Assembly: GCA_965217865.1 (NCBI GenBank)
Contig: CBDCJO010000002.1
Span: 3,296,001 to 3,360,000, forward strand
DNA length: 64,000 nucleotides
Source of the DNA: Candidatus Latescibacterota bacterium
GTDB taxonomy: Bacteria > Latescibacterota > UBA2968 > SICM01
Direction: 5' to 3'
Below the pieces are notes generated by a model. That model saw only the letters and a program-made list of their open reading frames with translations, was not told the DNA's origin and made no database searches. Shown here piece after piece: positions 1 to 64,000 of the stretch (positions within the stretch are counted from its first letter, which is position 1; each line of letters begins with the position of its first letter). A program made the position numbers and the translations under genes.

Positions 1-11
1 ATAAGGCTCTT

Positions 12-371
12 GTGGATGCTGTCAACAACGTGTATCAGGCATCCGGAAATATGACGTCCTTGAGTATTATGACCAATGCGTATTATGACTTACATGATAG
101 TGAAAAAATTATCCAGTATATTGGCGGCGGCATAGGATTTGCGCACGTATCCGTCAATGACGAAAGTGACACGGCCATCTCCGACAATATCGCTTATCAA
201 TTCATCGGTGGAGTTGGATACAATATCAGCGATATTACTACTTTCACAGTTGATTATCGTTACTTCTCCACAACGACTCTTGAGCTTGAGGAGTTATGGG
301 GATATGATTTCATGAGCAAAATCAATGTGGAAATCCACAGTGTCGAAATAGGATTACGATTTCATTTTTGA
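12..371 (+). CDS. Outer-membrane beta-barrel (OmpA/Opa-like) protein, probably C-terminal part
   Basis: Motifs 'MTNAYYD', 'YIGGGIGFA', 'AYQFIGGVGY', 'VDYRYF' and a C-terminal 'GLRFHF' with terminal Phe. Confidence 0.75.
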   Translation: MDAVNNVYQASGNMTSLSIMTNAYYDLHDSEKIIQYIGGGIGFAHVSVNDESDTAISDNIAYQFIGGVGYNISDITTFTVDYRYFSTTTLELEELWGYDFMSKINVEIHSVEIGLRFHF

Positions 372-433
372 CAAGGGCGGATCCAGCCAGGCCGTCAAGC
401 CTTTATCCTTATCCGTCGTCGTTTTCCGAATCT

Positions 434-3100
434 TCAGGGACGGGTGTGAAGGTAACCCCCATTCGTGTGACTGTTGCACTCCACTGTCCCGCTCCACTGT
501 CCCCCACTCGTCGGCACCGGACCAATCTCAGCGTCCGCGTCAGGCAGGGGGATCGCCATCCTCGCCCGTACCTCGACCCGGTAGCTGTCCATGTCGATCG
601 CCTCGAGAATGCCCTTTGACAGGTCCTGCTCCTCAGGCGCCGGCAACTTGGGCGTCAGGAAGGTTAGAAATATGGACAGCTTCTCCCATTCCGCGTTTGT
701 GTACGGCAGAATCGACGAGAGGAACCCATAAGTCCGCGTGAACACCTTCGTTTTGCCCTTGAAATCGACTTGGCCGTCCTCGTCGAGGTCGGATCTGTAG
801 ATCGCCACGCAGCCATCCAGGATCGGATCGATCCGGTCGCGGTCGGCTCCGCTCAAGTAGAGAGCGACGAGTTCCTCCACCTGATCCCGGTTGTAGACCT
901 GATAACCATCGAGGCCGGCCCTCAGGTCGTGTAGCTTGTCCGGATCGGTTTCTTCGCTGAGAATCGTGGTTCGATAGTAAGGTTCGAACGACGCTCCGAT
1001 GCCCTCGGCATCGTTCATGAAGTCCAGCACGAAAGTGTCGTGCTTCTGCGGACGCGCACGGTTCAATCGCGAGATCGTCTGAACCGCCTTGATGCCCGAG
1101 AGCACCTTGTCCACGTACATGGTGTGCAAGAGCGGCTCGTCGTAGCCGGTCTGGAACTTGTCGGCGCAAACCAGAAACCGGTAAGGGTCTTCCCGTATCC
1201 TGTCGGCAATCTTGCCAGACGGAAATCCATTGAGCGACGCCTCGGTGACCCTCCGTCCGCCGTATTCGTGCTCGCCCGAGAAGGCGACCACTGCCCGGTA
1301 GGGGCTCTTGCGTTCCTCCAGATACTCCTCGAAGGAGTGAAAATAACGGATCGCCCGTTGGATACCGTCGGTCACCACCATGGCCCGAGCATGGCCGCCG
1401 ATCTTAAGGCGCGCAATGACCTGATCGTGAAAGTGATCGACCATGATCTCCGCCTTCTGGCGGATGGCGTGCTCGTGCGATTCGATATATCTTCGAAGCT
1501 TCCTCTGTGCTCGTTTGGTGTCAAACAGAGGATCGTCCTCCACCGTCTTCATGAGCCGGCAATAGCTGTCCACCGGCGTGTAGTGCTCCAGCACATCCAG
1601 AATGAAGCCCTCCTGTATCGCCTGTTTCATCGTGTAGCTGTGGAATGGAACGTGCCCGACCTGCCCGCCCTTGGGTACGGGCTCTCCGAAAATCTCCAGC
1701 GTCTTGTTTTTCGGCGTTGCGGTAAACGCGAAGTAGCTGGCGTTGGGCAGCAGTCTCCTGGACTCCATCAGCCGGTTGATCTTGTCCTCGGTCGTCTCGT
1801 CTTCGTCCCCGGCACCGGCCGTCCCCAGGGCCATGGAGACCGCGGCGGACGTCCGGCCGCCCTGGCTCGAATGGGCTTCGTCGATGATGATGGCGAACCT
1901 GCGGCCTCGGTGTTCATCACCGATCTCGTCGAGAACGAACGGGAACTTCTGGACCGTCGTGATGATGATCTTCTTGCCGGTCTTCAAGAACGCTCGCAGG
2001 TCACCCGACCGCTCCGCATGGCCGACGACGGATTCCACCTGGGCGAACTGCCTGATCGTGTCACGGATCTGCCTGTCGAGCACCAGCCGGTCGGTGACAA
2101 CGATGATGGAGTCGAAAGTCGGTTTGCCGCCTGTTTCCAGTTCGATCATTTGGTGTGCGAGCCAGGCAATGGAGTTGCTCTTGCCCGATCCCGCCGAATG
2201 TTGGATCAGGTAGCGCTTGCCTGCGCCGGAAGCCTTCACGTCCGCCAGCAGCTTGCGAACCACGTCGAGTTGGTGGAAACGAGGGAAGATCTGCTTCGGG
2301 GCCTTCTTCCGGCCTTTGTCGTCCCTCTCCTCGACCACCTGGGCGTAGTTTTCGAGGATGTCCGTCAGGTTCCGCCTGGTCAGAACCTCCTTCCAGAAGT
2401 AGCCGGTCTTGAGGCCGGCGGGATTCGGCGGATTGCCCCCACCGTCGTTCCAACCCTGGTTGAAAGGCAGGAACCACGATCCCTCGCCTTTGAGGTGGGT
2501 GCACATCCGCACCTCGTGATCGTCCACCGCGAAATGGACGGCGCAGCCGCCGAACCGGAAAAGCAGTTCCCTCGGGTCGCGGTCGCGCTTGTACTGCTCG
2601 ATGGCGTCCTCGACGGTCTGCTTCGTCAGGCTGTTCTTGAGCTCGAACGTAGCGACCGGCAGGCCGTTGACGAAGAGCGCCACGTCGAGCGACAGCCTGG
2701 TTTCGTCCTTCGAGTAGTGCAGCTGGCGCGTGACGCTGAAGACGTTCGCGGCGAACAACTCCTCCGCCCTGGCGTTGCCGGGAGACGGCGTGCCAAAGAA
2801 GAACTCGACAGAACAAGGACCGTGCTTCACGCCGTTGCGCAGTACGTCGATGACGCCGCGTTTGGCGATCTGGCCCTGAAGGCGGTGGAGGAACTGGACG
2901 CGCTGCGGGCCATCCGTGCCGATGCCGAGCGTCTCGACGGTCTCTGGCTGCGTGGCGATCAGGAAGGCGAGAAGCTTGGCCAGGTCGACGGCATGGTCGC
3001 GGTCATAGTCCCTCGGGTCCCCGGCGGCATAGCCGGCCTCGTCGATCAGCGAGCGGACGATGAGCGATTCCAGGCCTTTCTCGCTGGTGTCAGTCGTCAC
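434..3100 (-). CDS. hsdR: Type I restriction endonuclease subunit R, C-terminally truncated
   Basis: 'TFELKN' nuclease motif, 'QHSAGSGKS' Walker A, 'IIDEAH', 'FTATP', 'QTISRLNR'. After 'PVPTSGG' (~505) the frame runs into a dispersed repeat. Confidence 0.9.
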   Translation of the reverse strand: MTTDTSEKGLESLIVRSLIDEAGYAAGDPRDYDRDHAVDLAKLLAFLIATQPETVETLGIGTDGPQRVQFLHRLQGQIAKRGVIDVLRNGVKHGPCSVEFFFGTPSPGNARAEELFAANVFSVTRQLHYSKDETRLSLDVALFVNGLPVATFELKNSLTKQTVEDAIEQYKRDRDPRELLFRFGGCAVHFAVDDHEVRMCTHLKGEGSWFLPFNQGWNDGGGNPPNPAGLKTGYFWKEVLTRRNLTDILENYAQVVEERDDKGRKKAPKQIFPRFHQLDVVRKLLADVKASGAGKRYLIQHSAGSGKSNSIAWLAHQMIELETGGKPTFDSIIVVTDRLVLDRQIRDTIRQFAQVESVVGHAERSGDLRAFLKTGKKIIITTVQKFPFVLDEIGDEHRGRRFAIIIDEAHSSQGGRTSAAVSMALGTAGAGDEDETTEDKINRLMESRRLLPNASYFAFTATPKNKTLEIFGEPVPKGGQVGHVPFHSYTMKQAIQEGFILDVLEHYTPVDSYCRLMKTVEDDPLFDTKRAQRKLRRYIESHEHAIRQKAEIMVDHFHDQVIARLKIGGHARAMVVTDGIQRAIRYFHSFEEYLEERKSPYRAVVAFSGEHEYGGRRVTEASLNGFPSGKIADRIREDPYRFLVCADKFQTGYDEPLLHTMYVDKVLSGIKAVQTISRLNRARPQKHDTFVLDFMNDAEGIGASFEPYYRTTILSEETDPDKLHDLRAGLDGYQVYNRDQVEELVALYLSGADRDRIDPILDGCVAIYRSDLDEDGQVDFKGKTKVFTRTYGFLSSILPYTNAEWEKLSIFLTFLTPKLPAPEEQDLSKGILEAIDMDSYRVEVRARMAIPLPDADAEIGPVPTSGGQWSGTVECNSHTNGGYLHTRP
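456..505. repeat. Dispersed repeat R4 (CCCCATTCGTGTGACTG...CTCCACTGTCCCGCTCCAC), short copy
   Basis: Same sequence at ~18528-18585 and ~51097-51152. Confidence 0.8.
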
Positions 3101-4469
3101 GACAGGCCTCCTCCATCACCTCTGCCTCGTCTGGTTCCGTCCCCTCTTCCAGGTCGTTGGTTCCGTCGAATGCGGGCTCTTCCCCAGACCCCGGAATCTC
3201 AACATCACGCACGTCGAGCCTGCCGCTCACGACGTCGCCGATCAGGCGGGTGCGATATTCGCGCAGCAGCTCGATTTGGCGGCGGGCGCGGTCAACCGCG
3301 GTGTCAATGTCGGCGGTGGCCTTGTCGAGATAGCGGACGATGGCGGCTTGCTCGGGGAGGGGTGGGAGGGATTGTTTCATACCACCAACAAACTGCCAAT
3401 CAGCACGGGGCATCTTGGCACCAAAAGTCGAAGCGCTGATTGCATCGACAATCGGTTTTGATCGAAGAAGGTATTTCAGATAGTTTGACATCAGGTCACC
3501 ATCACGGGGGCGTAACACTAGAAACTCCCCGACGCAAACCCCTTTGCGATCAGGTCGTGTGGCCTTTGCCAAGTAGGGCCGTAGCTTGCCGAAAAGTACA
3601 TCTCCGGCCCGGAATCGTTTTACGTTACCATCAAAGCCAACGTCCTGTCCGGCTTCACGAAACCTGCCAGTCCAACTCTCGACGTGTTCGAGAGCAATGT
3701 AAATTTCATCAGCCCCACGCTCGCTAGCTTGGTCAACAATATTTGCTACATACCCTTTAAGGCGAGCCACCTCCCAATGCTCTGGCACGTCGCCGAGCCA
3801 CTCGACGCCGGAGGGCTTGAGGGGAACGTCGGGATCCAGGCCGCGGGTGACGGCGCGGTGGATGACGGCCTGCTTCTGCTCCTCAAGCAACTTGATCAGC
3901 TTCTGCTTGGCGCGGATGTAGGCCCTGATGCGTTCGTCGGTGTGGTCGAGATAGCGGACGATGGTGGCTTGCTCGGGGAGGGGGGGGAGAACCAACGACT
4001 GGTTTCCAATATCACCTACGCTGACAGCGTCGTACGTGGATCCAGTGGAAACCAACTTCAAACCATGACCAAGTGTTTCGAGTTGGTAGTGAGAGAATCC
4101 AGTGTGGGAAATTCTCTCGTTTGAGGTAATAGCACAAAGTCCCCGACCAATGCCATATTCCTGATCGGCTGTGTTTAGCTTGCCGACAGGTGCGCGAACT
4201 GACATAAGTATCGCACCCATCGGACTGATTCTTGATGGAGCACGACAAAATTGCACAGGATTCGGGTGATGCGCCCCGAACTCCGCACAGCCTTGCAAGA
4301 ATGGTGGGCCGATGCGCTCGTCACTGCAATCGTTCGAGGATGGAGACTGACCCATAAGTAGCGTCACTGAGTATTTCAATCGCCGCACCTCCCAATGCTC
4401 TGGCACGTCGCCGAGCCACTCGACGCCGGAGGGTTTGTAGGAGGGGTAGGAGTGGAGGTCTCTAATCAC
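3090..4469 (-). CDS. hsdS: Type I R-M specificity subunit S
   Basis: Twice-repeated 'KPSGVEWLGDVPEHWEV' and 'LPPLPEQ' conserved regions flanking two lower-GC TRDs. Confidence 0.93.
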   Translation of the reverse strand: MIRDLHSYPSYKPSGVEWLGDVPEHWEVRRLKYSVTLLMGQSPSSNDCSDERIGPPFLQGCAEFGAHHPNPVQFCRAPSRISPMGAILMSVRAPVGKLNTADQEYGIGRGLCAITSNERISHTGFSHYQLETLGHGLKLVSTGSTYDAVSVGDIGNQSLVLPPLPEQATIVRYLDHTDERIRAYIRAKQKLIKLLEEQKQAVIHRAVTRGLDPDVPLKPSGVEWLGDVPEHWEVARLKGYVANIVDQASERGADEIYIALEHVESWTGRFREAGQDVGFDGNVKRFRAGDVLFGKLRPYLAKATRPDRKGVCVGEFLVLRPRDGDLMSNYLKYLLRSKPIVDAISASTFGAKMPRADWQFVGGMKQSLPPLPEQAAIVRYLDKATADIDTAVDRARRQIELLREYRTRLIGDVVSGRLDVRDVEIPGSGEEPAFDGTNDLEEGTEPDEAEVMEEACRDD

Positions 4470-5271
4470 GGAATGCTCTCAACCCGGTCGTCACGTAACC
4501 ATCCAGCTTCCGATGGAGGAGTGAAATCAGAGTGAAGTAGTCCGCTGCATCATCTTCACCCTTCCAGAGTATCTTCGGTTCGTGCGCGCGAGGGTTCCTG
4601 ACGGCCGCAAGGCAACCCTTCAGCAGCTCAGCAAATCCCCGGTGTTCACTCTTTTCCGTCTCGGTTTGCAACGAGTTGAACGCCAGCACTGGCCGGCTGG
4701 TAGAGAAGACCCGATCCACAAGGGTCGCTCCGTCCCCATCAACTCCCGACATCTCGCGAATCCGTTGCGCCAGCCCTTTGGTCGCCTCGAAGACAGCATG
4801 GAAGTAGTCGTCCTGCATAAGTTCAGCGCGACAGTACTTCATTACTTCCGGATGGATGCGCCGCCCCTGAAACTTTGCCTGGATCGTGTCTGCTCGCCGC
4901 TCTGCCTCGCCCAGCGTCTGTGCAGCCCGGCGCTTCCGGAAATTCCCGTCAGATCCGTACTCAAGCCCTGAGAATGCCAAGATTGTGTTCAGTGCTTGAC
5001 GGTGCGGTTCGAATTCCTCATTCCTGCCAACGAAACGGGCAGGCGTAAGGAAAGCCTTAATGAAGTTGAGTGTTTGGTTGGCGCACCTGTCCCTGTTCTG
5101 GACATCGAGGAATACCCAATAGAGCCTCCGCCATTTGGTGGATTCTCCCGAGCCATCAATCAGCCCGCAATGAGCCAGCATACGAGTGATATCCGGTCCA
5201 GTACCGCAATCACCGAGCAGTTTTGCCAACGACTCGATCTGACCTGCGGGGAACGAAGGAACCATGCTCAT
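4462..5271 (-). CDS. TIGR02391-family protein
   Basis: 'IHPEV...YFHAVFEATK...DGATLVDRVFS...SEHRGF...RNPRAH'. ATG at 5271 overlaps the hsdM stop (ATGA). Confidence 0.8.
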   Translation of the reverse strand: MSMVPSFPAGQIESLAKLLGDCGTGPDITRMLAHCGLIDGSGESTKWRRLYWVFLDVQNRDRCANQTLNFIKAFLTPARFVGRNEEFEPHRQALNTILAFSGLEYGSDGNFRKRRAAQTLGEAERRADTIQAKFQGRRIHPEVMKYCRAELMQDDYFHAVFEATKGLAQRIREMSGVDGDGATLVDRVFSTSRPVLAFNSLQTETEKSEHRGFAELLKGCLAAVRNPRAHEPKILWKGEDDAADYFTLISLLHRKLDGYVTTGLRAFRD

Positions 5272-7232
5272 CTTTCCATTGTCCCAATAATCTTTTCGAG
5301 CAACCCCTCCGTCTCCTGCTCCAGCGCCAGAATTTCCGCCCGGATCTCCTCCAGCTTGCGCAACGGCTGTGGCTTGTAGAAGTATCGGGTGAAGCTGACC
5401 TCGTAGCCGGTCTTGATGCTGTCCGGCACAAACCATGCGTCAGGCGCATAGGGCAGCACTTCTCGGCGCAGGAACGCCTCGATTCCGCCCTCCTCCAACA
5501 GCGGGATTTGCTCGGTGTCACGCAGCTCAGTGTCGGGTTCGTACTCGACGACGACGGGCTTGCCCTTGACGGTGGCTGCGAACAGACCGCGCACGGGGTC
5601 GGGCTCGGTGCCCTTCCTGAGGATCTTCTTGATGACCGGAGGCGCGGTCTCCGAACGCCCGGCTTCCTCCTTGAGCGCCTTGATCTCTTTGGCAGTGCAG
5701 GCGCGCTCGGGGTCGATCCCCTCAAGGCGTAACGGCCGATCGACCGTTACCTTCCGGTAGCCGAAGGCCCGGTTCGGGAAGATCTTGGACTGCCCGGTTT
5801 CCTCGAACGCAAGAAACACGTCGCAGATGCGCCGGATGTCCTCGCCCGACAGTTCGCAGTTCTTCTTGCCGAGGTTCCTGCGCAGCGGCTTGAACCACTT
5901 GGTGGCGTCAATGAGTTGGACCTTGCCCCGGCGATGCTCCGGCTTGCGGTTGCCGAGCACCCAGATATAGGTCGCGATGCCCGTGTTGTAGAACATGTTG
6001 AGTGGCAACGCGACGACGGCCTCCAACCAGTCGTTCTCGATGATCCAGCGCCGGATGTTGCTCTCGCCCTGGCCGGCGTCGCCGGTGAACAGGGAACTGC
6101 CGTTGTGGACCTCGGCGATGCGGCTGCCCAACCTGGTGCCGTGTTTCATCTTGCTCAGCATGTTGGCCAGAAACAGCATCTGGCCGTCGCTGGAGCGGGT
6201 GATCAGCGAGTACTCCGGATCACCGGCGTGCCCGGTGACGAAGCGCCGGTCGCGCATGTCTTTCCTCCCACCCATGCGCTCAAGATCAGTCTTCCAGGAC
6301 TTGCCGTAGGGTGGATTTGAGAGCATGAAGTCAAATTCCCGGGACGGGAATGCATCTCCGGACAGGGTCGAGCCGAACTTCATGTTCTCGGCCTCGTTTC
6401 CCTCACCCTTCAGGATGAGATCGGCCTTGCTGATGGCGAAGGTCTCGGGGTTTACCTCCTGTCCGTAGAGGTGAACAGACACCTCCCTGCCGTTCTCTGC
6501 GGCGAGCTTGACGAGCGTCTCTTCGGCAACGGTCAGCATCCCGCCGGTGCCACAGGCGCCGTCATAGACGAGATAGGTGCCTGACCGAATCTTGTCTGCG
6601 ATGGGCGCAAGGATCAGACGGGACATCAGCTCCACGACGTCACGCGGAGTAAAATGCTCTCCGGCTTCCTCGTTGTTCTCTTCGTTGAAGCGACGGATCA
6701 ACTCCTCGAAGATCGTCCCCATGGAGTGATTGTCGAGTCCGGGAAGGCGAATGGAGCCATCCTGGTGCAAGACGGGTTTCGGACTCAGATTGATCGAGCT
6801 GTCGATGAACTTCTCGATCAGGAATCCAAGCGCGCCGGCTTCGATCAGGGTGGGAATCTGATTACGGAACTGAAACTTGGTGAGGACCTCCTGGACGTTC
6901 GGGGAGAAGCCGTCCAGGAAAGCCTCGAAATCGGCTCTGAGTTGCTGTTGCTTGCCCCGGGAGGCGAGATCACGCAGGCGGAAGGAGGACGTGTTATAGA
7001 AGGCCTGGCCGGACGCCTGGCAGAGCGCAGCATGCTGATTGGCGACGCCGGCCCTGTCGAGTTGCCCTTTCATCTTGAGCACGGCCTCTTTGGTCGGCTC
7101 GAGCACCGCATCCAGACGCCGAATGACCGTCATCGGCAGAATGACGTCTCGATACTTGCCCCGAACATAGACGTCGCGCAGCACATCGTCAGCGATGTTC
7201 CAGATGAAGTTGCCGATATTCAGGCTGCTCAT
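5268..7232 (-). CDS. hsdM: Type I R-M methyltransferase subunit M
   Basis: 'GEHFTPRDVV', 'YDGACGTGGML', 'SNPPYG'. Confidence 0.95.
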   Translation of the reverse strand: MSSLNIGNFIWNIADDVLRDVYVRGKYRDVILPMTVIRRLDAVLEPTKEAVLKMKGQLDRAGVANQHAALCQASGQAFYNTSSFRLRDLASRGKQQQLRADFEAFLDGFSPNVQEVLTKFQFRNQIPTLIEAGALGFLIEKFIDSSINLSPKPVLHQDGSIRLPGLDNHSMGTIFEELIRRFNEENNEEAGEHFTPRDVVELMSRLILAPIADKIRSGTYLVYDGACGTGGMLTVAEETLVKLAAENGREVSVHLYGQEVNPETFAISKADLILKGEGNEAENMKFGSTLSGDAFPSREFDFMLSNPPYGKSWKTDLERMGGRKDMRDRRFVTGHAGDPEYSLITRSSDGQMLFLANMLSKMKHGTRLGSRIAEVHNGSSLFTGDAGQGESNIRRWIIENDWLEAVVALPLNMFYNTGIATYIWVLGNRKPEHRRGKVQLIDATKWFKPLRRNLGKKNCELSGEDIRRICDVFLAFEETGQSKIFPNRAFGYRKVTVDRPLRLEGIDPERACTAKEIKALKEEAGRSETAPPVIKKILRKGTEPDPVRGLFAATVKGKPVVVEYEPDTELRDTEQIPLLEEGGIEAFLRREVLPYAPDAWFVPDSIKTGYEVSFTRYFYKPQPLRKLEEIRAEILALEQETEGLLEKIIGTMER

Positions 7233-7420
7233 GCTTTGTCTCCTTCAACCGCTTGGCCTGCGCCAGCCCTTTCTTGCAGGTCGATCCATCCGTCAGGGTC
7301 CGAGGGTTTGAATCTCCATGCGCCGGCTGCCTCGAAGTCCGGCAACTCGACCCGCTGGGCCAACCGGTAGACCTTCTTCTCTTCGACGTTCAGGCGCCCT
7401 GCCAAGTCCCGGACGGTCAT
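7229..7420 (-). CDS. Excisionase-like HTH DNA-binding protein heading the R-M operon (5' end possibly frameshifted from ATG 7445)
   Basis: 'TVRDLAGRLNVEEKKVYRLAQ...GAWRF' HTH_17-like pattern; stop overlaps the hsdM start. Confidence 0.7.
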   Translation of the reverse strand: MTVRDLAGRLNVEEKKVYRLAQRVELPDFEAAGAWRFKPSDPDGWIDLQERAGAGQAVEGDKA

Positions 7421-8003
7421 GAGCCCGGATCGATACGTCTGCCATGATGGAGTCCTCTTTGTAGTCGACAAATATAGCAAGGAATGACCGTTTGAACCAG
7501 TTCAAATTCAGGCGGGCCGGATACATGGCCCGTCGGGAGAGTTCCTGGGGCTCCATCCGTTGGAGATCGCAAGCGGATCGTCAGATCGCCGAGACGAGCG
7601 GTCAGGTGATCTCTGACAATCGGGAGATGGTCAAGGTGGTTTGCCCCGGTCCAGGGGAAGTGCTTGATTGTGAAACTGCACGACAGAAATACGAGTGACG
7701 ATTTGCCGAACGCCGTGCTACAACATTACCGCAATCTCCAGCACCATAGAAATACGATACTGGAGGGTGTTCGCACTATTGCTTTCCGCAATATGAACCA
7801 TTTGTTTTGTACCATGTCCCGAGTGGGTGTCAATACATTTGAGAATGATCGAGAAATCGATGTCTCATACGACATGATTTTCGAAGATCAGGAAATAGAC
7901 GCGGACGCGAACTGCCGCTCAACAGTAGAGTATATAAGTATGATTCCTTGGGGAATATACTTATCATGTTGGCCACAATTAAGGTAACATGGTGATATCA
8001 GTT

Positions 8004-8200
8004 TCAATTGGCGGCATATCGTACTGAATTCTCATGGAAGTACCGCATAACCAAGGAAGGGTTATCCCGGAGATGGTTCAGATAAATGCGGAGATTTCGC
8101 ATCAACGCCGGTCGGTTGCGCGCGCGTTTTCGGCCAACGGCGTTAGCCTTGACGTCCTGGTTAAGCATCTCATCCGGGTTCAGATCCGGACTGTAGGCCG
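8004..8200 (-). pseudogene. IS630-family transposase C-terminal fragment
   Basis: 'AYSPDLNPDEMLNQDVK...YFHENSVRYAA'. Confidence 0.8.
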
Positions 8201-8244
8201 GGCCGACGGCGGCAGTCGGCACGCTCAGCCTCCTGGATGCCGGG

Positions 8245-8480
8245 ATCACCGGAAACCGTTTCGGCTTCCAGTGGCTGGCCGGCGTGGACTACGCCCTGGG
8301 AGAGAAGATATCGATCGAGGTGAAAGTGCGCTGGGCAAGATTCGACGAAATGAGCGGCAGCGTCCGGTGGGACCTGATCCGGAGTCACGCGCTGGTCAGG
8401 GCGGACGGTGAGACCCCGTTCACGGGTCAGTTGAACCTCGACGGGATCGAGTATCGGGGAGTGACTCTGGGGTTGAAACA
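8245..8480 (+). pseudogene. Outer-membrane beta-barrel fragment
   Basis: 'FGFQWLAGVDYALGEKISIEVKVRW...GVTLGLK' alternating beta-strand pattern. Confidence 0.45.
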
Positions 8481-8779
8481 CTGCTTCTGGGCGGCATGCA
8501 CGGCTGCCCCTGTAGCGTCAGGCGCAACGCCGACTGGAACCGCCGCCATCACGATCTGTCCCATCGCGAGGTCCCTTGACACCGGGTAATTCTCAAATCA
8601 CGTGCTCCCGGCGCAGTTTCCGGATCTCCGACAGCCGGTAGCCGGTCAGCATCAGGAGACGGATCGCGGCCACCGCTCAGGACAGTCCCTTGTGATGCCG
8701 CACGTTGACGCCTTCCCGGTCGATGAACCGGAGTGTGGTGCCCGGAGCCGAAGGATGAACGCGTGGTGATACGGAGCAG

Positions 8780-8882
8780 TGTGTCGTGGTACGTATTTCC
8801 TGAGTCGCCAGGACAAGCGAGGTGAGCCGGGAGAGCATCCGGATCCTTGGAGACGCACTTGCGCAGGCCCGGCTATTCCTTT
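8780..8882 (-). pseudogene. IS256-family transposase fragment
   Basis: Nucleotide similarity to the IS256 remnant at ~29088-29190 (aaggaata...ggcgactcaggaaatacgt). Confidence 0.65.
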
Positions 8883-9346
8883 GTGGTGATTGCCGTCAGA
8901 ATACTGAAGGGCAAGCGTTCTTCGGCGAGCGTCGCCCACATTTTGCGCTGCTGGTGCCAGTGGGGGACGGCGGCGATGGGACGGACGTCCTTCTCGCAGA
9001 TCGGGTCGCGGCCCCGGAGCGTGCGGGGCAGGAATAGCAGCGTTTCCTGAATGTCGGGCGCCAGATGGAGCAGGTTCATGATCTGCGTGATCCTCGCCCG
9101 GGTCACGCAGCCGAGGCGCGCCAGGTCCGCATAGTCCCGCACGTCGCCCCGCCGGACCAGTTCCTCGAACCGTATCGCCAGGGCCGTCAGTCTCGATATG
9201 CGAGGTATATTCCCCGGCTCGACATTCCGGTCCTGATCCGTGTGGCGGCAGCCGTTGTTCCGGCCGTTTCCGGGCTGGAACGTGAAGGACACTTCCAGGG
9301 GGCCGGGTCCGGCCCGGGTCGCATCGGATGCGCGACCGCTCATCGC
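8873..9346 (-). CDS. Recombinase-associated hypothetical protein (HTH-like)
   Basis: 'IPRISRLTALAIRFEELVRRG...YADLARLGCVTRARITQIMNLLHLAPDIQE', a type usually found downstream of large serine recombinases; partial duplicate at 15781-16127. Confidence 0.65.
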   Translation of the reverse strand, partial: AMSGRASDATRAGPGPLEVSFTFQPGNGRNNGCRHTDQDRNVEPGNIPRISRLTALAIRFEELVRRGDVRDYADLARLGCVTRARITQIMNLLHLAPDIQETLLFLPRTLRGRDPICEKDVRPIAAVPHWHQQRKMWATLAEERLPFSILTAITTKE

Positions 9347-9822
9347 ATGACCTCCTGACCGTCGAGACCCGCCTTCCGGCACAGCGCCTCGATGCCGGGT
9401 GGGCGAAAGGTGACGGTTACCGTGCCGTCCCGTCCGTCGTAGCCGACCCGCTCGATGAGCAGCCGGAGTCTCCGGGCCTGCTCCCTCGGGGCCAGCGCCG
9501 TCCAGACCGGGTCGAAGACCTCCAGGGCCCGGGCCAGGTCGCTTTCATCCACGGCTTCCCGCTCAAGAGCGGGAGCCTCTTCCCGGAGAGCGGTCAGCCG
9601 CTGTTCCCGCGCTTTGGCCACCGTGGCCGCCACGGCCTGTTGGTTCATCCCGATGCCGCGGACGTGCTCCACCACCGCGGTTTCGATCTGGTGGGCGTTG
9701 AGGGACCTGCCCGGACACGACGACCGGCCCCGCTGCCGGGCACTCCGGCAGACGTAATACCGGTAGCGCTTCTCCTTCTTGAGAGTATAAGTGTGCGCCA
9801 TGCCCGTCCCGCACGGCGTGCA
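9340..9822 (-). pseudogene. Large serine recombinase, C-terminal fragment (Zn ribbon + coiled coil)
   Basis: 'CTPCGTGM...YRYYVC...C...IETAVVEHV...WTALAPREQARRLRLLIERV'; catalytic N-terminus absent. Confidence 0.8.
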
Positions 9823-10868
9823 GCTAGGGGGACAGTAATCTTACGCAGATTGGTGCCATTAATCTTTTTCATGCTCGCGCTAGTTCCGGCTGCATAGCTT
9901 TGAATCTGCCTTCTACAATTCGGCGTTCTTAGGCACTGTTCGATGAACAGGGGGTCGATGGCAGATTGGTCAAAGGAAAGTCTCATCATAGTGTCTGGAT
10001 AGGAGATATCTTTCCGGGCTTCCGAGAATACTGCCGGGAGACCGACTAGGTCGCGCGTGTTAGATCTGGACACCACAAGATCACCGCAATCAATAAGTGC
10101 GGCCTTCATGGCAGGTGACCCTTCAACAGGCTTGAGTTGCCCCGGTACGTATCCCCAGCGAGAGATCGCGCTAAGCGCCAAGACCCAGTGCCCAGTAGGA
10201 TCCGATGTCACGGGAGCGGAACAGCCATTCTGCGGAGAGCGAAGCAACAAATCGCCGAGTGACGTTGCTGTGGCATTACGGGAGTTGAGCTTCGACTCGA
10301 AAATGGCCGACTGTGCAACGCGCATTGAAGTAAGCAGCCTGAAAAGCGTTGCAGACACCTGTCCTATTGCCTGCAGCGCCTCCACAATCCGCCGCTGCTC
10401 GTCCAGCGGCGGCAGGGCGAACTCGTAGGACGCGAGACTCTTCCAGTTGGTTCGCGGTGACAGCGAACCGGCTGACGTTCCGATCGCGTGCTCGAAGAAG
10501 CCATCCGTCTGGCAGATGAACGGAAGTAGGTCCGGCAGTAGATGGTGCTCGTTCGTCGATTCGAAGACGTAAATGTCACCGCTGCAAACGCCGCCGAAGT
10601 CCGGGACGGCGACCTTGCGTTGATAGGCGCGCCGCTTTCCAAACAGCACGTGTCCGGGTCGAAAGACGCTTGTGAACGTCGTGCCGGCGGCCACGTCGCC
10701 CCAGCGTCGAATCGTCAGATCTCCAGGATCCAGGTGCTCCAGACCCACGTAGCGAGCAAAGCCGGCAGCCTCAGGATCGGGCGCCCGTGCGGCACTCAGT
10801 CGGACGACATCTCCGAACGCCACGCGCGTCCAGCCGGGCTTGAGTGTGTCGCTACCCACCCTACCCAT
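9823..10868 (-). pseudogene. hsdS: Type I R-M specificity subunit S, 3' end lost by fusion to the recombinase fragment
   Basis: 'GWTRVAFGDV', 'VLFGKRRAYQRKVAV', 'LPPLDEQRRIV'; second TRD ends at 'LRKITVP' without the final conserved helix. Confidence 0.85.
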
Positions 10869-12372
10869 CGGACTCACCCTCCGCGACCATGTCATCGAGC
10901 ATCTGGACCATGTCGTCCATCTGCGGCCAGAAATCGCGGCCGCTCGCTTCGAACTCGGCCCAAGCGCTCCGTAGATCGCCGCCTGGGTTGGCGTCGTCGG
11001 CTGCACCGGCAACTGGCCGAACATAGCGTGGGATCGAAAGGTTGCCGTTCTTCTGGAGGATTTCCGTCGCCGTCGCGACCTTGGCGAAGCCGGGGTCATC
11101 GGTAAACGCCTGATAGGCGGTGAGAATGCGCTGCTGATGTTCGGCCCTGAGAAAGCTCTGGGCCCGCTCCCGTGCCACGTCATGCACACCGTCGATGAAC
11201 AAAACCTTTCCCTCGCGGCCGGAGGGCTTCCGCGTTCGGCAAATCACCACGCAGGCTTCCATGGGCGAGTTATAGAAGAGGTTTGGTCCGAGGCCGAGCA
11301 CACATTCGAGGAGGTCCAACTCGACAAGCTGTCGCCGCATCGCCGCTTCTTCGTTGCGGAAGAGCACACCATGCGGGAAGAGAATTGCGCAGCGGCCGGT
11401 CTGTGGGTTGAGGCTCGTGAGGATGTGCTGGAAGAAGGCGTAGTCGGCTCGGCCCTGAGGCGGTGTCCCGAGGAAGTTGCGGCCCCAGGGGTCGTGCTGC
11501 CACGCCTCGCGGTTCCACTTCTTGATCGAGTACGGCGGATTGGCGAGGACCACGTCGAAGGTCCGCAAGTGGTCGCGGTCGATGAATGCTGGCTGGCTCA
11601 ACGTGTTGCCCGCGACGATCTCGAAGTCTTCCACGCCGTGCAGGACCAAGTTCATCCGGGCAATGGCGGCCGTGATGTGGATCCGCTCCTGGCCGTATAG
11701 CCCCAGCGTACGCACGTCACCGCCTCTGCGCTTAACCTCGGCCAGCGACGAGATGAGCATGCCGGCCGTGCCGGCCGTTGGGTCGTAGATGCGATCGCCC
11801 GGTTGCGGCTCGAGTACCTGCGTCATGAGATGGACCAGGGTGCGGTTGGTGTAAAACTCCTGCGCGGTGTGGCCGCTGTCGTCGGCGAACTGCTTGATGA
11901 GGTACTCGTAGCCGTTGCCCAGCTCGTCCTCTGGGACCTTGGCCAAGCTCAAGGTGTGCTGCGAAAAGTGCTCGATGAGATTCTTCAGCGTCTCGTCGGG
12001 AATCTGCGCCTTGTCTGTCCACGAGGCATTCCCGAAGACGCCATTCAGGCGCTCCGGGTTGGCCGCCTCAATGGCGCGGAAGGCATCGAGCAGTGCCCGG
12101 CCCACGTCGCGAGACGCACTGCGGACATCGGACCAGTGTGCGCCGTCGGGGATCACGAAACGGTCATCGGCAGTGGCCCGGGCGTTACCAGTCTCGTCGC
12201 GCGCACGCTGGTACTCCTCGTTCCACACGTCCGACAGGCGTTTGAAGAAGAGCAACGGGAAGACGTACTGCTTGTAGTCGCCGGCATCGATCAGGCCCCG
12301 CAGGAGCTTCGCGGCGCCCCAGAGGTAGGACTCAAGGTCCTGCTGGCTCATGTGTTCAGCGGACGTACTCAT
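10861..12372 (-). CDS. hsdM: Type I R-M M subunit, NPPY type
   Basis: 'QEFYTNRTLV', 'YDPTAGTAGML', 'VLANPPYS'. Confidence 0.92.
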   Translation of the reverse strand: MSTSAEHMSQQDLESYLWGAAKLLRGLIDAGDYKQYVFPLLFFKRLSDVWNEEYQRARDETGNARATADDRFVIPDGAHWSDVRSASRDVGRALLDAFRAIEAANPERLNGVFGNASWTDKAQIPDETLKNLIEHFSQHTLSLAKVPEDELGNGYEYLIKQFADDSGHTAQEFYTNRTLVHLMTQVLEPQPGDRIYDPTAGTAGMLISSLAEVKRRGGDVRTLGLYGQERIHITAAIARMNLVLHGVEDFEIVAGNTLSQPAFIDRDHLRTFDVVLANPPYSIKKWNREAWQHDPWGRNFLGTPPQGRADYAFFQHILTSLNPQTGRCAILFPHGVLFRNEEAAMRRQLVELDLLECVLGLGPNLFYNSPMEACVVICRTRKPSGREGKVLFIDGVHDVARERAQSFLRAEHQQRILTAYQAFTDDPGFAKVATATEILQKNGNLSIPRYVRPVAGAADDANPGGDLRSAWAEFEASGRDFWPQMDDMVQMLDDMVAEGESDG

Positions 12373-13889
12373 GCGAGCCAGCCTCCGTCGGTCAGGACCT
12401 CATGCAGGTGATCCTCGGCCGCTCGGCATTCAGAGAGCGCCTGCTTGAAGGCCGCGATCGCCTCGGACAACGGCGGGATCTTCTCCCCGATGGGCGGCAG
12501 CACGTAACGCGAGATATTGAGCGTCCAGTCTTCGGCCGTGATCTCACGCAGGCTGACGACCTTGGCGCGATCCGCTACATCCTTGAAAGCGTGCACCCAG
12601 GCAACGATGTGTTCGCGGTGCTCGGGATCGAGAAAGTTCTGGGCTCGACCTTTCCGGAACATGGTCGAAGCGTCCACTATCAGCACCTGTCCCTTCCGGC
12701 TGGCAGGCTTCGCCCGACGGAGAACGACAATCGCGGGCGCGAGCCCGGTGCCATAGAAGATGTTCGGGCCCAACCCAATGACTGCTTCGATGAGATCGCG
12801 CTCCAAGAGGTGCTGCCGAATGGCGCCCTCGGCACCCTTGCGGAAGAGCGCGCCCTGCGGAAGCACAACCGCCATGCGGCCCGTGCCTGCCGCCATTGAC
12901 GCGACCATGTGCTGAACCCAGGCAAAGTCGCCGTAGTTGTCCGGCGGGAGGCCGAAGTCGGCCCGGCCCCACGGGTCAGCCTCCCACACCTCGCGTCCCC
13001 ACTCTTTGAGCGAGAAGGGTGGATTGGCGATCACGCAGTCGAAGGTTGCGAGGCCGCCCGTGCTTGAGTCGGTGAACGCTGGGCTCCGGAGCGTGTCTTC
13101 ACGCACGATCTGGACGTCCTCAATGCCGTGGAGTACGAGGTTCATGCGGGCGATCGACGAGGTCGTGAGGTTCTTCTCCTGGCCGTAGATTTTGCCGAGA
13201 AAGGTACGCGGGTCACCGCCAGCGCGCTGCACGTGCTCGATCGCCCCGAGCAGCATTCCGCCTGTGCCGCAGGCCGGGTCGTAGATGCTCTCGCCCTCCT
13301 TGGGATCGAGGAGATCGACCATCAGGCGAACCACGCTTCTCGGCGTGTAGAACTCGCCGGCCTTCTTGCGCTTGGTGATGTCGGCGAACTTCCCGATAAG
13401 GTATTCATAGGCGTCGCCCAGGATGTCCGAGCTGGCGACCCTGTTACCGAGCGTGACCTCCGAGATCCCTTCGATCAGGTCTTTGAGGATCTCGTCAGTG
13501 AGCATCTCGCGGTTGCCCCAGTCGGCGGCCCCGAAGACGCGGTAGAGCGTGTCGGGATTGGTGCGCTCGATGGTGCGCATGGCGCGCGAGAGCGCCGCGC
13601 CGACGTTAGTCGAAGTCTCACGGATATCTTGCCAGTGGCAACCCTCTGGGACACGGAAACGGTGCACTTCAGGGAAGTCCACCGCGACGGCATCTCCGTA
13701 CACCAACGTGGCCTCCGCCGCCTCCTCGTCCCACACGTCGCAGATCCGCTTGAAGAAGAGCAGCGGCAGGATGTACGCCTTCCAGTCCGTCCGATCGACG
13801 GCACTGCCGCGCAGGATCTCGGCGCAATCCCAGAGACGAGACTTGAGGTCTTGAAGGCCCAGAGCCATATCGTCAGCAGACACTGCCAT
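12369..13889 (-). CDS. hsdM: Type I R-M M subunit, NPPF type
   Basis: 'GEFYTPRSVV', 'YDPACGTGGML', 'VIANPPFS'. Confidence 0.93.
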   Translation of the reverse strand: MAVSADDMALGLQDLKSRLWDCAEILRGSAVDRTDWKAYILPLLFFKRICDVWDEEAAEATLVYGDAVAVDFPEVHRFRVPEGCHWQDIRETSTNVGAALSRAMRTIERTNPDTLYRVFGAADWGNREMLTDEILKDLIEGISEVTLGNRVASSDILGDAYEYLIGKFADITKRKKAGEFYTPRSVVRLMVDLLDPKEGESIYDPACGTGGMLLGAIEHVQRAGGDPRTFLGKIYGQEKNLTTSSIARMNLVLHGIEDVQIVREDTLRSPAFTDSSTGGLATFDCVIANPPFSLKEWGREVWEADPWGRADFGLPPDNYGDFAWVQHMVASMAAGTGRMAVVLPQGALFRKGAEGAIRQHLLERDLIEAVIGLGPNIFYGTGLAPAIVVLRRAKPASRKGQVLIVDASTMFRKGRAQNFLDPEHREHIVAWVHAFKDVADRAKVVSLREITAEDWTLNISRYVLPPIGEKIPPLSEAIAAFKQALSECRAAEDHLHEVLTDGGWLA

Positions 13890-14211
13890 GCCGCGCCGTG
13901 ATTGTCTCGCCTGTGGGTTCGCCGATCACAACGGTGGATTGCGTCATGAGGCTGCCGCTGTCAGGGACGAGGTGATCGGCTTCCGCGCCCAGTTCACCGG
14001 TAGAGCGCGGCGATTCGTTGCCAGAACAGCGGTGACGGCCTGCGTTTCCGCGCCTCCCATTGGTAGACAACGGCTCAGGAAAGGGCAGATTAGCTTGTTA
14101 GCTGACCTTGATTGAGCGGGGTGATAGCCGGTATCGAGGGATGCAGGATCAAGACCGGGAAGACCCGAAGAAAAAGGGCCGCCAGGCCGGGCCGCCTCGG
14201 TCCGGGTTTCC

Positions 14212-15003
14212 TTAGATGGGGGGTAGCGTTTCGATGTTCACGATCCAGCGAGAGGGAATAGCTTCACAGAATCCCATACCACAGTCGAGTTGGAGGGTTC
14301 CACAGTCGAACTCCGGGTGTGCCAGGGTGTAGCTCCAAGCCTTGAGGAAGTCTTCGACAAGGTTGGGCAGTTGGTCTCTTTCAAGCCGGGCAGCGATGGA
14401 AAGGTACCGATTGGCTCTATTCAACGCGACGGGTCCGGGTACGGCGACCTGGATGATCCTTGCTTTGCCATCCTCTCTAAGGAGTTCCGTTCCTTCGTCA
14501 CCGAGAAGCGCGTATGCCACGTGTTGGTCGAATTCGGACCCATGAGCCAGGTAGTGATTGAAGCCGTGAAGCAGTCCGCAACGGGAGAGCGTCAGAGAAA
14601 CTTGCCCCTCTCGGTGCCCGGCTTTGTTGCCCTCTCCATACTTGAGCAAGGCCGCATCGAGCGCCTCTTCGTTCCATCGCCGATGGCATAAAAGCGCTCT
14701 GACAAGGCGCTCTCGCCGAGCTGGTGCTTCCAAAGGCAGCAGGCCGATGGATCGAATCGAATCAACCTCCAAATCGATCAAGCGAGATCCGTGATAACCC
14801 GCGACCGTCGTCGTTCGAATCCACTCAAGCGTTGCTTTGATGATCTTCTCCCGGTTCGTGCAGGAAAAAAGCAGATCAAGCGCGTCTTCGACAAACTCGG
14901 GCTTTTCCGCGAGAAGTTTCTCCCGGGCCGCATTCGGCAAGAGAGACCCAACTGCTTTCGTGAGGAGCGGACCCCAGATGCAGTTGTTGTCGAAATCCAC
15001 CAT
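14212..15003 (-). CDS. Hypothetical protein, possible ADP-ribosyltransferase-like fold
   Basis: 263-aa ORF with purine-rich RBS; 'GYHGSR...SIRSIGLLP' and 'VSLTLS' motifs. Confidence 0.6.
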   Translation of the reverse strand: MVDFDNNCIWGPLLTKAVGSLLPNAAREKLLAEKPEFVEDALDLLFSCTNREKIIKATLEWIRTTTVAGYHGSRLIDLEVDSIRSIGLLPLEAPARRERLVRALLCHRRWNEEALDAALLKYGEGNKAGHREGQVSLTLSRCGLLHGFNHYLAHGSEFDQHVAYALLGDEGTELLREDGKARIIQVAVPGPVALNRANRYLSIAARLERDQLPNLVEDFLKAWSYTLAHPEFDCGTLQLDCGMGFCEAIPSRWIVNIETLPPI

Positions 15004-15091
15004 GACTTTCTCCCATAGCTAATCTCCTCTCCTGGCGCGCAAAGGCCGCTGACGGGCCGCTGAGAGGCAGGGAAGGGGGAGCCTAGCTTTG

Positions 15092-15752
15092 TTAGAGCGG
15101 CGCAAGAAATCGACTTCGCAACGTCAAGAATGCAAATAGGTGACCTATAGTGAGTTCGTCCCGAAAAACTAACCAGGAACCGTAAGCGACCGTAGCTACA
15201 TAACTGAAGGCATTGTTGAGGGCCATCGCTGAACTGTGTATTCCTGTCCATGTGTCTCGCACAACCGACAACGATTTCACCTTTTCCAAGGATTTTATGA
15301 TAGATGATAAAACCTTCTTATCGTATGCAACCTTTTTTAGGTAGGACAGATTTTCAATGCCACTTACTGCTTGATTGTTTGCATTCGAAACGGCCTCTCT
15401 TGCTGCCGAGTCGCTATTGAAAAGGACGTGTCTAAATCCCCGCGTAGCCAACGCCATAACTGGGACAATTGCGAACCCCACTACCAGCAATTTCCATTGG
15501 ATCCAGCCAATATAGATAATTGCTGACACAAAGCTAAGGAAATTATTCATCGCAACGTTTAGGATCGTCAACAAGAATCCCTGTATGCGTTGCACATCAC
15601 TGTCCAGTCGTGTAAAAACATCTTCTGTACCTAGCGAGTGTAATGCTTCTGAGTCTAAGTCGGATATTCGTTCTAGCACCGCTATTTTAACCGCCAGTGT
15701 CAGCCGGTGAGAGATCACCGACGCAAGGTAATTATGTGCTGAATTGCTCACG
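15092..15752 (-). pseudogene. ABC exporter transmembrane-domain fragment (lower GC)
   Basis: 'DVFTRLDSDV', hydrophobic helices, 'GSWLVFRDELTIGHLFAF'; no ATPase domain. Confidence 0.75.
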
Positions 15753-15756
15753 GTCA

Positions 15757-16127
15757 GGAGACGCACTTGCGCAGGCCCGGCTATTCCTTTGTGGTGATTG
15801 CCGTCAGAATACTGCAGGGCAAGCGTTCTTCGGCGAGCGTGGCCCACATTTTGCGCTGGCGGGGCCAGTGGGGGACGGCGGCGATGGGACGGACGTCCTT
15901 CTCGAAAACCGGATCGCGGCCCCGGAGCGTGGGCGGCAGGAACAGCAGCGCTTCCTGAATGTCGGGCGCCAGGTGGAGCAGGTTCATGATCTGCGTGATC
16001 CTCGCCCGGGTCACGCAGCCGAGGCGCGCCAGGTCCGCATAGTCCCGCACGTTGCCCCGCCGGACCAGCCCCTCGAACCGTATCGCCAGGGCCGTCAGTC
16101 TCGATATGCGAGGTATATTCCCCGGCT
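15757..16127 (-). repeat. Diverged duplicate of ~8848-9220 (recombinase-associated gene 3' part plus IS256 junction)
   Basis: Near-identical nucleotide and protein sequence with scattered substitutions. Confidence 0.9.
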
Positions 16128-16193
16128 CCCCATATGATCCTCTCCCCGGAACCATTCTCTGTTCGTCAGACGTAACATGCTGTATTGAAAGGA
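16124..16193 (+). repeat. Dispersed repeat R1 core (GGCTCCCCATATGATCC...GAAAGGA)
   Basis: Also begins at 16903, 27881 and 47948; upstream half at ~19968-20045. Confidence 0.9.
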
Positions 16194-16486
16194 CCGATGC
16201 CGATCCAACGCTTGCTGAGCCTCTTGAAGAATGGTACACATGAAGAGGTGGTACACGTGTCGCTTCTAATGAGGCCGCGATCGTTAGATCGCGGAAATAC
16301 CTCACCAGGAGAGCATCTAATGTATTTTCAACGATCTGTCCGGACAAATGCGAGCGGCGACCTCCCAAACACCGGAATCCGGGTCATTCATCTATTCCTC
16401 CTGCGTCCAACCGACTGTAAACATTGCCTGTTCAACCGACGCGAGCGCCCCCGGAATTTTCCGCGCCGCCTCGCCGTTCGCAACGC

Positions 16487-16902
16487 TCAACGCGTTACAA
16501 AAACCGGGTATTTGCCTAACTCGCCCTGGAGCGTTTTGGCGAGCAGACGGGCCTGAATTTCGAGTAATCGCCGATAACTGACACGATAGTCGAAGAGAGG
16601 ATGCGTAACGAGCGTGTCCATCCGGGCCTCATACGCGCGGAAGAACCCTTTCGCCCCGCAACCGTCAACAAGTCACGCTCGGAGACCATCTTCGTGTTCA
16701 CCGCGCTCAGCACGGCCGAATCCGCGATCAGGGGCCGTAGCGGCTCCATCAGGTCCAGCGCCAGCGCCGGCCGGCTATGACGCGGCTGGTGATAGAAACC
16801 GATCATCGGATCAAAGCCGACGGCGTAGCAGGCGACGGTCAGATCCTTCGCCAGGAGCTATAGCCGAGCGACAACAGGGCATTGACGGGGTCACGGCGGC
16901 GG
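16487..16902 (-). pseudogene. cas1: CRISPR Cas1 C-terminal fragment with frameshifts
   Basis: Across frames: 'RPPRDPVNALLSLGYS', 'GFDPMIGFYHQPR...PALALDLMEPLRPLIADS', 'AYEARMDTLVTHPLFDYRVSYRRLLEIQARLL'. Confidence 0.85.
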
Positions 16903-17700
16903 TCCCCATATGATCCTCTCCCCGGAACCATTCTCTGTTCGTCAGTCGTAACCTGCTGTAATGAAAGGATCTGTCCTAATTACGCCCGCGCCGCAGACGC
17001 GGAAGACAGCGTCAAGACGACTTCCGCCCTTCAGGTTAAAACAGCCACTTCTCCGACATGGGATCAGGATATCCGGGTCATCGTTACCCGCGCTGTTCAC
17101 CTTGGTGCTGACGGCGCGCCTTTCGTAGGGGCCAACACAGGCTTCACGCATCAACTCGAGAAGCCGTGGTGAGGTCGTTGTCCACGTTCTGGACCGCCTC
17201 ACGCTGTCGGAAGCTGTGGCGGAGGAACCGTTTAACCTGAAGAAATTCTACATAGTGCGGCGCAAATCTCAAATCCCCTCTTCCCACACCCGCCAAATCG
17301 CCACTCTTATCTTCCCCTCCATCCGCTCGTAGCTTCTGATCGCTCGGATCTGAAGCCTCCCTGGTTGACAGCTTCCGGCCAAACGGCTATATTACTCGAT
17401 TGTCTGACTGCCCCTAATCGTCTTGGCTCCCAGTCTCGCGCACCCCCGGAATGCAGTGAGGGGCAAGACCACGCTCGTCGAAACCGTGGCGGGCGCGTGG
17501 GGAGCAGGAAGCCACGCCCTTCCGGGGGGCATATCGGGTTCTCAAATATGAACAGGGAACAGAAGCAGAGTATGAAGCTGGAAGATCTCCAGGCCAATGC
17601 TGCGGTGCATGGCATCCTATCCGACTCCCTCGTCACGGTGGTCAGCGTGCAGTGGTTCGGCTCCGAAGCGCTTGAGTTGACGTACAAGACACCGACTGGA
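16903..17700 (+). repeat. ~790-bp duplicate of 47950-48730, including the 5' end of the SNF2 helicase gene
   Basis: Near-identical sequence; both encode 'MKLEDLQANAAVHGILSDSLVTVVSVQWFGSEALELTYKTP'. Confidence 0.92.
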
Positions 17701-18134
17701 AATTACGCTCTCAACAATGCACCTCCTTATCGATCAAACCCGCATTCGGGAATACCGGTCACAGTGAAGGGAGGGCTTGGAAGGCAAGATGGCGACGCTT
17801 CACGCCGCGCGGCCAGTGCTTGGTGCAACCACGTTTGACGTGTATCTCGTATCGCGAATGCGATATTCTTGGCCGCCCGCTCACGCCGGAGGAAGTCCAG
17901 CATTTCACGGATACTGCGAGAAGGATTGGGACGCTACTATCTGGATCAACTTTGGCTACTGATGAGGGACGGGTATAATTTCGTTGCGTGCGACGGCGAT
18001 TGCGCATCTGAGCCCACTGCCTTTGGTGCGGATCTTCGGGCGGCTTGCATGTCTCGGACGCCGGATGGCCATGAACCAAACCTGCTATGGCATACGAGGC
18101 ACCAGCGGGTATCAGGAGTTCTTCATATATTGGC

Positions 18135-18340
18135 TCGTCGTCAGCATACGTATGAAGTACTCAGGCAGCTCGGCCGGGTAGCGGGCCGGGTGCGGCTTGA
18201 AGCCCTTTTCCTCGCAGTAGCGCAGATAGAAGCTGTTGCTCTCGGTGTTCGGGATCGCAATGAGATTGGGCGGGATGGCCGCACCGTTGTCGATGCTGAA
18301 CTTCTTGCTGATGTTGTGACCGGATGGGCGCTTCTTCGAG
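18135..18340 (-). pseudogene. N4/N6 site-specific DNA methyltransferase fragment
   Basis: 'DNGAAIPPNLIAIPNTESN...HPARYPAELPEYFIRMLT'. Confidence 0.75.
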
Positions 18341-18384
18341 GAATACGCGGCGATCATGCAATATGATGGCGGAATGACTCGTGA

Positions 18385-18585
18385 GGAAGCCGAAACTCAA
18401 GCTCGTGAGGCGAAGATGCTTGATGATCTCCTGAACCTCCCCCCGTTCGACCTGAAGGACCTCCCCGAACCTGCGCTTGATGATCTCCTGAAGGACCTCC
18501 TCATCCTGCCGGAACTCCCTGAACTCCCCCCATTCGTGTGACTGTCGCACTCCACTGTTGCAACTCCACTGTCCCGCTCCACTAT
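18385..18585 (+). repeat. Dispersed repeat R4, long copy; short acidic ORF 'AAIMQYDGGMTREEAE...' then CTCCACT tandem
   Basis: Matches ~51010-51152, which has an internal deletion. Confidence 0.8.
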
Positions 18586-19001
18586 CCCATATACCCCCCC
18601 ACGGTCGCTTTTCTGAAGGTTCCGCATCTTTGCCCGGATTCCTGAATAAAGTCGCACACGGGGAGAATCCGATGCCCTGTGGGCGATTCCGGGGCAAGGG
18701 GGCCATCTCGTTTAAGGATCCCAGCCCATGAGGGGTCGCGGCTCCGCCGGCGGAAACCACATGGGGCCTCCTTCCAAGAAAAAGTGGAGGCAAAAACGTT
18801 GCGCGGGGCTATCCGGTCGGCGGATTCGGAAACTCCGGCCCTGGACGAGGGGTTGATTACAGTGGCGACCGCCTCTGATCTTTCAGGTCCTTCTCCGGGA
18901 AACAGATCGCCAGGTTTTGAGGGCGCAGGGTGGCTCATGGCGATTGAGGGATGACAACTTGTGGAATTTGATTCCGTTGGGAGATTTCTGGCGTGGGTCA
19001 G

Positions 19002-19240
19002 TGGCGAGACAGTGGCTCGAGACACCTCGAGACAGCGTTGAGGGCACAGATCCGGCCCGTGGGCGACTTTCTTTCTGAATCCGGGAAAAGGGGGGACGCG
19101 ACCTCCACAAAACGGGCGGCACGGCACAGACGGCACGTGGGCGAAGTGAGAAGGTCCCGGTCCCGTGGATTTGCGGCCCGGGACCTCACTCGTGATCGGG
19201 GTCGAGCATCTCGAGAGCCCGAGCTTCGGCTTCCTCGCGA
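19002..19240 (+). repeat. ~240-bp direct repeat R3, copy 1
   Basis: Near-identical to 19729-19967. Confidence 0.9.
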
Positions 19241-19728
19241 GTCATTCCACCCTCATGCTCCATGATCCCCGCGTGATGTCAAGCTCTCGACGTAAACAGC
19301 GGTTCTCCTCCTCCAAAGGCTTCTGGTGACCTGTACCTGGGAACGCATCGATCGGATCTGCCTCCAGCAGAGAAGCGGTAGGAGTAGCCGATATCAGCGA
19401 CAAGACGGATCACCAGGTGGAGCGGGATTTGGGGCTGTACCAGGCGCGCTTGGGCACTGGCGAGCAGACAGAGCCGAAGGCCGATGCTGTGCACGATTTT
19501 GCGGCTATAGTGCCGCCTCAAGAGCGGGTCGTTCCCGGGTCTGGAAGCTTTTCAGACGAGAAAGCCAGGCGTAAAAACCGCTCGACAATATTCCTAAGAT
19601 CTGCCATCCTCTCCACTGGAAACTTAGTGCGGCCCTTCATAAATCGGTATTTGTCTTCGGTGTCTTCGAGAAGATGGTGTCTACTTTTTGGAATGCTTCG
19701 CGCCTGCCTGGTATCGGCAAGAATTTAA

Positions 19729-19967
19729 TGGCGAGACAGTGGCTCGAGACACCTCGAGGCAGCGTTGAGGGCACAGATCCGGCCCGTGTGCGACTTTCTT
19801 TCTGAATCCGGGAAAAGGGGGACGCGACCTCCACAAAACGGGCGGCACGGCACAGACGGCACGTGGGCGAAGTGAGAAGGTCCCGGTCCCGTGGATTTGC
19901 GGCCCGGGACCTCACTCGTGATCGGGGTCGAGCATCTCGAGAGCCCGAGCTTCGGCTTCCTCGCGAG
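19729..19967 (+). repeat. ~240-bp direct repeat R3, copy 2, continuing into the upstream half of R1
   Basis: Near-identical to 19002-19240. Confidence 0.9.
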
Positions 19968-20498
19968 ACCCCGGAAGGTTGCCCCACGGGGTCTTGCGTT
20001 AACGGACGACCGCCGAAGTTGGCGGATTGGAATATGGCTCCCCATCTGCACCCTTTTCCTAACCGCTCACCGTCACGCCAGAGAGAGAATCCCTTGTATT
20101 TGAGGGACTTGGGTAACAAGGACGCCTGCAAGGGTGGGGAATCCACCAGGCGACCTTTTATCGCTGGCTCCGAATTGGTAAGATGGCGAAGTCCGGGAAG
20201 TTTCGAGAGTTTTGCCAGTCATTGAAAAAGGCCGGGAGGTAGAGTCGGATCAGCGGGGCAAAAGTGGCGTCAGAACGACTTCCGCCCTTCAGGTCAAAAC
20301 AGCCGCTTCTCAGACATGGCGAGTGGCGATGGGGCGACAAGGGCAACTCCAGGCTGGACCTGGGGCACGTTCACGGACTTCGAGGCGGGACGTTGGTGGG
20401 GGAGCCATCGGAGAGGGACTCGGGGTGCTTCACGTCGCTTGGGGAGGACGAAAGGACCGCCATTTCATCCGTCAGGTGAGTGGGTGATTTGAAAGCAC

Positions 20499-20527
20499 TT
20501 GACATTCTGTGGTCATTTGGCTACAAT
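20499..20527 (+). promoter_or_regulatory. Sigma70-type promoter of the TA operon
   Basis: TTGACA-17 bp-TACAAT, 8 nt upstream of ATG 20536. Confidence 0.75.
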
Positions 20528-20535
20528 CATTCTCA

Positions 20536-20874
20536 ATGATTAAGGTTGTCCACTACGTTTCGGAAAGCGGTACGGACTATTTCGATGCATGGCTCCAGAC
20601 ACAAAGTCCCGAGACCCGCGCCCGCGTCCAGACACGCATCGATCGAGTAGAACTGGGTAACTTCGGTGATCACGAGGGCGTTGGCGAAGGCGTCTACGAG
20701 CTTCGGATCGACTTCGGCCCCGGGTATCGGGTCTACTATGGCCGCGATGGTGAAGATCTCGTGATTTTGTGTGGCGGCGGGACGAAGAAACGTCAAGCCC
20801 ACGACATCGCAAAGGCCCGGACCTGCTGGAAAGCGTACAAACAGGAGAAACGAAATGCCCGTAAGAGAACATAA
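20536..20874 (+). CDS. RelE/ParE-family addiction module killer (HI1419-like)
   Basis: 'RIDRVELGNFGD...VGEGVYELRIDFGPGYRVYY...ILCGGGTK...DIAKA'. Confidence 0.9.
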   Translation: MIKVVHYVSESGTDYFDAWLQTQSPETRARVQTRIDRVELGNFGDHEGVGEGVYELRIDFGPGYRVYYGRDGEDLVILCGGGTKKRQAHDIAKARTCWKAYKQEKRNARKRT

Positions 20875-21139
20875 GGTCAGCGACTACCTCAGAACGCCCG
20901 AGGACGCCGCCGCCTATCTGAACGCGGCGGTCGAGGAAATGGGCGACGATCCGCGCTTGCTCATGAAGGCGTTTCGCAACGTTGCCGAAGCGCGGGGTGG
21001 CGTGTCCGCGCTTGCGCGCCAAGCCAAGCTGGATCGAGTGGCCCTCTCCCGGGCTCTGTCTGGCCGACGAAATCCACGACTCGATACGCTCGCGAAAGTG
21101 TCCGCCGCTTGCGGTATAAAACTCCGTTTCTCGGCGTAA
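20855..21139 (+). CDS. Addiction module antidote (HI1420-like HTH)
   Basis: 'DYLRTPEDAAAYLNAA...VAEARGGVSALAR...LSGRRNPRLDTL'. Confidence 0.9.
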   Translation: MPVREHKVSDYLRTPEDAAAYLNAAVEEMGDDPRLLMKAFRNVAEARGGVSALARQAKLDRVALSRALSGRRNPRLDTLAKVSAACGIKLRFSA

Positions 21140-21233
21140 GGCTAATTATCAGAAGTCATATGAGGGTTCGTCAAACTGGGCCGATCCACATGGATTTCCT
21201 GCCGTACGGGGAAGGGTCTGCCTCACCTACAAA

Positions 21234-22004
21234 ATGCCCATCGGAGTCTGGGTAAACGAGACGGCTTGGTGTCATCGAGTCACCCACGGAGTCGTATGTA
21301 TGCTTGAAGAATACGAGCGGATCGACAATATCAAACTGATTCGGAACAACCTTCGACACATTGACTGTGAGCTTGTTTCGAACAAACCAGTCCTTATGCG
21401 GGTGGCAAAGGAGTGCCATCAATTGTTCTCGCGTATGATGGTTGAAGCTCTCCGCGGGACTGCGAACCTCGGCATCACGGGGAGGCCGCCCACAAAGACC
21501 AGGGAATATTGGTACCAGAAGAGCGCCGATCCTTGGAAGGCAATTCAGAAAGAGAATATCGATGGATGTAGCGAGGCCTGGAGGTATTCTGAGCCAGTTC
21601 TTGGTTTGCCTCCATGTTCTACAGAACGGGAAGGCGCGAGCTTGTCGCCTCCAGACGACTATCTCCGCGGCTTCTATGACCTCTTGGCGATGATCCAGGC
21701 ACCCTGCTTCATGCTTCAATACACTCACAGCGCAGTTGTTTCCGTCTCGGACACTGAGATGCAATTACTTGAATGGCTCCACGAGAAGATCCGAAACGAC
21801 TTCGAGCACTTCATGCCAAAGATCCTACGCGTATCCTCCACTGATTGTCTGCGTGTGTCCGAGATCTGTTTGCGGCTTACGATCAATCTCCTGACGAAGT
21901 CCAATAACATCACGCCGTATGGAATCGACGATCTCCACACCGAGCTTCGTTCAGCCCTTGTTTCTGTTGTGGCTTTACAGCCTAGGCCTAAAATAAGCGA
22001 ATAG
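21234..22004 (+). CDS. Hypothetical protein
   Basis: 256-aa ORF, lower GC; a likely start is Met at ~21300; no recognised motif. Confidence 0.55.
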   Translation: MPIGVWVNETAWCHRVTHGVVCMLEEYERIDNIKLIRNNLRHIDCELVSNKPVLMRVAKECHQLFSRMMVEALRGTANLGITGRPPTKTREYWYQKSADPWKAIQKENIDGCSEAWRYSEPVLGLPPCSTEREGASLSPPDDYLRGFYDLLAMIQAPCFMLQYTHSAVVSVSDTEMQLLEWLHEKIRNDFEHFMPKILRVSSTDCLRVSEICLRLTINLLTKSNNITPYGIDDLHTELRSALVSVVALQPRPKISE

Positions 22005-22196
22005 GCTTGTTGAGCGGTGTGTTATACAAGATTTCGGAGCATTTCAGACTTGTGACTTGGTGGAGATGATGTCTGGGCTGTTTTTGTGATTGTTCCGGCA
22101 TGCGATTGTCTAATTAACTGAGTTTGCGGACGTGTTCTAGCCGGGGTGGACGGACTTGTCCCTGTGATGTTACGACGACAGGTGCTGACATGGCAG

Positions 22197-22430
22197 TCAG
22201 GCCGGTTTGAGCCATCTAATTCTGTTCCAGGCCGGGAAGAAGTCAGTCATCCACCGGTTGTAGCCCAAGACACGATAGATGATCTGTCTTCCCCGGGTCA
22301 CGATCTGGCAAGGGATCCAGATCAGATTCTGGAGGAAGGCGCGAAACTCCATTCTCAGAAGTTGATCGCGACGCTCACGCTTTCGGATCATCAACGCGAA
22401 CCAGGCTTTGAGGTTCCACGCCAACTCACG
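22197..22430 (-). pseudogene. IS1380-family transposase C-terminal fragment
   Basis: 'LAWNLKAWFALM...RMEFRAFLQNLIWIPCQIV..GRQIIYRVLGYNRW'. Confidence 0.75.
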
Positions 22431-23548
22431 GAGGCAGAAGTGGAGAAGGTGATCAAATCGGCGCAAGAGGTTCTGCGATGAGCCAGGGGCGGATCCGACA
22501 AACGGATCTGTTTGTCGGAGGGACGGAAGGGTATCACACGCACAGGATCCCGGCGATGACGGTGACGACGAAGGGGACGATTCTGGCTTTTTGTGAGGGC
22601 CGGAAATACACGGTGAGCGATACGGGTAAGATCGACATCATTTTGAAGCGGAGTTTCGACAACGGGGAAACCTGGGGAGAGGCACAGATCGTGGTGGAGG
22701 AGGGGGAGGACATGACGTGCGGCAATCCGTGTCCCGTGGTGGACCGGAAGGACGGTGCGATCTGGCTTCCCTTCTGCAAGAACAGGGCGGATGGCCCCGA
22801 GGAGCTTATCGTCGAAGGCAAGGCACCGCGCACGGTCTGGATCACCCGGAGCACGGACGATGGGGCCACCTGGTCCGACCCGATTGAGATCACCGGGGAC
22901 GTGAAAAAAACCGAGTGGACGTGGTATGCCACAGGCCCGTGCCACGGGATTCAGCTGAAAAACCACCGCTTGTTGATCCCCTGCGATCACCAGGTGGGGG
23001 TGAACTTCAACAGCAGCGACCCTTATCACGCTCACGTGATCTACAGCGATGACCACGGCGCCAGCTGGCGAATCGGGGGAATGTCCGATGAGGGTATGAA
23101 TGAGTGCGCCGCAGTAGAGACCGACGACGGGGCCATCTACCTCAACTGCCGGAACTACAGAAGGCACAGGAGACGGGCTTACGCCTGGAGCCGTGATCAC
23201 GGGGATTCCTTTCTTGAAACGGGATGGGACGACGCCCTGTTCGAGCCGATTTGCCAGGGCAGTCTCGTGCGGTATACCGACCGGGAGAGCGATGATAAGA
23301 ATCGGATCCTTTTTTCGAACCCGGCGAGTATTCAGGAGACGGCGGCCGCCGAATCGGCTTTGAGCGACGAGGTGCGGCTCACGAAGTCTCCGAGAACAAA
23401 TCTGACGGTCAGGGGCAGTTATGACGAATGCCGGACATGTACCGCCTCGAGGCTGCTGAACGGTGGGCCGTCCGCGTATTCGGACCTTGCGATCGCCCCG
23501 GACATGACGATCTGTTGTCTCTACGAACGCGGGGCAATAAAGCCCTAT

Positions 23549-25074
23549 CAGCCCGTTGAAGAACTACCTTTCAACGCACATAAACGGAAAAGACGCCTGG
23601 AGTGCGGGTCAGATAAATCAAGGTAAGGAGATTGAGCAGGAGACGCTGATAAGAGGTTAAAAAGGTAACCGAGGGCAGCAAACGTGATTGTAGGACGAGC
23701 AGTAGACGCTGCAAGGCCTTGGCCAGGTCCTGGAGGGCCTTCGGAGTACCTACGCCCATCACTTTGCGCATGAGCAGAGCCAGGTTGCAGCCCCCGATGT
23801 GGATCAGCAAACGCTTGAGGATATTGCCGCGGTCTCTCAAGTGCAACCTGCGCATGCCACCGGTATCATATGTGTGAGCGATGGTTCTTTCCACCCGTTC
23901 TGCACGACTTCGGCGCAAGGCCTTGCCGCGATCTCCCTTGATCCGGCGTCGATTCGCATATACCGCGGCCTGCTCATCTCGTCGGCCGTTCCACTTGCGG
24001 CGTCCCCGATCCGGTTCTGAAATGTAACTCCGGATGCCGCCTTGCTTCAGACTGGTCAATACATCGTTGCTATGATATCCTTTGTCCGCAACCACCTCCC
24101 GTATACGCTGTCTGTGCAAACGTTTGGCAGCTTTTTCGTCCTTCGCGACCTGCTTGAGATTGAGCTGCGCCTCGAGCAGCGTCCAGGGCAACGACTCGGT
24201 ATCTCCTTCATCTGCTCCCGACAACGCCACTGCCACAATGGCATTGGTGTCCAGATCCACCGCGTGCTCCACCTTGTGCGCCATGTGCGTGCGACCGTCC
24301 TTCATCTTAGCGATCTTGGCATCCGGGTCGTGCGGGTGCTCCCAGTCCTGGTTCGATCCCTTCTTCGGTCGCTTCTTATCGATCTTGGACAAGTCCTCGC
24401 GGGTAGGCGTTTCAATGCCCGAGGCCTTGGCCAGATTCTCAAGGAATGCCTGGTAGCCTTCACCCGTGTCACGGCGTACAATGCTGCGCATCGCGGCGTT
24501 GGCCTCCAGTGTCGTAGCATCCACGCCCAACGTCTTCCCCTTCACCAGACCCGCTTTGCACAAGACCCTCAGGATCCACTTGAAAACCGCTTCGTGAACT
24601 TCCAAGGGAAGCCGATGCCGGATGCGAGACAGGCTGGAATGATCCGGGGTCTGTTCGTCAAGGGCATACCCCAAAAACCGGCGCAACGTCAGCGAGTCAG
24701 ATACACGCCATTCGATCCCACGTTCCGAATCAAGTCCCTCGAAATACCCAATCAAAAGCATCCGAAAATAAACCCCGGGCGGAATGCCCTTGCGACCCAT
24801 ATGAGGAGCGTAATACCGCTGGCAAAGCCCCTCGACGAACTCGTCGAAGCCGTTCGCCCCCAATACCTGATTCAGCTTCTCGTAGAACGGATGACCCGGA
24901 GATTTCACCAAAGTGTTCGATGCGATGAACAGGTTTTCCTGTCTCTGTCGTCCTCGTTTTCCCATTGCCATTTGCTCGTCCTCCCTTCTCAGTTTGAACC
25001 TGATATATCATAGGACCAAACCACAAGGAAAGACAACAGTCATCTTGGCATAAACGCACTTTTTCAACAGGCTG
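23549..25074 (-). mobile_element. IS5/IS1182-like insertion sequence, copy 1 (1526 bp)
   Basis: TIRs CAGCC(C/T)GTTGAA; 4-bp target duplication CTAT (23545-48 and 25075-78). Confidence 0.92.
23571..24971 (-). CDS. DDE transposase (DUF772-type N-terminus)
   Basis: 'TPDHSSLSRIR', 'GVDATTLEANA', 'VADKGY', 'VERTIAH'. Confidence 0.92.
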   Translation of the reverse strand: MAMGKRGRQRQENLFIASNTLVKSPGHPFYEKLNQVLGANGFDEFVEGLCQRYYAPHMGRKGIPPGVYFRMLLIGYFEGLDSERGIEWRVSDSLTLRRFLGYALDEQTPDHSSLSRIRHRLPLEVHEAVFKWILRVLCKAGLVKGKTLGVDATTLEANAAMRSIVRRDTGEGYQAFLENLAKASGIETPTREDLSKIDKKRPKKGSNQDWEHPHDPDAKIAKMKDGRTHMAHKVEHAVDLDTNAIVAVALSGADEGDTESLPWTLLEAQLNLKQVAKDEKAAKRLHRQRIREVVADKGYHSNDVLTSLKQGGIRSYISEPDRGRRKWNGRRDEQAAVYANRRRIKGDRGKALRRSRAERVERTIAHTYDTGGMRRLHLRDRGNILKRLLIHIGGCNLALLMRKVMGVGTPKALQDLAKALQRLLLVLQSRLLPSVTFLTSYQRLLLNLLTLIYLTRTPGVFSVYVR

Positions 25075-25238
25075 CTATGACAAGATTACCTTCGCACAAT
25101 TCGACCTGGAATGGCTCACCCACGGAGCGGATCGTTTACCCCAATGAATCGTGGGGATTCAGCAAATAAACAGGTGTCGTTTGCGGTCCAAGACCATCCC
25201 GGCCTAACCTTCAACCCGGATTGAGATAAGGAGAATCC

Positions 25239-26453
25239 ATGGGAAAGTCATACACCGTCCGCGCAGCGCACTGCGATCATCTTGCCCCAGACGCAGAGAT
25301 TTATCAGACTCTGCGGAGGGTCACCGACCCGCTTTCCCGGACCTGGAGCAAGATCGAGAAAGCGAAGAAGGTGGTCATCAAGTTCAATATGATGATGCCG
25401 CCCCACAGGGTCATCATGTTTAAAGGACGGCGAAGGGAGCTGGTGGACGATGCCGTCTGCCGCGCTACGCTGCGCCTCCTGAAAGAGCATACCACGGCGG
25501 AGCTGGTGGCGACGGATACGGATGTCTATTCGAAGGAAAAACTGATGGGGACCGACTTCAACTATGCCCATCACCTGAAGGCGTTCGGGGTCAAGTTTGT
25601 GGATTCCAACGCGCCGCCTTATGAAACCTTCCGGGTTCCTGGAGGGGGATCTATTTTCGATCAGTATAATTTGAACGCTTGCTTCGCGGAGGCGGATGCG
25701 GTCGTGTCGGTCGTCAAAATGAAAAGCCACGGCTTTATGGGCCTTACGCTCTGCATGAAGAATCTGTTCGGGTTGACGCCAATCTCGCCGCCTGCCGGCC
25801 GTGTCCGGAAATATTTCCACCACATTATCCGCCTTCCCTATGTCTTGCCGGACCTGGGGTTGATCACCCAGCCGTGCCTCAATATCATCGACGCGTTGAC
25901 CGGCCAGACGCACCGGGAATGGGACGGGAGAGGTCGGATCTGCAATGCGTTGATCGCCGGGGACCAGGTGACGGCAACGGACGCGTGCGGGGCACACCTG
26001 ATGGGGCATGATCCCACGACGGACTGGCCCACGCCTCCCTTCCGGAGAGACCGCAACCATTTGTTGATCGCAGCCAAGCGGGGTTTCGGAACCGTGGACC
26101 TGAATGAGATCGACTTCGAGAGTGAAGTTAGGGCCCCCCTGGCGGAGTTCGATTCCGCGAAGACCGATCCGCCTGAGACGGTTTTGAGCTGGCGGAAGAC
26201 GACCTGCGAACAGGCCTTGTTCTATCTGGATCAGAAAAAGGATATCGTAGATCGATTCCGGGGGGAGTTCGTCTTCCTTCAGGATGGAAAGGTTGTCTGG
26301 AGCGGGGACAATCCGTACCGGCTTCCCAGCAGAAGGCAATTGTGCGGAGATCACAAGGAGAAGGCCCTCTGGCTGAAACTCGTGGACCCGGATGAAGTGG
26401 AAGGGGAACAGTATCAAGTCTACGATCAGTGCCTGGGCGGGATGGCAGCGTAA
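25239..26453 (+). CDS. DUF362-domain protein
   Basis: 'VVIKFN', 'VVSVVKMKSHGFMGLTLCMKNLFG', 'LNIIDALTG', 'DQVTATDA'; AGGAG RBS. Confidence 0.85.
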   Translation: MGKSYTVRAAHCDHLAPDAEIYQTLRRVTDPLSRTWSKIEKAKKVVIKFNMMMPPHRVIMFKGRRRELVDDAVCRATLRLLKEHTTAELVATDTDVYSKEKLMGTDFNYAHHLKAFGVKFVDSNAPPYETFRVPGGGSIFDQYNLNACFAEADAVVSVVKMKSHGFMGLTLCMKNLFGLTPISPPAGRVRKYFHHIIRLPYVLPDLGLITQPCLNIIDALTGQTHREWDGRGRICNALIAGDQVTATDACGAHLMGHDPTTDWPTPPFRRDRNHLLIAAKRGFGTVDLNEIDFESEVRAPLAEFDSAKTDPPETVLSWRKTTCEQALFYLDQKKDIVDRFRGEFVFLQDGKVVWSGDNPYRLPSRRQLCGDHKEKALWLKLVDPDEVEGEQYQVYDQCLGGMAA

Positions 26454-26465
26454 GGGAGGGGAAAG

Positions 26466-26560
26466 TGAAGATTGAATATTGAATATCGAAGAGATCCATA
26501 TAGCAACAAGAAAGTCCTGAGGTTTTCAAATATTCAATTCTACGATATTCAATCTTCAAT
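26466..26560. repeat. Inverted array of 7-mer-like repeats (GATTGAA/TATTGAA ... TTCAAT)
   Basis: 'gattgaatattgaatatcgaa' mirrored by 'tattcaattc...gatattcaatcttcaat'. Confidence 0.6.
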
Positions 26561-26575
26561 GATTCGAGGAGATCC

Positions 26576-27095
26576 GTGAAGACGATTATCGTCGTGGCGA
26601 TAAGTTCCAACGGGATCATCGGGGATCGAGGCGGGCGCCCCTGGCATTATACGCAGGATATGAAGCGGTTTAGGAGACTCACGATGGGCCATCCGGTAGT
26701 GATGGGGCGAAAAACCTTCGAAAATGACGTCAAGAAGCCTCTAAAAGGACAGCCGAACATTGTGTTGACCAGGAATTCGGACTACGGGGCCCCCGGACGG
26801 GGTGAAGGTATGCTCAAGCCTGGAAGAGGCAGAGGCGACTTGTGAGGGGATGGGGGCGGAAAAGATGTTCGTAATTGGGGGCGCGGAGATCTACGAGCTC
26901 GCTCTTCCGGAAACCGACGAAATGGAGGTCACCTATATCCCTGAGGAGGTCCGGGGAGACACGGTTTTTTCGGAATGGGACCCATCCGAATGGGAGGCTG
27001 TGGAATCCCGGGAGTCTGAGGAGGGGCTTCGCTTTGTGACTTACAGGCGAGGCCAGGGAGGGAGGGAAAATGAAAAATGCAAAATGCAAAATTGA
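26576..27095 (+). pseudogene. folA: Dihydrofolate reductase with a single frameshift at a G/C run (~26790); possibly a sequencing error
   Basis: 'NGIIG...PWH...DMKRFRRLTMGHPVVMGRKTFE' then 'FVIGGAEIYE...GDTVF' in another frame. Confidence 0.85.
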
Positions 27096-27266
27096 AAATG
27101 CAAAAGTCAGGGGCCAGGGAATGCAAATTTAAGGACTGGCCGCCGCTGAGCGAAGTAAGCCCGCGATAGGAGAAAGACAGAAAGTCGGACCGTCAGGTGC
27201 CGGCTTTTTCCTTAAGTAGGGGGGGATTGCAAGTGCAAGTTGCAAAGTGAAAAATGCAAAATTGAA
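27066..27266 (+). repeat. Short tandem 7-mer repeats (AAAATGC/AAAATTG)
   Basis: 'aaaatgaaaaatgcaaaatgcaaaattgaaaatgcaaaag' and 'ttgcaagtgcaagttgcaaagtgaaaaatgcaaaattg'. Confidence 0.7.
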
Positions 27267-27624
27267 AGGCTCTCAGCCTTTGGGAGTCGCCAAAGAGATT
27301 TTGGTAGGAGCCGCCTCCCGGTGGCGGAAGCCGGTGGATCGTGATTCGGTGATCGGGAACTCCGGATTTCAAGATTTCAAAACGAACACTGCGGAAAATA
27401 TATGAGAATTGGCGTATCCGGTCAACTCTTGAATCCCGTGTAGCCAATGAATCCGTTTCAAAGCCCGCTATGTGTTTCTGGGGACTGTGCCGGATACGAT
27501 TCCGGGCTCCAGGCGCACGGCCGCTTCCGCTGTCCGGTGAGCTGTCGTAAGCTGGTGACCGGACCTACCGGTCCGGCTTCCGGTGAATACTTGCCGGAGG
27601 AACCTTCCGAAACGTCGAAAGGAC

Positions 27625-27970
27625 GCAACCGGGCTGTTAAACAAGGCCGACGCGAAAAACAGAGAATCGGAGAATCCGGAAGAGATATCTCTGCTCAAGC
27701 GGACGCAACCCCACGGTTGCGCTCGAACACCGGGGGAACGCTTCGAGACAGAGAACCGGCAGAGAGGGGGGAAGATGGCCCAAGCGTTTGTGAATACGGC
27801 AGAAACGACAAGACCCTGAGGGGTTGCCCCACGGGGTCTTGCGTTAACGGACGACCGCCGAAGTTGGCGGATTGGAATCTGGCTCCCCATATGATCCTTT
27901 CCCCGGAACCATTCTCTGTTCGTCAGACGTAACATGCCGTATTGAAAGGATATATCGTAATTACGCCCGC
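27625..27970 (+). repeat. Long copy of repeat R1 (~350 bp), paralog of ~47690-48037
   Basis: Shared sequence with two hairpins (caagaccc...gggtcttg; ccgccgaagttggcgg) and the R1 core. Confidence 0.88.
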
Positions 27971-28441
27971 ACCGTCGAGGCGGAAACCATATGAAGGACC
28001 GGTACAACCTGGAATGGAGGGCGAAGGCCGAGAAAATGGAACACATGAGAAAGTGGAACAGCCTGGCCGAAGCCGTCCGCCTGGTCAACGGCGCCGGGAT
28101 CCCCTCGGCCTTCGCTCTGGAAGGCGCACACACCGACAGGAATGGGCACGGTATAATCATCTCCGACTCCGGGGGGTGGGTTGTTGGGGTGCGCCTTCGG
28201 GCGATCGGGCCTTAGGAGCCGTTTTTGGGATTCGAATTTCCCCAGCTGGGGGGAATTTGCAGTCTGGACCTCGAGGCAGGATTTTCCCGGGACCTTCACC
28301 GGTCGTAACTGCCTTCGACTGAACACAAAAATCGCACCCGTGGGGGGTGCGATTCGTGGTTGTCTCGGGTTTTAGATCTCCGCTAGCCGAGTATCTCGCG
28401 AACCCGAGCTAACGCCTTTTGGTCTTCGTCACAAGTGTTCT

Positions 28442-28775
28442 TTACGCAGGAGTCGCTCTTGGGGGGGGGTCAACCCGTGGCACCGTGGCATCCTTTTGTT
28501 TACGAGGGATTGCGCGATCTTCAACCCGTGGCACCGTACCATCCATGCCACGGGTTGAAACACTCACAACTTCTTGTTTTTCAACACTTGACACGGTGCC
28601 ACGGGTTGAGGGGGGGGATATGTGCGCGTTCGGCTCGGAAACATCGTCTGAGTCGTCCTCCAGGTAGCTATCCCATGCAGAGAAGAACGCCTTCCACCGA
28701 TAGCCATTTCCTTTTTCCTGTTCAACCCTTAAAGTCTCCGTTCGAATCTCGTATTTATTCAAGAGCCTTCCCCGT
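28442..28775 (-). pseudogene. DUF3631-like (satellite/plasmid primase-associated) C-terminal fragment
   Basis: 'RLLNKYEIRTETLRV...GNGYRWKAFFSAWDSYL'. Confidence 0.6.
28470..28609. repeat. Four iteron-like repeats TCAACCCGTGGCACCGT (2 direct, 2 inverted)
   Basis: 28470-86 and 28521-37 forward; 28546-58 (partial) and 28593-609 reverse. Confidence 0.85.
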
Positions 28776-29004
28776 GCCGTGGATGAGATTCCCTTCCCGT
28801 TCTTTGCTCCGTCGGCGTTTGTTTCTTCATTTTCCGATCAGCCGGAACATGGGCCTTCGCGAGTTCCTCTGGATCGGACGGCATGCGCTTCCGCCCGCGC
28901 TTGTTTTCCCGTTTCTCTTTCATCGTGCTCCCCCTTCTTCACGAGCATGAATGGATGCGGAACTTTGCCTCAAAGGTGCCGCAATCCCGATGGGCCGACA
29001 TCAA

Positions 29005-29467
29005 GCCGTTTCTGTTGATAATCCGCGACGTCCCAGACCTGGAAGCCGGACAGAACGTTGTGAAGGCGTTCCTGTCCAGGTTCAGCAAGGAATACCCGAG
29101 CCTGTGCAAGTTGTCTCCGAGGATCCGGATGCTTTCCTGGCTTACCTTCACTTGCCCTGGCGACTCAGGAAATACGTGCGCACGACCAACCTCATCGAAC
29201 GCAGCTTCGCCGAGGAGCGACGCAGAACCAAAACGCTCCCTCGCTTCTTCACGGAGAAGAACTGCCTGAAACTCGTTCACGCCGTTCTCATTCGCGCAGC
29301 ATCCCGATGGCAGAACATCAACATCACGTCCATTGAACTCCTCCAGCTTGGAGCTGCTCTATGAGGAACGACAGATCGCACCACCAGTTGAACTGGTAGC
29401 CGTTGCGTGAACCTCACAGGACCTCCGATTCACACCATCCATTTTGCAGGACGCTTAGGACTTGACC
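29005..29467 (+). mobile_element. IS256-family 3' remnant with terminal repeat
   Basis: 'VRTTNLIERSFAEERRRTK'; ends TTTTGCAGGACGCTTAGGACTTGACC; paralog at 51153-51605. Confidence 0.85.
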
Positions 29468-29620
29468 ACCGAAGGCTTCTGGAGTTTCTCCAAAAATCGG
29501 CTATATCAATACAGGAGGAATCCTTCGACACGGACAATTCGCGCCGTATGGCGAGGTTCGCCAGGAGGACCCGGTTGTGCAATCCCCGTTACTCGCGGGA
29601 CGATCTTCCCGAACAGGAGT

Positions 29621-31065
<1,445 letters not shown>

Positions 31066-31230
31066 TCGAGGGCTCCGAGCTTGAGCTCCAGCGGGCAGAA
31101 GATGTCGTTGTAGTCATAGAGGTCCCACCGCAGTTTCGCCGGTCCCCATTAACGAACAGCCAGTGAACCGACCACAACGGGCTCCGCTGTCACGGCCCCT
31201 GCCGCTGTCGGGTGATCAGCCGGACCCCCG

Positions 31231-31934
31231 TGGAGTTGCTTGCCCCCGGTGAGGTGGTCCTGGGAAACCGGACAGTGGGTTAAGGTGTATTCCTAGGGCT
31301 GACGGAGGGAAATGAGATGAAGAAGAGGCGTCGGTGATCGCGATGGGCAGGTGGCTGCTGACCTGGTCAATCGAGATTTCACGGCTAACGGGCCTGATCA
31401 GCTCTGGGTAGCCGACATCACTTACATCAGTACGTGGGCCGGCTTCCTGTATCTCGCGGTCGTTGTGGACGCCTGGAGCCGCCGCGTCGTTGGCTGGGCG
31501 ATGGCGACCCATCTGCGCGCCGAGCTGGTGCTCGAGGTGTTGAATATGGCGCTCTGGCAACGACAGCCGGAAGCCGTCATCCATCACTCCGGCCAGGGAT
31601 GTCAGTACACCTCCATTGCCTTCGGTCTACGGTGCCGCAAGGCCGGTGTCCGGCCCTCTATGGGTTCCACCGGTGATTGCTACGACAACGCGTTATGCGA
31701 GAGATTCTTCGCCACGCTTGAATGCGAACGCCTGGATCGCCGAAACTACCGCACACAGGCCGAAGCCCGGATGTCCGTATTTCAATACGTCGAGGGCTGG
31801 TACAACCTCCATCGGCGACACTCAGCACTCGGATATCTCTCTCCAATGAACTTCGAGAAGACCTCCAGCGATGTCGCCCTTGCAGCCGACTGAATCGCAA
31901 CTGATAAACCGTCCGCTAAACCGGGGTAACTCCA
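31231..31934 (+). mobile_element. IS3-family remnant (integrase core 31351-31893)
   Basis: 'PDQLWVADITYI', 'IHHS.QG.QY', 'YDNALCERFF'; ends TGGAGTT... and ...GGGGTAACTCCA. Confidence 0.85.
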
Positions 31935-32075
31935 ACGGGGAATTTTTGTTTGATTTCAACCTGTTGAGGGCGTATATTGTTCCGAAGTCCCGGGTGATCT
32001 CGACGATTTTGCGTAGATTTTTCGTCATTGATTCACCAGATCGGTTCAATCAACGGGAAAAGGAGAGTGCTTTTT

Positions 32076-33059
32076 ATGGCCGATAATATGCCTTTCGATT
32101 TAAGAGATTTCAAGCCGCCGAACATTCAAGCCCGGACGTTTGTTTGGATTGTGCTGGGAATCCTGATCCTGATCCTTTTGTTTTCTTCCTGGTTCACTGT
32201 GGACCCTGAAGAGGTGGGCGTGGTTCTGCGTTTCGGAGAGTATGTCCGTCTGGAGGAGCCCGGTTTACATATCAAAATCCCCTTCGGCGTCGAAACCGTT
32301 ACCAAAGTTCCGGTTGAGCGGCAATTAAAGGAGGAATTTGGATTTCGGACCCGGCTTGCGCAGATTCAAACCCAGTATTCTTCCCACCGGAGTTATCAGG
32401 AAGAGTCATTGATGTTGACGGGAGACCTGAATGCGGCGCAGGTGGAATGGATTGTTCAGTATCGCATCAAAGACCCGTATAAATATTTGTTCCGGGTCAG
32501 GAGCGCACGCAAGACTTTCCGCGACATCAACGAGGCGGTTATGCGTGAAGTGGTCGGAGACCGCACCGTGAATGAGGTGTTGACGATCGGTCGTCAGGAT
32601 ATCGAACACGCCGTTTCCGTGAATCTGCAGGCCCTGTGCGACCAGTACGACACGGGAATCAAAGTGGACCAGGTGGTCCTTCAGGACGTGAATCCTCCCG
32701 ATGCGGTGAAGCCCGCGTTCAATGAGGTGAACGAAGCGCAACAGGAGCGCGAGAAATTGATCAACCAGGCGCGCTCGGCATACAATCAGGTGATTCCCAA
32801 GGCCCGGGGCGAGGCCGCCCGGACAATCGAAGCGTCCCGGGGGTATGCACTGGAGCGGGTCAACAAAGCCCGAGGGGAAGCGTCCAAATTCAACTCCGTA
32901 TTCAAGGAGTATATGCGGGCCAAAGAGGTCACCCGGCAGCGAATTTACCTGGAGACGATGAATAAAGTCATGCAAAATGTCGGTCGAAAATTGATTACGG
33001 ACGAAAAGGCATCGGGGATTCTCCCTCTGTTCCAGTTCCAAAAGGAGGAAAGAAGATGA
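32076..33059 (+). CDS. hflK: FtsH protease modulator HflK
   Basis: N-terminal TM, 'GVVLRFGEY', 'MLTGDLN', 'LQDVNPPDAVKPAFNEVNEAQQ', 'VTRQRIYLETM'. Confidence 0.95.
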   Translation: MADNMPFDLRDFKPPNIQARTFVWIVLGILILILLFSSWFTVDPEEVGVVLRFGEYVRLEEPGLHIKIPFGVETVTKVPVERQLKEEFGFRTRLAQIQTQYSSHRSYQEESLMLTGDLNAAQVEWIVQYRIKDPYKYLFRVRSARKTFRDINEAVMREVVGDRTVNEVLTIGRQDIEHAVSVNLQALCDQYDTGIKVDQVVLQDVNPPDAVKPAFNEVNEAQQEREKLINQARSAYNQVIPKARGEAARTIEASRGYALERVNKARGEASKFNSVFKEYMRAKEVTRQRIYLETMNKVMQNVGRKLITDEKASGILPLFQFQKEERR

Positions 33060-33997
33060 AAGCCGTCTGGGGGGTTCTCGGGCTGATCGTATTGATTGTC
33101 GTCATATCATCAGCGTATGTGGTACAAGAGACCGAACAGGTCGTGATTACACAATTCGGAAAACCGGTCGGGACTCCGATTACCGACCCGGGGCTTCATT
33201 TTAAAGTTCCGATCATCCAGGTCGCCCATTTTTTTGAAAAGCGGTTTTTGGAATGGGATGGGGATCCCAACCAGGTCCCGACCCGAGACAAGAGATTCAT
33301 CTGGGTGGATACCTATGCGCGCTGGCGGATCTCGGACCCCCTGCTGTTCTTTCAGAGGGTTCGGGACGAGCGCAGGGCCCAGTCCCGGTTGGACGATGTC
33401 CTGGACGGAGAGACCCGGAATGCGATCGCAAAGCACGATCTTGTCGAAGTCATCCGTACTTCCAACCGGACACCAAAGGCCAGCCAAGACCTGACCGAGG
33501 GGGAGGAGGCCGAGACCTTTCCTCGTATCGATATCGGGCGTGAAAAAATCACGCGCGGGATTCTGGAAACGGCTGCCCCGCGTACCGCGGAACTCGGTAT
33601 CGAACTGCTGGACCTTCGGTTCAAACGAATCAAGTATGTGGAGGAAGTTCAGAAGAAGATCTTCGAACGGATGATTTCGGAGCGACAACGAATCGCGGAA
33701 AAATTCAGGTCTGAAGGTCAGGGTGAGGCGAGCAAGATCATGGGCGATAAAGAGCGCGACCTGAAACAGATTCAATCCGAGGCCTACAAGACCGCGCAGG
33801 AGATCATCGGGAAGGCGGACGGTGAGGCCGTGGCGATCTACGCGAAGGCCTACAATCAGAGCCCAGAGGCGCGTGATTTTTACGGTTTCTTGAAGACTAT
33901 GGAGACTTACCAGACGACGTTGCTGGATAAGGACTGGCTGATTTTATCCACCAAGGGAGACTTTTTAAAATACCTTCAAGACCAAAGGGGGAGATAG
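33056..33997 (+). CDS. hflC: FtsH protease modulator HflC
   Basis: 'VITQFGKP...PGLHFK', 'ARWRISDP', 'IFERMISER..IAEKFRSEG'; ATGA overlap with hflK. Confidence 0.95.
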   Translation: MKAVWGVLGLIVLIVVISSAYVVQETEQVVITQFGKPVGTPITDPGLHFKVPIIQVAHFFEKRFLEWDGDPNQVPTRDKRFIWVDTYARWRISDPLLFFQRVRDERRAQSRLDDVLDGETRNAIAKHDLVEVIRTSNRTPKASQDLTEGEEAETFPRIDIGREKITRGILETAAPRTAELGIELLDLRFKRIKYVEEVQKKIFERMISERQRIAEKFRSEGQGEASKIMGDKERDLKQIQSEAYKTAQEIIGKADGEAVAIYAKAYNQSPEARDFYGFLKTMETYQTTLLDKDWLILSTKGDFLKYLQDQRGR

Positions 33998-34133
33998 TCA
34001 GAGGCCAGAGTTCGGAGGTCGGATGTCAGGGAAACCAGTAGCAGTGGCAGAGGACAGGAAAGCCGGGGATCGTGGATCGCGATTCCGTAACCAGTGACGG
34101 ACATACAAAATTTGGTCAGACCTAACTCCCAAA

Positions 34134-34170
34134 CCCCCTTCCTAAAGGGAAGGGGGTATTGTTTTATTTT
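34134..34170 (+). terminator. GC hairpin plus T-rich tail downstream of hflC
   Basis: CCCCCTTCC-taaag-GGAAGGGGG followed by tattgttttatttt. Confidence 0.55.
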
Positions 34171-34230
34171 AACCAAACTTTAAGCATTTGATTCTCCTCT
34201 AGCTAACCGTCCTTACCCTTTCATCGAACC

Positions 34231-34435
34231 GGAACATGTCAACAATTTTGAGACACTGAAAGTTGGAATTCAGTGAAGTTTCCGGCCGTCTCCATAAGAG
34301 GTGTCATCGGCAACCGTGGATCCCCGTGCAGGTATCGGGACCGGGTTCGATTTGGTATCACCTGGCGTAATAACGATTGGATCCTGCTGGGACTTATCCG
34401 AGATCCGGGGTGGATTGATCCAGACCTCGGAAAGT
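34231..34435 (-). mobile_element. IS3-like right-end remnant; rearranged paralog at 47049-47270
   Basis: Encodes 'SEVWINPP'; ends tgtctcaaaattgttgacatgttccg. Confidence 0.6.
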
Positions 34436-34673
34436 CGGTAACACGAACGTCTTCAAACACGGTTTTTTCACCGTCACGGCGATCGTCGAGCGGCGGGAAG
34501 CGGCTGCGCTCATTCGTGAGATGGAGAGCCTTTCTGCCGCTGGGATACCTACCCTACCGGTGACCGTCCGAAAGTGTCGGAGAAGAGGTCAGGAGACGAT
34601 CCGGTCCAGGATGGAGTGTCGAAAAAATGTCCTTGGTAGTATATGACGGTTAGAGGGGCCACCCGGGAGTGAT

Positions 34674-35519
34674 ATGAATAATCCGGACGACGATCCGAAA
34701 TATACGATGGGTCGCAGCCGGGAGGAGACGGACCGGTTGATTCGGCAGTCGCGGCTGTATGAGGGTCTGACCCGGCGTTTTCTCAAGGAGGCGGGCCTGG
34801 TCAGCGGGATGAGGGTCCTCGATATCGGCAGTGGTGCCGGAGACGTGGCACTGGCCGCAACTGAACTGGTTGGTCCGGCAGGTCAGGTTGTGGGCGTGGA
34901 TGTCAACGGGAAGATTCTGGAAACGGCTCGAGTGCGGGTCGGAAAAGCGGGATGGACAAATGTCGAATTCGTGGCGGGGGACGCGCGAACCCTTGATCTG
35001 GGGGGCGACTTCGATGCCCTGGTGGGCCGGTTTGTCCTCATGTATATGTCCGACCCCTCAGAGGCTCTGAAACAATTCGCCGGGTGCCTTCGCCCGGGGG
35101 GCATCGTGGCTTTTCAGGAGATTGATTTCATGTTTCGACGCTCGTTTCATCCTCCGAATACCCCCCTTGCGAAAAAGCTGATCGGTTGGGCTATCGCAGT
35201 GTTTGAGCGTTCGGGTGCGCATACCGGTATGGGCTTCGACCTGTATCGTGCTTTCGTCGATGCCGGTCTGCCTGAACCTGTCCTGGAGGGCACGGCGCTG
35301 GGGGGCGGTTCAGCAGGGTGGCCCGGATACGAATACATCGCTGACAGCGTTCAAAGCGTTCTTCCTCTTATGGAGGAGTATGGAATTGCGACCTCTGAAG
35401 AGGTGGATGTGAAGACGTTGCCGGAGCGGCTTCGGAAAGAAGTCGTTGCGGCGAAATCTCCGATTTTATTGCCGATGAATGTAACTGCCTGGACACGGCT
35501 GACGATGGACAGCGCATGA
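34674..35519 (+). CDS. Class I SAM-dependent methyltransferase
   Basis: 'RVLDIGSGAGDV', 'VVGVD', 'FDALVGRFVLMY', 'LRPGG'. Confidence 0.9.
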   Translation: MNNPDDDPKYTMGRSREETDRLIRQSRLYEGLTRRFLKEAGLVSGMRVLDIGSGAGDVALAATELVGPAGQVVGVDVNGKILETARVRVGKAGWTNVEFVAGDARTLDLGGDFDALVGRFVLMYMSDPSEALKQFAGCLRPGGIVAFQEIDFMFRRSFHPPNTPLAKKLIGWAIAVFERSGAHTGMGFDLYRAFVDAGLPEPVLEGTALGGGSAGWPGYEYIADSVQSVLPLMEEYGIATSEEVDVKTLPERLRKEVVAAKSPILLPMNVTAWTRLTMDSA

Positions 35520-35780
35520 CCTATGACACGGGATGTTCCATGTTTTATATTTTATAAAATTATTCATTGTTTTATTAAGACTCTTTTAATATGTTGGGGC
35601 TGTCAACATTCGAGCAGATTTCCCGTCTGTCGTGGCCTCCTCCTTCTCGCTGGGGATAGGTCTTTGGATGAACTTCCGTTTTCCCAAAGATAACCCCCGA
35701 TCACCGAGATCGGAAGAGGTCTTTCATATACTCGTCAATACATAAAGTCTGGAATATCCAGCCAAATCTGGAGCAGACCT

Positions 35781-37283
35781 ATGACAACGCCCGTTACCGC
35801 CGCAATGCTCTATGACCTTGTGGCCTGTCCGCACCGTGTGACGATGGACCTCTTCGGCGATCCGGGCGAGCGGGACCACCCGAACTCTTTTATTGAGTTG
35901 CTTTGGAAGCGCGGCGCCCTCTACGAACATGAGGTTATGGAAGGGCTGGACATACCCTTCCTCGATCTCTCTTCCTTCGCCGAAGACGAAAAAGAACGGC
36001 GGACGCTTGAAGCTATACGCCGTGGAGAACCGCTGATTTACAGCGGCCGCATTCAGGCTGACGGACTCCTCGGGAATCCGGATCTTCTGCGCAAGGAGAG
36101 CAATGGTTATTCCGCCGGCGACATCAAGTCGGGTGCTGGAGAAGAAGGCCCGGAGGATCTATCGAAGCCCAAGAAGCACTATGCCGTTCAACTCGCGCTG
36201 TACATGGACATCCTTGAGCGCAGGGGCTTGTCCGCTGGCCGCTGCGGCTTTATCTGGGATATTAACGGCGACGAGGTGATCTACGAATTCACCGAACCGT
36301 ACGGAAAGCGTAACGCACGCACACTCTGGCAGGACTACCAGGAATGCCTCGCCGAAGCGCAGGCAATCGTCGCTAGGAAGTCAGAAACTCTCGCGGCTTT
36401 CAGCGGAGTCTGCAAGCTCTGCCACTGGTACAATGCCTGCCTTGATCAACTCACCGCAGCGGACGACCTGACGCTGATCCCGGATCTTGGACGGTCCAAA
36501 AGGGACGCCATGATTGGCCATGTGGCGACTATCAGGGATTTTGCCGTAGCCGACCCGGCGCGGTTTATGGCGGGCTCGAAGACGATCTTTCCCGGCATAG
36601 GTCCTCCAACGCTTGAGAAGCTACACGCCCGCGCTAGGCTGATCGCCACAGGCGAGGACGCCAAGCCGTATTTTCGGAAGCGAATACCGCTGCCGACTGC
36701 GGATCTGGAGTTGTTTTTCGATGTCGAGGTCGATCCTCTCCGCGACATTTGCTACCTGCACGGTTTCGTCGAGCGGCGCGGCGGCGAAAATGAAACAGAG
36801 CGTTTCGTCGCCTTTTTCGCGGAAGAGCCCACCGCAGAGGCCGAGCAGAAGGCGTTCGCCGATGCGTGGCGGTATATGCAGAGCAGCCAACCCTGCATCA
36901 TCTACTATTATTCCAAGTACGAGCGGACCATCTACCGGAAGCTCGGAGAGAAGTATCCGGACATTTGCAGCGCGGAAGAGCTTGAAGCGCTGTTCGACCC
37001 GGCGCGCGCCGTGGATCTGTATTTCGATGTGGTGCAGAAAGCCACGGAATGGCCGACACGGGATCTCTCGATCAAGACCCTGGCCAGTTATCTCGGTTTC
37101 GCGTGGCGGGATACTCACCCCTCGGGGGCAGCTTCAATTGAATGGTTTGACAGGTGGATCGAAACCGCTGACCCGACAGTGCGGCAGCGCATCCTCGATT
37201 ACAATGAGGATGACTGCCGGGCGATGCGGATTCTTCGCGATGCGCTCCCCGGCCTTCCGGTCATGACGGGAACCTCTCCATGA
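35781..37283 (+). CDS. TM0106-family RecB-like nuclease (PD-(D/E)XK + RNase H-like domain)
   Basis: 'LYDLVACPHR', 'GNPDLL...GDIKS', 'QLALY', 'CKLCHW...C', 'FFDVE', 'SIKTLA', 'ILDYNEDDC'. Confidence 0.88.
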   Translation: MTTPVTAAMLYDLVACPHRVTMDLFGDPGERDHPNSFIELLWKRGALYEHEVMEGLDIPFLDLSSFAEDEKERRTLEAIRRGEPLIYSGRIQADGLLGNPDLLRKESNGYSAGDIKSGAGEEGPEDLSKPKKHYAVQLALYMDILERRGLSAGRCGFIWDINGDEVIYEFTEPYGKRNARTLWQDYQECLAEAQAIVARKSETLAAFSGVCKLCHWYNACLDQLTAADDLTLIPDLGRSKRDAMIGHVATIRDFAVADPARFMAGSKTIFPGIGPPTLEKLHARARLIATGEDAKPYFRKRIPLPTADLELFFDVEVDPLRDICYLHGFVERRGGENETERFVAFFAEEPTAEAEQKAFADAWRYMQSSQPCIIYYYSKYERTIYRKLGEKYPDICSAEELEALFDPARAVDLYFDVVQKATEWPTRDLSIKTLASYLGFAWRDTHPSGAASIEWFDRWIETADPTVRQRILDYNEDDCRAMRILRDALPGLPVMTGTSP

Positions 37284-37590
37284 ACGGGCCAGCCGCGAAA
37301 CATGATGCGCAGAAGCTTCTCGCGGGCCTGCGGGATCACTTGGCGCGACACGACAAACCGATTGCTTTTTTCTTCGGAGCCGGAACCTCCTGCGCGGTGC
37401 AGGTTTCCGAATCCGGGGACGGCACGGCGAAAAAACCATTGATTCCCGACGTTGCCGGTTTGACTCTCCTCTGCGAGGAAGCTGTCGCATTATTAGACGA
37501 CAAATACGCGCAAGCGTGGACGGCGATCAAGGATCAATGCAAAGTGGCGAAACAGTGTCCCAACGTTGAGAACATTCTCTCTCGCTGCAG
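37280..37590 (+). pseudogene. SIR2-like protein N-terminal fragment, fused at ~37590 to an unrelated CsgG/FlgT-like C-terminal piece
   Basis: 'IAFFFGAGTS...LIPDVAGLT...NVENILS'; downstream part has lower GC and 'IINYG...FVDPDTGE'. Confidence 0.7.
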
Positions 37591-37929
37591 CACCGCGGAT
37601 CCATTCGCCGAAGTTCAGCGGATTGTTGCCAGAAAAATCTCGGAGAAGATTGTAACCTCCAAATTCCCGATCAAGGTTATTAATGTGCAGTCCGATGGTA
37701 ATCTGATCATAAATTATGGCGACGTGTTTTTCAAGCAAGGCGATAAGCTTTCCTTATTCAAGACTACGGGAGAAGCATTCGTTGATCCCGATACTGGCGA
37801 AATTATAAAATACTTATGACCAAATGGCGCGGCTGCACGCTTACCTGGACTATGTGTCCCCGGCCCTTTTTGAACGGCTATCGCTGCAGAAAGCGGCTTA
37901 AACCACTGTCCACTTTTCCCGGGTCATAT

Positions 37930-38325
37930 CACCGGCTGTAGTCGGATCGCACGGGATCGCGATATAAGGCAACCCCTCCTGCGAAAAACCCGCGAGCTTG
38001 GCGCTGACCTTGGCCATCTGCATCAGGGACATCGCGCTTTCCTGCATCCGGGCCCCGCCTGACCTGCAGACCAGGACGAGCGGAAGTCGATCCAGTGTAC
38101 AACGGTTGATCAACCGGCAGATGCGTTCCCCCTCAGCTGAGCCCAGGCTCCCTCCGATAAACCCGATTTCGTGGATCTCGACCTCCACATCACGCCCATC
38201 GATACGCCCGATCCCCGTATAGATCGCCGCTTTAAGACCGGTCTTTTTCCGCATCTGCTTAAGCCGTTCTGAATAGGATATCCGGTCCTTGAACTTGAGG
38301 AAATCCTTGGATTTGACTTCCCCGG
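37930..38325 (-). pseudogene. accD: Acetyl-CoA carboxylase carboxyltransferase beta, internal fragment
   Basis: 'DFLKFKD...Y.ERL...KKTGL', 'FIGGSLGSAEGE', 'SGGARMQE..MSLMQMAK', 'DPTTAG'. Confidence 0.8.
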
Positions 38326-38399
38326 CCACCTCCTCGAAGCTCCCTCCGTCGACGCCGCGTGGACGGCCACAGCGACCGTGGCGGGTTCTTTCCGTAGCT

Positions 38400-38630
38400 G
38401 TGGAGCGTTTGTCCGGCACCGCTCACGCCGCAATCGCCGACTTGGGGAACGATATCCTCATCAGCGCCGCGTCCGCCTGGGAGATCGCTACGAAGTATCG
38501 CCTCGGAAAGCTTCCGGGAGCCGAGGCCGTGGCACACGACGTGGTCGGCTGCATCGCGAGCCAAGGATTCGGAGAGATGCCAATTACCGCAATACATGCA
38601 GATACTGCTGGCAAAAAGCTCACGACATGA
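38400..38630 (+). pseudogene. VapC/PIN toxin internal fragment
   Basis: 'ILISAASAWEIATKYRLGKL...MPITAIHA'. Confidence 0.75.
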
Positions 38631-39103
38631 GCACTAGTCAATTTCAAATTCAGGAAGCAGCAGGAGCACATTATCAGCAGCTTGCAGAGCTTCTTGAAAT
38701 GAATCACCAATCCACACGGGACATTCTCGCCCCTGGTACAAAATACTGGCTAGCTCGCGAGACTGGGGGAGGGACAATAGGCACGATTGGAATTGAACTC
38801 GGGAACGATTCCATCTTATTGCGAAGTCTGGGTGTCCTAATGCCTTGGCATCGACATGGCGTCGGTGGAGCATTGATTCACCGTGCGCTAGAGTCTGCGA
38901 GGCAAACCGAATTCAAGAAGGCTTATCTATTTAGCAGAACTGCTGGAAAATACTGGATGAGATTCGGGTTCTACCAGGTTTCGGTATCAGAGGTGGTTGA
39001 AGCATTGCCGGAAGTTCCTCAAGTGAGGCACTTTCTCGAAGCAGGTACAATCTGGACGGACGTGGCTTGGCGGTGTGACTTGACGCCAAAGCTGCCTAAA
39101 TGA
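38627..39103 (+). CDS. GNAT-family N-acetyltransferase
   Basis: 'LLRSLGV..WHRHGVGGALI...AYLF...YWMRFGF'. Confidence 0.8.
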   Translation: MSTSQFQIQEAAGAHYQQLAELLEMNHQSTRDILAPGTKYWLARETGGGTIGTIGIELGNDSILLRSLGVLMPWHRHGVGGALIHRALESARQTEFKKAYLFSRTAGKYWMRFGFYQVSVSEVVEALPEVPQVRHFLEAGTIWTDVAWRCDLTPKLPK

Positions 39104-39659
39104 GGACAACTCCGTCGACAAGGGAGTTATTCGGCCCTGTGTACAATTAACCCGCTATGCCAAAGAATACTCACGCCAGAACAACCGCCGTCGTCTTCGT
39201 CGAGCTGGCTCAGGGGGATCCCCAGGAACTCGGAGGCTTTTTTTTGGATCTCCAGCATCGCCTCTTTACAGCATCCTCAGCTTATCCCGCTCGTACATGA
39301 AAAATGTACGGGACGTATTATGGGGGGGCAATGGTTAACAAGGAAGGAGCGTCAAGCCTAGAACCAAAAGTTGTACGATATTTAACACTTTGGACGGAAA
39401 CCGGCACCAAATTGGTATACGACGACAAAGCGCGATGGACCTCTGTCCGGGGGGGACAAAATTGGGCTTGGAGATCAATGCCATGGGGTTAACACCCCTT
39501 AATTTTTCCTTCTTGTCCCTTTTTAAACCTTGTAAGTTATCTTTTGTCTGAGATCGCCCGAAAAAACGGGGGCAAGGTCGAAGCAAGATCCTGGTTGCCT
39601 GTAGGGTTGAGAAGGGATACATATTTTGGGATATCCCTGACCTCACAGGAGGAGTAAAG

Positions 39660-39995
39660 ATGGAGCAACTGTCCTCAAACAGTGACCCGGTCAAGAAGCG
39701 CAGGAGCTTGTCCCCGGAACAGAAGTATGAGATTTTCCTTGAAGCCAGCCGGGGAGATGTTCCCATTGCACAGGTGCTGCGGAAATGGGGCATTCATTCC
39801 TCGGATCTAAAGCGTATTCGTGAGTCGGTCAAGTCCGGGGCCCTCAAGGAGTTCAAGGGTCGCCGGAGCCGCAAGCCGATGGTATCGGCTGAGGAGGTGG
39901 AGCAGCTGCGCAAAGAGCGGGCACGCCTGGAGCAAACGATCATTGAGCAATCTGTGGAACTTTCCCTGCTAAAAAAAAGTGTGAATGGGATCTGA
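39660..39995 (+). CDS. IS3-family OrfA (HTH)
   Basis: 'RRSLSPEQKYEI...IAQVLRKWGI' plus leucine zipper. Confidence 0.85.
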   Translation: MEQLSSNSDPVKKRRSLSPEQKYEIFLEASRGDVPIAQVLRKWGIHSSDLKRIRESVKSGALKEFKGRRSRKPMVSAEEVEQLRKERARLEQTIIEQSVELSLLKKSVNGI

Positions 39996-40018
39996 CAGGC
40001 CCGATCAAGGGCCACCGG

Positions 40019-41050
40019 GTGCAAGCTGAGGTCAAACGCGAGATCCTCTTAATGGTCCATCGGGCCAAGGAGAAAGGGGTGAAACTCACCCGTTCTTGCG
40101 AGATCCTACAGCTTCCCCTCCAGCGGTATTGTGCCTGGAGCCGGCGAGATCGAGAAGAGAAGCTGGATGGGGTGTCGGACCCGCTTTTGGATGGGAAGCC
40201 CGGGCCCGCCCCTGATAAGGCCCCACACGGATTGCTGAGGGAGGAGAAAGAGCAAATCCCGGCCCTCTTAAGGGATGAGACCTATGCCGATCTGCCTCCC
40301 CATCAGCTGGCGGTGGTAGCCTCAGAGAAGGGGGTAGTGCAGGCCTCGGCCTCCAGCTTCTACCGACAGGCCAGGAAAGAACGTCTGGCACGCAGGAAAC
40401 AGGTGAGGACGCCGGTCAAGCAGAGCAAGCCCCAGGTCAAACCTGAAGGTCCTAATCAGGTCTGGAGCTGGGACCTGACCTACATCCCATTTTTCGGTTT
40501 GTTCCTGTATTTTACCGCCATTCTCGACGTGTATTCCAGGAAGATCGTAGGATGGAAGCTCTCCTTCAACGCGACCGTGGAGCAGGTCAAACAGGCCTGG
40601 GATCAAGCCCTTGCCAACGAAGGACTGCTGGACCTGGACACTGGGCCCATAAGCTTGACAGCCCTCTCAGATCACGGATCTCAGATGAAGGCCAAATCGA
40701 TGGCCCAATTCTTCAAGGACCTGGGCATCTCGCAGCTGTTTGCCCGATATCAAACACCCACGGACAACGCCTGGATCGAAGCCTTTTTCCGGACATTCAA
40801 ATACGACTGGCTGCGCTTCCAGGACATCTTCACATTCCATCAACTGGAAGGCCTGATTGATTCCTTCATTCACAGCTACAACGCCGAACGCTATCACGGG
40901 GCAATACAGTATGTCACGCCTCTTCAGAGGCATAAAGGCCAGCATCAAAAGATTCTTCACCACCGACAAGGTCGAAAGGAGGAGGCTCGGCAGCGCCGCA
41001 TAGAAATCAATCGGCAAAGAACATCCCAGACCATCCACAAGGCTGCCTGA
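40019..41050 (+). CDS. IS3-family OrfB (DDE integrase core)
   Basis: 'PNQVWSWDLTY', 'SDHGSQM', 'DNAWIEAFFRTFK'. Confidence 0.9.
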   Translation: MQAEVKREILLMVHRAKEKGVKLTRSCEILQLPLQRYCAWSRRDREEKLDGVSDPLLDGKPGPAPDKAPHGLLREEKEQIPALLRDETYADLPPHQLAVVASEKGVVQASASSFYRQARKERLARRKQVRTPVKQSKPQVKPEGPNQVWSWDLTYIPFFGLFLYFTAILDVYSRKIVGWKLSFNATVEQVKQAWDQALANEGLLDLDTGPISLTALSDHGSQMKAKSMAQFFKDLGISQLFARYQTPTDNAWIEAFFRTFKYDWLRFQDIFTFHQLEGLIDSFIHSYNAERYHGAIQYVTPLQRHKGQHQKILHHRQGRKEEARQRRIEINRQRTSQTIHKAA

Positions 41051-41134
41051 ATCTTGCTTGGACCTTTATCTACTTTTCTCTTGTTATCTCAGAATAGATA
41101 CAAAGTCACCAAAAAGTTCCATATCTATCTCGCA

Positions 41135-41735
41135 CGGTCGGCGGCCGTATGATCCGAAAAGGCCGCTTTTGGCCATGGACGAACACCCCGTGCAGTTGAT
41201 CGGAGAGACTCGCATCCCGGTCCCGGAAAAACCGGGACATCCCCGACGTTACGACTATGAGTATGAGCGTAACGGCACAGCCGCGAATTTCTTGTTCCTC
41301 GAGCCCCTGACCGGACGTCGGAAGGTCCACGTCCGGGAACGCAGGACCGCCGTAGACTGGGCTTACGAGATCCAGGAGCTGCTTGAGGTGGACTACCCGG
41401 ATGCGGAAGTCGTGGTCCTGGTCTGCGACAACCTCAATACTCACACCATCGCATCTCTCTACGAGGCCTTCCCACCCGAAAAGGCCCGTTCTCTAGCCAA
41501 ACGCCTCGAATTGCACTACACCCCCAAGCACGGTAGCTGGCTCAATGTCGCCGAGATCGAACTGAGCGTCCTTGCCAGACAATGCCTGGACAGCCGCATG
41601 CCTGACCTGCAGACCCTCACCAACCAGGTGGAGGCCTGGAAATGTGATCGAAACGAGAAACACAGAACCGTTGATTGGCAGTTCACGACCACCGACGCCC
41701 GAATCAAACTGAAGAAGCTCTATCCCAAGTTTTAG
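41135..41735 (+). pseudogene. IS630-family transposase, C-terminal part
   Basis: 'AMDE', 'YDYEYERNGT', 'LVCDNLNTH', 'YTPKHGSWLNVAEIE'. Confidence 0.88.
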
Positions 41736-41857
41736 GTGATCGATCTATGAGAATACGGCGCAAACGATACCGGTGCGGTCAGGTGGTATGATCCAATGAT
41801 GTGACTTGGACAGTCCGAGCGTTATTGCGGCGAGTTCTCACCAGAGAGGAGTAGAAC

Positions 41858-42928
41858 ATGCTTTTCGACATGGACGTGGAGCGAACCGACGGCAGTGCAT
41901 CGGCTCGGGAAAGCAACTACGACTATCTGAGACGCTCGAACCGTCCTGCGGCCATCGAAATCTGCCACTGGATGAATGAATGGTTCTGCGAGCTGCCGTC
42001 CGATGCCAAGCCGAAAATTAAATCCCGGTTAACGGCCACGAAATGCAACACTTTCAACGGGGCTCGATTCGAATTGATTGTCCACCGAATGTTGAAGAAG
42101 CTGGGTCTCAGCGTCGAAATCGAAAGAGAAATACCAGGAACTGACAAGAAGATTGATTTTTTTGTTTGCCCTCTCCCGGGCGAGAACGAGAGGTCAGTCT
42201 ATTTGGAGGCGACTGTCGCCGGGTTCGGGAAAGGTCAACTGTCGTCCAACTGGAACGAACACGACGCGGTCGAAAAACTCAGACAGTATTTTTGTAGTCC
42301 GCATTCGGATATCTGGTTGAAGGCGGAGGGCACACTCCACCACACGCTAGGCAGGAAAGATATCGTTAGGCCGTTCCAAGAGCTATTGGAGCGGTATGGA
42401 CCAGAAGAAGTGCGTCAACTGCATTCCACTGGACGGCAGTGGAAAAAACCACATTGCGAAATCAAAGACGAACGCTGGGTGCTGACAGGGTACCTCGATC
42501 CACTACGTTCATCATCTGGCGTTGGGCAGGTTTTCGGTCCGGCGCGTAGCGGGACGGTCGATGGATCTAAGGCGATTCGAGATGAGCTATGCAAGAAAGC
42601 AAGTGGCTGTAGAAACGTAGATTTGCAGGGTATTCCCCTGCTTGTCGCTGTCAACGGTTGTGATTCCGAATTCTTTTTGAGTGAACATGATGAGATCGAT
42701 ATCCGACGCGCCCTGTTCAAGGAGCCTAATGGAGAGGAGTGCACCGGAGAGTTCCACGAATCTTTGCGTTGTCTGTCCGGGGTGATTGTCTTCAATCATG
42801 CCGTTCTGAGAAACGAAAGGCGGTCGAGAGTGCAGCTGTTCGGAAACGAAACCGGAGAGATTCCAGAGTATCTTCACTTTCTGTTCGCCCCTCAAGAGCT
42901 TGGCGTGTTGCTCGGTATCGAATCCTGA
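41858..42928 (+). CDS. Hypothetical protein, likely restriction-endonuclease-like fold
   Basis: AGGAG RBS; 'FELIVH...KKIDFFV...VYLEAT' E-D-ExT pattern. Confidence 0.65.
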   Translation: MLFDMDVERTDGSASARESNYDYLRRSNRPAAIEICHWMNEWFCELPSDAKPKIKSRLTATKCNTFNGARFELIVHRMLKKLGLSVEIEREIPGTDKKIDFFVCPLPGENERSVYLEATVAGFGKGQLSSNWNEHDAVEKLRQYFCSPHSDIWLKAEGTLHHTLGRKDIVRPFQELLERYGPEEVRQLHSTGRQWKKPHCEIKDERWVLTGYLDPLRSSSGVGQVFGPARSGTVDGSKAIRDELCKKASGCRNVDLQGIPLLVAVNGCDSEFFLSEHDEIDIRRALFKEPNGEECTGEFHESLRCLSGVIVFNHAVLRNERRSRVQLFGNETGEIPEYLHFLFAPQELGVLLGIES

Positions 42929-43009
42929 AAAAAGCATCGGCCGAACAGATGCGTGAATTTGCGCGGGAGTGTGACTCCCGCCAACAGTTCATCAATCAGT
43001 CCTCTATAC

Positions 43010-43155
43010 GGCGACGCTGGGAGAACCAGCCCGCCGGCGGATGGTCGGTCGAAGACCTCGACGCGACAGAGATCCGGCGCACGGTCTCGGAGGCGATCCG
43101 GCGAGGCCGACTGGAAGACCCGGGGACTCGGGAACCGGCTGAATTGTTGCGCGGC
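43010..43155 (+). pseudogene. Fragment of an AlbA_2/RecG-C-type ATP-binding protein
   Basis: 'RWENQPAGGWSVEDLD.TEIRRTVSEAIRRGRLEDPGTREPAELLRG'. Confidence 0.5.
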
Positions 43156-43164
43156 GGCGGTGCT

Positions 43165-43260
43165 GTTCGATGGTGTTGGTCGCCACGAAGTTGAAGATCA
43201 GGCAGTCGTGCCGCTGGCCGTAGCGGTGGATGCGGCCCATCCGCTGCTCGAGCCGGTTCG
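43165..43260 (-). pseudogene. SNF2 helicase motif VI fragment
   Basis: 'RLEQRMGRIHRYGQRHDCLIFNFVATNT'. Confidence 0.75.
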
Positions 43261-44391
43261 GGAGTCAGGAGAAAGGATCCTCATGTTTTCAAGGATGAAT
43301 TATCGGGTATTTTCTCGGTCTCTTTCTTGATCTCCAATTAATTCGTGAATAACGCCTCGGAAGACCGTTGAAATCTGTAAGATTCCCATAATCCACCAGA
43401 TTATCCGAAACTGACGAGTTACAGGTACCGTGAGAATCAAAGGTCCGCTCTTTCATTACTCTTGATTTCCCTCCCGGTGCGCTTTGTTGATCCATTCCAC
43501 AGACGAGCATCGCGAGACATCGAGGTAAACATTCGGCATCCATAGCGTCGCGTATGAGGTCAGTCGAGTTCGCCACGCAGCCACCGGGCCAGCGCCTTCT
43601 TCGGAGAAGAGATCTCCCTCACAGACGTATAGTAGTAGTCTTCCCACCCCCATTGTGTTGTGCAATGAAAGGCCCGATCTTTCGGACCATCCAGCTTTTG
43701 GACAGCATCTTTGGCCAGTGCAACCTGGATTTCAGTCTGCCAGAGGGCATTGTGTAAAAACAGTCACTTACTTGTCCAAAAAAGGCCCATTCTGATTTAT
43801 CTTGGACAGCAGTGTAAAAATTTATGTAATTTTTCGTAAATCTCCCTTATCGGAAATCCCGACCCTTCGACCATCGTGACGGGAGCACAGAAATACGGGC
43901 CTGTCGAGCCGAGGGAGCTACGGCACCACGGCCGACAAGAGGCTAGAGAACACTCGCCATCCGGTTCTGACGCGCAAGCTGCGGTAGGCCAACGGACCTG
44001 CTTCTTTTTCGAAACGCCTTGGTGGTGCGTATGCTGTTGGCGGATACCGTGATCTGGATTGCCCAGGGGCTTCTGGCGACCACACAAGCCATATCCTCTG
44101 CGTCCATGACCTCCTGCCAAGATCGCTCAACGAAGGCCGGGGCGCCTCGGCGCACCGTACCACACATAGCCATCCGGTATCTGCACGTCGAGCATCTCTT
44201 CGAGGCACAACGCCTGAGCACAGAGCTGTAGATCGGCTGCCGACCCATGCCGGACGCCCGATTTGTATTCAACAGGCAGCGTTGAGGGTTGAGTTTGCTT
44301 GCGCTTGCTGAATCTTAAGACGCCTTGCCTTGCAAGGGAAGATTCAGCCCCTCAACGCTGTTATTTTCCTCCTTCACTCAATATAGAAATC

Positions 44392-45333
44392 GTTAGACGC
44401 AACATTGTTTTTGTCATAACCAATTAGTATGGGGGAGCAAAAGAGAAGATTGGAAGCCAGACGCCCAATATCCATTCCAACTTCGTTTGATTACGATGTG
44501 CCGATCGAAACACAGATTCCACTGATCGCGCGGGCCGGGTTTACGCATGTTTCTTTAGGAGGAAGAAAGGTCCACACAGCTTATCTTTCAAAGCCTGCCA
44601 GAACTGCACTCAAGCAACTTTTGATTGAACACCGACTCAGTATGGATACTATCCACGGGCCGAATGCTGACCAACCCAATTGCATTGATGTTTTATTGGG
44701 CATTTCGGAGGCGGCAGTGGAATTATCTGGTGCCGGTCGTGGTTATACACGGAGGGCCATTTAGTTTTGGGGAAGACGAATTACCGTCCCGTTTTGAGGA
44801 ACTTCTTATTACGTGTGAAGCACTTGAGCCAATTGCGCGTGAAAAAGGCATCACGTTTGCACTTGAGAACGTGCTTCCAGGTCCGGCCACGGAACTCGTT
44901 CGGCGCGCGGTCCTCGAACTTAATCCAGAGCACTTCGGGTTTTGCTATGATTCCGCCCACGATCAGATTGGAGGTCCGAGGCCATTCGATCTTCTCTCGC
45001 AACTCAGGAACAGGGTTGTTGCGGTACACCTATCGGACCGCATTCGGAAACATGTAGATCATCTCATTCCTGGCAGCGGGTTCATCGATTGGATATCCCT
45101 TTCAGAGGAGTTGCGGCGCACGCCTTTTCCTGGGCCGTTGCTTTTGGAGGTGTCAGTTACCCACTCTGATGTGAAGGATACGAAAGATTTCCTGAGCCTG
45201 GCCTACCAAAAGGGGTGCTGGATTTACGATATGATATTTGACTCGCTCCAAACTAACTAACACCAGAATAAGGACACCATGATCGGCTCCGCTTGGCTTT
45301 GGAGTTTTACAAAAACAATGCAGACGCCTAACA
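44392..45333 (+). mobile_element. Probable integron gene cassette
   Basis: GTTAGAC (GTTRRRY) 37 bp before the ATG; GCCTAAC (RYYYAAC) shortly after the stop; lower GC; attC-like remainder at 46964-47030. Confidence 0.65.
44429..45260 (+). pseudogene. Sugar phosphate isomerase/epimerase (AP endonuclease 2 TIM barrel), one frameshift at ~44730
   Basis: 'ARAGFTHV...TIHGP' then 'VVIHG...FALENV...GFCYDSAH...VHLSD...HLIPGSG.IDW...LLLEV'. Confidence 0.8.
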
Positions 45334-45379
45334 CATATTAAAGGCCCCGGGTCAAGAAAAAAAGACTCCTCCATCACGA

Positions 45380-45833
45380 TTTTCACCGTTTTTTTGCGAC
45401 CCTAACGTTCGGGGCGTGCAATGAGCCGATCCGAAGAGGTTTGGCGATGTTCGGATCTTTGTCAGTCGTCGGTCTGACTTGATTTTCACAAACCGGGCTA
45501 GATGTGAGCCATCTGCACCAAACACGTATCGGGAATCAAGCGCCTCTCACGGTATACTGTGGAGCGCCCTGGGAGAGGCATTGTCCTCTCCCTCCAGAAA
45601 ATAATCGGTACCCCTTGAGTCCCAATCAAGAAGGATGGCTGTTCTCCCCTTTTATGAGGGGGAACGCCAGTTAGGTTCGGGTTCATCGCGGGGGCAGACG
45701 GACTGACTGTCTCAGATCCGCTCATCTATGTTCTAAATAAGGGGTGAAGGCGGCTTCCCAATCAAGCCGATGAGCTGGGCTATTGTCCGGACGTTGCCCT
45801 GCCAGTTAGGCGCCGGGTTAACCGCCCCACCCA
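45380..45833 (-). ncRNA. Putative bridge/seekRNA region with repeated guide-loop modules
   Basis: ~500-bp ORF-poor, hairpin-rich end; two modules 'CCTAAC-TGG-hairpin-CTTG-ATTGG'; boundaries approximate. Confidence 0.7.
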
Positions 45834-46877
45834 TTATGCTACAAACCGTTTCTCGTCGAATGCCTGGCCGTTTTTGAGCATTTGGTAGGCGGCCACGCCG
45901 AATTTGTGAGCGATGACGCTCTTGGCTTTTCCCGGACCTTGTTTGCTTTTGAGCTTCTCGTAGTATCTATTGATCGGTTCTGACCATCGCTGGGCGACGA
46001 GGATGATTTCTGAGAAGGCCCACTTTAGGTGTGGGTTGCCGATTTTGTTATTCCCGTCCTTTGTCTTCTTTCCAGCGGACTCTCTCTCGACTTTGATCAG
46101 CCGGCTGTAGGAGGAGAAGGCTGAAGCGGATTTGAACCGTTCAATCGTGTGGATTTCATACAGGATGGTCATGGCCAACATCTCCCCAAGTCCGGGAACC
46201 GTCATCAGGATAGACAGGACATTGCGATCGTGATGTTTGGCCTGTGCCAAGACTTGCTTCTCGACTTTGTAGATCATTTTGTCCAGGGAGTCAACCAGGT
46301 CCAGATCGCAGTCCACAGACATACTCAGATCTGGGTCGGCCAGACGTTCGCACAGCTTTCTCCTGTTGCTCTTCTTTTTGACCTGGTCGCTGAGAGGATC
46401 CAGGATAGCTTGCTGAGAGAAGGTGTTCTGGATGTGGGTGTAACACTCAGCCCGTAAGGCCACAAACCGGTGTCTTCGCCGGAGCAGGTCCCGGGTTGCC
46501 CGCATCTCTTGCGGATAGGCATAGGCCATCGGGAACAGGTTGCAGCGCATCAGCTCAGCCAGCATTCTGGAATCGAGACGGTCGTTCTTTTTCTTGCCCC
46601 CATGGATCGCCTTCATATACAGGGCGTGTCCCAGGTAGAATGGAATCCCGGCCTTGTGACACCCGTCAGCCAGCCAGTACCAGTTGAAGGTTGACTCCAC
46701 CCCGACGGCGATGCTACCGAGGTGAGTTTCCAGCACCTGCAGCAGGAGCTTGAAGTCGTTTTTCAGGTTGCGCTGGAACACAATCTCTCCCATCTTGTCC
46801 ATGATGCAGACAAACATCGTTCTGGCGTGGAGATCGATGCCACAGAAATAGTTCGAGTCGATCCTTGCGTATTGCAT
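45834..46877 (-). CDS. IS110-family DEDD transposase/recombinase
   Basis: 'CGIDLH', 'GVEST', 'KKNDRLDS', 'TVPGLG', 'ESAGK' (catalytic Ser), 'IGNPHLKWAF'. Confidence 0.95.
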   Translation of the reverse strand: MQYARIDSNYFCGIDLHARTMFVCIMDKMGEIVFQRNLKNDFKLLLQVLETHLGSIAVGVESTFNWYWLADGCHKAGIPFYLGHALYMKAIHGGKKKNDRLDSRMLAELMRCNLFPMAYAYPQEMRATRDLLRRRHRFVALRAECYTHIQNTFSQQAILDPLSDQVKKKSNRRKLCERLADPDLSMSVDCDLDLVDSLDKMIYKVEKQVLAQAKHHDRNVLSILMTVPGLGEMLAMTILYEIHTIERFKSASAFSSYSRLIKVERESAGKKTKDGNNKIGNPHLKWAFSEIILVAQRWSEPINRYYEKLKSKQGPGKAKSVIAHKFGVAAYQMLKNGQAFDEKRFVA

Positions 46878-48601
46878 AAGGCCCTCCTGTGGGAGAAAGG
46901 TGATTGAGATATCCGGATCTCAATTATAACCTCTCCTGACAACGAGGGCCTTTATATTAATATCAAAGTGCCCACGGCTGCGCCTGTCATCCGGTTTGCA
47001 TAGAACAAAAGCGCAAACCGGCTGCCAGTGCTCGACCTAAACCGCCCTCATCGGCAACCGTGGATCCCCGTGCAGGTATCGGGACCGAGTTCGATTTGGT
47101 ATCACTTGGCGTAATAACGAGTGGATCGTGCTGGGACTTATCCGAGATCCGGGGTGGATTGATCCAGACCTCGGAAGGCAGGTCGGTTGGCTGTGACACC
47201 TCTTATGGAGACGGCCGGAAACTTCACTGAATTCCAACTTTCAGTGTCTCAAAATTGTTGACATGTTCCGATCACCAAAGCGCCCTTGGGTGGCACGCGG
47301 CCTACGTTCCGTCGTGCGCTACGAGGAGCATGTGCGCAAGCTGGATAACCGGTCCGGTTTCATCGACGAGACCTCAAAATTATCGCCACAAGGGGCACGG
47401 CGAACAGGCGGGATGCAAGCCATGACCATCCCAACGATATTCGAGACAAACACGGCGGGGAAGGCGGCAAACTCTAACGAAACAGCCACCATCATCGGGA
47501 TCGTCTCCGGTACCGATACCCTGAAATACAAGGCTGACCAGCAAAACCCTGCGTTCACCGGGCCGGGGGGGGCAGTGGGTGGCGTGGTGGTACGGAGCCC
47601 GGACGGGAAACCTCCGACGCGGAACTGCTCAAATTCGGGGGACCTGGTCCGGCTCCAGTGAATACATACCGGGGGACGTTCCCAAACGTCGAACCAGGCT
47701 GTTAAATAAGGCAGACGGGAAAAACAGAGAATCAGAGAATCCGGGAGGAGATATCTCTGCTCAGCGGGCGCAACCCCACGGTTGTGCTCGAACACCGGGG
47801 GGAACGCTTCGAAACAGAGAATCGGCAGAGAGGGGAAGGAGGTGGCCCAAGTGTTTGTGAATACGACAGAAACGACAAGACTCCGAAGGGTTGCCCCACG
47901 GGGTCTTGCGTTAACGGACGACCGCCGAAGTTGGCGGATTGGAATCTGGCTCCCCATATGATCCTTTCCCCGGAACCATTCTCTGTTCGTCAGTCGTAAC
48001 ATGCTGTATTGAAAGGAGCTATCGTAATTACGCCCGCGCCGCAGACGCGGAAGACAGCGTCAAGACGACTTCCGCCCTTCAGGTCAAAACAGCCACTTCT
48101 CCGACATGGGATCAGGATATCCGGGTCGTCGTTACCCACGCTGTTCACCTTGGTGCTGACGGCGCGCCTTTCGTAGGGGCCAACACAGGCTTCACGCATC
48201 AACTCGAGAAGCCGTGGTGAGGTCGTTGTCCACGTTCTGGACCGCCTCACGCTGTCGGAAGCTGTGGCGGAGGAACCGTTTAACCTGAAGAAATTCTACA
48301 TAGTGCGGCGCAAATCTCAAATCCCCTCTTCCCACACCCGCCAAATCGCCACTCTTATCTTCCCCTCCATCCGCTCGTAGCTTCTGATCGCTCGGATCTG
48401 AAGCCTCCCTGATTGACAGCTTCCGGCCAAACGGCTATATTACTCGATTGTCTGACTGCCCCTAATCGTCTTGGCTCCCAGTCTCGCGCACTCCCGGAAT
48501 GCAGTGAGGAGCAAGACCACGCTCGTCGAAACCGTGGCGGGCGCGTGGGGAGCAGGAAGCATATCGGGTTCTCAAATATGAACAGGGAACAGAAGCAGAG
48601 T

Positions 48602-49392
48602 ATGAAGCTGGAAGATCTCCAGGCCAATGCTGCGGTGCATGGCATCCTATCCGACTCTCTCGTCACGGTGGTCAGCGTGCAGTGGTTCGGCTCCGAAGCG
48701 CTTGAGTTGACGTACAAGACACCTGCCGGAAAGGTTGCCAATGAGCTTCTGTACCGTCACGACGAAGCCCGGCTCGAGATCGTCGAAGTCGGCCGGCCAT
48801 GGAGCTTTGACGGAGACGGTGCGTTGTTCCGCCTGGTCTCCGAGGCGCAGCGGATACGCCTCGCGCATCTCTTCGATCCGGTGCTCGCCGTGCACACCTC
48901 GGTCGTCGAGCCGTTGCCCCATCAGATCACCGCGGTCTACGAATCCATGCTGTCCCGTCAACCCCTTCGCTTTCTTCTCGCCGATGACCCGGGCGCCGGC
49001 AAGACGATCATGGCGGGGTTGCTCATCAAGGAGTTGATCGCTCGCGGGGATCTGCAGCGGTGTCTGGTCGTCTGTCCCGGCAGTCTCGCAGAGCAATGGC
49101 AGGATGAGCTTTACCGCCGGTTCCAGCTGCCCTTCGACATCCTGACAAACGACAATCTCGAAGCCGCGCGCACAGGGAACTGGTTCCTGGAATCCAATCT
49201 CGTTATTGCCCGGCTGGATAAGCTCTCTCGCAACGAAGACGTTCAGCAGAAGCTGCAGGTTCCGGATTGCCGCTGGGACCTCGTCGTGTGCGACGAGGCG
49301 CATAAGATGTCGGCGACGTTATTCGGTGGTGAAGTCAAGTACACGAAGCGCTACCGGCTGGGGCAACTGCTGTCGAGTCTCACCCGCCATTT
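48602..49392 (+). pseudogene. SNF2-family helicase N-terminal part, truncated by IS3 copy 2
   Basis: 'PLPHQITAVY', 'LLADDPGAGKT', 'QWQDEL', 'CDEAHK'. Confidence 0.9.
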
Positions 49393-50959
49393 TGTATCTA
49401 TTCTGAGATAACAAGAGAAAAGCAGATAAAGGTCCAAGCAAGATTCAGGCAGCCTTGTGGATGGTCTGGGATGTTCTTTGCCGATTGATTTCTATGCGGC
49501 GCTGCCGAGCCTCCTCCTTTCGACCTTGTCGGTGGTGAAGAATCTTTTGATGCTGGCCTTTATGCCTCTGAAGAGGCGTGACATACTGTATTGCCCCGTG
49601 ATAGCGTTCGGCGTTGTAGCTGTGAATGAAGGAATCAATCAGGCCTTCCAGTTGATGGAATGTGAAGATGTCCTGGAAGCGCAGCCAGTCGTATTTGAAT
49701 GTCCGGAAAAAGGCTTCGATCCAGGCGTTGTCCGTGGGTGTTTGATATCGGGCAAACAGCTGCGAGATGCCCAGGTCCTTGAAGAATTGGGCCATCGATT
49801 TGGCCTTCATCTGAGATCCGTGATCTGAGAGGGCTGTCAAGCTTATGGGCCCAGTGTCCAGGTCCAGCAGTCCTTCGTTGGCAAGGGCTTGATCCCAGGC
49901 CTGTTTGACCTGCTCCACGGTCGCGTTGAAGGAGAGCTTCCATCCTACGATCTTCCTGGAATACACGTCGAGAATGGCGGTAAAATACAGGAACAAACCG
50001 AAAAATGGGATGTAGGTCAGGTCCCAGCTCCAGACCTGATTAGGACCTTCAGGTTTGACCTGGGGCTTGCTCTGCTTGACCGGCGTCCTCACCTGTTTCC
50101 TGCGTGCCAGACGTTCTTTCCTGGCCTGTCGGTAGAAGCTGGAGGCCGAGGCCTGCACTACCCCCTTCTCTGAGGCTACCACCGCCAGCTGATGGGGAGG
50201 CAGATCGGCATAGGTCTCATCCCTTAAGAGGGCCGGGATTTGCTCTTTCTCCTCCCTCAGCAATCCGTGTGGGGCCTCATCAGGGGCGGGCCCGGGCTTC
50301 CCATCCAAAAGCGGGTCCGACACCCCATCCAGCTTCTCTTCTCGATCTCGCCGGCTCCAGGCACAATACCGCTGGAGGGGAAGCTGTAGGATCTCGCAAG
50401 AACGGGTGAGTTTCACCCCTTTCTCCTTGGCCCGATGGACCATTAAGAGGATCTCGCGTTTGACCTCAGCTTGCACCCGGTGGCCCTTGATCGGGCCTGT
50501 CAGATCCCATTCACACTTTTTTTTAGCAGGGAAAGTTCCACAGATTGCTCAATGATCGTTTGCTCCAGGCGTGCCCGCTCTTTGCGCAGCTGCTCCACCT
50601 CCTCAGCCGATACCATCGGCTTGCGGCTCCGGCGACCCTTGAACTCCTTGAGGGCCCCGGACTTGACCGACTCACGAATACGCTTTAGATCCGAGGAATG
50701 AATGCCCCATTTCCGCAGCACCTGTGCAATGGGAACATCTCCCCGGCTGGCTTCAAGGAAAATCTCATACTTCTGTTCCGGGGACAAGCTCCTGCGCTTC
50801 TTGACCGGGTCACTGTTTGAGGACAGTTGCTCCATCTTTACTCCTCCTGTGAGGTCAGGGATATCCCAAAATATGTATCCCTTCTCAACCCTACAGGCAA
50901 CCAGGATCTTGCTTCGACCTTGCCCCCGTTTTTTCGGGCGATCTCAGACAAAAGATACA
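49393..50959 (-). mobile_element. IS3-family element, copy 2 (orfA 50500-50835, orfB 49445-50476)
   Basis: Near-identical to copy 1; TG...CA ends; flanks TTT/TGC show no target duplication. Confidence 0.92.
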
Positions 50960-51152
50960 TGCGAGGATGTTCGACCACGACCTAAAGGAGATCGAAAATG
51001 AGGCGTTCGAAGGAAGCCGAAACTCAAGCTCGTGAGGCGAAGATGCTTGATGATCTCCTGAAGGACCTACTCATCCTGCCGGAACTCCCTGATCTCCCCC
51101 CATTCGTGTGACTGTCGCACTCCACTGTTGCAACTCCACTGTCCCGCTCCAC

Positions 51153-51605
51153 GGTCAAGTCTTAAGCGTCCTGCAAAATGCAAGCCTTCAACTGGAGGTC
51201 CAGTGAGGTTCACGCAACGGCTACCATTTCAGCCGGTGGTGCGATCTGTCGTTCCTCATAGAGCAGCTGGAGCTGGAGCAGTTCGGTGGACGTGATGTTG
51301 ATATTCTGCCACCTGGCAGCGGCACGGATGAGAACAGCATAGACGAGCTTCAGGCAACTCTTTTCGGAGAAGAATCGCGGCAATGTTTTGGTTCGGCGGC
51401 GTTCCTCGACAAAGCTGCGTTCGATCAGGTTGGTGGTGCGGGCGAACTTCCGGAGTCGCCAGGGAAGCTGGAGGTGTGCGAGGAGAGCTTCGAGGTCCTC
51501 CGTGAGACACTTGCACAGACCGGGGAACTCCTTGCTGAACTTCTCCAGAAACTCTCGCACCGCACTTTGGCCGGCCTGAAGATCCGGGGCGTCACGAATC
51601 ATCAC
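51153..51605 (-). mobile_element. IS256-family 3' remnant with terminal repeat
   Basis: 'RTTNLIERSFVEERRRTK'; GGTCAAGTCTTAAGCGTCCTGCAAAA end. Confidence 0.85.
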
Positions 51606-51647
51606 CAGATACGGCTTGCACGGAGAATCTTCTGGATCTGTATCACC

Positions 51648-51934
51648 GGCCGTATGATCCGAAAGGCCCGTTCTCTAGCCAAACGCCTCGAATTGCACTA
51701 CACGCCCAAGCACGGCAGCTGGCTCAATGTCGCCGAGATCGAACTGAGCGTCCTTGCCAGACAACGCCTGGACAGCCGCATTCCTGACCTGCAGACCCTC
51801 ACCAACCAGGTGGAGGCCTGGAAATGTGATCGAAACGAGAAACACAGAACCGTTGATTGGCAGTTCACGACCACCGACGCCCGCATCAAACTGAAGAAGC
51901 TCTATCCCAAGTTTTAGGTGTCATGGTGTAGTAG
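51648..51934 (+). pseudogene. IS630-family 3' remnant, internally deleted paralog of 41135-41735
   Basis: 'KARSLAKRLELHYTPKHGSWLN...LKKLYPKF'. Confidence 0.85.
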
Positions 51935-51947
51935 TCCCCAGATTTCA

Positions 51948-52364
51948 TTATGCATCGGGAGAGAGAAGGTTCTTCAGCTTTCGGCTCACTGTAGCTTGTT
52001 TCCTTTCGACCTCACACTCCCAAAGTCTCAAGACTGTCCAGCCTTCTCTGCGGAGTTCGCGGATATTCCGCTTATCTCGGTCGCAGTTCTTGCGCAGTTT
52101 TTCCTCCCAGTATTCCCTGCGCGAATGAGGAATCCTGCCTTCCCCACAATGGGGGCACTGATGCCAGAAGCAACCATGCACGAGAACGATAGATCTGTAT
52201 TTCCTCAAGACAATATCAGGCTTCCCAGGAAGCGATTTTACATTCAACCTGTACCTGTAACCCATATTGGTTAGGATACGACGCACAATCCGCTCCGGTT
52301 TCGTATCCTTTCCACGAATCCGTGACATTACCTGACTTCTCTTCTCTTTCGTCCAAATATCCAT
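51948..52364 (-). CDS. vsr: Very short patch repair endonuclease
   Basis: 'MDIWTKEKRSQVMSRIRGKDTKPE...LPGKPDIV...VHGCFWH...VLRLWEC'. Confidence 0.93.
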   Translation of the reverse strand: MDIWTKEKRSQVMSRIRGKDTKPERIVRRILTNMGYRYRLNVKSLPGKPDIVLRKYRSIVLVHGCFWHQCPHCGEGRIPHSRREYWEEKLRKNCDRDKRNIRELRREGWTVLRLWECEVERKQATVSRKLKNLLSPDA

Positions 52365-52589
52365 GACTCTCCGGGCACTTGCTCGCCGAGTCGCTTGGAA
52401 GCGACCCTCTACACCGATGGTTTCGGTAACTTCGTCTCCTCTATCATCGCTTCGATTGCTGCCGACTGGAGCGATAGTTGCCGGGCGGGAATTGCACCCG
52501 CTGAAGATCGGCACCTTTCATGGCACACTGCCGCATTAAGGTTAATAGGTGTGAAAAAAGAGAAAGGGGTGACCCTAACCTTCCTTTAT

Positions 52590-53555
52590 AGCAGTCCATC
52601 CAAAACCGTCCGGTGAACGCCGGGCATGGTAAGGAGAGAGTCGCCATGAGAGAATCTACACTGGAGTCCGTAGACCTGTCTATGTCAACGTGGGGCACGC
52701 TGGAAAGACTGGGCCCGCTCGTCGATCCAATCTCTTTTGCAGCAGGACCTGGAAGAGGACGCAACTACTGGGACGTACACGCTACGAGCGCTGATCGGGA
52801 GTGGACCGCAGTCCAGGGTCGCGCAACGGCCATGGCAAGCCTCGACGCGTGTCGTTGATGTCGGGCACCATCGAGGTGAGACGGCCTCGGGGCTGGGGAC
52901 TGAAGGAGCGCTTTGAGAGCCGCATCCTGCCGTTGTTCATGCGCCGTACGAAAGCGGTGACCGAGTTGCTGCCCGAGCTCCAAGGGGACTTCGAGCTGGC
53001 GTTGCGCGGTCTGCTGGGCGACAGAGCACCTCTGTCGGCCTCGTCGGTCGCCCGTCTGCGGGTGGGAAAGAGGAGTTCGAGACTTGGCAAGAGCGACGCC
53101 TGGACGATCGTGAGATGGTCTACGCCTGGACGGACGGCCTCTACGTCAAGGCTGGGCTGGAGAAAGACAAGGCAGCGTTTGCTGGTCGTTCCTCGGCACC
53201 ATGAGCGACGGACGGAAGGAGGTGCTGGCGGTCCGTCCCGGCCATCGTGAGCCGACCGAGTCGTGGTTGAACGTCTTGCGTGTTTTGCGCGACCGGGGGT
53301 TGTGCCGCTGTTGTTGATGGCCGACGGTACCCTGACCATCTGGAGTGCCGTCGGCCAGGTCTGGCCGGAGACGTCGCATCAGCGGTGTTGGAATCACAAG
53401 ATCATCAATGTGCTCGACGACCTGCCCAAGTGCGCACAGAGCAAGGCCTAGGCTCTGCTGACACAGATCCCCACGGCCGCCACACGGGCCAAGCCGAGGC
53501 CCGGCGTGACACGTTCGCCGCTCACTACCGAGACCAGCATCCCGAGGCTGCCTGA
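52590..53555 (+). pseudogene. Degenerate IS256-family element
   Basis: Across frames: 'FESRILPLF.RRTK', 'YAWTDGLYVKAGLEKDKAA', 'HQRCWNHK..NVLD'. Confidence 0.8.
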
Positions 53556-53557
53556 TC

Positions 53558-54715
53558 TCATTTTACACACCTATTGACGCGACCTCGCTCATCGCAGATG
53601 AATGCCTTTAGGCTGACTGCGACTTGATGTGCTAATGGTACCGGAACGCCATTCGACACTACTGCGAACTTGTCTGTGAGTGACATATCCGGATGCAAAT
53701 GGTATTCGTCCGGAATGCTCTGAATTCTCATCGTTTCCCTGACACTTAAGCGGCGTTTCTTCCAGGGGTGAAGGTGCACCTCGTTGTGTCCATAACAAGC
53801 TGTGGGGCTGAACCTGTACCGGTGAAGTCTCTTGAATGACTTCCGTTTCGTGTCGCCTTCCTCTATGCTTGAGAACCTCTCTGAGTAGGCTGCAAAGACA
53901 TCCTTCCCGTTTGCTATCTCCTCAGGCAGCGAGCCAGAATTCAGGACGGAATCTACCATCAGCTCATAGGGTGTTCCTTTGGGCCGCTTCGGCCTGCCCC
54001 CGAACTTGCAAATTTGTGGCCAATTATAGCCTGCCCTCGCTCCCCTGTATGGGGGGGGGATATCGGGCCAGGGGAACCAATCCCTCTCCGACGAGCCGAT
54101 CTTCCGGCCAGCGCACTGGCCTGCAAATCTGGATTCTATTCCAATCAGTATGAGACGTTCTCGATCCTGTGGGATTCCCATTTCCAGCGCATTCAAGATT
54201 CTCAAATCGAGACAGTAGCCTTTGGATTCAAGCTTCTTTTCGAGCTTCTTCAGGAACTCGCGGTGAACGTGGACCCGGTATAGCCCAGCAACGTTCTCAA
54301 ACACGAAGAACCGGGGCATCAATGAGCAAACGCGGTTGAAGAAAGTCTTGGTCAGCTTGCCATTCACTCCCTTGACTCCGCGGTTTTTTCCTCCTGAGCT
54401 GAAATCTGGACAAGGAGGGCCGCCAATAATGCCAAAGGCTGACGGTTTTCCTTCTGGAAATGCTTGTGCAAAGATCTCAGGCGCAAACAGCCTCTTGATG
54501 TTCTTTGTATTGCTGATTTTCGCAGGTCCTGAATTCTTACCCGTGAATTCACGCCACCGGGACATGCCGTAGCTGTACATTTTTCCATAGGCAGGATTGC
54601 ATTCGTTAGTCTACACAATAGTGAAGCCCGCCTGCTCGAAACCCATATCGAGGAACCCGCCACCCGTGAAAAACGACAGGATAGTTGGCTCTATAACATC
54701 CTTGCTGCGAGTCAT
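53558..54715 (-). pseudogene. dcm: C5-cytosine DNA methyltransferase with an in-frame TAG at 54611-13
   Basis: 'LSFFTGGGFLDMG' motif I upstream of the stop; 'GGPPCPDFS', 'FENVAG', 'PQDRER', 'RRLSVRE', 'SNGVP'. Confidence 0.9.
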
Positions 54716-54723
54716 CTTCTTCG

Positions 54724-55818
54724 TCACCGTTCCAAAGCGTACCCGGATGTAAGAGGAGTCTGAATATAAAAACCTTCGGATGAATCCCTGCGAAGGTTAC
54801 ATAGCATTACTCTTTTGGCGTCCTTTCCCAGGAAACCAAACCGCCCAGGTGACAATCCCCGCACTGCCACGGCACCCTGTTCCGAATCTATCACAGCCCT
54901 GATCGAACCGTTGCCCAAAATGCATATTTCCATGAGGTCTCCAGAAACATCCAGAGGCCATTCCGGGCAATCGCTTCTTATTCTCCAGTATTTCCTGCAA
55001 GCCGGGCGGTAGGCACAGAAACAACAGGCATCGGGGGAAGGACTTGCAAAGTGTTCTTGATCCGACCCCTTATCTATCATTTCGCTAATCCCGTCCTGCT
55101 TCTCCCCGGCCTCCTCAGCCAACTGTGAGCAACGGTCCTTATCAAGAGGGACATTGTACGCTTTCCCATCAAGGGTCTTCAGGGTAAGGCTCACCGGCCA
55201 TTCGCCGCGGACTTCATGATAGATCGCCGCGTACAAGGACAACTGCACTTCGTATGCCACCTTAACTTCATCCTTTTCCCCTCCTGGCTCCATGACAGCC
55301 CCCGTCTTGTAATCCACTATCTCCGCGCCGTTCTCTCTGTGCACTATTAGATCAACGAAGCCACCTAATCTGCCATCCTCTGTCTCAAGCCAGGCTTCAG
55401 ATTCGGTCTTCTGATCTTCGCTACTTGCCGGTTTGCGGCCGGATCGGCTCTCGACAATCTCTCCGGCAACAGCGAAGGTCAGGCGCTTTTTCACTTCATA
55501 TCTATAAGCATTCTTGAGCAGCGGGACCAGATGCTTCTCGGTCCTGGACTCCGACATTTCCGCTTCTACGTTGCGGGCTTCGCTATCCCATGCCTCCTGA
55601 AGTTGCTGCAGTGTATGGACTTTGCCTTGGCCAGCCAGCTCTAGGACCTTGTGCGACACGGAGCCAAGCCTGGCAGCGGGGGATACCGGAAGAAGGTGTT
55701 GCAGCCGTGCGGACGACCAGATCTCCCTCAATGGACACTGAAGCAACTGGTGATACCTGCTGGGCGAAATCCGCAGCATAGGTTGCAAGTCCATCCTTGG
55801 CACTGTGCCGGGAGACAT
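54724..55818 (-). CDS. PD-(D/E)XK nuclease (RecB/Cas4-like, four Cys)
   Basis: 'ISPS...QCP', 'GSVSH', 'GFVDL...IVDYKTG', 'QLSLYA', 'CCFCAYRPAC'. Confidence 0.88.
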   Translation of the reverse strand: MSPGTVPRMDLQPMLRISPSRYHQLLQCPLREIWSSARLQHLLPVSPAARLGSVSHKVLELAGQGKVHTLQQLQEAWDSEARNVEAEMSESRTEKHLVPLLKNAYRYEVKKRLTFAVAGEIVESRSGRKPASSEDQKTESEAWLETEDGRLGGFVDLIVHRENGAEIVDYKTGAVMEPGGEKDEVKVAYEVQLSLYAAIYHEVRGEWPVSLTLKTLDGKAYNVPLDKDRCSQLAEEAGEKQDGISEMIDKGSDQEHFASPSPDACCFCAYRPACRKYWRIRSDCPEWPLDVSGDLMEICILGNGSIRAVIDSEQGAVAVRGLSPGRFGFLGKDAKRVMLCNLRRDSSEGFYIQTPLTSGYALER

Positions 55819-58800
55819 CAGTCTCCCCTCGCCAACATTGTCCGGCAGGACCCTGGTCTCCGGAGCAGGTTGAATGTATCTATATATCCATCAACATCAC
55901 CGCCAGCCGCGACAATGGCATCAGCCAGGATCCCGCCGGGATTGTGAGTATTCCATAGTGGATGGACTACGAGAAATCTTCTTCCCCCCGCCGTGAATCC
56001 GGGCAAACTGCCCCAAATTACCGGTTGGTAATTGAAGTAGGAAATGAAGCTGTCCCTCAGACGGGCAGCCGTCTCAAGCCAATCTGAGAGCTCAGAACCA
56101 GAAAAGTCCCCATTTAAACCCGCCCGGTAATCAGGATCAAACAGGACCTTCAAATAAGTAATCGCGAGCCGCCAATCGAGGAGGCCGTGATATGTCATGT
56201 TTCGGTAGACTTTGAGGCAGTCGTAGCACGCGGAATACGCACTCCCGCCGATGAGCATCGCTATGGATCTGTGACGTATAGGATCCCTGTCCGCCCCCCT
56301 GGCAGATGTCTGCGAGGATTGCCAAGAGGTCTTCATATCCTTCCCTCACAAACCCTGCACCGTTCGGCAGCCTGTCGCTGAGGATTATATCAGCGACCCG
56401 TCTGTCTCCGTTGATTCTCCTGGTCGCTATGCTGGCAACTTCGATTTCATCAGGATCAATGTCCAGCCTGTCAGCAATCACTCGCTGCAGCACGAATGCC
56501 GCGGAATAGATCGCCGCTCTTACCGCGCTGTTCGACGAAAGAGGATCAAGCGTCAACCCCCTGTGGACGCCTGCCGGCGTAATACGCAACACTTCCGTGG
56601 TCTTGCCCGCAGCCAGTGCAATCCTGTCTGCATCCCCTCCATTGCCGAATCTGGACTCAATCCATTGATGCTCCAGCGGCGGAATCCCTCTGCCTCTTGC
56701 ATCATTGGCTGAAGGGGGTGGAGGAGTCCGGGTAATTCCTCCGTGGAACAGTCTGCCTGCATTATCGTTAATCCTCCAGACAGCCCCCGTCTCAGACAAG
56801 GTCTTCGTGCAGTTAGTTCCTTCCACTGGAAGACACCCTGAGTCGTCAGTCGATTCAACAAGGGCAGACGGAATTCCGAAAAGTACGTTCTCGTCTTCCT
56901 TCGCGTCCTCGCCTCTTGTAAGATTCGTGCGGAAGGCCTGAGGCACCGCGATCTGGAACTGGGTATACCGCCCGTCCTCTCCTCCAGGGTAGCCGCAAAA
57001 CGAGCACGAATCACCCGGGTCTTGTTCAATGCTTGTCCTCATAAAGCCGCACGCTTTGCATCTCTGTACCCAGCGTCTGAAGGGAAGTGGATTCTCCGAA
57101 GAAAGTGCCCACCTGGGCCCCCTACGGTAGATAGGTGGCGTAAAACCAATAGCCGTGTGAATCGCCTTGTCTTTGGTCTTCTGTGCGCCCGGTGCAAACT
57201 CCGTAATCGCCAACTCCAGATCACGGTCAATTGTCTTCTCGCCATTGCGACGCGTAAGCCGGTGATAAAGTACACGCGTCCTGGAGGGCATGCCAAACAT
57301 CGGAAGTATCGCCCCCTCCGCCAGGCGTTCGGCAAGCCCCTCGCCTGCCAGCTCTGGATTGACGGCGGCTTCATCAATGAGCATCGGCAATTCCCGTTCC
57401 AGCCACTCCAGATAATTCGTGTCGGGCCTGCCAAGGAGTGCCTGGATGACCTCCTGTTGGATTTCCTTCTGGTCTCTAAGCCAGTTTGCCACTGGCTCCC
57501 TGCTCTGCTCCCAGCCAGCTTGCCCGCGAGGATCCACTGCCAAACCAAACTCCCCGTGGCTGTCAGGCGGCCTGGGACTGTGCCACCAGCGCATTCCTGC
57601 ATCTCTGAACGCTCTTCGTAGGCACTCTTTTGCGAGAAGGCGACGCACTATGCGCTCTTGCCCCATTGTAAGGAACGGGACAGGTGGCGGGTCTCCAGTG
57701 ATCCTTTCCGGGAATGTGAAATAATGCTCGTCGTGGCTGCGACCCCGGCATAACGTAAGCACAAAAGCGAACGCCTGGCCCCGCCGGCCAGCGCGCCCCG
57801 CACGTTGCTGGTAGTTAAACCTCATCGGCGGCATGTTCGCGAGCATCACGGCTTGCAGATTGCCGATGTCTACACCCACTTCCATGGTGGTCGTAACGCT
57901 CAATGCATCGATTTCGTCTACGTGCTCCAGGAAATGCCTCTCTTGATCCGGCAAGTCAACGATGATTCCCCGGAAGTGCCGTTGCCGTTCGAGCTGGTTA
58001 TCCGTCTGCGCTGTAAGCTCCTCGCAATGAAGTCTTAGGGGCAGACGGCCTTCAGCCACTGATTTAGCCAGGTGGTTTGTGTCCCACAAGTCCGAACACG
58101 ATGTTTGAGAGTCTGCCGGAAGCGCCGCTTGGCAGGTTGTGCAAATACCCGCAGAACGGTGCAGATGATACCGCCCGCACCTCTGGCATTGCCAGACGGG
58201 GTCTTCCATATCCGCAACTCGCACATTGAGCATGCGTGCGGTCAGCTTTCCGTTTTCGTGTCCGGCCCGGCGCAACGCTTCGAAAATGGCATCGCCGAGA
58301 GCTAGCTCATCTGCTCCATACAATCCGGCTGCTTCTCTAATATATCGCTTGAATAAGGCGGTGAGGCCGCTATAAGATAGATAGTCGGTCTGCTGGTATT
58401 CAGAGCCCTCGTGCCGGTACTTGTCGCCTAGAATGCGCACGAAAGAATCGCAGGCCTGCACGAACTCCAGAAGAGGGAGGCCTGCGCTGTCCGCAAGCTC
58501 TTGAAGCCTGGAATCATCCGCTTCAAGCTTCAGCCACCCAAGCCCGGAGGATTCAAGTCCAAAGTACAGCCTGCCAAAGAACAGATTGCAAAGAGTCGCT
58601 ATCAGTGTTCTCCGGATCTTCTCCCGCCCGAAATGTGCTTCTTGTGGCAATCCCTGCCGCCAAGTCAGCCTGTCGAAGTCGAATAACACAGTCCAGTGGT
58701 GATAACGGTCGTCCCATCCAAACTCCTGGAGGAGAACGTCGTTTCCGGCAGGGTTAACTCCGGTACTGATTAGCCTTCTAATCAGCGCACCGCAGTTCTG

Positions 58801-60317
58801 AATGTCGTCCGGCGGAGGCAGGATCACTGAAATGGGGACAATCCTCCTCTGCCCGCGCGACCTCACGGACTCAATCTTCTGTCTTGCTCCGTCGATTTGC
58901 TCTACAACCGGCTCAGGCATGCCATCCCTGATCAGAGCCGCCATCTGTACAAGATTGCCATATTCCCTTTCTGCCCCAGGATGACTCTCTGCAAACGCCT
59001 GTGAGATTGGCGATAGGGGGTTCTGTTGCTCAATGTCCTCAAGGAGAGCTGGAGCGCTTGTGACCTCCGCTCGCAGTTCATCACACACGGTTTCCCTGAC
59101 CAGCTCGGAGTAGTGGTTACGCTCCACGCCGTTCGATATCTGGGCCGCGTCTTCCCTGCTGTCCGAGAACACGACCAGCTTGCGTTGCACATCCCTGCCT
59201 GCCAACAGCTGATAGAAAAGCTCCTTCGTTAAAATCTGGCTGACTTTTGAGAAACCGGTCCTGAACCCGCGAACGGGTGACATCCGGTTGCGCCGCCGAA
59301 CGTAGTTGCTACTACATGAAGGACACGCGCACGGCAAAGCCCTGTACTGCTCCTGTTCCTCAGGAGGGGCAGTGACTACAAACAAGTACCCCTTCGTCCA
59401 CTGCTCCGGATTCTCTTCTGCGTCCTCATGTGACAACCTGACGTGACCCGTCCTGTTATTGAGACTCGCACGTTGCCACTGACCCCATTCGGGCTGTCCA
59501 CCGCGATCGCCGAACCGGGACTGCCGCCACCGAGCCGGTTCGTCATACACCTGATCGCCTTGTGGCCAAAAAACAGCAAACTCATTATAGGTGCGGCGCT
59601 CAACAAATCTGGCTGCTTGCCTTTCGGGGATCCCTTCAATGTCGGGCGTTGTCGCCAACAACTCGATCACACCCTCATCCACGTTCAGCCTGCTTCCACC
59701 GAGGAATACGGTTCCGCAGTGTTCGCAATACAGTAGCTCCAAGACACGGTGGCCGTCCTCTGAGATGATCCGAGTTGATGCGTAGAGTTCCCCCACAGGA
59801 CGGTTGTCAATAGCGTCCGGCAGAGGCCTTGTGGAAGCCCATAATCCCTCAATGTTGCGGAAAAAGTAATGGATCCTGAAAGATGGAATCGTCCTGTCCC
59901 TGCTGTACCTGTCGAGGAGGGAGCTGGATATCAGCAGCCCCCTCGTCGCCATGACCGCGTCCGCCGCGGGCAGGCCAGTAAACAGTCTAGCCGCCATACT
60001 GCTGAGAGATACTGCCCGGACTCTCCCGTCGACGCTGCATGCATCAAGCAGCCGGGCTCTGAGATTACATCTGTCGAGTGCCTCAAAGAAGCCGTCCACG
60101 TCGCGGCTTTCTGTTCCGCCGAACATAGCAACAGCTTGTCCAAGCGTGGCCTCTGAAATGCTGTCCCCCTCTCCGGCAAGAAACATAAACGGCTCATGAG
60201 GCAATCCCGGACCCTCAGCAGGGATCGCCGGAACAGGAATCTGCGTTCCTTCGACTATGTTAAAGCTGGCAGACCCGAAGAAGTTCCGGAGGAATTCCTG
60301 GCTTTCCTCTCCCTTAG
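55818..60317 (-). pseudogene. Large DEAD/DEAH helicase with DUF1998 (DruE-like); 5' end lost at the IS, frameshift at ~56240
   Basis: 'ELLYCEHCG', 'KLVVFSDSREDAA', 'TTTMEVGVDIG', 'NYQQRAGRAGR', 'SDRLPNGAGF', 'SACYDCL..YRN..YHGLLDWRLA'. Confidence 0.85.
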
Positions 60318-61843
60318 CAGCCTGTTGAAAAAGTGCGTTTATGCCAAGATGACTGTTGTCTTTCCTTGTGGTTTGGTCCTATGATATATCAGGTTCAAAC
60401 TGAGAAGGGAGGACGAGCAAATGGCAATGGGAAAACGAGGACGACAGAGACAGGAAAACCTGTTCATCGCATCGAACACTTTGGTGAAATCTCCGGGTCA
60501 TCCGTTCTACGAGAAGCTGAATCAGGTATTGGGGGCGAACGGCTTCGACGAGTTCGTCGAGGGGCTTTGCCAGCGGTATTACGCTCCTCATATGGGTCGC
60601 AAGGGCATTCCGCCCGGGGTTTATTTTCGGATGCTTTTGATTGGGTATTTCGAGGGACTTGATTCGGAACGTGGGATCGAATGGCGTGTATCTGACTCGC
60701 TGACGTTGCGCCGGTTTTTGGGGTATGCCCTTGACGAACAGACCCCGGATCATTCCAGCCTGTCTCGCATCCGGCATCGGCTTCCCTTGGAAGTTCACGA
60801 AGCGGTTTTCAAGTGGATCCTGAGGGTCTTGTGCAAAGCGGGTCTGGTGAAGGGGAAGACGTTGGGCGTGGATGCTACGACACTGGAGGCCAACGCCGCG
60901 ATGCGCAGCATTGTACGCCGTGACACGGGTGAAGGCTACCAGGCATTCCTTGAGAATCTGGCCAAGGCCTCGGGCATTGAAACGCCTACCCGCGAGGACT
61001 TGTCCAAGATCGATAAGAAGCGACCGAAGAAGGGATCGAACCAGGACTGGGAGCACCCGCACGACCCGGATGCCAAGATCGCTAAGATGAAGGACGGTCG
61101 CACGCACATGGCGCACAAGGTGGAGCACGCGGTGGATCTGGACACCAATGCCATTGTGGCAGTGGCGTTGTCGGGAGCAGATGAAGGAGATACCGAGTCG
61201 TTGCCCTGGACGCTGCTCGAGGCGCAGCTCAATCTCAAGCAGGTCGCGAAGGACGAAAAAGCTGCCAAACGTTTGCACAGACAGCGTATACGGGAGGTGG
61301 TTGCGGACAAAGGATATCATAGCAACGATGTATTGACCAGTCTGAAGCAAGGCGGCATCCGGAGTTACATTTCAGAACCGGATCGGGGACGCCGCAAGTG
61401 GAACGGCCGACGAGATGAGCAGGCCGCGGTATATGCGAATCGACGCCGGATCAAGGGAGATCGCGGCAAGGCCTTGCGCCGAAGTCGTGCAGAACGGGTG
61501 GAAAGAACCATCGCTCACACATATGATACCGGTGGCATGCGCAGGTTGCACTTGAGAGACCGCGGCAATATCCTCAAGCGTTTGCTGATCCACATCGGGG
61601 GCTGCAACCTGGCTCTGCTCATGCGCAAAGTGATGGGCGTAGGTACTCCGAAGGCCCTCCAGGACCTGGCCAAGGCCTTGCAGCGTCTACTGCTCGTCCT
61701 ACAATCACGTTTGCTGCCCTCGGTCACCTTTTTAACCTCTTATCAGCGTCTCCTGCTCAATCTCCTTACCTTGATTTATCCGACCCGCACTCCAGGCGTC
61801 TTTTCCGTTTATGTGCGTTGAAAGGTAGTTCTTCAACGGGCTG
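60318..61843 (+). mobile_element. IS5/IS1182-like element, copy 2 (transposase 60421-61821)
   Basis: 1526 bp, near-identical to copy 1; flanks TTAG/CTAA are not a direct repeat. Confidence 0.93.
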
Positions 61844-62118
61844 CTAAGCACCGCCAGAGACTTGAACAATCTTCCAAACAAACAACATCCTGCACTTAAG
61901 GTAAATATCCCAATAGTCGCAATAGCCCAGTACATCCCAAGAGGCAGGTTTAGAGTCTTAGCTAATATGGGAATTGCCAATGTGAGCGTTATCACTACGG
62001 ATAGGAGCGCGTGAAAAAGACTGTTCATGGCATCCCACCGTTGTTGGATAATATCATAAGACTTCACGGCCAAATTATAGGCCAGGTCCACAGAGGGGTA
62101 TTTCGTTTCATCGTCCAT
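61844..62118 (-). pseudogene. Small membrane protein truncated by the IS
   Basis: GAGG RBS, two hydrophobic helices; frame runs into the IS end. Confidence 0.6.
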
Positions 62119-62141
62119 AATTTAACCTCACGAAAAAAATG

Positions 62142-63026
62142 TTAGGCAAAGCACCCCTTCATGAACGTATCAAACGTCCGCTTGTTTTTCCGGTTGTTGT
62201 ATTTGTAGCAGGCTTCAGCCACGTAGAACGGCGTGTAACGCTTCGTGTAGTGATGATGTGAACCGTACCAGGCACGCTTGAGCAGAGACCACACGCCTTC
62301 AATCGTGTTGGTATGTATATCGCCGTCCGAGTATTGCTTGGCGTGGTGGATCACAGCGTGATTCATGATTTGCCTTACGGTATTATAGGCACTGAATTCG
62401 TCCGTGACAAGCACCGACTCCGAAGGGTCTATCGCCTGTTTGATGAAGGCCAGAACCCCCGTACCCGACAGATCGTCCGCCACACGGGCAACTACCTTTC
62501 CGCCACGTTCCACGGCTCCTATAACCGGAGTCTTGCGGGTTCCTCGCCCCCTTGGAGCATTGCCACCGCCACCCGAACGCTTGTTACGTTTCCGCGGCTT
62601 GCCTCCGACGTAGGTCTCGTCGGCTTCGACGATCCCACGCAACAATACCTTCCCCTGCCTCGTTGCCATCTCGGCACGAATCCGCTGTTGCACATACCAT
62701 GCAGACCGTTGCGTAAGGTTCAGGTCACGGGCAAGTTGGCAGCTTGACAGGCTTTTCTTGGCGTTCACGATCAAAGCGATTGCCATAAACCACTTCTGAA
62801 GCGGAAGATGCGTACCCTGAAACATTGTCCCCGAAAGGACGTTAAAGCTGGACTTGCATGCATGGCAGTTCCAACGCCCTACAAGACTTCCCTCTCTCTT
62901 TCGCGCGCACTCCCCAACCACCCCACACAGCGGACAAAACGGATCACTTCCGAACCGGACACGCTCAAGATGCTCAATGCATTTTTCCTGCGTCGGGAAC
63001 TTTTCAATTGCCGTCAACAAGTTCAT
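62142..63026 (-). CDS. IS1595-family transposase
   Basis: Zn ribbon 'CPLCG...CHAC', 'VEADETYVGG', 'VTDE', 'HTNTIEGVWSLLKR'. Confidence 0.93.
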   Translation of the reverse strand: MNLLTAIEKFPTQEKCIEHLERVRFGSDPFCPLCGVVGECARKREGSLVGRWNCHACKSSFNVLSGTMFQGTHLPLQKWFMAIALIVNAKKSLSSCQLARDLNLTQRSAWYVQQRIRAEMATRQGKVLLRGIVEADETYVGGKPRKRNKRSGGGGNAPRGRGTRKTPVIGAVERGGKVVARVADDLSGTGVLAFIKQAIDPSESVLVTDEFSAYNTVRQIMNHAVIHHAKQYSDGDIHTNTIEGVWSLLKRAWYGSHHHYTKRYTPFYVAEACYKYNNRKNKRTFDTFMKGCFA

Positions 63027-63312
63027 TTTCCTTTCTCCCTTTTTTTGGTTAAATTAGTTGTTTTAACTACACTTAATATAACTAAAAAGGGAAGAAAAGT
63101 CAAGCCTTAATCTGCTAATTGCGAAAAAAAATCACAGAAATAGAAAGTCAGGTTCTTGTTCTTGAAGAAACCATCGAAAGCGATAAGGAGCAGGAAGCCG
63201 AAGTAAAAACGGAATTAGAGGTTGCGAAAAAGGAGTCGGCGGATGTCGAAAAAGAAACAAAGGAATTGAAAAGAAAAATTGAAATGTTACAGGGGTAAGG
63301 CGATAAGGAGGG

Positions 63313-63635
63313 GGAATGGAGATTAAGAGGCTGAGTTAGCACGCAGGGGTTACCGTCAGGCGGGGAAAGGCCGGTGCCCCAATTTTCCATGCGCGTGGAA
63401 AATTGGATTGGCCATTATCGGAAGCTACGGATCCTGTTCAACCTACATAAGAACAAGGCGGTTGCAGCGTTATGGATCAGGTGAAGCCAGTGGGAAGGCG
63501 TGCTCAATGAGGGGTTTAGATTGTTGCATATTCGGAATACAAATCCGAATATGCAACAAATCAAGGCTAAACTTGCAGAAGGAGATGGAATGGAGATTAA
63601 GAGGCTGAGTCAGCAGGCAAGGGTTACCGCCAGGC
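63313..63635 (+). repeat. Two ~49-bp direct repeats (63313-63361, 63587-63635)
   Basis: GGAATGGAGATTAAGAGGCTGAGT identical, then ...GGGTTACCG(T/C)CAGGC. Confidence 0.8.
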
Positions 63636-64000
63636 TGTTCCTGGCCTTGGATCTCCTTCCCAGTTTTCCTTGACATCCAATATATCCCCCAGTACATTTC
63701 CTGTAGTCCAATCGAGCCCCTGATTCCCTATTGGGAGGGAGACGATGGACGTCGGGACAAGATAGGGGACAACGGTTATCATAAGCCGCATCTGGAGGTG
63801 CGGTTTTTATGTTTGGTACGTAAAAGCCATCGGCGTCATACTGAGAGTTGACCAAATTACCCGATAACAGTTGCCAGCACGCGTTGCGGGAGTGATCTCG
63901 GTAAGTATTTCACCTCAAAACCGACCTCGGGAGGGTAACGGTGCGGGACGAAGAGGCCGATTTTGCACAAGATAGACTCACTGCTGAAGATGAAATCCTT

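Follow-up and report, generated by a model that had tools for sequence, protein, structure and literature searches.

An IS1111-type insertion sequence at attC-like sites with a predicted three-loop guide RNA

The window analysed here, a 64,000-nucleotide stretch of a Candidatus Latescibacterota genome, contains an IS1111-type insertion sequence whose downstream non-coding region holds two similar modules. In a preliminary description, both modules were read as candidate target-binding loops that may let the element cover variable attC sites. The locus raises the question of whether the second module is a second address, or whether it serves the site that the first module has chosen.

Ends, copies and empty site of the element

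The element lies at 45334-46965 on the minus strand and measures 1,632 bp with the TG core counted once, the shared core dinucleotide being found at 45332-45333 and 46964-46965. Its ends are common to full and partial copies in the genome (seven at 99.9-100% identity, two full copies at 94.6%, five partial copies and two left-end fragments), and they are identical around the TG core in all copies compared. As had been proposed, removal of the element at the shared core rebuilds the site: in two of four DNA-type runs, a contig joins 45331 to 46964, skipping exactly 1,632 bases with two shared letters and without duplication (both runs come from one study, and the short side of the joint has 28 letters, below the 31-letter bridging mark). 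No target duplication was seen in any of the ten own copies with paired flanks, where the longest run common to both flanks is 8-11 nt. Long target duplications were likewise not seen in 46 loci, where at most 22 nt are shared.

Perfect sub-terminal inverted repeat arms of 9 bp are located 9 nt inside the core on the left (46946-46954, minus strand) and 5 nt inside it on the right (45339-45347, minus strand). Relatives follow the same rule, with core, nine bases and arm on the left and arm, five bases and core on the right. The arms are shorter than the 11-13 bp usual for IS1111 elements and fall inside the 7-17 bp range given in PMC11208160. Their offsets of 9 and 5 show the same four-base asymmetry as the IS1111 terminal extensions of 7 and 3 bp, the absolute lengths depending on how the repeat is delimited.

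The gene at 45834-46877 (minus strand) encodes a DEDD transposase/recombinase of 347 aa with matches to PF01548 (E-value of 4.7e-17), PF02371 (E-value of 4.9e-19) and NCBIfam NF033542 (188.7 bits, cut-off 140). Motif positions point to D15, E61, D99 and D102, as well as Ser267 in the C-terminal motif, as the probable catalytic residues. An N-terminal DEDD RuvC-like domain and a PF02371 domain with this putatively catalytic Ser place the protein in the IS110/IS1111 family. The earlier assignment to the IS1111 type is upheld by these profile matches, the sub-terminal repeats and the non-coding stretch of 500 nt downstream of the gene (88 nt lie upstream).

Reading the joined ends with sigma-70 promoter spacing, we found a predicted -35 box (45350-45355, minus strand) that would meet a -10-like hexamer, 17 nt away, only once the ends join in a circle. 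Activity of this predicted circle-junction promoter would be in keeping with the family (PMC11187229). Contigs of eight sequencing runs contained no circle junction. A promoter and terminator scan of the linear element gave two promoters where 1.3 were expected, and none upstream of the predicted RNA on the RNA's strand.

Several copies in the genome depart from the full form. A 486-bp mini element in an attC-like site (G000:C2:1604719) retains both ends and lacks the complete guide region along with most of the gene; a deletion joint resembling it occurs in run X16. The copy at G000:C2:370698 has an extra TG at its right end, while the copy at C2:2462622 breaks off within the module 2 right guide and continues into unrelated DNA, in which no recognisable intron was found after the interruption. 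In the window, identical inverted copies of another insertion sequence (39538-41104 and 49391-50957) lie on either side of the region, and next to each is a fragment of another transposase gene (41058-41738 and 51474-51920). A non-coding-looking repeat at 47640-48100 has about 40 copies in the genome and no Rfam match, and further repeats are found at 47080-47250 and from 48400.

The target is an attC-like site

The boxes of attC sites are known as RYYYAAC and GTTRRRY. On the transposase strand, the genome copies sit at TG followed by TTARRY. In the window, the gene-proximal box of the target, of RYYYAAC type and including the core dinucleotide (45325-45333, plus strand), matches the module 1 right guide. 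The gene upstream of it (44625-45260, plus strand), which encodes a xylose-isomerase-like TIM barrel (PF01261), has the position of a cassette. The rest of the target (46966-47030, plus strand) corresponds to one half of an attC-like palindrome. A search over 170 bases revealed no closing arm, which leaves a half site only. Among 14 copies with a left end, a matching TAAC arm is located 70-160 bases upstream in ten and absent in four, the window's included (closing pairs were forced in the fold for this two-arm test of the 14 occupied sites).

An initial attC scanner returned no excess over shuffled DNA, and a profile built from six rebuilt sites was used instead. Searching the genome with it identified 51 empty sites of the same family, 49 of which are distinct. 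On the TAACA side the nearest gene terminates in 29 cases versus 5, and beyond the other end it starts in 32 versus 3, counted over the 51 sites. Since the neighbouring genes run against the transposase strand, the RYYYAAC box used for insertion is the gene-proximal one, and the element is oriented against the cassette. The empty-site family resembles attC sites in being imperfect palindromes with RYYYAAC/GTTRRRY ends that follow genes and form arrays. In this genome, which is 96% complete, no integron integrase matched above the TIGR02249 cut-off of 265 bits, and we therefore term the sites attC-like. The best candidate (G000:C2:1655961-1659488) is a gene in two frames with 117.7 and 105.4 bits; it adjoins a short cassette-like gene, and about 50 attC-like sites lie in arrays across the genome. 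The attC-like target proposed in the preliminary description is thus borne out by the gene-proximal box and by 51 related empty sites, while the window's own site provides only half of the hairpin.

Anatomy of the predicted guide RNA

All parts of the predicted guide RNA are read on the minus strand. Module 1 (45742-45832) is a predicted target-binding loop according to its fold and flank matches. It contains a right guide (45805-45812) and a left guide with core (45763-45772), after which two bases (45761-45762) equal the first two nucleotides of the element's left end. A variable linker of 45 nt leads to a second unit, a predicted donor-binding multiloop (45512-45698) that was overlooked in the preliminary description. 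Its closing stem pairs a 5' arm at 45694-45698 with a 3' arm at 45512-45517, the latter being the likely 3' limit of a predicted guide RNA of about 320 nt. This stem is helix 3 of alignment A1, with six pairs, four changed on both sides and 92.5% of cells paired. Nested in the multiloop is module 2 (45611-45693), a branch shaped like a target loop whose stems covary. It comprises a right guide (45670-45678) and a left-guide-like stretch (45627-45636). In the window, neither the full loop shape nor the core of module 2 has been lost, and the 2-nt match to the left end is likewise present; its inner hairpin varies freely in length among relatives. The predicted right donor guide (45597-45606) is complementary to the element's left end at six of eight bases plus the core G, and the predicted left donor guide with core (45521-45530) is followed by two nucleotides identical to the first two of the right target flank.

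The module and guide coordinates and strings given earlier are all present in the sequence. Modules 1 and 2 have exact repeats of 10 and 11 nt in common at the same offset (135/136 nt); when the 500-nt region was shuffled 5,000 times with dinucleotides preserved, two such repeats occurred once, and one or more in 467 shuffles. Fold z-scores are modest for modules 1 and 2 alone (-1.6 and -1.7) and reach -2.9 for the whole region. Rfam gave no match within 43000-50000. Metatranscriptome contigs from four of ten RNA runs contain relatives with 90-99% identity at a depth of 1-6, covering the gene and the non-coding region equally, a pattern that cannot discriminate a transcript.

Searches at the family and phylum level yielded almost no close relatives. 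The relatives gathered comprise at least 80 genome loci, at least 80 metagenome loci, 43 loci from ten genomes and five plasmid regions. Among the matches listed, 60 of 182 gathered loci passed a check that the last five bases and the core recur inside the non-coding region. By sequence comparison, this recurrence is the predicted left donor guide, and because the match served to validate the ends, it is not independent evidence. The two bases after it equal the first two of the right flank at 54 of the 60 loci among the matches listed, and after dereplication, with one mis-called locus (L032) excluded, at 52 of 57 versus 15 when permuted. The right donor guide is found upstream of the left one in relatives, scoring 4.56 of 8 versus 4.02 permuted (p = 1e-4; 36 guide/end pairs, for which automatic picking is noisy).

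RNAalifold, applied to 20 chosen sequences, returned unprompted the stems of module 1, those of module 2 and one enclosing module 2 and both donor guides, with 22 of the 29 consensus pairs changed on both sides. A set of 27 pairs, most of them from this fold, was 86.7% paired, versus 36-45% when slid. The layout is therefore a target loop, followed by a donor multiloop that bears a second target-shaped branch. It recurs from 100% down to 33% protein identity among the matches listed, including in elements at non-attC targets. A guide RNA downstream of the transposase had been predicted, and both the covarying stems and the flank-tracking guides described below agree with it; module 2, with its own covarying stems and a layout kept in relatives, is a real homologous loop. 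Across 25 guide sets, a match of the two bases behind the left-guide core to the element's left end occurs in 20 first loops and four second loops.

Some relatives have unusual architectures. Two Chitinispirillaceae relatives with 46% identity (L003:1060-1520 and L002:1290-1890) possess three modules, namely two free target loops and the nested loop. Their free loops have different left guides, each followed by a 2-base match to the left end. On the partial flanks covered, these two are better two-address candidates than the window element and may be true two-address elements. A partial tandem repeat in L210 (G173:C9:240237-244223) duplicates module 2, the donor loop and the right end, the right end and core being joined into the element's own module 2 right guide; it resembles a reported half-match expansion. 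On a Vibrio plasmid, a second IS110-family gene is located about 400 bases upstream of a related element (L229:1-784).

Landing sites follow module 1

We scored 14 sites in the element's own genome, with a duplicate dropped, an interrupted right end excluded, an extra TG trimmed at one site and the variant set by one left-end base. The module 1 left guide scored higher than that of module 2 at 12 of 13 left flanks, with one tie, and the module 1 right guide at eight of 11 right flanks, with three ties and no losses. For the window's variant, the own sites also exceeded the 49 empty sites, both for the right guide of module 1 (3.43 versus 2.24 of 5, p = 0.0016) and for its left guide (2.62 versus 1.98 of 6, p = 0.03). 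The preference over background was not significant for the other variant (right p = 0.086, left p = 0.31; n = 4 and 5). The module 2 left guide scored 1.5 and 1.0 at own-genome sites versus a background of 1.73; its right guide was marginal (p = 0.07 and 0.05), with bases partly common with module 1. TGTTA sites within three mismatches of the module 1 prediction numbered two for the window's variant and zero for the other, and none in the genome came that close to the 17-mer predicted from module 2. An apparent preference of G at right-flank position 7 for module 1 was dropped, as 45 of 49 empty sites also have G there.

The genome contains two 95%-identical variants, A (the window's) and B (L089 and L090), in which both module 1 guides differ and the module 2 guides are common. 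Right-flank position 6 agrees with the guide predictions, with C at six of seven A sites and T at three of four B sites. The two variants are likely a case of natural reprogramming inside one genome.

Relatives at attC-type sites gave 67 parsed loci, from which two mis-called ones were dropped, and 43 distinct sites with two flanks in 19 guide sets, own copies included. Module 1 scored higher at 39 of the 43 sites and module 2 at three (L007, L015 and L028), with one tie; per guide set, module 1 was better in 17 of 19. Module 1 guides covaried with the flanks (permutation p = 0.013 right, 5e-5 left) and module 2 guides did not (p = 0.76 right, 0.32 left). As the relatives are not independent, these permutation p-values overstate the signal. 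From 33 aligned relatives at non-attC targets, five near-duplicates were dropped. Here module 1 was better at all 25 sites with both flanks, its left guide scoring 4.42 of 6 versus a null of 2.11 (26 elements) and its right guide 5.44 versus 3.71 (27 elements).

Sister elements in G174 have the module 2 right guide in common and differ in module 1, and the flanks of their copies with a visible right end follow module 1 in four of four and two of two cases. In G176, the first six bases of module 1 fit 12 of 13 right flanks, and module 2 at base 4 fits none of the 13. Both sets of counts are for occupied sites alone.

Module 1 thus behaves as the target loop it was taken to be, with flank matches and covariation in its own genome and in relatives; its two guides for both target strands, the top-strand complement first, and their covariation with flanks are those expected of a seekRNA or bridge RNA. 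Two classes of site, each matching one loop on both sides, were not found. We rejected the two-address model, as own-genome, G174, G176, attC-type and non-attC flanks go predominantly with module 1. The proposal that module 2 serves as a second address for variable attC sites is not supported: no own-genome flank is better explained by module 2, and module 1 prevails at 39 of 43 and 25 of 25 sites. Since it is the first loop alone that the landing sites follow, we take the second as a likely helper for reading that site again, not as a second address.

What module 2 follows

In non-attC relatives, the module 2 right guide tracks the same right flank as module 1, with 4.41 of 6 matches versus a null of 3.47 (p = 1e-4, and p = 8e-4 within target class; 27 elements). 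Position by position, the match is 70-96% at positions 1-5. The left stretch tracks nothing (1.08 versus a null of 1.28 in 26 elements), and all 28 first loops retain the 3' core motif, compared with two of 28 second loops. Sliding the module 2 3' strand of these relatives along the left flank, the right flank and the left end in any register gave no signal (p = 0.39-0.99). Module 2 was also rejected as a donor loop, as its guides mismatch the joined ends and separate donor guides are present. The covariation of guides with insertion flanks, suggested earlier as a check, hence appears for both guides of module 1; for module 2, it appears for the right guide in non-attC relatives only and fails for the left guide.

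On a quick tree of 61 proteins, with switches read by eye, changes in the module 2 right guide accompany changes of target on several separate branches (L150, L135, L066 versus L164/L076, L022/L120); in L051, L143 and L148 the target changed and this guide did not follow. In attC guide sets, the third base agrees between module 2 and module 1 in 28 of 29. Covariation of the module 2 right guide beyond the common first 2-3 bases is absent in the attC clade, including the window element (p = 0.76), so that a reading role for module 2 here rests on these first bases and on the non-attC relatives. Since the second module is present in relatives without attC targets, it is not an adaptation to attC variety.

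Copying between loops could give the same pattern as selection for function. In Acidobacteria-type elements (G176, L059, L157 and L167), the module 2 left guide is equal or nearly equal to that of module 1. In an attC-targeting subclade (L039, L059, L157 and L167), the left guides of the modules are the same or nearly so and the right guides differ; the equal left guides suggest copying between loops.

Possible roles of the second loop

Comparison of sequences has established the ends, the core, the target class, the covarying stems and the tracking of flanks by guides. The reading that we favour, and hold to be probable with a good measure of doubt, is a predicted guide RNA with three loops: the first fits the landing sites and the last the ends of the element itself, and the middle one likely reads the right side of the chosen site a second time instead of choosing a second site. 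By analogy with characterised relatives, the element ends would join into a circle and form the promoter, the predicted RNA would bind the transposase, module 1 would pair with both target strands around the TG core, and the donor loop would pair with the joined ends. Module 2 would share its multiloop with the left donor guide, the last two bases of which would read the right flank. The module 2 right guide and the left donor guide together would then spell the right junction, consisting of element end, core and right flank; module 2 therefore likely acts at this junction. It may act in excision or in right-end transfer, the latter needing its right guide and not its left. A full division of labour, in which site choice and the left junction would fall to module 1 and the right junction to a dedicated hybrid loop made up of module 2 and the donor loop, is a tentative proposal on which we would not yet rely. 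In CazIS110-1, the RNA parts required differ between the left and right junctions (bioRxiv 10.1101/2025.10.25.684509), and circle formation of ISEc11 needs target flanks (PMC11187229). For IS621, donor-only recognition is reported to suffice for excision (bioRxiv 10.64898/2026.08.31.748434), which makes a helper role for module 2 less needed.

Module 2 might instead be a structural or vestigial loop, an ancient copy of the target loop that persists for folding or as a scaffold for protein binding, with no need for pairing between guide and DNA. A decayed left side with the core in only two of 28 non-attC elements, the freely varying inner hairpin, the lack of covariation past the first 2-3 bases in the attC clade and a module 2 left unchanged after reprogramming of module 1 in G174 would all suit such a remnant. 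Against it stand the tracking of right-flank positions 1-5 by the module 2 right guide (70-96% of 27 non-attC elements, also within target classes), its switches with the target on several branches and a third base identical between the modules for 28 of 29 attC guide sets, and we regard this explanation as rather unlikely. Highly improbable is an independent second target loop that widens the attC range and is perhaps seldom used. The loop shape, core and 2-nt left-end match retained by module 2 in the window, together with its higher score at three of 43 attC-type sites, are what such a loop would show. It is nonetheless favoured by none of the 13 left and 11 right flanks in the genome, no TGTTA site there lies within three mismatches of its 17-mer, all 25 non-attC sites favour module 1, the left-end match occurs in four of 25 second versus 20 of 25 first loops, and the loop also exists in relatives with non-attC targets. 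Least probable of all, in our estimate, is that the transcript is cut into two RNAs working in separate complexes, namely module 1 at seekRNA size (about 90 nt) and, from module 2 and the donor loop, a bridge RNA complete in itself (about 190 nt). The 45-nt variable linker between the units would fit this, as would IS1111 seekRNAs of 82-96 nt that are cut from longer RNAs (PMC11187229) and a loop-only RNA of CazIS110-1 that cooperates with the full bridge RNA (10.1101/2025.10.25.684509); in what each loop reads, it overlaps with the three-loop reading.

Comparison with known systems

The element resembles the attC-targeting ISKpn4, ISPst6 and ISPa25 in its DEDD transposase of about 340 aa, its sub-terminal repeats and the non-coding region after the gene (PMC11187229). 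Like their seekRNAs, its predicted RNA has the top-strand complement before the bottom-strand match (PMC11187229). Insertion of the element likewise falls at the attC end nearest the gene, in the orientation opposite to the cassette. Their insertion point is about 5-7 bases further inside (PMC13604230 Table 1), whereas in our element the core TG immediately precedes TTARRY on the bottom strand. The long RNAs of those elements measure 148-172 nt (PMC11187229), compared with about 320 nt for the RNA predicted here, which has a second target-shaped loop. ISKpn4 and ISGsu4 belong to different protein clusters in PMC11208160 Supplementary Table 1; by this cluster listing, the lineage of the element would be distinct from that of ISKpn4. 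The names ISGsu4, ISGsu5, ISShfr7 and ISShwo5 in that table are ISfinder names of one cluster. A plasmid protein annotated as 'ISGsu4 family' has 35% identity over 97% of the length and the same three-loop layout downstream; its element occupies a non-attC site, unlike that in the window.

As in IS1111-group bridge RNAs (Durrant et al. 2024, PMC11208160), the predicted RNA lies at the right end and combines a target loop with donor guides in a multi-loop. In the text of that paper, in contrast to our element, the multi-loop is assigned donor-binding bases only and an extra target-matching branch is not named; the three IS1111 examples drawn there are from other protein clusters than ISGsu4. 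The 2-nt extensions that match partner DNA resemble handshake guides (PMC13626964). CazIS110-1 (10.1101/2025.10.25.684509) is similar in that two target loops may take part in one transposition and in that RNA needs differ between left and right junctions. In that IS110-group element, the additional loop is a shortened version of the bridge RNA itself, guides included, whereas our element encodes its extra loop separately, with a sequence of its own. Multiple predicted donor loops and tandem non-coding repeats are mentioned in the accessible part of 10.64898/2026.08.14.744561, and a second target loop is not. In the accessible parts of the IS110/IS1111 literature, including PMC11187229, PMC13604230, PMC13626964, PMC12288879, 10.1101/2025.05.14.653916, 10.64898/2026.10.21.760802 and 10.64898/2026.03.19.712850, we found no description of a third, target-matching loop; figures (PMC11208160 6d and Extended Data 10c) and bioRxiv supplements may show one.

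Implications

On the sequences compared, the multi-target claim for this element is not supported, and the point of interest is the conserved third loop. A count of similar-looking loops would overestimate how many targets an element has. The element also marks a second insertion point in attC-like sites, in a lineage that is distinct from ISKpn4 by cluster listing. Recent models conflict on how IS110/IS1111 elements exit from a site, and the bias between excision and insertion restricts what they can do as editing tools. A conserved additional loop for the right flank alone would offer a precise experimental handle on each junction, five bases in length. If the proposed division of labour is true, IS1111-type recombinases would have a built-in, separately programmable control of excision versus insertion.
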